Source: Octopus vulgaris
Lineage: Eukaryota
Direction: 5' to 3'
DNA length: 64,000 nucleotides
NCBI GenBank assembly: GCA_951406725.2
Contig: OX597843.1
Location: forward strand, 19,654,001-19,718,000
Part shown: positions 1-64,000 of the stretch, one piece after another
How the letters are laid out: every line of letters begins with the position of its first letter
Numbering within the stretch: the stretch's first letter is position 1
Translations under genes and position numbers: made by a program
Notes under the pieces: model-generated
Databases searched by the model: none
Told to the model about the DNA's origin: nothing
What the model saw: the letters and a program-made list of their open reading frames with translations, nothing else

Positions 1-33
<33 letters not shown>

Positions 34-315
34 GTTTAAATTCTTTCGTCTCACATACTACGATCTCCTCAGCGACTCTCTGCTCCACTTATTTCTTCTT
101 ATCCCGCTTATTCCGTATTAAAATTTACATTTAAAATGTACAATTCTACTGTTTGTCAAGTGGATTGTTTATGAAATAAGTTATACTCGGAACAATTCTA
201 CATATTTACCTGGTTAAAACGGAATTTCTCACTTGGTGCAGTTACATATTTTAGTAATTGTTTGAATGAATACGCGCACATACACAACACACACACACAC
301 ACACACATATATATT

Positions 316-375
<60 letters not shown>

Positions 376-450
376 TGTGTGTGTGTGTGTGATATTATTG
401 ATATTATTGTAAGCAATGATATACATATACATATACATATATATCTATAA

Positions 451-515
<65 letters not shown>

Positions 516-564
516 CACAGGTGTGTATGATTGTGTATAGAAAAATATATTACTGAAAGATATT

Positions 565-3140
565 CCAAATTTGATTTTTATGATTTATTTACAATCTTAT
601 AATAATATATGATAAGATAAGATAACATAATGAAGCGATAGAATATCAAATATCCACTCTGATTGAACGAGTACTTTCATGTATTCTTCAAGTTGTATAA
701 AAATAGTTATTGTCTGCATCATTCGAAAGAGAAATGAATTCTGCATAAGGTGTAAAAGATAGAGGTAATTTGTATGGTCTTAGTAACAAAATATTTTGTG
801 AGAAATAGGACTATTATCATCGGTCTTAGATTTACTTTCGCCAGCGTAGATATGTGTGTGTATAAATATTAATTTTAAATCTTAACAGGAAAGTAGCAAA
901 AATTGATTCACCTCGATAATGCCGGTTCCAAATATGACTTCAGTATTAATTTTTTACAGAAATTAGACAAGGTTTATCCACTTATCTGAATATTCTATTA
1001 CCTCATGAAAGTTTATTGTCTCATTTTGCGGCTTGTATCGGATTAGAATACTGATCGAAGTACACATTTGTTATAAACCGTTATGTGTGGGTTTTCCATT
1101 TTCCAGAAATTCACCATTCCTACACGACGCAAAGTAATATGAGATGAGGTGTTTTGCTTAAGAACGCCATACAATTCCCGTTCCGGGAATTGAAACCGAG
1201 ATCTCGATATCGAGAATGCACCATTAACAGCGTGGTCATACGCCTTGGACAACAATTATATTATGAAACATGGTACATGACATATGTAGGCGCGACAGCA
1301 TCTCAGAAATCCTTCTTATCTACTAGGCGTTTTACTGAAGCAACAGCCACTGAATTTTCATGGAAGCCCAAAAAGATCTGAGCGTTACTCCTAAGAGATG
1401 TCTCTTGTCAGCTAACGATATGCCGTTGTATCATGTAATGATAGAAAGTCTGTACATTTCTTTGAGGTTTTTTTGTGTTTTACTTAGGGTGTTGTGGTCG
1501 ACGTTGTTGTTTGCTCTGATCGTAATTTTGCACAAAGTCATTCCAACTATAGCCCACTAATTTTTTTTTATTCCAACATTAGCAACCATGTCCTCCATTG
1601 TCTAAAATTATCCACTTATCTGAATATTCTATTGTCTGATATAAGTTTTTGTCTCACCTTCCAGCTGCTATCCGATAAGCATAATGAATGAAATACCCTG
1701 TTGTAATAATTCTTTGAGTGTCTTTTTTGCTGTTTTTAAAGGAGAGTGGCAGTATTTTCTCTTGATGTTTGTGATTGGCTGAAATTCTTTAATATCCAGA
1801 AAATAAATCCATTTTCCAGCTACTCACCATTCCTACACGTCAAGTGTTGAAATGGTCTCTGTGCAACATGAAGTGCCTTGCGCACAATACACCTCCCTTT
1901 GCAGGATTTGAAATCCCGACCTTGTTTTTTTGAGGAGCACCTTTAACCAATATTTCATGTATTCTTGACATCTCTCTATATATAAACGGCAGTTTGTCTG
2001 TGCGTGTTTCTGTGTGTCTGTTTGCTTGTACCCTCACCCTGACCACGGCTTTCAACCGATTCTGATGAAACTTAACACACACATAGCCCAATGTCATAAT
2101 TCAAAACTAACGCAGCGAAAATTTTGAAAAGTTCCCCCAGTTCTGAAAAAAATCGATAAATTCGACATGGGGTCGAGAATTAGAAACACAAACCGCAAAC
2201 TGTCTAGGGGACGCAACTCCACCTTTTTTAACTAAAAAAAAAATTAACATCATTTTTTTTGCTATTTTTTGGCTATAACTCTCTAAAAATGCTTTATAGT
2301 TATTTCCCTTACAAACCTGAGCAACGCCGGGCGATACTGCTAGTCGGTTATATTACGAAAGTGGAATTTTTCATATGTCCTGGCAACAACCACAGTATAT
2401 TCTTATTTACTTGACGCTTTTCTAAAACAAACGCCATTGTTTTTATCGATTATTGGGATAGCGATATCTGGTCAAAGACACGACCTCATCTCTCTTGTTA
2501 CTAAAATGCAAATCCGAGGAATTTTCCTCGTTTCGCTGAATATATTTCAGTTGGTTGTAAAGTATGCTTGTTTTTCATTGATGACAAAACTATGATCAGA
2601 GGCGTTTCCGTCGTGATCATCCCGTCGATTTACATATATTGCAATGTGTGTTGTATCCTTTCCGTGGTTAAGACTGTCAGGTGTGAGACAATGGAATATC
2701 ATTGTCTCAAATGCTTACGATAAGGCTGATAGCACAAATGTACAAGTAATTGACATTCATTAGTCCTGAAACCTACATCTACAATCATTATTGTAATACA
2801 TCACATGATGTGGATGTTAATTTTTATAGATCTCTCCGAAATATAAGTCCGACCTTACTATCAAGATGAACCATCAATTTCTTAAATGACATCTAGGACT
2901 GAATTATTCTGCTACTAGCAGAAGAATGAAAGTGTATATTCTACGTGGTTTACTTTCCATGTGTGTTTAGCATATTGTAACTTTTATGTACATGGGTTAT
3001 CTCAAGTACAACATACCCTCGAATATTTAGGGGCGTCCAGTTCACCCTGTGTAACTTGCCGCAGGACTCACACAGCAGATGCAGGTACTAGAGGGTAAAG
3101 ATGGTACTAATTCCCTAAGTTGTTCACGTGAGCATCCGCA
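565..3140 (-). pseudogene. Degenerate spliced gene unit (UTR exon, exon A 2357-2765, exon B 912-~1100, terminal exon C ~565-740); product uncertain, possibly a type II membrane glycosyltransferase-like protein
   Basis: Donors GTGAGT/GTAATA/GTGAAT and acceptors TTTCAG/TGCAG; ATG followed by hydrophobic MNVNYLYICAISLIVSI; AATAAA at 584-589; stops and frameshifts in all frames. Confidence 0.45.
1971..2343 (+). mobile_element. Non-autonomous Helitron-like element
   Basis: 5' TCTCTCTATATATAAA; 3' GAGCAACGCCGGGCGATACTGCTAG; inserted between A and T; absent at paralogous sites (5668, 15660, 33981). Confidence 0.85.
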
Positions 3141-3199
3141 TACCAATTTATTATTATACCATATACACACAACAGTTTAGATTGTGTGAGTACGTTGGC

Positions 3200-3264
<65 letters not shown>

Positions 3265-3272
3265 TGTATATA

Positions 3273-3325
<53 letters not shown>

Positions 3326-3384
3326 TTCATGCGAATTCAGAGATCTACACACACGTATAAAAAGTGTATTCTTTACATTAATTA

Positions 3385-3657
3385 TTTTACTTGTTTAAGA
3401 CATTTGACTGCGGCCTTGCTGTAGTGCCAACTGAAAAGCCTTTAAGCCGAAGAGCCGAAGAAATTTACAACAGCTTATTTTTTGCAAGCCTGGTACTTAT
3501 TTTATTGATCGCTTTTGCCGAACAGCTATGTTAAGGCGGGTGTAGAAGACCTGCTGTCAAACTATGAACGCGTAACAAACATAGTCACACAGACACACAC
3601 ACACACAGGCAAACACACACACTCACACACACACGCCACACACACACTCACAAACAC

Positions 3658-3694
<37 letters not shown>

Positions 3695-3860
3695 ACGGAC
3701 TTCCTTCGGGTCCGTCTACAATACCCACTCACAAGTCTTTGCTCGACCTGAGGCTATATTAGAAGACACTTTCCCAGGTTGCCATAAAGTGAAACTGAAC
3801 CTGGATCTATCTGACTGCGGAGCAAGTTTCTTACCACTCAGCCACGCCTATGCATATGTG
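3385..3860 (-). mobile_element. tRNA-derived SINE (family with cttgtttcagtcatttgactgcggccatgctggagcacc tail); relatives at ~4585-5020, 8665-9030, 17800-18260, 19030-19485, 23165-23525, 56520-56890
   Basis: tRNA-like head with B-box-like ggttcagt, internal (CA)n, conserved tail. Confidence 0.75.
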
Positions 3861-4822
3861 TTTATGGATAAGTCTATAAATAGGATGGAGAGGACAATCA
3901 AATGTTTAACAAATAGTTATTACGTGCGTGTAACAACGTTATGGTTGCTTGGAACCAAATGCTCACCGACATATGACCGTCAGGAACAACGTTATTCTAT
4001 TAAGTTGCATAGTTATAGAAAGATGAGAGTGATGGAAAAATAAATCATATATATGTGTGTGTGTGTGTGTGTGTATATAAATGTTAAATCTTAAAAGAAA
4101 AGTAACAAAAATTGATTTATCTATTCGCGTTCTGAGTTCCTTTCCTGTCGAACTCCCCTTTGCCTTTCATTTCTCAGAGGTGCTGAAGTCCAATTAGTCG
4201 ACTGTCCACCTCCCCCACAGAACACAACCACTGGCATTCTACCTAAGCCAGAGTCAACATTATATGAGCGGCAATCTAGTATTTTAGGACAAAGGATTTG
4301 CTACGGGGTGTCATATGTAGTCATGTATGGTTATTTAAGATGCATGAGGATATATATAGATACAGAAACACGCACAAATACATGTGTGTGTAGGAGTGTG
4401 TGCATGTGAGTGTGTGTATGTATGTACGTTTGTATATATATATATATGTATGTATATATGTATATATATATGTATGTATATGTGAGCGTGTGTCTACATG
4501 TGCGTGTGAATATATGCACATGTGTACGAGGCAGAACATTCACACACACACACATATATAAATGTGTTTTTTTTCTTTAATTCTTTTACTTGTTGGAGAC
4601 ATTTGCCTGCGTCCATGCTGGAGCACCATATCAAAAGACTTTAAGCCCAATAAATTGACATCAGACCTTATTCTTTGTAAGCCAAGTACTTATTTTATTG
4701 GCCGCTTTTGCCGAACCGCAATGTTAAGGAGGGGGGCGTAAAAAACCCGCTGTCAAGATATGAATGGGTAACAAACACAGTCGCAAAGACAGAAACACAC
4801 ATACACAAACAAACAGACTCAC

Positions 4823-4892
<70 letters not shown>

Positions 4893-5273
4893 TGTAAAAC
4901 TTTGGTCGGCCCAAGACTATAGTAGAAGTCACTTTCCCAAATTGCCATGCAGTGAAACTGAACCTGGAACTATCTGCTTCCGAACCATGTTTCTTACCAC
5001 ACAGCCACGCCAACGCATATGTATTTATGTATAAGTCTATATATAGGATGAACAGGACAAACAAATATTTCAATAATAATTCTGACGTGCGTGTAACAAC
5101 GTTGTGGTTGGTTGGAACCAAATTCTCACCGACAAATGATCGTCAGTAACAAAGTTATTCTATTAAGTTGCATACTTATAGAAGGATAGAGAGAAAGGGA
5201 AACATAAATCATATATATGTGTGTGTGTATATAAATGATAAATCTTAAAATAAAAGTAACAAAAATTATTTAC

Positions 5274-6096
5274 CTTTATAACGCCGACTCCAAATATGAC
5301 TTCAGTTTCAATTTTTGACAGAAATTAAATCTTTTATCAACTTATCTGAATATTTTATTGCCTCAAATAAGTTTTTTGTCTCACGTTCCAGCTGCTATCC
5401 GATAAGAATACTGAATGAAATACCCTGTTGTAATAATACTCCAATTTTTTTAAAACGAAAGTGGTAGTATTTTCCCTTGATGTATGTGAGTGGCTGAAAT
5501 TTTTTAATATCCGGAAAATAAATCCATTTTCCAGCTAGTCACCATTCCTACAAGTCAAGTGTTGAAATGGTCGCTGTGCAACATAAGATGAAGTGTTTTG
5601 CGCACAAAACACCACTCGTCCTATGATCTGAAATCACGACCTTAATCACGATTTCATGTGTCCTCGACTTCTATTATATTACCAAAATGGTATTTTTCAT
5701 ATGTCCTGGCAACACCCACAGAATATTCTTATCTACTTGACGCTTTTCAAAAAAAAAACACCATTGTTTTTATCGATTATTGGGATGGCGATATCTGCTC
5801 AAAGACAAGACCTAATCGCTCTAGTTACTAAAATGGAAACCAGGCGAATTTTCCTCGTTTCGCAGAATATATTTCAGTTGTTTATAAAGAATGCTTGTTG
5901 TTCACTGGTGACAAGACTATGATCAGAGGCAGGCGTTTCGGTCATGATCATCCCGTCGATTCACTTACATCGCAATGTGTGTTGTATCCTTTCCGTGGTT
6001 AAGACGGTACGGTGTGAGACAATGGAATATCATTGTCTCAAATGCTTGCGATAGGGCTGAAAGTGCAAATGTTCAAGTAATGGACATTCATTAGTC
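5274..6096 (-). pseudogene. Paralogous degenerate exons A (5683-6096) and B (5274-5493)
   Basis: Homologous to 2357-2765 and 912-1100 with conserved GT/AG; 5' part replaced by a LINE fragment at ~6190. Confidence 0.45.
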
Positions 6097-6189
6097 CTGA
6101 AACCTACACCTGCAATCATTATTGTAATGCATCCCTTGATGTGGAAGTTAATTTTCATAGATCTTTCCGAAATATAAGTCCGACCTTAC

Positions 6190-7870
6190 AATTAATTTTT
6201 GCTTAGAAACTCTGTCTCCCATTTCAGCTTCCTTTCAGCAACCATATGTTTCACTGTTACTATTTCTGTAACTATCTTTGCCAATCTACCATGGAAAAAC
6301 ATTCTCTTGTCAGTTAGATAATCTCCCTTCTTTTATCTGGTTTTAATTTCATTTGGATTTTTCTTTTCCTATCTCTTACTGTAAATCTTGCAACTCATAA
6401 ATTTTATTCACTATTATATATATCAACTCTAGCTAACTCTACGCTACTTTCTGCTGATATTAAACCTCTTCCACCTTCGTTATTCTAAGTAAGTGCAATC
6501 TTGCTCTTCCTAATCGAGGCTGAAGTCCTCCATTCATATCGAAATTCTACCTAGTTCTTCTGTCTAGATTTGCTAATTCAGATCTTTTCCAATCAACAAA
6601 TTCTGCTGAATACCGAGGTAACGACACAAAGTTTTTACAACCTTTTCTAGATTAGCTTCTTCAACCTTCCGATGTACTCCTTATCTATTTTTGTTTTCAT
6701 TTCCATTGTTAATACACTCTCAGATTCTAATACTCCGAAGCACTTATGATTCCCTGCCTTCAGTGATTTTACTCTCTTGCTATCTGTCCTTCACTGTCCC
6801 CTTTTTATGACTTATGTTGCGCACATATCTATGCCAAATTCCATGCCTATATCTTTTCTTAAGCGCCTTACAATTCGTATTAAGGAACCAAAAATCTTCT
6901 AATCGTCCATCTTGAGCAAATGAGTAATATTTCTTTTAACATCTCTAAACTGATACCCTGACTTTGCCTTTCTTAGTACTAAATTGACGACAGTTAAGCA
7001 TAACACAAATATTAATGGAGATAACGAGTCTCCCTGGAGAATTCCTCACCTGATATTAACTTTTCCTAAGACAGTGTCACCTGAGTAGAGATATACTTTC
7101 CAATTCTTCGCACTATTGCTGTAACTAATTAAGTCTCTTGTGTTGGCTGCAATACTGAATATACTCAAATATTCACTTATCCGTGAGTGTTGTATTATGT
7201 CATATGATTTTTATACTGTTGAAGTTTGCATTCTCGACTTTAGAACTGCTTTCTCTGTGTGTAATAGATCGTGCGTTCCTCTAGCCTTCTTTCTGCAAAC
7301 ATTTCAGTTCTTCTGGTAGCAAATTCTGGTTGTCAAGTTGATTCTAAATGTTTTCTGTGTGAATTCATGTTAAAAGTCTCTACATTGGGAATTTGCCTGG
7401 TTTTTGTCTATTTTGGCTTTATGTAGTTAGTTATGAATGCCTGATCGTGTGCAGTTGCTTACAAACACTATCTTCCTTTTCATTTTCCTTTCTGAAACCA
7501 TATTAGTCTGTAAGTGTCCCTCGGCTTTTCTTTCTGTACCCTTTCTGTTCCACTGGTGCTTTGTAATTTATTTCCAGGAAATCATACACCTAATTAGATA
7601 TTATTCCTGTCATCAGCTTCCACATGTGGGGCAGACAGGTGATAGGCCGGTGATTATCCACTGCATTGCTTTGTTGGGATTCTTTTGGCAAAGAATTGTT
7701 TGACTTGTGGTCAGCCTCTTTGGGATTTGTACCCCGTTGTTGATCATTTTATATATTTGCTTCGCTATTCTTCTGTGTAGTGCTGGGAAAATTTTCAGCC
7801 AATATCCTTGTACGCTATCCGGTCCTGGGTATTTCCAGTTTGGCGATTTAATCACTCTGGCCCACATTGA
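6190..7870 (-). mobile_element. Decayed R4/Dong-like non-LTR retrotransposon RT fragment
   Basis: NWKYPGPDSVQGYWLK; paralog 21396-21665 reads RRGILQGDSLSPLIFVLCL...INHLLKMDD. Confidence 0.85.
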
Positions 7871-9569
7871 TAGTGAAATATACAATGAGGCGACTGGCGT
7901 TTATACATCTGCTTTTTCTCATCCTTAATTACTAAACAATCCCCTCGTCTCTCTCTCCTCTACAACATTAATTAAATTTAACTCTCTATAATTATATACG
8001 ATGACTATGCGAGAATTTGTATGTGGGTGTGTCTGTGTGTGCAAACAGACATTTATCTGTCCATTTCTAAACTCATACGTATGGATGTGTATGTATGGCC
8101 GCGTAAGTGTGTGTATCTGACTGTGTGTATACCAATGGGAATATGCCACTGCATATGTGTGTGTGTGTGTTTGCATATGTTAGTGCGTGTGTGTATGTGT
8201 ATGTCTCTGTCTGTATGTATGTGTGTGTATACATGCATCCCCTTAACCCCCAAGTCAAACACCCCCTCTCTATATAGACTAAGCCCTATATACTCTCATA
8301 TATTTCTCATTCGCCTAATAATAGACTCTTCCAAGGCCTTACAAAACTGATTCACTTTCTATTCAAAGATGCAACTGTTAACTTCCATTATCCTTTGCCA
8401 GGGACTTTCCTGGAAACTTTACTAACTCTTCGATCACGAAAATACCAAACACATTTATCTGAGAATTCCATGTTTTCCCAAAAGACTGGTAACGAATAAT
8501 GTCCTCGATAAAGGATATTATGCATTTCTGCATTTTCTTCGTCTTTCTCCAATAACGGAAGAATTTGCTTACATGGAACTCTTTACTCAATAACATGCTT
8601 ACCTATTCTAGAAACAGCTATAAGAGACTTTGTGCATATTTGTAACCACTCTGCACAGTTCTTTTATTTGTTTCAGCCATTTCACTGGGGCCATGCTGAA
8701 GCAATGCCTTTTTAATCGAACTTAGTATTTATAAGCCTTGTACTTATTCTATGAGTCTCCTTTGCTGAACCACTAAATTACATGGACGTAAACTCACCAA
8801 CATCGGTTGTCAAGCGATGGTGGTGGACAAACACAGACACAAAAACTCACACACACACACACATGATGGCCTTCTTTCAGTTTCCGTCTTCCAGATCCAT
8901 TAACAAGGCTTTGGTCGGCCCGAGGCTATAGTAGAACGCATGTTACAAAGATGCCACGCAGTGGGACTGAACCCAGAACAATGTGGTTGGTAAGCACGCC
9001 TATTACTACACAACCACTCCTGCGCCAATACTTATATTATAAATTATAAAATGAATGTCCTTGAATAAGGCTAAATGTTTTTCTTGCTCCTAATCTGTTA
9101 TAATTTATGTCCCTCCGCTCAATGATCAACCACACCTTAAAACCGTTGATACCCAATTTCTGCACCACATTTTTCTGTTCAAGCCGGTGTTTTAGTGGTA
9201 AACCAAACTTGACAGTCACACTACATTCGACCTTTCACATGACTTTCTATTGTATCAACGCTAAGGTATAATATATACTTTTATGTGGCTTTGGGGAGTG
9301 GCATGAACGGATTTCTTCTATTTTTAAGTATTTCAATTACTTATGTAACGAACAATTTCTTTAACGAACATGGCTCAGAAAGGATTATGTGTATATATAG
9401 AGATGCCACTGGTTTGAGATGTTTTGAGTCGAACTAATTGACCTCTGTACTTCATTTTTTAAGCCTTGTACTTATTTTATTGGAGTATTTTGGTGAATCG
9501 CTAAGCGGTGGGACAAACACGGACACAAGGACACACACACACTGATACATACAGACAGACATATATAGG

Positions 9570-9940
9570 CATAGGAGTGGCTGTAGTGTAAGAAACACAT
9601 GGTTCCGGGTTCAGTCCCGTTGCGAGAAACCTTGGCTGAGTGACTTCTACTATAGCCAAGGGCCGACCAAAGCCTTGAGAGTGGATTTCATAGATGGAAA
9701 CTCAAATAAGCCAGTCCTATGTGTGTGTCTGTGTGTCTTTGTGTGTCTATATTTGTCCCTCCACCATCCCTTGACAACCGATGTTGGTGTGCTTACGTCC
9801 CTGTAACTTGACGGTTCTGGAAAAGAAACTGATGGAATAAGTACTAGGCTTACAAAGATTAAGTCCAAGAGTCGATTTGTTCGACTAAAGGCGGAGCTCC
9901 AGCATGGCCACAGTCAAATGACTGAAACAAGTAAAAGAAT
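9570..9940 (+). mobile_element. Same SINE family, plus strand (duplicate ~24105-24478)
   Basis: ggagtggctgt...ggttccgggttcagtccc...gctccagcatggccacagtcaaatgactgaaacaagtaaaag. Confidence 0.78.
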
Positions 9941-10666
9941 AGCCACAATGGGCTTCTTTCCGTTTCCATCTACCAAATCCACTCCTGAAGATTTTGAGAG
10001 TCCAATGGCTACAGTAGAAGAAATGTGCGCAGTGTGCCACGCAGTGGAACTGAACCCGAAACCAGATTTGGAAGCAAGCGTCTTACCACACAGCCGCGCC
10101 TAAACATGCCCCCCCTACACAGATTCAATCCAAGGAAACACGCATAAAGATGAAACACTCTCCAAGACGTTCACTTTATAATTTGTTTAAACGATTAACA
10201 TGGTGTCCATTAGTGAGTAATGCTGTGTTTTGTTTTATTTCTCCTACACATTCATTTCAAATTTTGGCACAACACCAGCAATTTCGGGGGAGGGAGTTAG
10301 TTGATTACATCGACCCCAGTACTTAACTGATATTGATTTCATCGACCCCGAAAGGATAAAAGGCAAAGACAACCTCGGCGGAATATTTCTACTTAATATT
10401 TAATATTATTACGTTCATGCATTTTTGAAATTGGGTGTTAAAACATAAATTCTTCTATTTGGAGATGGTCGTCTGTTGCCAATGAAACACGCGCAATATA
10501 TATTTGATATTCACTTAATTATTATTATTAATATTCTTATTCTTATTCTTATTGTTGTTGTTGCTGTTGTTATTTTTGTTATTGTTGTTTTTGATGTTGT
10601 TTGTTGTTGTTGTTGTTGTTGTTGTTGCTGTTGTTATTTTTGTTATTGTTGTTTTTTCTTATTCTT

Positions 10667-10720
<54 letters not shown>

Positions 10721-10729
10721 GGTGTTGTT

Positions 10730-11120
10730 GGTACGCCGGGTGAAACGCTCAGAAGTATTTCGTCTGCCCGAAGGCGGCGAGCTGGCAGCAACGTTAGCAC
10801 GTCGGGCGAAATGCTTAGCAGGATTTCGTCTGCGGTTACGTTCTGAGTTCAGATTCCGCCGAGGTCGGCATTGCCTTTCATCCTTTCGCACTGGCGTCGA
10901 TATAATCGATTTAATCCGTTTGTTTGTCCTTGTTTGTCATCTCTGTGTTTAGCCCCTGGAGGGTCGGAAAGAAATAGGTATTTCGTCTCTCACTACGTTC
11001 TGAGTTCAAATTCCGCCGAGGTCGATATTGCCTTTCATCCTTTCGGGAACGATGAATTAAGTACCAGTTATACACTGGGATCGATGTAATGGACTTGTCC
11101 TTGTGCTTCCAGTAGACAGG
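10730..11120 (+). mobile_element. Second SINE family (ggcggcgagctggcag...ttctgagttcaaattccgccgagg) within (TAT/TGT)n; relatives at 25085-25435, 25575-25785, 35400-35590, 37975-38140
   Basis: tRNA-like head with B box gagttcaaattcc; repeated body. Confidence 0.78.
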
Positions 11121-11166
11121 ATTATTATTATTATTATTATTGTTATTATTATTAATATTATTATTA

Positions 11167-11221
<55 letters not shown>

Positions 11222-11472
11222 TAATTTAAATTCTTCCGTGTCACATACTATGATCAACTCAGCGACTCTCTGCTACGCCTTTTTCTTCTTATCCTGCTTA
11301 TTCTGTATTAAAATTTATATTAAATGTCTACTTTTCTACTGTTTGTCAAGTGGTTTGTTTATCAAATAATTTATACTCGGAAAAATTGTACAAACGGAAT
11401 TTCCCACTTGGTGCAGCTATATATTTTAGTAATTGTTTGAATGAATACACGCACATACACAACACACATATA

Positions 11473-11527
<55 letters not shown>

Positions 11528-11528
11528 A

Positions 11529-11569
<41 letters not shown>

Positions 11570-11645
11570 ATATATATATGCATGGTAGAAATATGTTACA
11601 GAAAGAAAATATAAAATACACGTGGAAACGTAAGGATAAAATATG

Positions 11646-11684
<39 letters not shown>

Positions 11685-11711
11685 CAGACAGAGAGAGACA
11701 GAGACAGATAT

Positions 11712-11742
<31 letters not shown>

Positions 11743-12156
11743 CACAGAGAGTGAGACTTTTAGTGGGGAGCAACCACATCGAACCTTCCCAAGTGTAACT
11801 GCCCGAGATGGTCGTGACTTGTGGGACTTGACTGAGGAAAGAAAGCCAAGAATGACCCGTCTTTTTTTGCCTGTCCTTCTAATCTTTGTTTCTCCTGTCC
11901 GCCTTTCTATCGTCTATCTGTCCCAATCTTTTATTGTCTTCTATTGCGTTTTTAACAAATTATATTTTTATGTGTGTATGTGTGTGTGTGTATATGTGTG
12001 TGTGTGTCTGTCAATCTATTTATAGAAGTTTCTATTTGTTTATCTGTCTAATTATTATTCGAATTGTCTCTTTCTCTTTCTCTTTCTTTCTTTTTTCTTT
12101 CTCTCTCTCTCCCTGTTCCACACTTCTTTTTCTCTCTCTTTTTCCCTCCTTCTGTC

Positions 12157-12199
<43 letters not shown>

Positions 12200-12328
12200 T
12201 CGTGCTGCTATTTTTAGCGTGCTGGTGCTGCTTGTAGGACCTTTAATTATTAATTAATGATGCTTTACCTTATGGGATTGTTTTTACTCATGCTTGCCAC
12301 TTGATATTATTGTAAGTAATAATATCCT

Positions 12329-12373
<45 letters not shown>

Positions 12374-12444
12374 TTATACACAGGTGTGTATGATTGTATA
12401 TAGGAGAATATATTACTGAAAGAAATTCCAAATTTGATTTTCAT

Positions 12445-14841
12445 GATTTATTTACAATCTTATAATAATATATGATAAGATAAGATAACATAATGAATCG
12501 ATAGAATATCAAATATCCACTCTGATTGAACAAGTACTTTCATGCATTCTTCAAGTTGTATAAAAATAGTTATTGTCTGCATCATTCCAAAGAGAAATAA
12601 ATTCTCCATAAGGTGTAAAATATAGAAATAATTTGTATGGTATTAGTAACAAAATATTTTGTTAGAAATAGGATTATTATCATCGGTCTTAAATTTAATT
12701 TCGCCAGTGTAGATATGTGTGTATATAAATATTAATTTTAAATATTTACAGGAAAGTAGCAAAAATTGATTTACATTTACAATGCCGGTTTCAAATATGA
12801 CTTCAGTATTAATTTTTTACAGAAATTAGAAAAGGTTTATCCACTTATCTGAATATTCTATTACCTCATGAAAGTTTATTGTCTCATTCTGCGGCTTGTA
12901 TCGGATTAGAATTCTGACCGAAGTACACATTTGTTATAACCCGTTATGTGTTTTTTTAACGGCAGTGTCAGTATTTTCTGTCGATGTATGTGATTCGCTG
13001 TACTTTAATATCCGGAAAATAAATCCATTTTCCAGAAATTCACCATTCCTACACGACGCAAAGTAATATGAGATGAGGTGTTTTGCTTAAGAACGCAATA
13101 CAATTCCCTCTACGGGTATTGAAACCGCGATCTCGCTATCGCGAATGCAGCACCATTAACAGCGTGGTCATTCGCCTTGGACACCAATTATATTATTAAA
13201 CATGGAACATGACATATGTAGGTGAGACAGCAACCCAGAAATCCTTCTTATCTACTGGGCGTTTTCCTGAAACAACACCCACTGAATTTACATGGATCCC
13301 GAGAAAGATCTGAGCGTTACTCCTAAGAGATGTCTCTTGTCAGCTAAAGATATGGCGTTGTATCATGTAATGATAGAAAGTCTGACGCAGAAAATTCCCG
13401 AGTTTGGTGAGGTGATACAAAGTCTGAGAACGAGGTCAATTTTAGGTTCATATCTTTTTGGGGTTTTTTGTGTGTGTTTTACTTAGGGTGTTGTGGTCGA
13501 CGTTGTTGTTTGCCCTGACTTATCGTAATTTTGCACAAAGGCATTCCAATTATAGCCTACTAATTTGTTTTTATTCCAACATTAGCAACCATGTCCTCCA
13601 TTGTGTAAAATAAGAGTGTGTGATTGGAAAGAGATTTCGCAGCTATTTCCAGGTGTTTGATGGAAAACATTATAAACATATCTGCGCCACAAGCCAATGT
13701 TTCCTGATTGAGTAAAGCTATGGTCAGAGGACATCCAGTGGTCATCTTCCCATCCATTTAGTTATATAGCATTGTCTCCGGTCTCTAGGTGAGCAGGGTT
13801 TTCCCTGAATTAAACTTCTTAAGCACACATGAAACCAAAAACCCATAGGACACTTGTGTGTAGACCACTAAATACATGCTTCTAACTCCTCAGATCTGAA
13901 TGCTTCGTCACCTTCCCGTCCCCGCAGGACTTTCGAATGAAAAAATAAGTTGTACGGTTAAAAAGTAGAGAATTTAAATTAAAAAGATAATATTAAACAA
14001 GAAAATTCAAGCAAAATAGTCGGCAATGCCTGTACACAATGTCTGTACACAAATTTACAAATTGCTTTGCAGCGTTTCTGTCGGCTATTCGCGTTCTGTG
14101 TTCCTTTCCCACCGAAGTCCACTTTGCCTTTCCTTTCTCAGAGGTGCTGAAGTCCAATTAGTCGACTGACCACTTCCCCCACAATAACACAACCCACTGG
14201 TATTCTACCTAAGCCAGAGAGAAATTTACAGGCGGCAATCTAGGATTTCAGGACAAAGAATTGCAACGCGGGGTCATATGTAATCATGTATGGTTATATA
14301 AAGATGCAGCAAGATATATACATACACAAACACACACAAATATATTTGCGTGTATGTGTGTGTGTGTGTGTGTGTGTAAGTGTACCTGTGTGTGCTTGTG
14401 TATGTGAATGTGTGCAATTATGTACGTTTGTATATATTTATATATATATATATATATATATTTATTTATATATAGTAAATCCAAACAAGAAAGCACAAAA
14501 AAACACAACGCGAGGACGTGGAACAAATATAGTATTATTGGACGCTCAGGAAAGAAGGAAAAAAGGAGGGCTTAACGTTTCGAGCGGAGCTCTTCGTCGG
14601 AAACATAGGAGAAGGAAAGCTCCAGAGAAGGGAAGACAGAGGGGGAAAAATCGCCAACGGTGTACATGAGGTCACATTTTGAGGAGTGTCTGTGTGGTAA
14701 GTAGCTTGTTTACCAATCACATGGCTCCGGGCTCAGTCCCACAGCGTGGCACTTTAGGCAAGTGTCTTCTACTATGGCCTCGGGTCTACCAAAACCCTGT
14801 GAGTGGATTTGGAAGACAGAAACTGAAAGAAGACCGTCGTA

Positions 14842-14885
<44 letters not shown>

Positions 14886-16460
14886 AGTGTGTGTCTATAT
14901 GTTTGTATGTGTTATTTTATTGGTCACATTTGCTGAACCGCTATGTTAAGGGGGTCGTAAAAATACCATTCTGCCAAGCTGAGAATGGAGAATAAATATA
15001 CACACACATATGTTTGTATGTCTTATTTTATTGGTCACATTTGCCGATTCGCTATGTTAAAGGGGTTGTTATGGTTGCTTGGAACCAAATGCTCACCGAA
15101 AGATGATCGTCAGGAATAACGTTATTCTATTAAGTCTCATATTTATAGAAAGATAGAGAGAGAGAGGGGGAAAATAAATCATATATATGTGAGTGTATAT
15201 ATAAATGTAAAATATTAAAAGAAAAGTTAAAAAAATTATTTACCTCTATAACGCCGGATCAATATATGACTTCAGTTTGAATTTTTGACAGAAATTAAAA
15301 CTTTTATCCACTTATCTGAATATTCTATTGCCTCATATAAGTTTTTTGTCTCACGTTCCAGCAGCTATCCGATAAGAATACTGAATGAAATACCCTGTTG
15401 AAAAATTATCTAATTTTTTTTTTAAACGAGAGTGGTAGTATTTTCCCTTGATGTATGTGATTGGCTGCAATTCTTTAATATCCGGAAAATAAATCCATTT
15501 TCCAGCTAGTCACCATTCCTACACGTCAAGTGTTGAAATGGTCGCTGTGCAACATGAGATGAAGTGTCTTGCGCAAAATATACCTCTCGGTCCTGTATTT
15601 GAAATCACGACCTTGTTATCGTGAGTAGCATACTTAATCACGATTTCATGTGTCCTTGACTTCTATTACATTACCAAGAGTTTATTTTTCATATGTCCTG
15701 ACAACACCCAGAGAATATTCTTATCTACTTGAGACTTTTCTAAAACAAACGCCATTGTTTTTATCGATTATTGGGATGGCGATATCTGCTCAAAGACACG
15801 AACTCATCTCTCTAGTTACTAAAATGCAAACCCGACGAATTTTCCTCGTTTCCCAGAATATATTTCAGTTGTTTGTGAAGTATTCTTGTTGTTCACTGAT
15901 GATAAGACAATGATCAGAGGTGTTTCGGTCGTGATCATCCCGTTGATTTACATATATTGCAATGTGTGTTGTGTTCTTTCCGTGGTTAAGACGATAGGGT
16001 GTGAGACAATGGAATATCATTGTCTCAAATACTTACGATAGGGCTGAAAGTGCAAATGTTCAAGTAATGGACATTCATTAGTCCTGAAACCTACATCTAC
16101 AATCATTATTGTAAGACATCACATGATGTGGATGTTAATTTTCGTAGATCTCTCCGAAATATAAGTCCGACCTTACTATCAAGATGAACCATCAATTTAT
16201 TAAATGACATCTAGGACTGAATTATTCTGCTACTAGCAGAAGAATGAAAGTGATATTCTACGTGGTTTACTTTCCATGTGTGTTTAGCATATTGTAACTT
16301 TTATGTACATGGGTTATCTCAAGTACAACATACCCTCGAATATTTAGGGGCGTCCAGTTCACCCTGTGTAACTTGCCGCAGGACTCACACAGCAGATGCA
16401 GGTACCAGAGGGTAAAGACGGTACTAATTCCCTAAGTTGTTCACGTGAGCATCCGCATAC
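12445..16460 (-). pseudogene. Degenerate gene unit: exon A 15675-16083, B1 ~15244-15465, B2 ~12775-12997, C ~12445-12603
   Basis: Same exon modules and splice-like boundaries as 565-3140. Confidence 0.45.
14474..14678 (-). mobile_element. Penelope-like pLTR fragment with minimal hammerhead-like motif (14570-14604)
   Basis: GUUU-CCGACGA-a GAGC ucc GCUC-GAAACGUU|AAGC; sits in (TA)n; absent at the paralogous site ~32990. Confidence 0.65.
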
Positions 16461-16516
16461 CAATTTATTATTATTCCGTATACACACAACAGTTTAGATT
16501 GTGTGAGTACGTTGGC

Positions 16517-16590
<74 letters not shown>

Positions 16591-17434
16591 GCCAACGTAC
16601 TCACACAATCTAAACTGTTGTGTGTATATGGTATAATAATAAATTGGTATGCGGATGCTCACGTGAACAACTTAGGGAATTAGTACCATCTTTACCCTCT
16701 AGTACCTGCATCTGCTGTGTGAGTCCTGCGGCAAGTTACACAGGGTGAACTGGACGCCCCTAAATATTCGAGGGTATGTTGTACTTGAGATAACCCATGT
16801 ACATAAAAGTTACAATATGCTAAACACACATGGAAAGTAAACCACGTAGAATATACACTTTCATTCTTCTGCTAGTAGCAGAATAATTCAGTCCTAGATG
16901 TCATTTAAGAAATTGATGGTTCATCTTGATAGTAAGGTCAGACTTATATTTCGGAGAGATCTACGAAAATTAACATCCACATCATGTGATGTCTTACAAT
17001 AATGATTGTAGATGTAGGTTTCAGGACTAATGAATGTCCATTACTTGAACATTTGCACTTTCAGCCCTATCGTAAGTATTTGAGACAATGATATTCCATT
17101 GTCTCACACCCTATCGTCTTAACCACGGAAAGAACACAACACACATTGCAATATATGTAAATCAACGGGATGATCACGACCGAAACACCTCTGATCATTG
17201 TCTTATCATCAGTGAACAACAAGAATACTTCACAAACAACTGAAATATATTCTGGGAAACGAGGAAAATTCGTCGGGTTTGCATTTTAGTAACTAGAGAG
17301 ATGAGTTCGTGTCTTTGAGCAGATATCGCCATCCCAATAATCGATAAAAACAATGGCGTTTGTTTTAGAAAAGTCTCAAGTAGATAAGAATATTCTCTGG
17401 GTGTTGTCAGGACATATGAAAAATAAACTCTTGG

Positions 17435-17438
<4 letters not shown>
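15670..17438. repeat. Long inverted repeat, ~850-bp arms around a (TA)n spacer (16520-16584)
   Basis: 16585-17438 is the reverse complement of 15670-16520; mirrored ORFs 16445+ and 16471-. Confidence 0.95.
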
Positions 17439-17483
<45 letters not shown>

Positions 17484-17521
17484 TGTATATATATATATTA
17501 ATATATATATATATATATACA

Positions 17522-17615
<94 letters not shown>

Positions 17616-17638
17616 CATATATGTATATATATATATTA

Positions 17639-17669
<31 letters not shown>

Positions 17670-17689
17670 TGTATATATATATATTAATA

Positions 17690-17740
<51 letters not shown>

Positions 17741-19264
17741 TGCGAATTCAGAGATCTACACACACGTATAAAAAGTGTATTCTTTACATTAATTATTTTA
17801 CTTGTTTAAGACATTTGACTGCGGCCTTGCTGTAGTGCCAACTGTAATGCCTTTAAGCCGAAGAGCCGAAGAAATTTACAACAGCTTATTTTTTGTAAGC
17901 CTTTTACTTATTTTATTGATCGCTTTTGCCGAACAGCTATGTTAAGGCGGGTGTAGAAGACCTGCTGTCAAACTATGAACGCGTAACAAACATAGTCACA
18001 CAGACACACACACACACAGGCAAACACACACACTCACACACACACACCACACACACACTCACAAACACATATGTGTGTATATATATATATATATATAACG
18101 GACTTCCTTCGGGTCCGTCTACAATACCCACTCACAAGTCTTTGCTCGACCTGAGGCTATAGTAGAAGACACTTTCCCAGGTTGCCATAAAGTGAAACTG
18201 AACCTGGATCTATCTGACTGCGGAGCAAGTTTCTTACCACATAGCCACCCCTATGCATATGTGTTTATGGATAAGTCTATAAATAGGATGGAGAGGACAA
18301 TCAAATGTTTAACTAATAGTTATTACGTGCGTGTAACAACGTTATGGTTGCTTGGAACCAAATGCTCACCGACAAATGACCGTCAGGAACAACGTTATTC
18401 TATTAAGTTGCATAGTTATAGAAAAATGAGAGAGATGGAAAAATAAATCATATATATATGTGTATGTGTATATATAAATAAATCTTAAAAGAAAAATAAC
18501 AAAAATTGATTTATCTAGGTGCGTTCTGAGTTCCTTTCCAGTCGAACTCCCCTTTGCCTTTCATTTCTCAGAGGTGCTGAAGTCCAATTAGTCGACTGTC
18601 CACCTCCCCCACAGAACACAACCACTGGCATTCTAACTAAGCCAGAAACCACTTTATAGGCAGCAATCTAGGATTTTAAAACAAAGAATTGCAACGTGGT
18701 GTCATATGTAATCATGTATGGTTATATAAAGATGCATATATATACATACACAAACACAAACAAATATATGTGTGTATGAGTGTGTGTGCATATGAGTGTG
18801 TGTATGTATGTACGTTTGTATATATATATATATATATGTATGTATATATGAATGTATATGTGAGCGTGTGTCTACATGTGTGTGTGAATATATGCACATG
18901 TGTACGAGGCAAAACATTCACACACACACACATATATATAGGTATATAAATACATATATATATATACTCATACGCATTTAGATATATACACACACACATA
19001 TATAAATGTGTATTTTTTTTCTTTAATTCTTTTACTTGTTGGAGACATTTGCCTGCGTCCATGCTGGAGCACCATATCAAAAGACTTTAAGCCCAATAAA
19101 TTGACATCAGACCTTATTCTTTGTAAGCCAAGTACTTATTTTATTGGCCGCTTTTGCCGAACCGCAATGTTAAAGAGGGGGCGTAAAAAACCTGCTGTCA
19201 AGATATGAATGGGTAACAAACACAGTCGCAAAGACAGAAACACACGTACACAAACAAACAGACT

Positions 19265-19359
<95 letters not shown>

Positions 19360-19739
19360 TAAGACTTTGGTCGGCCCAAGACTATAGTAGAAGTCACTTA
19401 CCCAAATTGCCATGCAGTGAAACTGAACCTGGAACTATCTGCTTTCGAACCATGTTTCTTACCACACAGCCACGCCAATGCATATGTATTTATGTTTAAG
19501 TCTATATATAGGATAAACAGGACAAACAAATATTTCAATAATAATTCTTAGGTGCGTGTAACAACGTTGTGGTTGGTTGGAACCAAATGCTCACCGACAA
19601 ATGATCGTCAGTAACAAAGTTATTCTATTAAGTTGCATACTTATAGAAGGTTAGAGAGAAAGGGAAACATAAATCATATATATGTGTGTGTGTATATAAA
19701 TGATAAATCTTAAAATAAAAGTAACAAAAATTTATTTAC

Positions 19740-20557
19740 CTTTATAACGCCGACTCCAAATATGACTTCAGTTTCAATTTTTGAAAGAATTTAAATGTTT
19801 TATCAACTTATCTGAATATTTTATTGCCTCAAATGAGTTTTTTGTCTCACGTTCCAGCTGCTATCCGATAAGAATACTGAATGAAATACCCTGTTGTAAT
19901 AATTCTCCAATTTTTTTTAAAACGAAAGTGGTAGTATTTTCCCTTGATGTATGTGAGTGGCTGAAATTTTTTAATATCCGGAAAATAAATCCATTTTCCA
20001 GCTAGTCACCATTCCTACAAGTCAAGTGTTGAAATGGTCGCTGTGCAACATAAGGTGAAGTGTTCTGCGCACAAAACACCACTCGTCCTATGATCTGAAA
20101 TCACGACCTTAATCACGATTTCATGTGTCCTCGACTTCTATTATATTACCAAAATGGTATTTTTCATATGTCCTGGCAACACCCACAGAATATTCTTATC
20201 TACTTGACGCTTTTCTAAAACAAACACCATTGTTTTTATCGATTATTGGGATAGCGATATCTGCTCAAAGACAAGACCTAATCGCTCTAGTTACTAAAAT
20301 GGAATCCAGGCGAATTTTCCTCGTTCCCAGAATATATTTCAGTTGGTTGTAAAGAATGCTTGTTGTTCACTGGTGACAAGACTATGATCAGAGGCGTTTC
20401 GGTCATGATCATCCCGTCGATTCACTTACATCGCAATGTGTGTTGTGTTCTTTCCGTGGTTAAGACGGTACGGTGTGAGACAATGGAATATCATTGTCTC
20501 AAATGCTTACGATAGGGCTGATAGCGCAAATGTACAAGTAATGGACATTCATTAGTC
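19740..20557 (-). pseudogene. Paralogous degenerate exons A (20150-20557) and B (~19740-19960)
   Basis: Duplicate of 5274-6096. Confidence 0.45.
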
Positions 20558-20649
20558 CTGAAACCTACACCTGCAATCATTATTGTAATGCATCACATGA
20601 TGTGGAAGTTAATTTTCATAGATCTTTCCGAAATATAAGTCCGACCTTA

Positions 20650-22360
20650 CAATTAATTTTTGCTTAGAAACTCTGTCTCCCATTTCAGCTTCCTTTCAGC
20701 AACCATATGTTTCACTGTTACTATTTCTGTAACTATCTTTGCCAATCTACCATGGAAAAACATTCTCTTGTCAGTTAGATAATCTCCCTCCTTTTTTATG
20801 GTTTTAATTTCATTTGGATTTTTCTTTTCCTATCTCTTACTGTAAATCTTGCAACTCATAAATTTTATTCACTATTATATATATCAACTCTAGCTAACTC
20901 TACGCTACTTTCTGCTGATATTAAACCTCTTCCACCTTCGTTATTCTAAGTAAGTGCAATCTTGCTCTTCCTAATCGAGGCTGAAGTCCTCCATTCATAT
21001 TGAATTCCTTCCTAGTTCTTCTGTCTAGATTTGCTAATTCAGGTCTTTTCCAATCAACAAATTCTGCTGAATACCGAGGTAACTTCCCAAAGTTTTTACA
21101 ACCTCTTCTAGATTTAGAACACTTCGCTTTCCCTTCATTAGCTTCTTCAACCTTCCGATGTACTCCTTATCTATTTTTGTTTTCATTTCCATTGTTAATA
21201 CACTCTCAGATTCTAATACTCCGAAGCACTTATGATTCTCTGCCTTCAGTGATTTTACTCTCTTGCTAACTATCCTTCACTGCTGACTACCTGTCCCCTT
21301 TTTATGATTTATGATGCGCACATATCTATGCCAAATTCCATGCCTATATCTTTTCTTAAGCGCCTTACAATTCGTATTAAGGAACCAAAAAGCTTCTAAT
21401 CGTCCATCTTGAGCAAATGATTAATATTTCTTTTAACATCTCTAAACTGATACCCTGACTTTGCCTTTCTTAGTACTAAATTGACGACAGCTAAGCATAA
21501 CACAAATATTAATGGAGATAACGAGTCTCCCTGGAGAATTCCTCGCCTGTTATTAACTTTTCCTAAGGCAGTGTCACCTGAGTAGAGATATACTTTCCAA
21601 TTCTTCGCACTATTGCTGTAACTAATTAAGTCTCTTGTGTTTTCTGCAATACTGAATATACTCAAACATTCACTTATCCGTGAGTGTTGTATTATGTCAT
21701 ATGATTTTTATACTGTTGAAGTTTGCATTCTCGACTTTAGAACTGCTTTCTCTGTGTGTAATAGATCGTGCGTTCCTCTAGCCTTCTTTCTGCAAACATT
21801 TCAGTTCTTCTGGTAGCAAATTCTGGTTGTCAAGTTGATTCTAAATGTTTTCTGTGTGAATTCATGTTAAAAGTCTCTACATTGGGAATTTGCCTGGTTT
21901 TTGTCTATTTTGGCTTTTATGTAGTTAGTTATGAATGCCTGATCGTGTGCAGTTGCTTACAAACACTGTCTCCTTTTCATTTTCCTTTCTGAAACCATAT
22001 TAGTCTGTAAGTGTCCCTTGGCTTTTCTTTCTGTACCCTTTCTGTTCCACTGGTGCTTTGTAATTTATTTCCAGGAAATCATACACCTAATTAGATATTA
22101 TTCCTGTCATCAGCTTCCACATGTGGGGCAGACAGGTGATAGGCCGGTGATTATCCACTGCATTGATTTGTTGGGATTATTTTGGCAAAGATATGTTTGA
22201 CTTGTGGTCAGCCTCTTTGGGATTTGTACCCCGTTGTTGATCATTTTATATATTTGCTTCGCTATTCTTCTGTGTAAAAATTTTCAAGCCAATATCCTTG
22301 TACGCTATCCGGTCCTGGGTATTTCCAGTTTGGCGATTTAATCTGTCTGGCCCACATTGG
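20650..22360 (-). mobile_element. Duplicate of the decayed R4/Dong-like RT fragment
   Basis: GILQGDSLSPLIFVLCL and HLLKMDD; colinear with 6190-7870. Confidence 0.85.
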
Positions 22361-25300
22361 TAGTCAAATATACAATGAGGCGACTGGCGTTTATACATCT
22401 GCTTTTTCTCATCCTTAATTACTAAACAATCCCCTCGTCTCTCTCTCTCTCTACAACTTAATTAAATTTAACTCTCTATAATTATATACGATGACTATGC
22501 GAGAATTTGTATGTGGGTGTGTCTGTGTGTGCAAACAGACATTTATCTGTCCATTTCTAAACTCATACGTATGGATGTGTATGTATGGCCGCGTAAGTGT
22601 GTGTATCTGACTGTGTGTATATCAATGGGAATATGCCACTGCATATGTGTGTGTGTGTGTGTCTGTGTGTGCATATGTTAGTGCGTGTGTATATATGTAT
22701 GTCTCTGGCTGTATGCATGTGTGTGTATACATTCATCCCCTTAACCATCAAGTCAAACACCCCCTCACTATATAGACTAATCTCTATATACTCTCATATA
22801 TTTCTCATTCGCCCAATAATAGACTCTTCCAAGGCCTTCCAAATCTGATTCACTTTCTATTCAAAGATGCAACTGTTAACTTCTATTATCCTTTGCCAGG
22901 GATTTTCCTAGAAACTTTACTAACTCTTCGATCACGAAAATACCAAACACATTTATCTGAGAATTCCATGGTTTCCCTAAAGACTGGTAACGAATAATAT
23001 CCTCGATAAAGGATATTATGCATTTCTGCATTTTCTTCTTCTTCTTTCTCCAATAACGGAATGATTTGCTCAGATGGAATTCTTTACTCAATAACATGCT
23101 TAGCTATTCTAGAAACAGCTATAAGAGACTTTGTGCATATTTGTAACCACTCTGCACAGTTCTTTTATTTGTTTCAGCCATTTCACTGAGGCCATGCTGG
23201 AGCAATGCCTTTTTCACCGAACTTGTTATTTATAAGACTTCTACTTATTCTATGAGTCTCCTTTGCTGAACCACTAAATTACATGGACGTAAACTCACCA
23301 ACATCGGTTGTAAACCGATGGTGGTGGACAAACACAGACACAAAAACTCACACACACACATGATGGCCTTCTTTCAGTTTCCGTCTTCCAGATCCATTAA
23401 CAAGGCTTTGGTCGGCCCGAGGCTATAGTAGAACGCATTTTACCAAGGTGCCACGCAGTGGGACTGAACCCCGAACAATGTGGTTGGTAAGCACGCTACT
23501 TACTAAACAGCTACTCCTGCGCCAATACTTATATTATAAATTATAAAATGAATGTTCTTGAATAACGCTAAATGTTTTTCTTGCTCCTAATCTGTTATAA
23601 TTTATGTCCCTCCGCTCAATGATCAACCACACCTTAAAACCGTTGATACCCAATTTCTGCACCACATTTTTCTGTTCAAGCCGGTGTTTTAGTGGTAAAC
23701 CAAACTGAGCAGTCACACTACATACGACCTTTTACATGATTTTCTTTTGTATCAACGCTAAGGTATAATATATACTTTTATGTGGCTTTGGGGAGTGGCA
23801 TGAAACGGATTTCTTCTATTTGTATGTATTTCAATTACTCGGGTAACGAACAATTCCTTTAACGAACATGGCTCAGAAAGGATTATGTGTATATATAGAG
23901 ATGCCACTGGTTTGAGATGTTTTGAGTCGAACTAATTGACCTCTGTACTTCATTTTTTAAGCCTTGTACTTATTTTATTGGAGTATTTTGGTGAATCGCT
24001 AAGTTACCGGAACGTAAACAAACTAACACAGGTCGGCAAGCGGTGGGACAAACACGGACACAAGGACACACACACACACTGATACATACAGACAGACATA
24101 TATAGGCACAGGAGTGGCTGTAGTGTAAGAAACACATGGTTCCGGGTTCAGTCCCGTTGCGAGAAACCTTGGCTGAGTGACTTCTACTATAGCCAAGGGC
24201 CGACCAAAGACTTGAGAGTGGATTTCATAGATGGAAACTCAAATAAGCCAGTCCTATGTGTGTGTCTGTGTTTCTTTGTGTGTCTATATTTGTCCCTCCA
24301 CCATCATTTGACAACCAATGTTGGTGTGCTTACGTCCCTGTAACATAGCTGTTCTGGAAAAGAAACTGATGGAATAAGTACTAGGCTTACAAAGATTAAG
24401 TCCAAGAGTCGATTTGTTCGACTAAAGGCGGAGCTCCAGCATGGCCACAGTCAAATGACTGAAACAAGTAAAAGAATAGCCACAATGGGCTTCTTTCCGT
24501 TTCCATCTACCAAATCCACTCCTGAAGATTTTGAGAGTCCAATGGCTACAGTAGAAGACATGTGCGTAGTGTGCCACGCAGTGGAACTGAACCCGAAACC
24601 AGATTTGGAAGCAAGCGTCTTACCACACAGCCGCGCCTAAACATGCCCCCCTACACGGATTCAATCCAAGGAAATACGCATAAAGATGAAACACTCTCCT
24701 AGCCGTTCACTTTATAATTTGTTGAAACTATTAACATGCTGTCCATTAGTGAGTGATGCTGTGTTTTGTTTTATTTCTCCTACACATTCATTTCAAATTT
24801 TGGCACAACACCAGCAATTTCGGGGGAGGGAGTTAGTTGATTGCATCGACCCCAGTACTTAACTGATATTGATTTCATCAACCCCGAAAGGATAAAATGC
24901 AAAAACAACCTCGGCGGAATATTTCTACTTCAAATTTAATATTATTACGTTCATGCATTTTTGAAATTGGGTGTTGAAACAGAAATTATTCTATTTGGAG
25001 ATGGTCGTCTGTTGCCAATGAAACACGCGCAATATATATTTGATATTCACTTAATTATTATTGTTGTTGTTGTTGTTGTTGTTGGTACGCCGGACGAAAC
25101 GCTTAGAAGTATTTCGTCTGCGGTTACGTTCTGAGTTCAGATTCCGCCGAGGTCGGCATTGCCTTTCATCCTTTCGGGGTCGATTAAATAAGTACCAGTT
25201 ACTCACTGCCTTCGATATAATCGACTTAATCCGTTTGTCTGTCCATGTTTGACCTCTCTATGTTTAGCCCCTGGAGAGGTAGGAAAGAAATAGGTATTTC

Positions 25301-25464
25301 GTCTCTCACTACGTTCTGAGTTCAAATTCCGCCGAGATCGACTTTGCCTTTCATCCTTTCGGGGACGATAAATTAAGTACCAGTTACACACTGGGATCGA
25401 TGTAATGGACTTCTCCTTGTGCTTCCAGTAGGCAGGAATAATAATAATAATAATTATAATTATA

Positions 25465-25524
<60 letters not shown>

Positions 25525-26098
25525 ATTATCATTATTATTAATATTATTATTATTATTTATTATTATTTGATGTACTGAGCTGGCGGAACCGTTAGCACTC
25601 CGGGCAAAATGCTTGGTAGTATTTCATCCATCATTAGTTTCTTAGTTCAAATTTCCCCGAGGTCAAATTCGTATTTCATCATTTCGAGGTCTATAAATTA
25701 AATACCAGTTGAGTACTAGGGGCTATATAATCGACTAACTCCCCCATCCAAGAATATTTCAGGCCTTGTGCCTATAGTAGGAACGACTGTTATTATTGTT
25801 GTTGTTGTTGTTATTATTATTATTATTATTTTTATTATTATTATTATTATTATTTAAATTCTTTCGTCTCACATACTATGATATCCTCAGCGACTCTCTG
25901 CTACGCCTATTTCTTCTAATCCCGTTTATTCCGTATTAGAAATTATATTAAATGTCTACTTTTCTACTGTTTGTCATGTGGACTGATTATCAAATAATTT
26001 ATTCTCGGAACAATTGTACAAACGGAATTTCCCACTTGGTGTGGCTACATATTTTAGTAATTGTTTGAATAACTACACGCACATACACAACACACATA

Positions 26099-26215
<117 letters not shown>

Positions 26216-26240
26216 ATGTATATATATATATATTTATATA

Positions 26241-26785
26241 TCTCTTATTATAAAAGGCAGATTTTATCTGCCTCCCTTTGTAACTTATAGAAATCTACAA
26301 TATAGGATTTCTTCAATTACAATTTACCTAGCATTTTTAAGAGTAGAATGCATCGGGTCATGCCAGGTCCAGTTTTTAAAATTTAAACTCCAATTAAGCA
26401 AAATTTACAGAAAACTCACATTCTGGTGTGTATGTCAAATGCTTTTCTTAATGTGGTTTACACCACACGCACACGCACACAAACAGTGTGCAACGAATAA
26501 AATGAAAGTAAATAGCGACAGAGTGATTTGAGGAAGACTAAACTGAAAGTATTTAAACCACTACTCAAAAAAAAAAAAAACAGCAAACAGAAACAAATAA
26601 ATACATAACGATTTACTCCTCACACAATTTCTTCAATTAGAGTTTACCTAAGATTTTTCAAAGTACTCCATTCGGTCATGCCATAATATATTTCTTTCAA
26701 TTTCACCCCCAATTAAGACAAAATTCGAGAAAACTCAATATTTTAACATTTCACTCCGAAAGCATTGATGTACATGTGTGCGTGC

Positions 26786-26828
<43 letters not shown>

Positions 26829-27915
26829 GATGGGTTGTGCGACACAGAAAGTGTGGTGTGTAAGTGAAGTGCTTTTGTTAGTGTGTGTAAAGAGACAGAC
26901 AGAGTGAAAGACAGAAATAACTGAACTTTTTTTTATTCACTTTTTGTAGTGAGTGACTAAGAGAGAAAAGAGAGAGAGAGGTTATGTATGTATATATGTA
27001 TGTATGGCTTCAGTGACACACACACACAAAAACACATACCTACGTACACCTAAAGCACGCACACACACACACACAAGCGGAGCGCGAACTTCAAAATTTT
27101 GGTAGTATTAATTTGCGAGCGTACTTCTAAGCGCGCGTAATTGAAAGTTTTCACTATGATATCATCACGTGCGAAAACATTCGAAGGGTTTTGAACAATT
27201 GAGATACACATGTCACGCCTGTATTGAAACCATTGCTAAGCTGCCGTAATTGCTTAATTAAGACTTTGTTTAAATTGAAAGGGGCAAATATGTGACGAGG
27301 TTGAAAAAAAATACCCCAGAAAAAAAATGTACTGTTGGTATTTATATAATTCACTACTATTTTGCTACAATGTCATGAAAAAGAAAAAATTTGGGTATGT
27401 AAATCGAATTCGCCACCCCCTTTTCCCCGTTCGCGTTTGTGTAAAAAAAATTATTATTTAAGTTTTAAAAATTATTTACTTTGTTCAAAAAATATTAATA
27501 TTAATTAATTTTCAAGAATTATTTAATTTTATTCTGTAAAATAGTAATTAATTCATTTATCTGTAAATCCGCGAGGTTGTTACTCAGGCACCTAGAATGG
27601 TAACCTTCAACTAACACTATCTCCTCCGAGACCCTGCGGCGCAAGTTGACCAAAATTGAGAGTATGGTAGAAGAAGGGTTGCTCTTCCTTCCGTAGAACA
27701 TAAAATTCAAATCGGACCATGTTAACACCAAAAATTATTTACATCAAAAAGATGCTTTTTTCTATGAACATCCCTATTTTTTACGATTTTTTCACTGCTG
27801 TGTCGCCACTTTTCGGTGTATTTCGACCAGAAAAATGTTCACAAAATTTTTACTTTTCAAAATTACAATTCCAGCGGGTCGAAACAAACCCGAGCAACGC
27901 CGGGCGATACTGCTA

Positions 27916-27916
<1 letters not shown>
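26241..27916 (+). mobile_element. Non-autonomous Helitron-like element
   Basis: 5' TCTCTTATTATAAAAGGCAG; 3' CCCGAGCAACGCCGGGCGATACTGCTAG (CCCG..CGGG hairpin then CTAG), inserted A|T. Confidence 0.85.
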
Positions 27917-27996
<80 letters not shown>

Positions 27997-28053
27997 CTCT
28001 TTTACTCTTTTACTTGTTTCAGTCATTTGACTGCGGCCATCCTGGAGCACCGC

Positions 28054-28119
<66 letters not shown>

Positions 28120-28132
28120 ATATATATATATT

Positions 28133-28163
<31 letters not shown>

Positions 28164-28174
28164 GTATGTATATA

Positions 28175-28445
28175 TCTCTTATTATAAAAGGCAGATTTTA
28201 TCTGCCTCCCTTTGGGAGTTATACAAATCTACAATATAGGATTTCTTCAATTACAATTTACCTAGCAATTTTAAGTGTACAATGCATCGCGTCATGCCAG
28301 GTCCAGTTTTTAAAATTTAAACTCCAATTAAGCAAAATTTACAGAAAACTCACATTCTGGTGTGTGTGTCAAATGCTTTTCTTAGTCTGGTTTACAGCAC
28401 ACGCAAACGCACACACACAGTGGGCAACGAATAAAATGAAAGTAA
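28175..28445 (+). mobile_element. 5' fragment of the same Helitron-like family as 26241
   Basis: Close copy of 26241-26510. Confidence 0.75.
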
Positions 28446-28671
28446 TTGCCTTACTGTAGTGAGTGATTCTTTCACTCTGCCTCCCACTTCCTCTTTCCAC
28501 ACAGACACGCAAATATATAAATAAAATTGTAAGCTAACGTGCGTGTGTGGGTGTGCGCGTGTGTGTGTGTGTGTGAGGGTGCGTGTGTGTGTGTGTGTGT
28601 GTGCGTGTGCGTGAGTGTGTGACAGGAAAGTTTTTTACGACGAATATAACACCTATATCCAAGTAGCAGAA

Positions 28672-29045
28672 AGATAAGACAGTAAGGTGTGATTTGAGGG
28701 AGATTTGGCTGCTATTTCTACCATGTCTAGCTGCCATGTAGGGGTCTCCTAATAGGCTCATACATACATATATACATAGATAAGACAGTAAGGTGTGATT
28801 TGGGGGAAATTTGGCTGCTATTTCTACCAGGTCTAGCTGCCATGTAGGGGTCTCCCTCATAGGCTCATACATACATATATACATAGATAAGACAGTAAGG
28901 TGTGATTTGGGGGAAATTTGGCTGCTATTTCTACCAGGTCTAGCTACCATGTAGAGGTCCCCCTCATTGGCTCATATATATATACATACATAAGACAGTA
29001 AGGTGTGATTTGAGGGAGATTTGGCTGCTGTTTCTACCAGGTCTG
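28672..29045. repeat. Minisatellite, ~107 bp x ~3.5
   Basis: ataagacagtaaggtgtgatttg recurs at ~28673, 28780, 28887, 28990. Confidence 0.9.
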
Positions 29046-29407
29046 TTAGGCCTTCTCATGTAAACTCAAGCTTTCTCATGCCTTGAACATAAGACCAAAG
29101 CAGAGAATGTATTCTTTTATTCTTCTGCTTGTTCCAGCCATTGGTCTGTGGCCATGCTGGGGCAATACCTTGAAGAACTGTAGTTTAATGAATCAACTCG
29201 TTTTATTTTTGTAAGCATTGTACTTATTCTATCTGTTTCCTTTGTCAAACCACTAGGTGACAGGGATGTAAACAAACCAACATTCGTTGTCAACCAGTGG
29301 TGGAGGACAATCACAAGCACAGACACGCACACACACACACATACATGCATACACATATACACACATACATACATACATACATATATATATATGTGTGTAT
29401 ATATATA

Positions 29408-29666
29408 TTGCAGCGTGGAAGGTGTTTGTAAGCCATTTAAGAAACACACAAAAACCGTTAGATTCACTTCAACATTTAAATTTAATTTGCCAAAATATTT
29501 TGCTCGCTTTGAGACCGCGACCTGTTCACTGACAAAAATATCGTGCTAACAGATCGCGGTCTCAAAGCGATGAAAATATTTTGACAAATTAAATTTAAAT
29601 GTTGAAGTGAATCTAACGGTTTTTGTGTGTTTCTTAAATGGCTTATAAACACCTTCAACGCTGCAA
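29408..29666. repeat. Foldback element with ~118-bp inverted arms
   Basis: ttgcagcgtggaaggtgtttg...gagaccgcgacctgtt / aacagatcgcggtctc...aaacaccttcaacgctgcaa. Confidence 0.88.
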
Positions 29667-29828
29667 CTGTTTTCGTTCCAGCACACGATCTCAGATCAAG
29701 TCACTTGCTATGCAAGTACATCTCTGTAACTATATATATATTTATATATATATATATATGTATATTGGTAAAAACAGTAAGATAACAAAAGAAAGAAAGA
29801 GACCTCAATATTATGTAAATAGAGGAAA

Positions 29829-30222
29829 TCTTTATATATAAAAGTGAGGTTGTGTGTCTGTCTCCTACGATTTAGATTCCTAACTACTCCCACATTTTGC
29901 GGTGCAGTTTAACCAAAACCGGGTATCTTATAGTCGTGATTCATATCGAGACCGTCTGGGTATTAGCGCGCGTCTACGATGAGTCTACGATTTAAAAAAA
30001 AATTTACCATCAATTTTTCCCATTTTTAATCCATTTTTGACATATATAAGGGAAGTAACTCTCTAAAATTTATTATTAAATCTCAGAACGTAAAAAGCTA
30101 CAGTAACACCCTCCCCCTTTGTGGTTAGCCATATTGAGATGGCTATAATACTTTACATCTCTAAAAATGCTTATATAATTATTTCCCTTACAAACCCGAG
30201 CAACGCCGGGAGATACTGCTAG
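29829..30222 (+). mobile_element. Non-autonomous Helitron-like element
   Basis: 5' TCTTTATATATAAAAG; 3' CCCGAGCAACGCCGGGAGATACTGCTAG; 3' end shared with 1971-2343. Confidence 0.82.
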
Positions 30223-30301
30223 TATATATATATATACTCTTTTACTCTTTTACTCTTTTACTTGTTTCAGTCATTTGACTGCGGTCATGCTGGAGCACCG
30301 C

Positions 30302-30434
<133 letters not shown>

Positions 30435-30691
30435 CTTTTAGTTGGGCAACCAGCTCGAACCATCTCAAGTATAACAGCCCGAGATGGTCGTGACTTGTGG
30501 GACTTGACTGAGGAAAGAAAGCCACGAATGACCCGTCGTTTTTTTGCCTGTCCTAATCTTTGTTTCTCCTGTCCGCCTTTCTATCGTCTATCTGTCCCAA
30601 TCTTTTATTGTCTTCTATTGCATTTTTTACCATTTATATTTTTATGTGTGTATGTGTGTGTGAGTGTATATGTGTGTGTGTGTAATAATAT

Positions 30692-30807
<116 letters not shown>

Positions 30808-31831
30808 ATATATATATATATGCACTTATACACAGATGTGTATGATTGTGTATAGGAGAATATATTACTGAAAGAAATTCCAACTTTGATTTTCATGATT
30901 TATTTACAATCTTATAATAATATATGATAAGATAAGATAACATAATGAAGCGATAGAATATCAAATATCCACTCTGATTGAACAAGTACTTTCATGCATT
31001 CTTCAAGTTGTATAAAAATAGTTATTGTCTGCATCATTCGAAAGAGAAATGAATTCTGCATAAGGTGTAAAAGATAGAAATAATTTGTATGGTGTTAGTA
31101 ACAAAATATTTTGTTAGAAATAGGACTATTATCATCGGTCTTAAATTGAATTTCGCCAGTGTAGATATGTGTGTGTATAAATATTAATTTTAAATATTTA
31201 CAGGAAAGTAGCAAAAATTGATTTACATTTACAGTGCCGGTTTCAAATATGACTTCAGTATTAATTTTTTACACAAATTAGAAAAGGTTTATCCACTTAT
31301 CTGGATATTCTATTACCTCATGAAAGTTTATTGTCTCATTCTGCGGCTTGTATCGGATAAGAATACTGACCGAAGTACACATTTGTTATATCCCGTTATG
31401 TGTTTTTTTTAACGGCAGTGTCAGTAATTTTGTTGATGTATGCGATTCGCTGGAGTTTACTATCCGAAAAATAAATCCATTTTCCAGACATTCACCATTC
31501 CTACACGACGCAAAGTAATATGAGATGAGGTGTTTTGCTTAAGAACGCAATACAATTCCCTTTACGGGAATTGAAACCGCGATCTCGCTATCGCGAATAG
31601 AGCACCATTAACAGCGTGGTCATACGCCTTGGACACCAATTATATTATTAAACATGGTATATGACATATGTAGGTGGGACAGCATCTCAGAAATCCTTCT
31701 TATCTATTGGGCGTTTCCCTGAAGCAACACTCACTGAATTTACATGGATCCCCAAAAAGATCTGAGCGTTAATCCTAAGAGATGTCTCTTGTCAGCTAAC
31801 GATATGGCGTTGTATCATGTAATGATAGAAA

Positions 31832-32080
31832 GTAGCTTTTTAGCCCCAGGAGATCATCGTCTCCAGCTGGCTTTAGACACAATCCAGTGCCCTTTATGAT
31901 ATTCGCAAAGGGAGGTCATCCCCTGTCGAAAACCTAAGTGATACGCATAGACTGCAGTTTCGAGAATATTGTCTCTTGTCAACACACGCTAATCACGGTC
32001 CATGAGTATCACTTAGGTTTTCGAGAGGGGATGACCTAAAGCGAGCTGGAGACGATGATCTCCTGGGGCTAATAAGCTAC
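31832..32080. mobile_element. ~250-bp element with ~37-bp terminal inverted repeats and an internal hammerhead-like motif
   Basis: gtagctttttagccccaggagatcatcgtctccagct ... agctggagacgatgatctcctggggctaataagctac; absent from the paralogous site at 13380. Confidence 0.8.
31943..31989 (-). ncRNA. Minimal hammerhead-like motif, U3-A8 core
   Basis: GCGUGUG-UUGACAA-GAGA caauau UCUC-GAAAC ugca GUC|UAUGCGU; homologous to 44789-44832. Confidence 0.68.
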
Positions 32081-32954
32081 AGTAACACCCCCACCCCTAG
32101 TGGTTGGCCATATTAAGATGGCTAGTATACTTTACGTTGTCGAGCCCTTACTGATTACATCTCGCTCAGAGATTTATTATTGATTATAAACATATCTGCG
32201 TCACAAGCCAATGTTTCCTGATTGTGTAAGCCTATGATTAGAGGACATCCGGTCGTCATCTTCCCATCCATTTAGTTATATAGCATTGTCTCCGGTCTCT
32301 AGGTGAGCAGCGTTTTCCCTGAATTAAACTTCTTAAGCACACATGCAACCAAAAACCCATAGGACACTTGTGTGTAGACCACTAAATACATGCTTCCAAC
32401 TCCTCAGATCTGAATGCTTCGTCACCTTCCCGTCCCCGCAGGACTTTCGAATGAAAAAATAAATTGTACGGTTAAAAAGTATAGAATTTAAATTAAAAAG
32501 ATAATATTAAACAAGAAGATTCAAGCAAAATAGTCGGCAATGCCTGTACACAATGTCTGTACACAAATTTACAAATTGCTTTGCAGCGTTTCTGTCGGCT
32601 ATTCGCGTTCTGAGTTCCTTTCCCACCGAAGTCCACTTTGCCTTTCATTTCTCAGAGGTGCTGAAGTCCAATTAGTCGACTGACCACTTCCCCCACAATA
32701 ACACAACCCACTGGTATTCTACCTAAGCCAGAGAGAAATTTACAGGCGGCAATCTAGGATTTCAGGACAAAGAATTGCTACGCGGGGTCATATGTAATCA
32801 TGTATGATTATATAAAAATGCATCAGGATATATATACATACACAAACAGTAACAAATATATGTGCGTGTATGTGTGTGTGTGTGTGTGTGTGTAAGTGTA
32901 CCTGTGTGTGTTTGTGTATGTGAATGTGTGCAATTATGTACGTTTGTATATATA

Positions 32955-32998
<44 letters not shown>

Positions 32999-33163
32999 GG
33001 TTTAGGACAGTCTGTGTGGTAAGTAGCTTGTTTACCAATCACATGGTTCCAGGTTCAGTCGCACAGCGTGGCACTTTAGGCAAGTGTCTTCTACTATGGC
33101 CTCGGGTCTACCAAAGACCCTGTGAGTGGATCGGTAGACAGAAACTGAAAGAAACCCGTCGTA

Positions 33164-33205
<42 letters not shown>

Positions 33206-35072
33206 AGTGTGTGTCTATATGTTTGTATGTGTTATTTTATTGGTCACTTTTGCCGATTCGCTATGTTAAGGGGGTCGTAAAAAAAGCATGCTGCCAAGCT
33301 GTGAATGGAGAATAAATATACACACACATATGTTTGTATGTCTTATTTTATTGGTCACATTTGCCGATTCGCTATGTTAAAGGGGTTGTTATGGTTGCTT
33401 GGAACCAAATGCTCACCGAAAGATGATCGTCAGGAATAACGTTATTCTATTAAGTCTCATATTTATAGAAAGATATATATAGAGAGGGGAAAAATAAATC
33501 ATATATATATGTGAGTGTATATATAAATGTAAAATCTTAAAAGAAAAGTTTAAAAATTTATTTACCTCTATAACGCCGGATCAATATATGACTTCAGTTT
33601 GAATTTTTGACAGAAATTAAATCTTTTATCCACTTATCTGAATATTCTATTGCCTCATATAAGTTTTTTGTCTCACGTTCCAGCTGCTATCCGATAAGAA
33701 TACTGAATGAAATACCCTGTTGAAAAATTATCTAATTTTTTTTTTAAACGAGAGTGGTAGTATTTTCCCTTGATGTATGTGATTGGCTGCAATTCTTTAA
33801 TATCCGGAAAATAAATCCATTTTCCAGCTAGTCACCATTCCTACACGTCAAGTGTTGAAATGGTCGCTGTGCAACATGAGATGAAGTGTCTTGCGCAAAA
33901 TACACCTCTCGGTCCTGTATCTGAAATCACGACCTTGTTATCGTGAGTAGCATACTTAATCACGATTTCATGTGTCCTCGGCTTCTATTATATTACCAAA
34001 ACTTTATTTTTCATGTGTCCTGACAACACCCAGAGAATATTCTTATCTACTTGACACTTTTCTAAAACAAACGCCATTGTTTTTATCGATTATTGGGATG
34101 GCGATATCTGCTCAAAGACACGACCTCATCTATCTTGTTACTAAAATGCAAACCCGACGAATTTTCCTTGTCACCCAGAATATATTTCAGTTGGTTGTAA
34201 AGTATTCTTGTTGTTCACTGATGACAAGACTATGATCAGAGGCGTTTCGATCGTGATCATCCCGTCGATTTACATATATTGCAATGTGTGTTGTGTTCTC
34301 TCCCTGGTTAAGACGATAGGGTGTGAGACAATGGAATATCATTGTCTCAAATGCTTACGATAGGGCTGATAGCGCAAATGTTCAAGTAATGGACATTCAT
34401 TAGTCCTGAAACCTACACCTACAATCATTATTGTTAATACATCACATGATATGGATGTTAATTTTCGTAGATCTTTCCGAAATATAAGTCCGACCTTACT
34501 ATCAAGATGAAGCATCAATTTATTAAATGACATCTAGGACTGAATTATTCTGCTACTAGCAGAAGAATGAAAGTGATATTCTAAGTGCTTTACTTTCCAT
34601 GTGTGTTTAGCATATTGTAACTTTCATGTACATGGGTTATCTCAAGTACAACATACCCTCGAAAATTTAGGGACGTCCAGTTCACCCTGTGTAACTTGCC
34701 ACAGGAGTCACACAGCAGATGCAGGTACTAGAGGGTAAAGACTGTACTAATTCCCTAAGTTGTTCACGTGAGCATCCGCATACCAATTTATTATTATTCC
34801 ATATACACAAAACACTTTAGATTGTGTGAATGCATATATTTATGTAGGTTTATATATATATATATATATAAATATATATACATATATGTATATATGTGTG
34901 TGTGTGTGTGGGCGTCTAACTACATTTGTGTGTGTGTGTGAGTACATGCACATGTGTATGGGGTTCAACATACACACACATACACACACACACATACACA
35001 CACACATATATATATATATATCTATATATATATCTATATATATATTATATATATATAGAGAGAGAGAGACAT

Positions 35073-35141
<69 letters not shown>

Positions 35142-35661
35142 GGGAGTGAGTTGATTACATCGACCCCAGTACATAACTGATATTGATTTCATCGACCCCG
35201 AAAGGATAAAAGGCAAAGACAACCTCGGCGGAATATTTCTACTTCAAATTTAATATTATTACGTTCATGCATTTTTGAAATTGGGTGTTAAAGCAGAAAT
35301 TCTTCTATTTGGAGATGGTCGTCTGTTGCCAATGAAACACGCGCAATATATATTTGATCTTCTTATTGTTATTATCATTGTTGTTGTTGTTGTTATTGGT
35401 ATGCCGGACGAAATGCTTAGACTTATATCGTCTGCCGCTACGTTCTGCGTTGAAACTCCGACGCGGTCGACTTTGCCTTTCATCCTTTCGGGGACGACAA
35501 AATTAAGTACCAGTGAAACACTGGGGTCGAAGTAATCGACTGGTCCCTTCCCTACAAATCTGAAGCCTTGTGCCTCCAGTAGAGAAGATTATTTTTTTTA
35601 TTGTTATTATTATTATTATTATTATTATTAGTAGTATTATTATCATTATTATTATTATTCT

Positions 35662-37680
35662 ATGTTTGACATTTGCTTTATTTTTGTACAAGTTGGCTTC
35701 AAGTCTCACCCAGAGACCTCAAGAGACAACAGGTTGGAAGTTCACGTTGTTGTTATGCCTAGCGTGCCATATATTTGGTTGTTTTTTGTGTTGTACTGGT
35801 GGATGTCTAAAAAAAAAGAAAAAATGTGTGTTTTAAACCTTGAGATTACATAGAAAGTATTTTGCGTAGGATATGAGCAGTTCCCATGAGCACTATCTTT
35901 TGAATTTCTGCCACTTTTGGGTTTCCTGGTATCTGAGTTAGGTAGCTATCAGCCCCTTTTGCTATCATTCCCAGGGCACCTATGACAACAGGTATTGTTT
36001 TAGTCTTCAGCTTCCACATTTTGCTGATTTCTATTTCAAGATCTTTATATTTGCTCAGTTTTTGGTAGGTCTTGACAGATACGTTTATATCGATTGGGAC
36101 AGTCATATCAATGAGGAGGCATGTTCTTTGTTTGAAGTATTTCAATATGATGTCTGGCCTATTCGCATCTATCTTTCTGTCAGTTTGAATGGTGAAGTTC
36201 CCGAGGAGTGAGATATGGTCATTTTCAAGCACTGGGGGTGGTTTGTGTTCCCACCAGTTTTTTTCATGGGGCAAATCCAGGTTTTTGCAGATTACCCAGT
36301 GAATATATTGTGCAGTTCTATCGTGCCTGTTCAGATACTCTGTAGGCGCTAGAAGACTGCACTTGGAGACCACATGATCAATGGTTTCATTTTGTTGTCG
36401 GCATACACGACACGTTGGACTGCGGCTGATCTTTAATATGTTGGCCTGGTAGTTCCTTGTTGGTAGGCATTGATCTTGTGCTGCTATGATAAACCCCTCT
36501 GTTTCAGATTTTAAGCCAGAGGCCTTTAGCCATTGATGGGTCAGGGCTTTGTCAACATCTGCATTATTCGCTCTCTTTGGGTATTTGCCATAGAGAGTTT
36601 TTTCTTGCCATTTATTATTCAGAATATCTAAGGCCGCAGATTCAACTTGGGTTTTCATGCGCTTAGCTTTTTCTGTGCTTGTTTCTTGTATGTCTATCTC
36701 TAATTCCGAAATTTGTTGTATTCGGAATTCACTTAGATATTCCTTTGCCTGTTTTGTTACTGAGTATGATGCTTTCTTGTTTTCGTGTTTTGAGACAGTT
36801 TTAACATCCAGTCCTCAGAGTTTTTCAGGTAGGTGTCTAGGCCAATTGTAGCAATCTTCATTGTTATCGCCAGTTTTAAAAGTCCACGGCCTCCCTCTTT
36901 TCTTGGCAGATAAAGTCGTTCTGTATCTGCCTTAGGGTTGTGCATTCTATGCATTGTCAACAGTTTTCGTATTGTTCTGTCAAGATTACATATTTCAGTA
37001 ATTGACCAGTTAATGATATTGAAACTGTAAGTCACGACTCGTATCGCTAATGCATTGATCGCTTCGATCCTGTTTCTCGCATTCAGCTCTGTCTTGAGTA
37101 TTGCTCTTACTCTGCGATAGCATTCTCTCCTGATCCTTTCCTTCATCTCTGAATGCCTTATTCCGTCTCCTTCGATTACCCCTAGATACTTGTAGTTCTC
37201 CGCTGGGTCTAGTTCTTTTATGACATTCTGCTGGTCAAGGTTAACCTTAGATGCTTCTGTCATTTTTCCTTTGATAAAGGTAGCTTTTGCACATTTATCG
37301 AGGCCAAATTGCATTCTGATGTCATCACTGAATTGTTTGACAATCGCTAGTAAGCCCTTGAGTTGTTGGTCGTTTTTGCAAAGAGCTTTAAATCATCCAT
37401 ATAAATGAGATGATTTATAGTTTTATCAAACATTTTTTACCCGTACTGCGCATCATTGAGCAGCTTTGAGAGAGGTATTAAAGATAAACAAAAGAGGAGT
37501 GGTGACAGTGAGTCACCCTGGAAAATGCCACATGAAATTTTTACATCACCAGCATTTAGAGATTCATTGTCACTGTTCAAAGTTAGTGTGGTTCTCCATG
37601 ATCTCATACTTACAGACAAAAACTTTCGCAGAGCAGGTGCTATCTTATACATTTCTAGGCATTTCTTAATCCAGCTATGT
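35662..37680 (-). mobile_element. 5'-truncated R4/Dong-like LINE (RT plus restriction-like endonuclease), frameshifted
   Basis: GIFQGDSLSPLLF, QFGLDKCA, YKYLG, RLYLPRKEGGRGL, CRVC..ETIDHVVSKC, RHD, RPDI..D; flanked on both sides by (TAT/TAA)n, the known Dong target. Confidence 0.93.
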
Positions 37681-37681
37681 G

Positions 37682-37973
<292 letters not shown>

Positions 37974-38139
37974 AGGCGGCGAGGTGGCAGAATCGATAGC
38001 ACGCCGGGCAAAATTCTTGGTGGTATTTCGCTCGTCTTTACGTTCTGAGTTCAAATTCCCCCGAGGTCAACTTCGCTTTCCATCATTTCGAGGTCTATAA
38101 ATTTAGTACCAGTTATGTCCTGAGGTCCATGTAATTGAC

Positions 38140-40295
38140 TATCTAACACACCAGATGTATATCACTGCATATCTCTCCCGCCTTCGCTCCAGGGAGAAGA
38201 GTTTTAGTACTTTCAGTCTTTCACAGTAGCTGATATGTTGCAGTGAGACGATCTTCTTTGTGTAGCTTTGTTGGATTGCTTCGAGTTCTGCTGTTAACTT
38301 TATATTGTGTGGTGACCATAGTTGGGAGCAGTAGTCCAAGTGACTGAGGACAAATGTCTTCCAAAGGACCATCAGTGACTCCTTCACTCTTGTTCTGTAA
38401 GTTCGGAGAATCCATCCGGTTAACCGTCTGCATTTTATTACCAAATTAGTAATATGAACTTTTTAAGATGCATCATTGCTCATGTCAATGCCCAGGTCAC
38501 GCACTGAGTTTGACTCAGGAATTACAATTCTTCCCGGGCCAGTGTATCCGGTCTGCATGTCGTTCACCTTTGTGCGCAGGGCTTGGAACTCCCCTGCATT
38601 AAACTGCATGTTGTTGTCCTCAGCCCACCTGTATATTGTATCCAACTCCCGTTGCAGATGTGCAATATCTCCAGGGTTTTGCTTTGTGTGAGAGACTTTT
38701 GTGTCATCTGCATAGCTAGCAAGAGTGGCCATCTTAGCAACTAGCGGCATGTCTGAAAGGGCCACTATGAACAGCATTGGCCCCAAGACAGTGCCCTGTG
38801 GAACACCGCTTGTTAATTGTGTTTTCTTGGAGGTGGTTCTGCCTACCTTCTATCTTTTAGGAAGTTGTACAGCCACTCTCCAAGTTTTACGCCTATGCCC
38901 AAATCACGCAGTTTGTGACAGAACATACCATGGTCGACTTTATCAAAGGCTTTTGCAAAGTCGAGATATATCACATCCACACTTGAGACATTTAGTAGCT
39001 GTTTTAACACCCAGTCATAGTGTTGCAGGAGTTGTGTTAGACAGCTTCTACCTGGTCGAAATCCATGCTGGTTGTCAGTCGGCAAGTCATTTTCTTCTAG
39101 GAACATGATTAGTTTCTTGCTGACTATTCGTTCCATGACTTTGCTGATGTGTGAGGTCAGAGAGATAGGCCTATAATTTTTAGCATTTACTCTGCTTCCT
39201 CCCTTATGGATAGGGCATATTATCCCTTCTTTCAATTTGACTGGGAGCTTACCACTTGCAAGAAAGATCTGAAAAAGAAGCTGTAGCGGTTTTGCAAGGG
39301 CTCGTTTGCACGATTTGAGAAGGATCGCTGGAAATCCATCAGGTCCAACAGCTAAGTTTGTGTCAATCTCATCTATGGCGAGTGTGATATCATCATCTTC
39401 AATGTTGATGTACTCAATTTTTGCCTCTTTGGCTACAGGTAAAGTGGCAAAAATTCTTCTGGTTTGTTTACTTGCCTGTGTCCTAGAGGTGTCGGGAACG
39501 CACTTTGGAACTGTTCGTTCAGTATTTCACTTACCCACGTGGGATTTCCTGTGAGGAAGCCATCTTTTTAGAAGAGAGGTCCTATCCTCTGACGCACTGT
39601 GGCTGTATCTTTGGCAAACTTAAAGAAAGCTTTAGGGTTTGACTTGATATTTTCTATTACCCAAGCTTCTTTATCTGCTCTCTCCTTTTCATGGGACTGA
39701 TGCAGACATTTCTCAATTTCCATTAACATTCTCTCGAGGCGAGACTTTTCACCACTTTTGGTGTGCTTGCTCAGTCGGTTCGCAATCCTTGTCCGTCGTC
39801 TCATAAGAATCCTCCTTTCTCTAGGGATCCTGTTTTTGTTTGTGCTGGACCTGCACACTGGGACATATTTGTCATATATGGGTTGTATAATGGACATGAA
39901 ACGTTTGTATTTCATGGTGTGGAAGGACATTTAGGCTAATCCTGTTTGAGGATCTCTTTCTCAATCAACTTCCAATTTGCTTTATGAAAGTTTAGTTTGG
40001 AGAGATTGTGGATGCTTCGTATAGGCTGTGCGTCTGCGGGAGCTTTTGGTCCATGCATAGACAGCTCTGTTATGTTGTGATCCGAGACCAATGTCGGCAT
40101 CACTTAAACATTATGGATAATGTCTATATTGTTTGTGAGGCAGAGATCCAGTATATTATTTGCCCTGGTTGGTTGAAGCACAATTTGCTCCATTAAAGAG
40201 GCATTTATGAGATGGAGCAGGGACTCCGACTGTGCCTGCTGATGGTGTGTCATCCCTGGGAGCTTCTGCCTTCCAGGCCATTCCACATTGGGGAA
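38140..40295 (-). mobile_element. CR1/L2-group LINE ORF2 fragment (end of endonuclease region plus RT), disrupted
   Basis: PTRANNILDL, NYRPISLTSHISKVMER, YLDFAKAFDKVDHG, GPMLF, YADDTK, LDYCSQLWSP, SLERRR. Confidence 0.92.
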
Positions 40296-40296
40296 A

Positions 40297-40356
<60 letters not shown>

Positions 40357-40361
40357 GAAGG

Positions 40362-40412
40362 AGCTTCTACAGGACTAGAACTGTTTCATTCAAAAGAAAT
40401 CGTCAGGAAGCT
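40362..40412 (-). ncRNA. Type I hammerhead ribozyme in the Penelope inverted arm
   Basis: AGCUUC-CUGACGA-U UUC uuuu GAA U-GAAACAG uucuaguc CUGUA|GAAGCU; stem II weak. Confidence 0.75.
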
Positions 40413-41371
40413 AGGTGACAAGAGTAGTTTTGGCATTTATACATTTAGGCAGGTTTAAAGGGGTGGGGGACTTTTTTGGGGGTAGGCATGGCGCAAACTA
40501 TCATTCTTAGGGGAGTGGTCAAAGGAATCGGTGGTAAAGTAGATAAAAGAATAAATAAAGAATAAAAGAATAAATAGAAAAATAGAGTTTTAGGTAAATA
40601 AGGAGACTCTCACTTATACATATACATATACATATATATACATATATATATGTGTGTGTGTATGTACATATACACATACACATATGTATACATATACATA
40701 CATACGTATACACACATATACATACATACACATATACATATATACACATACACATACGTACACATACACACATACACCCATATACACATGTACATATGTA
40801 CCCATATACATGTATCTACGTACACGCCCATACCCATACTCATACATACACTTATATATGTCTACACACATATATATATTAAAGGGGATATACACCCCAT
40901 ACACACACATTCACACACATACACACACATTTCTTCCCTTATTTTATTTTTATTTTTATTTTTGTTTTTATTCTTATTTCTATCTTGACCTCGGCAAGCC
41001 AGCCCGGCACTGAAGTGATGTCGTCCCAAGGGAACTAGTCTAAAGAATCCATTTATTGCCCCTCTCCCTTCCTTTCTATCTTTCTACTCACTGATACGAA
41101 CACAAACACTCACACACGCACACACACTCACACGTACACTCATACACATACACACACGCATGTGTTATATTCATACATACATACATCTACATACATGCAC
41201 GTATATATACATACGAACACGTACCTACAAATTCATATCTACACGCATACACATACATACATCTATACACCCACAGAAGACTAGTCCATACATATACACA
41301 AATAAATATATATACATATACATATACACATACATACGCATACATACACACACACATATATATATATATAC

Positions 41372-41412
<41 letters not shown>

Positions 41413-42171
41413 CATATATATATACATATACACATACACAAACACGTACGCGCATATCTACATATACATACACACATATATACTTACACCAGTCATATAA
41501 TACCTACATACCCATACATCCATATATCTATACATATACATACACGTATATATATACACAAGCACACACTAATACACACGCACACACATCTATCTACATA
41601 TATAAAACAGAAACCCAACAAGTCCAAACATGTACACATACACATACATACATGCATATACATATATATACCCATACACATATACACATACATACACATA
41701 CACATATATATACACACATAAATATATATACATATATACACATACATATACATACACACATGCATACACATACACACACACGCGCGCATCTATATATACA
41801 CATAAGTACATACATGCATAAATGTATACATATGTTTATACATATTCATACACATACACACACACGCGCACATCCTTATATACATAAATACATACATGCA
41901 TACAAACATATACATATATACATACATGCATACTCAAATAATAAATAATAAATAATAAATATATATACATGCAGTTACCCATTATACAGACGGATACATA
42001 CATATAAACATACACATATATACCTATTTACACATATGTATATATACATACATACATACACATACACATAACTCTACAAGGTCACTTATTTCAGCCGAGT
42101 CGCTAGCACACCATTCTTGTCAGCATTTTTTCTTGGTGATGGTTATAAGGGCACTGGGGTGTGCTAGGATA

Positions 42172-43363
42172 TGTTTCGACGTCAGCATGGGTGCTAGCGA
42201 CTCGGCTGAAATAAGTGACCTTGTGGGCCTTTTCATCCTCCATAGGCTGAAGACCTTATTCACAGGCCTCTCCGGTGGTCTTTACCGCGATGATGGCCTT
42301 TTTGCCCTCCACAAAATAAACCCCAGGACCACGGATGGGTTCCGGAAAAATCTTTACACTTTTTTTAAAAACTTAGGACTTAGGATTACCTTAGAATCCA
42401 ACTTAACCAAAGCTAACTTCCTTGACGTTACCCTCGACTTAAAAACATCACTTTATTACCCGTACCACAAACCAAATGAATCCCTTAGATATATAGACAT
42501 TAATTCCAACCACCCCAAAAATATATTAGACAACCTAGTAAAAAGTGTCTCAATTAGAATATCTAGCCTGTCCGCTACAAACATATTACAACGAGGCCCT
42601 GGCCCGCAGTGGCTTTAAAGATAAGATCACCTATACTAGCATAGCCCCACGCCAACCCAGGAAAAATAGGCGAAGACACATTAGCTGGTACAACCCCCCT
42701 TTCAACCGTGAGGTCGCTACACCTGTAGCTAAAATCTTCTTCACTCTCCTACAGAAACACTTCCCCACCCAACATAAGTACTATACAATCCTAAATAAGA
42801 ACACCATTAGACTCTCCTACTCTACCACGCCCAATCTAGCCAGGAACCTAGCCAACAATAACGTGAAAAAACTTAATAAATCTACTTTTTCCGAGGCCCA
42901 TCCAACATCCGATAGCAATTGCAACTGCCCTGATAAAACCACTTGCCCCTTCAACAACAACTACCTACAGAAGGACCTCGTCTACACATGCGAGGTACGA
43001 TCAGGCCCCGATGATAAAAGAAAATCGTACATCGGAATGACGTCAAACAGCTTTAAGACTCGTTGGTACGCCCACACACATTCGTTCCGGCGACCTGACA
43101 AATCCAACCAAACTACCCTCGCCGCCCACATCTGGTACCTTAAAAGGAACTCCATCCCCTTCAAGATCAAGTGGAGACTACTACAGAGGGCGCGTTCGTA
43201 CACAGGAGGCCATACCTGCTGTGACCTTTGCATTTCTGAGAGCCTGGAGATCTTGTTCGCCAAAGGCCCTCTCCTCAACAAGATCTCGGAACACTCCCCA
43301 AATTGCATGCATAAAATTTATGCAAACTATAAAAACTACAGACCCCCCCGGCAACCCGATTGA
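42172..43363 (+). pseudogene. Penelope RT C-terminus plus GIY-YIG endonuclease (one frameshift near 42580)
   Basis: FDVSMGASDSAEISDLVG, GLYRDDGL, NFLDVTLDL, SNHP, WYNPPF, CNC..CP, VYTC...YIGMT..FKTR, CDLCISE, LLNK. Confidence 0.92.
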
Positions 43364-43651
43364 TGTGTGTATACATATGTGTATGTGTATGTATGTGTAT
43401 ATGTGTATGGGTATATATGTGTATATGCATGTATGCATGTGTATGCGTGTACATGTATGGACTTGTTGGGTTTCTTTTTTATATATGTAGATAGATGTGT
43501 GTGCGAGTGTATTAGTATGTGCTTGTGTATATATACGTGTATGTATATGTATAGATATATGGATGTATGGGTATATAGGTATTATATGACTGGTGTAAGT
43601 ATATATGTATGTATGTATATGTAGATATGCGCGTACGTGTTTGTGTATGTG

Positions 43652-43714
<63 letters not shown>

Positions 43715-44241
43715 ATGTGTATGTATGTGTATATGTATATGTATATATATTTATTTGTGTATATGTATGGACTAGTCTTCTGTGGGTGTATAGATGTATG
43801 TATGTGTATGCGTGTAGATATGAATTTGTAGATACGTGTACGTATGTGTATATACACGCATGTATGTAGATGTATGTATGTATGAATATAACACGTGCGT
43901 GTGTATATGTGTATGAGTGTACGTGTGAGTGTGTGTAAATATATATGTATATATATATATATATATATATGGATATGGGAGCGTGTGTGTATGGGGTGTA
44001 TATCCCCTTTAATATATATATGTGTGTAGACATATATAAGTGTATGTATGAGTATGGGTATGGGCGTGTACGTAGATACATGTATATGGGTACATATGTA
44101 CATGTGTATATGGGTGTATGTGTGTATGTGTACGTATGTGTATGTGTATATATGTATATGTGTATGTATGTATATGTGTGTATATGTATTTATGTATATG
44201 TATACATATGTGTATGTGTGTGTGTGTATGTGTATATGTAC

Positions 44242-44295
<54 letters not shown>

Positions 44296-44513
44296 GTATA
44301 TGTATAAGTGAGAGTCTCCTTATTTACCTAAAACTATATTTTTCTATTTATTCCTTTATTCCTTTATTTATTCTTTTATCTACTTTACCACTGATTCCTT
44401 TGACCACTCCCCTAAGAATGATAGTTTGCGCCATGCCTACCCCAAAAAAGTCCCCACCACCACCCCTTTAAACCTGCCTAAATGTATAAATGCCAATACT
44501 ACTCTTGTCACCT

Positions 44514-44564
44514 AGCTTCCTGACGTTTCCTTTTGAATGAAACAGTTCTAGTCCTGTAGAAGCT
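44514..44564 (+). ncRNA. Mutated hammerhead copy in the Penelope 3' pLTR
   Basis: Same fold but core reads CUGACGU (A9 lost). Confidence 0.55.
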
Positions 44565-44644
44565 CCTTCTATAAAATAAATTAATTTACTCTGCTATGTA
44601 TTGAGTACCTTATTTACTGTGGTTAACCCCGACTCAACCCGGGA

Positions 44645-44715
<71 letters not shown>

Positions 44716-44736
44716 CTTATTCGTCTTCTTATTATG

Positions 44737-44775
<39 letters not shown>

Positions 44776-44788
44776 ACCTGGTGGTTAC

Positions 44789-44832
44789 CGCCCGTTGATA
44801 AGAGACAATAATCTCGAAACCGGTCCGGTGCG
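44789..44832 (+). ncRNA. Minimal hammerhead-like motif, U3-A8 core
   Basis: CGCCCG-UUGAUAA-GAGA caauaa UCUC-GAAAC cg GUC|CGGuGCG. Confidence 0.7.
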
Positions 44833-44906
44833 TATCACTCAGGCTTACGAGAAAGGGATGGCCTCCCTTTGCAAATACCAGAAGCGACACCTACTGGTCT
44901 GGCTAC

Positions 44907-44948
44907 GCTGCATTGAAAAGGGGCAATACCCCGAAACGCGTATGTAGC
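44907..44948 (+). ncRNA. Minimal hammerhead-like motif, U3-A8 core
   Basis: GCUGCA-UUGAAAA-GGGG caaua CCCC-GAAAC gc GUA|UGUAGC. Confidence 0.72.
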
Positions 44949-45559
44949 TGCCGGTCAAGTAGTGCTGAGCGACTGACCTCCCTTGTTCGAAGGTTATATG
45001 GATACAGTTTGTTTATCAAATAGTTAACTTAAGGCGATGGCCTCATGGAGCTAATAAGCGGACAGCTTTATTCTTATTTTTATAAGAATGCCATATTAGT
45101 ATGGCGATAACTATTATTTTCCGGGAACGCTGCCGTTGTTCTCTTTTAGAGAGACTTAGTAATTTTAATAGTTCTAATATTTTTATTGGCTGCGTGATAA
45201 GAAGCTTGTTTTCCAACCACGCGCCTTCAAGTTCAGTCTCACTGCCTGACACCTCGGGCCTACCAGAGCCTTGTGAGAGGTTTTCGTTGACGAAAAATTA
45301 AAGACGCCTGTCGTACAATTTTTAATTGACCCCAATTGCTCTACATCGTCAAATCATTCATGATTGTGTTGTCATTTTCTTTGTATCGCCTCTATAGGTA
45401 ATAACAAATTATAGAGCACAGTTTAAGCTATCGTTCAGACGTGTTTTTTTTTTGAGCTCGTGAGTAATTGTTTTGTTTGGTTTGCTTTTGTTAAAAAATA
45501 CTTGTTAATTGCCAAAGCTCAGTCATACAAAACCATAAGTTACTGTTTATATGATTTAT

Positions 45560-46190
45560 TTTGTTTAAATTTACTTTGTATTTATAAAAGTGACCACGTG
45601 CAGAAAATAGCCAAAAAACAGAAACAAGAACATGCTGCGTTGGGGAAGAATTTTTGTTGCCAAGAGAAACGAAAACCACAGAAATTATTAATGGAAAAAG
45701 CAAATGCAGGTTAATCGAAGAAAGTTTGTCTCTCAAATAATATTGTTGGTAGCTGTATTCCAGACATTAATGATGATTAATTGGAGAAAATTACTGGAAG
45801 ATTTGAAAAAGCTTTCTAAATATGGAATTCAATTAGACGCAATGACTAAAATTAATATGGAACAGGGCCCACGAAGGACCATTGTTCTGTCGATTGTTAG
45901 ATGGAAATTATTTTTCAAAAAGTAGATGACTGTTTCAGAGAAATAGGCCTTGGGTTGTATGACTGTAGTGGATTAAGTAATTAAGGTGCAGCAGCTGTGT
46001 TAGGGAGACAAATAGGGGTTCAAGTTAAATCTGTATGATAAAAATCCTATTTATTTTGCTCATTGCATGATTCTCTGAGATGTATTTGTGTCTATGGAAA
46101 TTTCTGCAGATCTAAATGCAGTATCACAAGATGCAGAGAAATAATGTAAATTCAAGGTCAGTTGGCTGTTGTTTCTAATAGAATGTAAGA
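45560..46190 (+). mobile_element. Decayed hAT (Buster/ZBED5-like) transposase remnant
   Basis: Broken frames give CLSNNIV..I.DI, YGIQLDAMT (cf. FALQLDEST), FKKVDDCFRE, GAAAVLG, AHCMIL. Confidence 0.6.
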
Positions 46191-47201
46191 CCACCTATAG
46201 TGGAATATTTCTGCAGATGTCTCTTGAAATGTGCTTCACTTTTTTTTTAACCAAAAGTACAGGGAAACCAGTGACACCCAGCTCAGTATGACTCCCTTCC
46301 GTAAAACCCTGTCTATACAATCGTTCTTTAGCAGAAAGTTGGAGGGTCACTCAGACACAATGTCTAAGAGAATCTTGCTTTCTACACTGAGCAAGGGGAT
46401 GACTCAACATAGGTTGATAATCTCGGCCCTTGTCTCCTTCGGTATATTCATCCCTTCGATGTATGTCTGTGACTGGGTAACCTATCTTCTCCTCCAGGTT
46501 ATATGTAGGACCCTCCACTCCCGATAGAGTAGCTTCCAGCAGTTCTTATAGACCACTCAATTATGCTGTGATAAATCTCACCATCCTCATCCCTTTTCCC
46601 ATTTCACTGATGTTCGGTTCCTTCAGATTCCATTCCATTGTTGGTCCTGGCAGCCAAAGTAGTAACTTGCCAGAACCCAGCAGCTGCTCCCTCCTGATGT
46701 CACTATAAGTGCACGTGAAGGGGTTGTTGATAGAATATTTACAAACAGATTAAGTGTCTCCTTCCTCTTGTCAACATATCCGGGTTTGCCAGAAATGCGG
46801 GTATCTACCTTGTCCTCTCTCCCCGCTTCTTCCTGCGTCACTCTGGCCAGAATGAGGAATTCCTCCCTGAAGATCACCACAACATATGGAAGACCAGTCT
46901 TTTCCACCCATATGCTTCCTTGAACTATTTCCTAATTTCTAACATAATCACAAAATTTCAATCGATGATGCGGGGCATCATCGATAAAATCGACCCTGGA
47001 ATGCGATTGGTGCATTATTCCATTGTCCAGGGAAGAACGAAAGACGAAAGTTGACTTGGAGCAGCTTAGAACCTAAATTTCTGCCTTAGCAAATTTTATT
47101 AAAAGACTAAGGGAAGTAACTCTCTTTTCTGCAAGAGTTATGTACCTTGCACTATAAAATCTGTGTTTGCATTTCACGTCATCAATAACGTATGCATTAT
47201 A

Positions 47202-47775
47202 AGGTGGCGAGCTGGCAGAGACGTTAGCACGCCGGGCGAAATGCTTAGCGGTATTTCGTCTGCCGTTACGTTCTGAGTTCAAATTCCGCCGAGATCGACA
47301 TTGCCTTTCATCCTTTCGAGGGTCGATTAAATAAGTACCAGTTACGCACTGAGCTCGTTGTAATTGACTTAATCCGTTTGTCTGTCCTTGTTTGTCCTCT
47401 GTGTTTAACCCCTTGTGGATAGTAAAGAAATAGGTATTTCTTCTGCCGTTACGTTCTGAGTTCAAATTCCGCCATGGTCACTTTGCCTTTCATCCTTTGG
47501 GGGTCGATCAAATACGTATCAGTTACGCACTGGGGTCGATGTAATCGACTTAATCCGTTTGTCTGTCCTTGTTTGTCCTCTCTGTGTTTAACCCCTTGTG
47601 GGTAGTAAAGAAATAGGTATTTCGTCTGCCGCTATGTTCTGAGTTCAAATTCCGCCGAGGTCAACTTCGCCTTTCCTCATTTCGTGCTTGAGTACCATTT
47701 GAGTACTGGGGTCGATCTAATCCCCTCTCCCCCTCCCCACAATTTCAGGCCTTGTGCCTATAAGTAGAAAGGATT
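47202..47775 (+). mobile_element. Second-family SINE with three tandem internal units
   Basis: ggtatttcgtctgccgttacgttctgagttcaaattccgcc recurs at ~47250, 47433, 47616. Confidence 0.85.
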
Positions 47776-48480
47776 ATTGTTCTTATTCTATGAAGAGGTC
47801 ACAGGATGTGTGACGAAAGATTTCCAGACAAAGGACATGAATCGAAAAGAATTTCGCATTATTCATTCGCTTTTGAAAATTCTTGTGAGTGGAGTTCGTT
47901 GACGGACACTGAAAGAAGCCCGTCGTAAGCAATGTGTGTGTGTGTGTGCGTGTGTGTGTGTGTGTGCACATGTCCATCCGTCTTTCCACCACTTCTTTCT
48001 GTTTCCTTTCTAGTTTCTCACCCCCGCCCCTCGTTGTCCAACAAACACCTCCTCACCAAGCAATCTTGGACGTCTTACTGGTTGAGTCGCCAACAACCCA
48101 TCCATGCAGCACATTGTCCTGGGTCACAATGTTACTAGTAAGACTCAACGGAAAACCTGGCAGACTTTTTAACCTTTCAACTTTGTAAACTTCCAGCAGT
48201 TTGCTTTTAAAACATTATCATTATTATGTTTTTCATATTCTTTTTATATATATACCGTTATTATTTTTATGTTTTAGTTTATATCATTATTTTATTACTC
48301 TGACATAATATGAAGACTCTGGTTGCTGAGAGTTTTCTTACCAATGCCGTAATTTTGCTAACCTTTGACTCGTAGGATAGACTGAACTCTACAGCTTCGT
48401 TAAGGCAACTTGTCTAAGAAAAAGTAAATTCTGAAATAAAAACATGAGGGTGGTGCTTGGGTGTGGGATTCACAAATTAA

Positions 48481-48912
48481 AGGCCATATACTTTAGGTTA
48501 CTTTTTTTCTATAATTTGCAATTTCTGAAAGCTCTGAAGATGTGGGCTAAAGATTTATACAGCGGCGAGACGAAGGTATTTGCATTTTTACGAAAAATGG
48601 ACTTTTAGATAATGAATAAAATGTTGCACCATCTCATCGTTGTGATGGAGAAATAAAGGAAGATGGAAGAAAAGGGGAAAACGGTGAAATTTTGTCATCT
48701 TTACGTTGCAAAACTCATGACTGCCAAACTTATTGCTCTATCCGCTACGGAAATGTTTTTCTATATTATACTGATTGAATAAAAAAAAGTCCTTTTCAAT
48801 CTATCTCTGTGTCAAATTTTCGGATGACTGGTAGGGGTACCAAAACAAAATTTCACAGTTTCTCTTTAGACATTGAAGAGTAAACTAAAGAGAAGCCTGA
48901 AGTAACTGCCCT
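48481..48912. mobile_element. Kolobok-like MITE
   Basis: TTAA on both sides; imperfect 17-bp TIR AGGCCATATACTTTAGG / CCTGAAGTAACTGCCCT (13/17). Confidence 0.6.
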
Positions 48913-48947
48913 TTAAAATGCAGACCACACACCAGAGTAGTACCATC

Positions 48948-49228
48948 TCGAGGCCCTTGAAATTCTTGGTCTTTCATATGACAGACCAATGAAATTTTCT
49001 GTGGTAAGGACGTGGGGTAGTTCTGTGTCATCTATGTCCAGGAGGCCCTTGAAGTTCTTGGTCTTTTCATATGACAGACCAATGAAATTTTCTGTGGTAA
49101 AGACGTGGGGTAGATCTGTGTCATCTATGTCCACGGAGGCCCTTGAAGTTCTTGGTCTTTTCATATAACAAACCAATGAAATCTTCTGTGCTAAAGACGT
49201 GGGGTAGTTCTGTGTCATCTATGTCCAC
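48948..49228. repeat. Minisatellite, ~93 bp x 3
   Basis: gaggcccttgaa.ttcttggtcttt...ctgtgtcatctatgtcca repeated three times. Confidence 0.9.
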
Positions 49229-49329
49229 TGAGAAATATATCTAATTACAGGAGTACCGCTTGTACATTACAAACTCTATTAGCATGGTTGGCCTTCAAAT
49301 GTTCTTTGAAGTTATCAGAAATTACTTAA

Positions 49330-49720
49330 ACAAAAGTGGTAAATGGCAATAAGGGTTTGGGAACAAAACATGATACAGCTTGGCTCTTCAAATAGCCCAG
49401 TCATCAACCTGTCACTCTGGTCAAATGGTCAACTCAAGAAGATTAAACGTTCTAAGAAACTTGCTTTTTGGAAACTGTGTACTCTAGGTAGGAACAATTT
49501 TAATCGTAGACCAGAGAGATGAACTGTACTGATCGCCGAGAACTTCTTTAAACGATATTTGAAGTTAAACTGAAGCATTACAGTATTTCATTTCAAAAAC
49601 ACAAAGAGGTAATAGCAAACCAGATTTAATCCTTTATTGAGAAAACTGAAAGATTTCAATGGTAAAAGAAAATTAAAAGTAAGAAAGAAAATTTTCGGTT
49701 TTTCTATGTTCCAACAAACA
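49330..49720 (+). mobile_element. Possible very old LTR-retrotransposon integrase remnant
   Basis: SNGQLKKIKRS (cf. SNGQxERxNR) followed by an SPxELL-like segment in broken frames. Confidence 0.3.
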
Positions 49721-49754
49721 GTCAGGCACTGAAACCTGTTGAAATTGCATTATT

Positions 49755-50075
49755 GTGGTTAGAGCGTCCAGCTTACGATCGTGAGGTTGTGAACTCGAAT
49801 CCCAGACCGGGCTGCGTGTTGTGTTCTTGAGCAAGACATTTTATTTCACGTTGCTCCAGTTCACTCAACTGTAGAAATGAGTTGCAACGCCACAGGTGCC
49901 AAGCTGTATCGGCCCCTTTGCCTTTCCCTTGGATAACACTGGTGACGTAGAGAGGGGAGGCCGGTATGCATGGGCGACTGCTGGTCTCCCATAAACAACC
50001 TTGCCCAGACTTGTGCCTGGGAGTGTAACTTTCTAGGTGCAATCCCATGGTCTGTGTCGTGACCGAAGGGGGTCT
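49755..50075 (+). mobile_element. tRNA-derived SINE, third family; decayed relatives at ~1110-1250, 13050-13180, 31500-31630 (minus) and 59041-59325
   Basis: gtggttagagcg...gaggttgtgaactcgaatccc head; ttgagcaagacat...tttcacgttgctccagttcactca core. Confidence 0.75.
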
Positions 50076-50626
50076 CAGGTATTGTGGATTAGAGTCTCTC
50101 GGTTGCATAAGGTTGTATGAAAAGGTAGAAAGAATTGTTCTATACAAGAAATATATTTAATGTTAATAAGTGAAAATAGGATTTTATTATGCAAAATATG
50201 ATGAAAGACGATTCTTGGAGGGATTCTTTATTTCTTGGAGACATTCTATATATCGATTCTCAATTAGAATTTGGTTTCTGCTGTTCTATCTCATTACCAG
50301 AACTTCTACCTGGAAGCGTAAATGAGAAAACGATATAAAATATATCTATACATATATACATACATGTATAGATATACAAACATATACATATAACATTCCA
50401 ATATTACATCTTGTAATCGAAAAATGAAGTATACAATACTTTGTATAATGTTTATATTTAGTTCCTTTCCCCCCGGACTCTACTTCCATACAACTGCAAT
50501 CCTTTGATGACCTCGGCTTCTTAGAGCCACGCTCTTGCTTGATGGGACTGGAGTCATTGCAAATTAGTAGTCCCTTAGGCGTAGAGCCGACCACGTCAAC
50601 CAGTGCTTCACATTGCTGGCGACAAG

Positions 50627-50761
50627 ATGCCAGCCTCTCTGCATCCTGGTCCCATGCTAGCATCTCTGTATCTTGGTCCCATGCCAACCTCTCTGCATCC
50701 TGATCCTATGCCAGCCTCTCTGCATCCTGGTCCCATACCAACCTCTCTGAATCCTGGTCCC
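50627..50761. repeat. Minisatellite, 27 bp x 5
   Basis: atgccagcctctctgcatcctggtccc. Confidence 0.9.
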
Positions 50762-50897
50762 AACTCAGCCCCTCTACTCATTTCTAAATTTTTCTCCTTG
50801 GTATGCAGTTTCCGGACATAACAGCTTATGATTTTACAAGCCATGAGCATATAAGTCGTTGGACTGACTAGCTGTCCCACCTTCGAACCAGGCGGGT

Positions 50898-50950
50898 AGG
50901 TGGTGTTGATAAGTCCGTAAAATGGCGAAACATCGATTTCTATCAATCCT
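50898..50950 (+). ncRNA. Degenerate hammerhead-like motif, U3-A8 core
   Basis: UGGUG-UUGAUAA-GUC cguaaaau GGC-GAAAC aucgau UUC|UAUCA; stem III mismatch (UUC instead of GUC). Confidence 0.5.
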
Positions 50951-52128
50951 AAATGGGATTGAAGGTAAGTTATCTCGCCTGTCCACGGCTCTAAGGTATT
51001 TTAACACCGGTGACATGAGAGTTATATACTCCGCTACGCCATTGCAGCCACCGGAAAATGCACAAAGCATAAACACTAATATATGTATTTAACAATATTT
51101 ATTGTACTAGAACTTATTATTTATTAGTTGAGGTTATGTAATTGTAATAAAGGAAAAATTATTAAAACCTTCATTGTCTCGAAAACTCTTATAAATTCCA
51201 ATTTTAACTTATTTTTATCAAAATATCGTTCTTAAATTTCTTTTATGAGATAAGGTTTCATCTTCAAGATTTAATCACAAAAGTGACATCTTAGAATGCT
51301 GGGCGGAGTTTTTAACGTCGCTGTTTTTATTTCTGGAAATATGAAAGTTGCGCAAATATTTGCAGCTACACTTTCTACAGAAAGTTTAATCAGGCATCAA
51401 CCAAACCATATTGATTCCAGTATCCTTCCATATTTGTTGAGTTCTGTTGAAGAAATCCAAAGCTGATTAGAATTTGTGATAATAATCAGCTTTTGATTTC
51501 AAAAGCGATTGTAATTCCTTACACCATTTCTACCAAATATATACAAGCATTATCTTCTTTCCATTCAAGTATTTCCTCCGAATTTCTTACTTCATAACTT
51601 TCAGGAAAGTAGGTTTTTTTTTTTTTTAGTAAATTTCTCTTCAGATAACTTTCAGATGATGTAAACTATATTGGAATTTGGTTTTCATCCTAAATTCATG
51701 TTTTGATGATGTAGAATACAATTAAGTTTGGAAAATTACTTTTTAGGCCTATTCCACTTTTTTCTTCTGGGATTTGTTAAATGTATTTTTTTCATAAAAT
51801 GCATTTTTTCATAGATATTGGCAGTTTTTGAAATAAAACAAATAATCAGCTTTGAATTTGTTGATATGGCTATATGGAATCCTATGATTCTTGCTATTTC
51901 TAGCATACTAAATGAGGATGGGCTCCCTTTCTGTTTGTTTAAAAAGGGAGCCATAAATTTAAGTCAACATAACAGCCGATTTCTTCATGTCTTTGAATGT
52001 TTTGTATTATTCCGAATTTGTTTACCGAGCGCGTAAATACGATGAAACGAATAAAAGGTAGAAATGAAAATTAGTCGTAACATACCAGAAAGTTTACACA
52101 AATCGGGAACCAAATGTGGGAACATAAC

Positions 52129-52204
52129 TTAGCGACTGCAATTAGTAGTATTAATAGCAGAGACAGAATCACTAGTTTCAGCATTATATTGTTCTATGCT
52201 TTTT
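52129..52204 (-). CDS. Possible short terminal exon after TM1 (KSIEQYNAETSDSVSAINTTNCSR*)
   Basis: ttcAG acceptor about 250 nt after the TM1 donor; phase-compatible and open to TAA; no homology support. Confidence 0.25.
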
Positions 52205-52455
52205 CTGAATTATCAAACTATAAACTAATTCTGCTTAAATACACAAAGTAGATTATCCTACCTCCTTTTCTTTTTTCGTGTCATGATAGCGGTGGTCACT
52301 TACAAAATCCTACACTAAAGTATCTGTCCAGTTTATATTCTGGAATTCTTTCCTCACCCATGTGTTTGCTGCAAACATCAACCACATCGAACTTACCAGC
52401 CTCTCTATTTGTATCTAAACAGTTCATAAAAGAAAATCGAAATTGAAATGCTTAC

Positions 52456-52577
52456 TTGAAACAAACGTGAATTATTACTGTAAGAACAAGACAGACAAAT
52501 GATAATCCACAGCCAATGTTGGATATAACAGATAAGGATTTATCATTTTTCCTATCGTCTTCATTCCTGTAGACATC
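52456..52577 (-). CDS. Adhesion GPCR exon, stalk plus TM1
   Basis: tAG|GAT...TTCAA|GTaagc; DVYRNEDDRKNDKSLSVISNIGCGLSFVCLVLTVIIHVCF(K); LSxISxIGCxLS is the typical adhesion-GPCR TM1; in frame with the GPS exon. Confidence 0.92.
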
Positions 52578-53374
52578 CTACGATAGAAACAAACAACAAT
52601 AGTTTAGCTCCTCTTCGTCCTCTTTTCTCATATGTTAGTTAACACTTATATAAACGAATGTGTACAATGTTGGTGTAGGAGATGAGGACGACTGCATGCT
52701 GTATTATTAATGTTCCTTACAACGCTGACAATAATAGAGACAATATCAGTGACCTGACTGTTTAATCTCCGTCCTTGGAATATCAGTAGAACTCGTATGG
52801 ACTTAACTAACATGTTTGGTAGTTCAGCTTTTCCTTCAGGCTGGAATATTTACCATAGACAGGGGAATGGTTTACTGTTGTAGGTAGCAGAGGTATTAAC
52901 AGGCAGGTATTGGATAGATGTATATTCTATGTATATTGCTGACATGAAAGTCTGGGGTGAAGAAATCCCATGAACGAGAGGAAAGATCTTGTAGCAGAAT
53001 TATGAAGGGACCAAAGTTTAATGTCTGAGCAACAAACACACCTCAACATAAATGAAGAGATTTAAATTAAGAAAGATGACCCTGACCATCTCTACGCCAT
53101 TCACATCAATGCTGGAGGAATCGCCATGCATTGCATTAAGAATGGTGGCTTCGTACATCTAAAAGCCATCATCCTGAGTATAAACTCTAAACAACAGCAA
53201 TGGCAACAAAAACAACAGCGACGTTTTACAATATATCAACCTTATATATTTACCAAGATAGCCTCCAACACAAAGTCTTGTGGATATGTTATTATAAAAC
53301 TCTTTAAAATTATTGATGCATTTACATAACTGCCAAATTACAAGTAATTAACAACTGGTCATAATGTTACCAAC

Positions 53375-53524
53375 CATTAATAAGGCAAAACTTGTAAGAT
53401 GGTCGCAGGAACAAACTACTTTCTTTCCAGGTACATAATCGGATATTTTACAGCCTTTTGTTGCCCAATGAGGATCCTCTCCTGAAGTTTCCTCCCAGGA
53501 AACACATTCTGGGTTGTCGGCATT
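53375..53524 (-). CDS. Adhesion GPCR exon, GPS autoproteolysis motif
   Basis: tttcAG|AAT...ATG|GTtggt; 150 nt; NADNPECVSWEETSGEDPHWATKGCKISDYVPGKKVVCSCDHLTSFALLM = C-x2-W...W-x3-GC...CxCxHL|TSFALLM. Confidence 0.95.
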
Positions 53525-53894
53525 CTGAAACAAATTAATTTCTAATAATTTAATCAAATCACTTTCTAATTAGAGTACATGTAATTATGATATGTCTCTT
53601 TTGACTTACAAAGAAGATACCAAGGTCATTAATGTTTGGTTGGTATTGACATTGTGAACTCCACATCGGATGCTGTGACATAGTTTAACTGACCATTCAA
53701 TCTTGTTTATAAATCTTTGTCTTTTCTCATAATTTACACTGCATCGTCATAACAACGGAAGAAAACGATATTGGATGCAGTAGTTCAGGAAATATTTAAT
53801 GAAATATAAAATGATGTGATGGTCACGGCTGGGATGTGTTTCATCATAGGTCTACTGGGTTAGTGATGGCATGAACATAAACAGCAACAATTAC

Positions 53895-54023
53895 CTGGTT
53901 TATTAAATTGAATGATATATTAATTGGTTCATCAAGGTTGCTTATTGAAATGTTCGGGATACTTGTAGCAAGTACCTGGCTGTTAATTTCAGTATTTCCT
54001 TTGGCACTGGAGTTTTGTGTTAC
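53895..54023 (-). CDS. Adhesion GPCR exon, C-terminal part of GAIN domain
   Basis: ttcacAG|GTA...CAG|GTaatt; 129 nt, phase 0; VTQNSSAKGNTEINSQVLATSIPNISISNLDEPINISFNLINQ, which resembles the pre-GPS GAIN strands (INSxV...I.NL.EP+.I.F). Confidence 0.85.
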
Positions 54024-54580
54024 CTGTGAAGAGAAGTTATTAAGTAAATTAATTTATTCAATGGAAAACATTATTAAAGCATGAAACGATCAGACGTTAG
54101 TATTGTTTTGTTAAGGTTATTTCTACAGATATAAAATAGAAATTTTAGCCAACACTGATTTTTGTTACAACGATTCGTATCGGGACGTCAGATGTAACCT
54201 ATGAAATCGAAAACAGGAATGTGTAATGCGTATATATGCCATATTGTGGAGGGTTTTTCCTCTTCATCAGCATCCGTCTAACCCATTCTCGCCTCCGAAC
54301 ATATTGCTTATATAGCCACCGCTTTCAGTCATTGGATATACCAATTAACATACTAAACGCATTCCTGAAACTGGTATGTAAATATTAATGAGTTGTAGGT
54401 AGATGATATTTCGTTATGCAACCATGCTATACTAGAAAATATATTAAATGTCTTTTTTAAGTCAACACTATGTACTACTGTGTTAGCAGTGCTTTTTACA
54501 TTACTTTGTGAAGGTTATTTCTACATTTCTTACCAAGACGTCAGATGAAAAACAATGAGATCGAAGATGAAAATAGGTAA

Positions 54581-54632
54581 TGAGTGTATTTGTCATATTT
54601 CGGGGGCTTGCTCCCCCTTTCATCAGCACTCA
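54581..54632 (-). ncRNA. Hammerhead-like motif in the GPCR intron
   Basis: UGAGUG-CUGAUGA-aa GGGGG agcaag CCCCC-GAAAU augacaa AUA|CACUCA. Confidence 0.6.
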
Positions 54633-54699
54633 TCTATCCCATTACACAATCGTTACTTTAGTCAGCAGCACAACTTAATGCAATATATATTAGTTTCAA

Positions 54700-55270
54700 A
54701 TTTTGGTCTGAGACCAGCAATTTCTGGAGGAGGGGTAAATCGATTACATCAACCCCGCTGCTCTTATTTCATCAATCTCGAAATGATGGAAGGTAGAGTC
54801 AACCTCGGCGTAATTTGAACCCGCAACATAAAAAGGAACGAAATGCCGCAAAACATTTTACCCGGCGTGCTAACGACTCTGCCAGCTCAACAATCTATAA
54901 TCATCGCTTCTGCTGGAAGCACAAAGCCTCAAATCTAAAGGAAGGGATTAAGTCGATTACATTGACCCCAGTGCCTAACTGGTACTACCTTTATTGACAT
55001 CGTCGGAATTTGAACTCAGAACGTAGCGGCAGACGAAATACCTATTTCTTTACTGCCCACAATGGGCTAAACACAGAGAGGAGAAACAAGGACAGACAAA
55101 CGGATTAAGTCGATTATATCGACCCCAGTGCGTAACTGGTACTTATTTAATCGACCCCGAAAGGGTGAAAGGCAAAGTCGACCTCGGCGGAATTTGAACT
55201 CAGAACGTAACCGCAGACGAAATACCCCTAAGCATTTCGTCCAGAGTGCTAATGTTTCTGCCAGCTTAAC
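54700..55270 (-). mobile_element. Second-family SINE copies, minus strand
   Basis: Reverse complement of the 47202-47775 motifs. Confidence 0.8.
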
Positions 55271-56362
55271 ACCTTACAATCTATAATAATTAATATCAAA
55301 ACGAATTTCAGTGTGTCAGTGTGTCACACTTTCACTTCTTCACTTACTATTCAATGACACGTCTACTATTCCTCATGTTGGAGTGAGAGTAATAGTTATC
55401 CTAGAGACGGTGAGGGCAATAATGGATTGGTGGTTGTGGTGATAATGAGATTATAGTAATAGTATGAGCTGTAGTTGTGATATAGGCGGAGGTGAAGGTG
55501 GTGGTGGTGATAGCCAAGGCGGTCAGACATGACGGTGAAAGTAAAGGATGTGAAAGACAGTGATGGTGGTGGAGGGAAAGGCGGCAAAGTCAAAGGAATT
55601 GATGGTAGTGGCGTCAGTAATCTGAATAATGTATGTATGGCAGTTGTAGTGGCGATGGTGGTACTGATGATGGTGATGGTTGAAAACAATCAATAGAAAG
55701 AGAGAGATAAAGGAAGAGGCTAGAAAAATAAAATTGTACTGACCCTCGAATGGGACGACAAATTATGTTGTTTATCATGCAGCTTTGCAATAAATTCCAA
55801 GTCGACAAATTGTATCATTGTTTTAATGAAGATTGTTCATTGCTTGAAAAATATTCGTCACGTTTAATAATATTTAACATGTACTTAATGCATGAAGTGT
55901 CGTTGTTGTGACCAAGGCCCTATGAAGAGCCCTCCACAGGAGTTAGCTTAAAAGCTGCTCGACAGGGCGGCTTTTAAGCTTGTAATACAATATATGTTTC
56001 AATCAAATGTTCCATAGGTGTCCACACATGACGGTTGTACTCGTTCTAAGGAATGGACAGTTCGTTTTACATCGAAATTGTTTAGATAAACGCTGCTGGT
56101 ACTTAACAAGTTCATTTGGTAATCAACGAGTCCGGCGTTCAAACTCACTCCTTAGCACCTTGTGTAAATAAATATATAACACAGACTCTGGTTGATAAAT
56201 AAGAGTTTGAGGGGAATTTAGCGGTTGAAATCGTTCTCTAATCCCAATTGTGAGTATAGATGTGTATATATATGTGTGTGTTTGAGTCTCTGCGTGTGCA
56301 TAGTGTGTATCTGTATGCATGTATGCATGTATGTATGTATGTATGCATGTATGCATGTATGC

Positions 56363-56394
<32 letters not shown>

Positions 56395-57227
56395 TTGTAT
56401 GTATGTATGTATGTATGTTTGCATGTATGTTTGTATGTATGTATGCCTAATGGTTAGGGTGTTGTAACATAAAATTAAAAATATATCAAATTTTTCAGTC
56501 TTTATTTATATTCTTATATTTGTTTCAGTCATTTTACGGAGCCATGCTGGAGCACCGCCTTTGTCTAGCAAACCAACTCAGGACTTATTATTTGTAAGCC
56601 TAGTACTTATTCTCTTTTGCCGAAGCGCTAAGTTACAGGGACGTAAACACACCAACATCGGTTGTCAAGCGATGGTGGGGGACAAATATAGGCACACAAA
56701 CACACACACACACACACACACATATATTTACGACGGACTTCTTACATTTTCTTTCTACCAAATCCACTCACAAGGCTTTGATCGGCCCGAGGCTATAGCA
56801 GAAGACACTTGCCCAATGTGCCACGCAATGAGATTGAATCTGGAACCATGTGGTTGGTAAGCAAGCTACTTACCACACAGTCACTCCTTTATAAGCTGTG
56901 AGTTTCCCTGCCTAGAACTTTCATACATACTCACCTTGTCTCCGATGAAGGAATATGCAGTGTACGGGTATGCTAGCCTATCAGTGGGGACATCCCAGAA
57001 AAAGCTGGGATACCACAAACGATATCCAATTTCAATTACTATAAATGACTCCTGCCTTGATTTTTGTTGTCCTTTCTCTCTAATATATACTTGTTAACAC
57101 GGCATCCTAATACGTATCCATAGCTCCAGCCTCAGCCGTGAGCTTGGAAACTAACGGATGACCAATTATAGCACTTACTCTGCATAACTATTCTTTTGAT
57201 CACCAGTGAACTAAACCTCCCACATCC

Positions 57228-57265
<38 letters not shown>

Positions 57266-58254
57266 GATAGATAGATAGATATATAGATATATGACTATCC
57301 CTAGTCTCAACAAAAATTGTTTAACACGCAAATTCACATAAAGAATCTTGCAAGCCAAATACAAAACGAAATATATGTATGGCGATCGAGCTAAATCTGC
57401 CAATTTTCATAAAATGGAAAGGAAAGTACAATATCCTTTCCAAATATTAAAGTATTTTCAAAACTCAAAACAATATCCACAAGGTTATGGCTAAAAAGTA
57501 ATAGTTTACTCCAAGTACCCATACTCAGTTCCCACCACGGTCGCGAGACACCTCCGGAACCTGACAAATGCGTTTCTTACCGGGTTCCTGGTTTTTGAAA
57601 ACCTCTCTAATCTTAGCAACCAGCTCAGCCTTGCTCCTACAGGCAGGCAGGTAGGCAGGCTGATGTCTTTCTCAACCTGACCCACACAGGTCAGAAATTG
57701 GGGTTAATGAAATTAAATTCTCTAACAATATCTTCTGACTCTTTTCCAGGGATTTTGCAAAGGGCCGCGTCCTGCTGCCACACTTATTGCCTTACAGCAG
57801 CTATCCTTCCCGGTAAGTAGCCTTTTTCGAATTCAGCTTAAGACTCTGTTCATAGGTTAAACTATGACACAGGGCCAAGAACAAGTGGCTGACAACAGGG
57901 GAGGATGCAGGGCTACACCTCTTTCAATGTGTTTGGGTGACAGTACAATATAGACAATGGTAACGAGGTGACAGGGTGTGCCATCAAGGTAAGACGAAGG
58001 TAAGTATAAAACGGAACAGGGGAAAAGAATGCGTAGTGAGTAAAGAGAATGGCAGGGGGTAAAGTTGGGACAGGAGGTGAATTGTGGGAGTGATGAAAAG
58101 AGACAGAGGTGTGGTTCACAGTAAACGTCATTATGGAGCAGAGGGGGTTGCTGAGAGACAGAAAGACAGAGAGAAAAAGAGGAGAGAGAGAGAGAAGTGG
58201 TTCAAGAAGGAGGAAGTGATAGTGGTGGCACAAGAATCATGGTGAGTTGATACA

Positions 58255-58925
58255 TATATATGTGGAAGCACTCCGTCGGTTACGACGATGAGGGTTCCGG
58301 TTGATCCGAATCAACGGAACAGCCTGCTCGTGAAATTAACGTGTAAGTGGCTGAACACTCCACAGACACGTGTACCCTTAACGTAGTTCTCGGGGATATT
58401 CAGCGTGACACAGAGAGTGACAAGGCCGGCCCTTTGAAATACAAGTACAACAGAAACAGGAAGTAAGAGTGAGAGAAAGTTGTGGTGAAAGAGTACAGCA
58501 GGGATCACCACCATCCCTGCCGGAGCCTCGTGGAGCTTTAGGTGTTTTCGCTCAATAAACACTCACAACGCCCGGTCTGGGAATCGAAACCGCGATCCTA
58601 TGACTGCGAGTCCGCTGCCCTAACCACTGGGCCATTGCATGGCCCAGTGGTTAGGGCAGCGGACATGGTGGTGATCCCTGCTGTACTCTTTCACCACAAC
58701 TTTCTCTCACTCTTACTTCCTGTTTCTGTTGTACTTGTATTTCAAAGGGCCGGCCTTGTCACTCTCTGTGTCACGCTGAATATCCCCGAGAACTACGTTA
58801 AGGGTACACGTGTCTGTGGAGTGTTCAGCCACTTACACGTTAATTTCACGAGCAGGCTGTTCCGTTGATTCGGATCAACCGGAACCCTCATCGTCGTAAC
58901 CGACGGAGTGCTTCCACATATATAT
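58255..58925. repeat. SINE-derived palindrome: ~260-bp apparently perfect arms plus a central hairpin (58610-58664)
   Basis: 58255-58514 is the reverse complement of 58665-58925; identical peptides in ORFs 58311- and 58542+. Confidence 0.93.
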
Positions 58926-58946
58926 GTATATATATATATGTATATA

Positions 58947-59001
<55 letters not shown>

Positions 59002-60258
59002 TTATATATATGTATGTATATATACGTGTGTGTGTGTGTGTGGAGGCGCAATTGCCCAGTGGTTAGGGCAGCGGACTCGCGGTCGTAGGATTGCGGTTTC
59101 GCTTCCCAGACCGGGCATTGTGAGTGTTTATTGAGCGAAAACACCTAGAAGCTCCACGAGGCTCCGGCAGTGGGGTGGTGATCCCTGCTGTACTCTTTCA
59201 CCACTATTTCTCCCACTCTTTCTTCTCTTGGCCTGCTCGGTTACCCAGCGGGGTGGCGTTATTCGAACGCATTATGACCAGTGATGTGTAACAACATCTA
59301 ATGGTCTGGTCGGTCACGTGATCATGTTATATATATATATATATATATGCATATGCATATATATACATATATACATACATATATGTATATGCACATGGCA
59401 GTGACGCGCACACATGTGCACAAACAAAGAAAGAAACAAAACGAGCGCAAATCCCATAGGGGGCAGAGTGAACGACTATTGAAAAAGTTGCAACACACAA
59501 CGAAAATTTTAGAAAATTAGATAAGTAAATGAGTGGAAATCGAACCGGTGAGTGTGTTAAGCAATAAGGCACTAAAAGGGAATGGCTCTCCCCAGATACA
59601 ATAAAATATGCTTCAACATACGAATTCATATAAAAAATCTTCTAAACCAAATACAAAAACAAAATGTTTATATATGTGTGTATGTGAGAGAGAAAGTGGG
59701 GGTTCGTTTTGACTTATCTAGGCTTAGGTACCCAGATATTGGCTCCACAAGACCTTTTCGTTCCAGCAGGTCAAATGACCTTGTGATTAGCCGAATTCGT
59801 TGTTGTACTGTATATTTTACTCATAAGGTATTGGAATCTTACATATATACCATTCTGCCTGAAAAATGGATCTACAACTTCAATATCCCTACATATCTTG
59901 CATCTATTTTCTTTCCTCCACCTCACTCTTTATTTTGTATCCTAGCTAAACTAAATATGACTTAACCATCCTGTCACACCGTCTCCGATGAAGGGATATA
60001 ATTAATAAATATCCTAGAAACAGCTGTGCGACCTTCTATCTATAAATGTTCCAATATCTACACACCCTTGGTTTTTTTATCTTATTACGATAAAAATTCT
60101 TATATATACACGCTGACATAGAACCAACTTTGAACCACTTATTCGCAAATTTACCGAACCTGGAACATAACAATGGTCTGTCTATAGCACTCATTCAGCA
60201 TTACCTGACAGCTTTGTGTCTCAATGACACCATTACCTCTTATAACCTCAATTTTTCG

Positions 60259-60334
<76 letters not shown>

Positions 60335-60586
60335 TTAGATACTAATTTAATAGTATATTTATTCCACACCAAGTGGCCTAGTGCTACGAGAAACCTGGAT
60401 TATTATAATATTTTATAACATATTATAATATTTTCACAAAATAAATATAAGAGAGTGTTCACTATATTGATCACTCTAGCACCAGTTAATCCAAGAGGTT
60501 TCAACCACGAAAAATACATGTTTCCCATGAAAGCCGGTACGACTGTTAGCTCACACGGACAGGGCAAATAAAAAATAACAAAAATA

Positions 60587-60680
60587 CAGATTATTTTGGG
60601 ACAATTGTTTCGCTATTAATGAATTAAATGTAATATTACTTACAGTAATCCATTTGTAGCTCTTCAGCCAAGACTATCTG
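60587..60680 (-). ncRNA. Type I hammerhead ribozyme, array unit 1
   Basis: CAGAU..UUGG-CUGAAGA-GCUA...UAGC-GAAAC aauu GUC|CCAA..AUCUG. Confidence 0.85.
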
Positions 60681-61120
60681 GATGAAATCCACTCAATCAC
60701 ACGCCAGATTTTACCATAACGATAATTACGCGTGCGGTTCAATTGATTACATCGGACGTTATAATTCAAATGCCCCAACCAACAGCGCGCCAAACTCTCA
60801 CGGAAAACAAATACAGCATTTAGAAATAAATGCAGCATAATTATAATTAATTAATAAGGGTGAGAGAATTAGATACTAATTTAATAGTATATTTATTCCA
60901 CACCAAGTGGCCTAGTGCTACGAGAAACCTGGATTATTATAATATTTTATAACATATTATAATATTTTCACAAAATAAATATAAGAGAGTGTTCACTATA
61001 TTGATCACTCTAGCACCAGTTAATCCAAGAGGTTTCAACCACGAAAAATACATGTTTCCCATGAAAGCCGGTACGACTGTTAGCTCACACGGACAGGGCA
61101 AATAAAAAATAACAAAAATA

Positions 61121-61214
61121 CAGATTATTTTGGGACAATTGTTTCGCTATTAATGAATTAAATGTAATATTACTTACAGTAATCCATTTGTAGCTCTTCA
61201 GCCAAGACTATCTG
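61121..61214 (-). ncRNA. Type I hammerhead ribozyme, array unit 2
   Basis: Identical to unit 1 by eye. Confidence 0.85.
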
Positions 61215-61655
61215 GATGAAATCCACTCAATCACACGCCAGATTTTACCATAACGATAATTACGCGTGCGGTTCAATTGATTACATCGGACGTTATAATT
61301 CAAATGCCCCAACCAACAGCGCGCCAAACTCTCACGGAAAACAAATACAGCATTTAGAAATAAATGCAGCATAATTATAATTAATTAATAAGGGTGAGAG
61401 AATTAGATACTAATTTAATAGTATATTTATTCCACACCAAGTGGCCTAGTGCTACGAGAAACCTGGATTATTATAATATTTTATAACATATTATAATATT
61501 TTCACAAAATAAATATAAGAGAGTGTTCACTATATTGATCACTCTAGCACCAGTTAATCCAAAGAGGTTTCAACCACGAAAAATACATGTTTCCCATGAA
61601 AGCCGGTACGACTGTTAGCTCACACGGACAGGGCAAATAAAAAATAACAAAAATA

Positions 61656-61749
61656 CAGATTATTTTGGGACAATTGTTTCGCTATTAATGAATTAAATGT
61701 AATATTACTTACAGTAATCCATTTGTAGCTCTTCAGCCAAGACTATCTG
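61656..61749 (-). ncRNA. Type I hammerhead ribozyme, array unit 3
   Basis: Identical to unit 1 by eye. Confidence 0.85.
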
Positions 61750-62189
61750 GATGAAATCCACTCAATCACACGCCAGATTTTACCATAACGATAATTACGC
61801 GTGCGGTTCAATTGATTACATCGGACGTTATAATTCAAATGCCCCAACCAACAGCGCGCCAAACTCTCACGGAAAACAAATACAGCATTTAGAAATAAAT
61901 GCAGCATAATTATAATTAATTAATAAGGGTGAGAGAATTAGATACTAATTTAATAGTATATTTATTCCACACCAAGTGGCCTAGTGCTACGAGAAACCTG
62001 GATTATTATAATATTTTATAACATATTATAATATTTTCACAAAATAAATATAAGAGAGTGTTCACTATATTGATCACTCTAGCACCAGTTAATCCAAGAG
62101 GTTTCAACCACGAAAAATACATGTTTCCCATGAAAGCCGGTACGACTGTTAGCTCACACGGACAGGGCAAATAAAAAATAACAAAAATA

Positions 62190-62283
62190 CAGATTATTTT
62201 GGGACAATTGTTTCGCTATTAATGAATTAAATGTAATATTACTTACAGTAATCCATTTGTAGCTCTTCAGCCAAGACTATCTG
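62190..62283 (-). ncRNA. Type I hammerhead ribozyme, array unit 4
   Basis: Identical to unit 1 by eye. Confidence 0.85.
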
Positions 62284-62574
62284 GATGAAATCCACTCAAT
62301 CACACGCCAGATTTTACCATAACGATAATTACGCGTGCGGTTCAATTGATTACATCGGACGTTATAATTCAAATGCCCCAACCAACAGCGCGCCAAACTC
62401 TCACGGAAAACAAATACAGCATTTAAATAATGACTATTACGCAATTAAAATTTTAATGTATTGATTAGTTCCATGGCCACAGTCATGACTGATACAAATG
62501 GATTATAAAGTATATACATATATATATATATATATACAGGCATATACACACAAACCTACATACATATACATGTG

Positions 62575-62611
<37 letters not shown>

Positions 62612-62699
62612 GTGTGTGATGTATGTATGTATGTATATATATATATATGGTGTGTATATATACATATATATATATATGTATATATGTATATATATACAT

Positions 62700-62754
<55 letters not shown>

Positions 62755-62974
62755 CCACAAAAAATATAGATAGCACACATTTATCTAACAACTTAGCTCT
62801 ATTCCCAGACCCCCTAAAAAAATTGGCGGTCGCTCTATTTTGTGGTGCACACCACCATTCTCTTTTAACATTAAGAACTTATCTAAATCCTTCTTTAGAA
62901 TACAAGACTGTAACTTCCCTCGACAACATAAATATAATTTAATTAATAGTCATAATAATAATAATAATAATAAT

Positions 62975-63110
62975 AAAACAGAAACAATTCCTATCATAGT
63001 AGGTGCATTAGGCATGATAAAAAAATATTCAGACAAATACATAACAAAAACACCAGGACTTACAAACACATATAACATACAGAAAATTGCACTACTAGGC
63101 ACTGCAAACT
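62975..63110 (+). mobile_element. 3' coding fragment of an R4/Dong-like LINE after (TAA)n
   Basis: KTETIPIIVGALGMIKK...IQKIALLGTA, homologous to the C-terminus of ORF 35846-36658. Confidence 0.8.
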
Positions 63111-63152
63111 TTTGATTAATCTACTACAAGATTATTCATCTTTCTATTTCAC

Positions 63153-63196
<44 letters not shown>

Positions 63197-63299
63197 TATA
63201 TATAAATGTATGTATGTATGTATATATGTATACTAGTTTAAAAGCCACTCTACCGGGCTTTTAAACTAGTATATGGGTTTTAAGCAAGTGTGTCCGAAT

Positions 63300-63390
63300 G
63301 GGAAGATCTGCAAACAGATCTCTGACTTGTTTTGGAGAATTTGTTGCAATTGCTTCCTCCAGAGTCATATCCCAATGATGACCATATTCC
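63300..63390 (-). mobile_element. Helitron Rep/helicase coding fragment
   Basis: HWDMTLEEAIATNSPKQVRDLFA resembles the RepHel linker HWxxTLEEA...SP..+R.LFA. Confidence 0.6.
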
Positions 63391-63599
63391 TCGCCAAAAA
63401 AAATATTATGTAAAAAGAAATGGCCGAAAATAATCGCAATAATGAAAACATGGGAATCCAAAATTTCCAGATTCCACGTCCAGATTCAGCCCGGAATGAT
63501 TTTAATTTACTCACACAGTTGGTGTTTAGATTATAAAACTGTTATCGTACAAAAAATGTGTCGCCAAAAGGACTCGAGGGAAGTTTCTGGGATCCGTAC

Positions 63600-64000
63600 G
63601 GGATTACTAAGAAGCTGTTCACTGAACCGAAGAGTTGAACTTTATCATGCACGAACGAAGAATTGGATGTTCATATGAAAGAAACCTAAAGTGATCCGCA
63701 TCGTTTCCAGCCACAGTCACTTCTAAATGGGCAAAAGCATCTCTTAGAACCTGATATTGAATTTCACACTGGGGATATCAAGGAGAAAGAGGTGAATGAT
63801 TTCGTGAGAAAAGCTAGTGCAAAGAGTGCCTCAGGAGATGACGGCGTCTCGTATAAAGTCTACAAGTACTGCAATCGTCTGCGAAAGAAGCTCTTCGTCC
63901 TACTCCGACAGCTGTAGCGCGAAGAGACTCTTGTAGAGGATTGGTGTAAGGCAGAAGGCATATACCGGCCGAAAGAGGTCAATGCAGAGACTATGAAACA
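63600..64000 (+). mobile_element. Hero/R2-group LINE, start of RT, degenerate; runs off the window
   Basis: FVRKASAKSASGDDGVSYKVYKYC...WCKAEGIYRPKE. Confidence 0.75.

Follow-up and report, generated by a model that had tools for sequence, protein, structure and literature searches.

Two U3-A8 hammerhead motifs in Octopus vulgaris belong to two related, likely retrozyme families, probably fused once by a Penelope-type template switch

Within the 64,000-nt stretch of the Octopus vulgaris genome analysed here (the window), two hammerhead motifs, HH1 and HH2, lie close together in pieces of two different repeat families, A and B (Table 1). The pieces are flanked upstream by a microsatellite, likely the insertion target, and downstream by an unrelated older repeat which we take to be a tRNA-derived SINE. 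The window is rich in microsatellites and in AT, and the assembly measures 2.8 Gb.

Table 1. Features at the fused locus and at an independent family A copy in the window
Feature	Position	Strand	Basis
(TA)n then (TG)n microsatellite, 5' flank	44647..44774		TRF and sequence
Family A piece, subfamily A1, 107 nt	44772..44878	+	Copies across the genome 97-100% identical
HH1, type I hammerhead	44781..44838	+	Descriptor, fold z-score, Rfam HH9, cross-family covariation
A/B junction	44878..44879	+	Unique in the genome, out of register
Family B piece, 303 nt	44879..45181	+	Ends at the distal fixed family 3' end, +239 from the cut
HH2, type I hammerhead	44899..44955	+	Descriptor, fold z-score, listed B contexts, public runs, covariation
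Older dispersed repeat, unrelated, 3' flank	45187..45315	+	67-81% matches in other loci
Subfamily A2 independent copy, inverted arrangement, with a third U3-A8 hammerhead	31832..32186	-	Descriptor, genome copies

The whole window was scanned with a type I hammerhead descriptor, which recovered both motifs where a sequence-only reading had placed them, with the cores, stem II, GAAAC, palindromic loop and GUC or GUA sites it had described. The core of HH1 was TTGATAA (44795-44801), followed by a 4-bp stem II with a CAATAA loop (44802-44815) and GAAA (44816-44819); that of HH2 was TTGAAAA (44913-44919), followed by a 4-bp stem II with a CAATA loop (44920-44932) and GAAA (44933-44936). Both cores had a U3-A8 pair. 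The helix III regions were palindromic, ACCGGT in HH1 and ACGCGT in HH2, with 1-2 bp of helix III and a palindromic loop in each motif. Cleavage is predicted after 44825 at the GUC site of HH1 and after 44942 at the GUA site of HH2, 117 nt apart. Both motifs had the type I layout of three helices with an open-ended helix I, supported by covariation, and the core N3-UGA-N7-N8-A9...GAAA...UH with a Watson-Crick 3-8 pair.

A stricter Y3/R8 descriptor matched the window three times, at HH1, at HH2 and near 31982 on the minus strand, compared with a mean of 0.04 matches in 200 block-wise dinucleotide shuffles (192 with none and 8 with one). The third motif, with the core TTGACAA at 31982-31976, belongs to the A2 copy, and a further family A fragment was seen at 30091-30158. 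HH1 had a weak local fold z-score (-0.74), HH2 a moderate one (-2.65). HH1 matched Rfam Hammerhead_HH9 (RF02275) with E=9.3e-7 and 33.4 bits, below the gathering score of 52. HH2 was absent from the 10 Rfam matches in the window at E<=10, and at gathering scores there was no match anywhere in the window. HH1 aligned over the whole HH9 model, stem I and the CAA loop included, though with a U3-A8 core and a minimal helix III. HH9 is presumably a conserved single locus, whereas the host of HH1 is a young mobile repeat. The GUA site was private to the window copy of HH2: all 58 other distinct B contexts listed had GUC, and position 44942 read C in four of four public runs (assembled contigs). These results confirmed HH1 and HH2 as real hammerhead motifs, predicted to be self-cleaving, with a core variant that is uncommon but known.

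HH1 and HH2 are not one unit and belong to two multi-copy mobile repeat families. Family A has a non-coding, circularly permuted monomer of about 355 nt, with lengths of 352-357 nt in subfamily A1, found mostly as one or two units or as wrapped copies. The non-coding monomer of family B, about 362 nt long, is arranged in tandem, with at least five adjacent units in some arrays. Each monomer carried one U3-A8 hammerhead, and both monomer length and cut-to-cut spacing were 352-358 nt in A and 360-364 nt in B. Folded as circles, real monomers gave z-scores of -7.6 for B, -4.9 for family C, -5.4 for family F and -3.4 for subfamily A5; the B circle had a GC content of 0.41 and was 63% paired.

The A piece in the window lacked the usual 3' end of its family. 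All 29 other sampled A1 loci continued past the position of 44878 into the family's own sequence, and their upstream sequence was again the family's own or an inverted copy. B copies elsewhere were likewise preceded by their own monomer end or by an inversion. The junction joins a point 84 nt after the A core to a point 34 nt before the B core, and a 30-nt pattern across it, with one mismatch allowed, had a single genomic match. Copies found with the whole two-hammerhead stretch as a query matched only from query position 103-105 onward, and a query with its first half returned a different set. Among the fetched loci there was no other A-B or comparable inter-family junction; the one other flagged case (L147) was read as one family matching several references. 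In four public runs, the loose ends at 44878-44881 ran on into each family's own monomer.

A junction that occurs once could be an assembly artefact between two repeats, and none of the contigs listed from the four runs, which comprised 146 further pieces, bridged it with 31 nt on each side. We nevertheless consider an artefact very unlikely. The two repeats are joined out of register, without the extended shared sequence on which misjoins usually depend, and the runs are contigs, probably from other individuals or species, in which rare variants are dropped.

The sequence-only reading had described the stems of the two hammerheads as unrelated, but this does not hold for their hosts. A1 and B aligned outside the ribozyme with z-scores of 13.2 and 9.4, compared with values near 0 for an unrelated control family, and the stems are thus diverged relatives. 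The main tree contained 58 copies over 238 alignment columns, with positions 3 and 8 masked; left out were 6 TTGAAAA-AGAT rows, 31 of 36 degenerate motifs, one false A3-U8 match, truncated copies and copies beyond five per family and state. C3-G8 families fell between A and B, C3-G8 family C was the sister of the U3-A8 subfamily A5, and the U3·G8 families A3 and A4 lay within the A group. Five changes were needed at position 3 and seven at position 8, counts that include single-copy mutations and that inter-family recombination could inflate. AU tests, run after the tree had been seen, rejected a single clade of all U3 rows (p=9e-42) and an A1+B clade excluding the C3-G8 families (p=0.0004), and with them the idea that A and B inherited U3-A8 from one origin. 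Since A and B do not form one clade apart from the C3-G8 families, U3-A8 was gained or lost more than once, and the 3-8 pair appears, on this tree, to have switched repeatedly among related families. Family C (L065-L074) had tandem units of 353-359 nt and an inverted pair; with A5, its closest relative, it forms a near-matched natural pair for kinetic comparison.

The covariation analysis that the sequence-only reading had proposed showed that the helices covary across families. In 16 hand-picked family representatives 91% of cells were paired, compared with 23-47% in partner-slid controls, and 11 of 13 pairs had two-sided changes; the relatedness of the representatives inflates the shuffle control. 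Covariation was found in helices I and II, and the minimal helix III had no two-sided change. The core letters UGA, A9 and GAAAC were invariant across the 16, in part because the motifs were found with the core pattern.

For the state of the core pair across the genome, family patterns were used in which stem II was fixed, positions 3, 7 and 8 were free and A was excluded at position 3. Family A gave 161 exact stem II motif matches and family B 1,203, with 0 in the reversed-pattern control of each. Among the matches listed, U3-A8 was present in 96 of 100 in A, where C3-G8 did not occur, and in 100 of 100 in B. A looser genome-wide pattern, without pairing constraints, gave 3,265 matches (control 65): 2,481 U3-A8 (41), 377 C3-G8 (3), 226 U3·G8 (15) and 181 C3·A8 (6). 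These are counts of copies and not of events; B supplies about half of the U3-A8 matches, and 9 of the first 100 U3-A8 rows belong to a probable false family, TTGAAAA-AGAT. As the sequence-only reading had expected, CUGANGA-based searches miss cores of the HH1 and HH2 type, since none reached the Rfam gathering score and U3-A8 makes up 2,481 of the 3,265 matches. In the octopus genome, most members of this hammerhead pattern class escape such searches and the Rfam thresholds. The TTGAAAA-AGAT family was set aside as likely false; it lies inside an open frame of about 626 codons and is not homologous to the others. The element with this frame is multi-copy (L092, L100, L101, L104, L105, L117) and gave only a weak zinc-knuckle match, and the hammerhead-like pattern inside it is probably due to chance.

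Three identical motifs accounted for 45 of 100 listed U3·G8 rows, whereas the most repeated C3·A8 motif accounted for 3 of 100, and no young C3·A8 family was present among the rows listed. This difference is consistent with selection that keeps 3-8 paired while tolerating a wobble. An older family of 56 copies comprised 33 U3-A8, 12 C3·A8, 10 U3·G8 and 1 C3-G8; its C3·A8 copies were mildly clustered in a tree of 30 copies with 2 of 27 branches well supported. With 12 of 56 copies in that state, it is not established that the mismatched C3·A8 never amplifies. The sequence-only reading had argued for selection on catalysis rather than decay. U3-A8 is indeed the family state in A and B and not decay of the window copy, but positions 3 and 8 do not always change together, as the amplified U3·G8 and the C3·A8 copies of the older family show. 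The A3 and A4 families (L122-L151) were young and fixed for the U3·G8 wobble, A3 also having a GUU site. In both, N7 is C and G8 hence lies inside a CpG, which is likely a mutational route to A8.

U3-A8 had also been taken for a rarer compensatory variant. It is a natural compensatory core, but not a rare one in the literature: natural U3-A8 cores were reported in 2011 (PMC3088659), and about 1,300 U3-A8 minimal hammerheads from Schistosoma Penelope-like elements in 2014 (PMC4209133; available text of both). The octopus motifs share the compensatory core with those of Schistosoma but are full canonical type I hammerheads with a CAAUA(A) loop. They differ from the U3-A8 motifs described in these texts in that U3-A8 is the majority state of the pattern class and coexists with close C3-G8 and U3·G8 families. 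No account of amplified U3·G8 families was found in the literature searched, in which the key hammerhead papers were incompletely covered. In a deep-mutational study of a type III hammerhead, as given in its accessible part, only a G:C swap rescued the 3-8 pair (PMC9901934), and activity of the octopus U3-A8 cores is therefore not guaranteed. The close relatives with C3-G8, U3·G8 and U3-A8 cores are material for kinetic comparison.

The non-coding tandem monomers of A and B, each with a single type I hammerhead, fall within the retrozyme range of about 150-450 nt. They resemble metazoan non-LTR retrozymes, as described in the parts available of PMC7229834 and 10.64898/2026.07.22.740005, in having non-coding monomers of a size, about 350-390 nt, also seen in mussel, in the single type I hammerhead of each unit, and in occurring both in tandem and as solo copies. 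Further likenesses are a GC content below 50% with strongly self-paired predicted circles (B, A5, C and F were folded) and occurrence alongside Penelope-like elements. The axolotl HHR_Amex1 similarly has a 1-bp helix III with a palindromic tetraloop, and was reported to cleave poorly in monomeric but well in dimeric form (PMC7229834, available text). In contrast to the retrozymes described in these texts, the main octopus families are U3-A8 or U3·G8, inverted copies and two (TA)n 3' ends are evident, the window locus fuses two families, and cleavage and circles are predicted. An "active" retrozyme is recognised by two consecutive units of the same family (10.64898/2026.07.22.740005, available part); A and B have such units elsewhere, and the window locus, which holds a partial A and a partial B, does not. 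A and B thus appear to be further members of the animal non-LTR retrozymes with a core variant that was already known. No octopus or cephalopod retrozyme was found in the literature searched, in which one paper on a Penelope-like element and one on a non-autonomous LTR element surfaced.

The ends of the copies point to how the families move. Measured from the cut site, 48 of 51 terminal B 3' ends formed two clusters, with 21 ends at +174-179 and 27 at +235-239, two fixed positions 63 nt apart; 18 B loci had one end of each class, and TA repeats adjoined 48 of the 51 ends. The 29 A1 ends were also bimodal (21 at +194-206 and 8 at +225-252 from stem II), but only 10 of them ended in TA repeats, which counts against Penelope-type integration. 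Inverted junctions were present in 10 of 22 B loci, where the inverted copies stood head-to-head, and in 11 of 40 A loci. Two fixed 3' ends, inverted 5' copies and an AT-rich or (TA)n target were thus all found, as expected of repeats mobilised by Penelope. Penelope-like elements have tandem and inverted copies with a tail at one end only (10.1101/2021.04.23.441226), and the tail has been tied to two internal reverse-transcription start sites, with extension on both strands (PMC11167929; both in the portions available). The tail, inversion and (TA)n ends of A and B match these features and so support Penelope-type integration.

With EN+ Penelope-like elements and their pLTR hammerheads, as presented in the accessible text of the same two sources, A and B share copies in partial tandem, inverted 5' copies, a 3' tail that is optional and confined to one end, AT-rich or (TA)n targets and a short palindromic helix III. 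They differ from these elements in encoding no protein and in wrapping as circular permutations of about 360 nt, and the B tail is about 63 nt instead of 30-40 bp. Their monomers wrap onto themselves and, unlike in an autonomous pLTR, the hammerhead repeats do not flank an RT-EN frame: none of 34 open frames near hammerhead matches, selected from 103 listed, had RVT_1 or GIY-YIG.

We suggest that A and B are likely non-LTR retrozymes copied by a Penelope-like retrotransposon. Tandem copies would be transcribed, neighbouring identical hammerheads would pair through their palindromic helix III with one cut per monomer, and the cut monomer would be circularised. An autonomous Penelope-like element would then supply the RT/GIY-YIG protein, which would nick AT-rich DNA and begin synthesis at the fixed internal sites. 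The use of Penelope-like proteins by retrozymes has been proposed but is unproven in the literature consulted; the tail and inversion signature of the young octopus copies supports it.

Alternatively, A and B could be detached Penelope terminal repeats or satellites that are copied uncut, with a loosely constrained hammerhead in which U3-A8 hitchhiked with few masters. Hammerhead mutants left Penelope insertion in vitro unimpaired (PMC11167929, available text), so that activity would be dispensable for it; the older family with its C3·A8 and U3·G8 copies, mildly clustered on a poorly resolved tree, and the dominance of the U3-A8 counts by the single burst of B are also in line with this view. 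We think it rather unlikely, given the invariant core letters and covarying helices of the 16 representatives (with invariance partly due to pattern selection) and the lack, among the rows listed, of a young C3·A8 family comparable to the amplified U3·G8 motifs.

A possible partner of the proposed retrozymes was found in a GIY-YIG genome search in which the best 150 of 6,136 candidates were scored. A young Penelope-like family with RT and GIY-YIG was recovered, many copies of which keep an intact 781-codon frame, and an open frame of 771-781 codons was present in nine of nine fetched loci (L231-L239, e.g. G000:C16:20835500-20841000). Pfam identified RVT_1 and GIY-YIG in the one copy scanned. 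In all nine copies a minimal U3-A8 hammerhead, its stem II extended, followed the frame at a distance of about 0.8-1.1 kb, and the 3' ends of all nine ran into TA repeats, short in two of them. A CxxxxCxxC linker accompanies RT and GIY-YIG, and this linker suggests a place in the Neptune/Nematis group, following the available text of 10.1101/2021.04.23.441226. The terminal region of this element had no BLAST match to retrozyme monomers in 30 loci (one abundant family compared), and the element is a candidate partner only. Its intact protein allows an in vitro test.

Other traces of reverse transcriptases were seen in the window. A 273-codon open frame at 42542-43360 had no significant Pfam match; its WYNPP motif recalls, we presume, Naiad-type Penelope-like reverse transcriptases. 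LINE-like remnants were present on the minus strand at 35849-39526, with RVT_1 at 38846-39526 and zf-RVT at 35849-36814.

Tentatively, and with less than even confidence, the octopus families may be read as a retrozyme superfamily that a live U3-A8 Penelope-like element copies in trans and in which the 3-8 pair walked repeatedly between C-G, U·G and U-A, the wobble being active enough to found families of its own. If so, nature would have left a series of compensatory intermediates of a ribozyme active site together with a directly testable retrozyme-partner pair, and the fused locus would capture the enzyme as it moved from one retrozyme RNA to another.

As for the fused locus itself, we consider it likely that HH1 and HH2 come from two related, likely retrozyme families that were fused once, probably by a template switch of a Penelope-type reverse transcriptase at insertion. 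Copying would have started at the distal B start site at 45181 and run for 303 nt; the enzyme would then have switched to an A RNA as template, copied 107 nt of it and halted in the (TA)n(TG)n tract. On this account the spacing of 117 nt is a by-product. The B piece ends at the distal start site (+239), and the A piece lacks a regular 3' terminus; a single insertion with a template switch is the simplest account. Against it, the 3' end of the B piece has no (TA)n, which most copies do have. Since no other inter-family chimera was present among the fetched loci, such switching must be rare if real. A nested insertion with the rest of A downstream was rejected, as no A sequence follows B in the window.

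Separate insertions of A and B in the same TA-rich tract, followed by deletion of the 3' part of A and the 5' part of B, are a less probable origin, and within the retrozyme reading we favour the template switch over deletion. Both families prefer AT or TA targets, a B-like copy lies close to a Penelope-like copy in L219, and 2 of 35 A continuations resemble the first 8 nt of B at 6 of 8 positions. The A piece was identical to another copy (L032) over its 107 nt, whereas the B piece was 97.1% identical to other B copies, which were 98.9-99.3% identical among themselves. This divergence of 2.9% slightly favours two insertions of different age. The age gap is weak, since about 2.7 changes are expected in 107 nt and zero has a chance of about 0.07. 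Furthermore, the TA tract, the 5'-cut A and the B piece with its fixed 3' end need only a single event under template switching.

The sequence-only reading had seen in the pair a tandem device releasing an RNA of about 117 nt. In favour of a selected double-hammerhead cassette with a functional 117-nt product, both cores are intact, and both helices I can form together in the MFE fold of 44775-44965. We regard such a cassette as highly improbable: the arrangement is single-copy, with a unique junction where the natural spacing is 352-363 nt, HH2 has the private change C17A and the B piece several others, and the predicted fold of the 117-nt piece is unremarkable beside those of shuffles (z=-0.26). 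A minimal helix III with a palindromic loop has been reported to need a second identical copy (available text of PMC7229834, PMC4209133 and PMC6765202). The palindromes of HH1 and HH2 self-pair only, with a helix III heterodimer at -1.1 kcal/mol compared with -8.3 and -7.5 for the homodimers, and because they do not match, double cutting is predicted to be inefficient. HH1 and HH2 could still cut as monomers, or in trans with transcripts of their families. Their pairing is likely accidental rather than a means of releasing a 117-nt RNA.

Tandem arrays elsewhere in the window were also detected by TRF, with units of 183 nt at 47250-47684 and of 107 nt at 28672-29044. At 60403-62037 identical short repeats lie about 534 nt apart, a spacing that suggests a longer tandem array.
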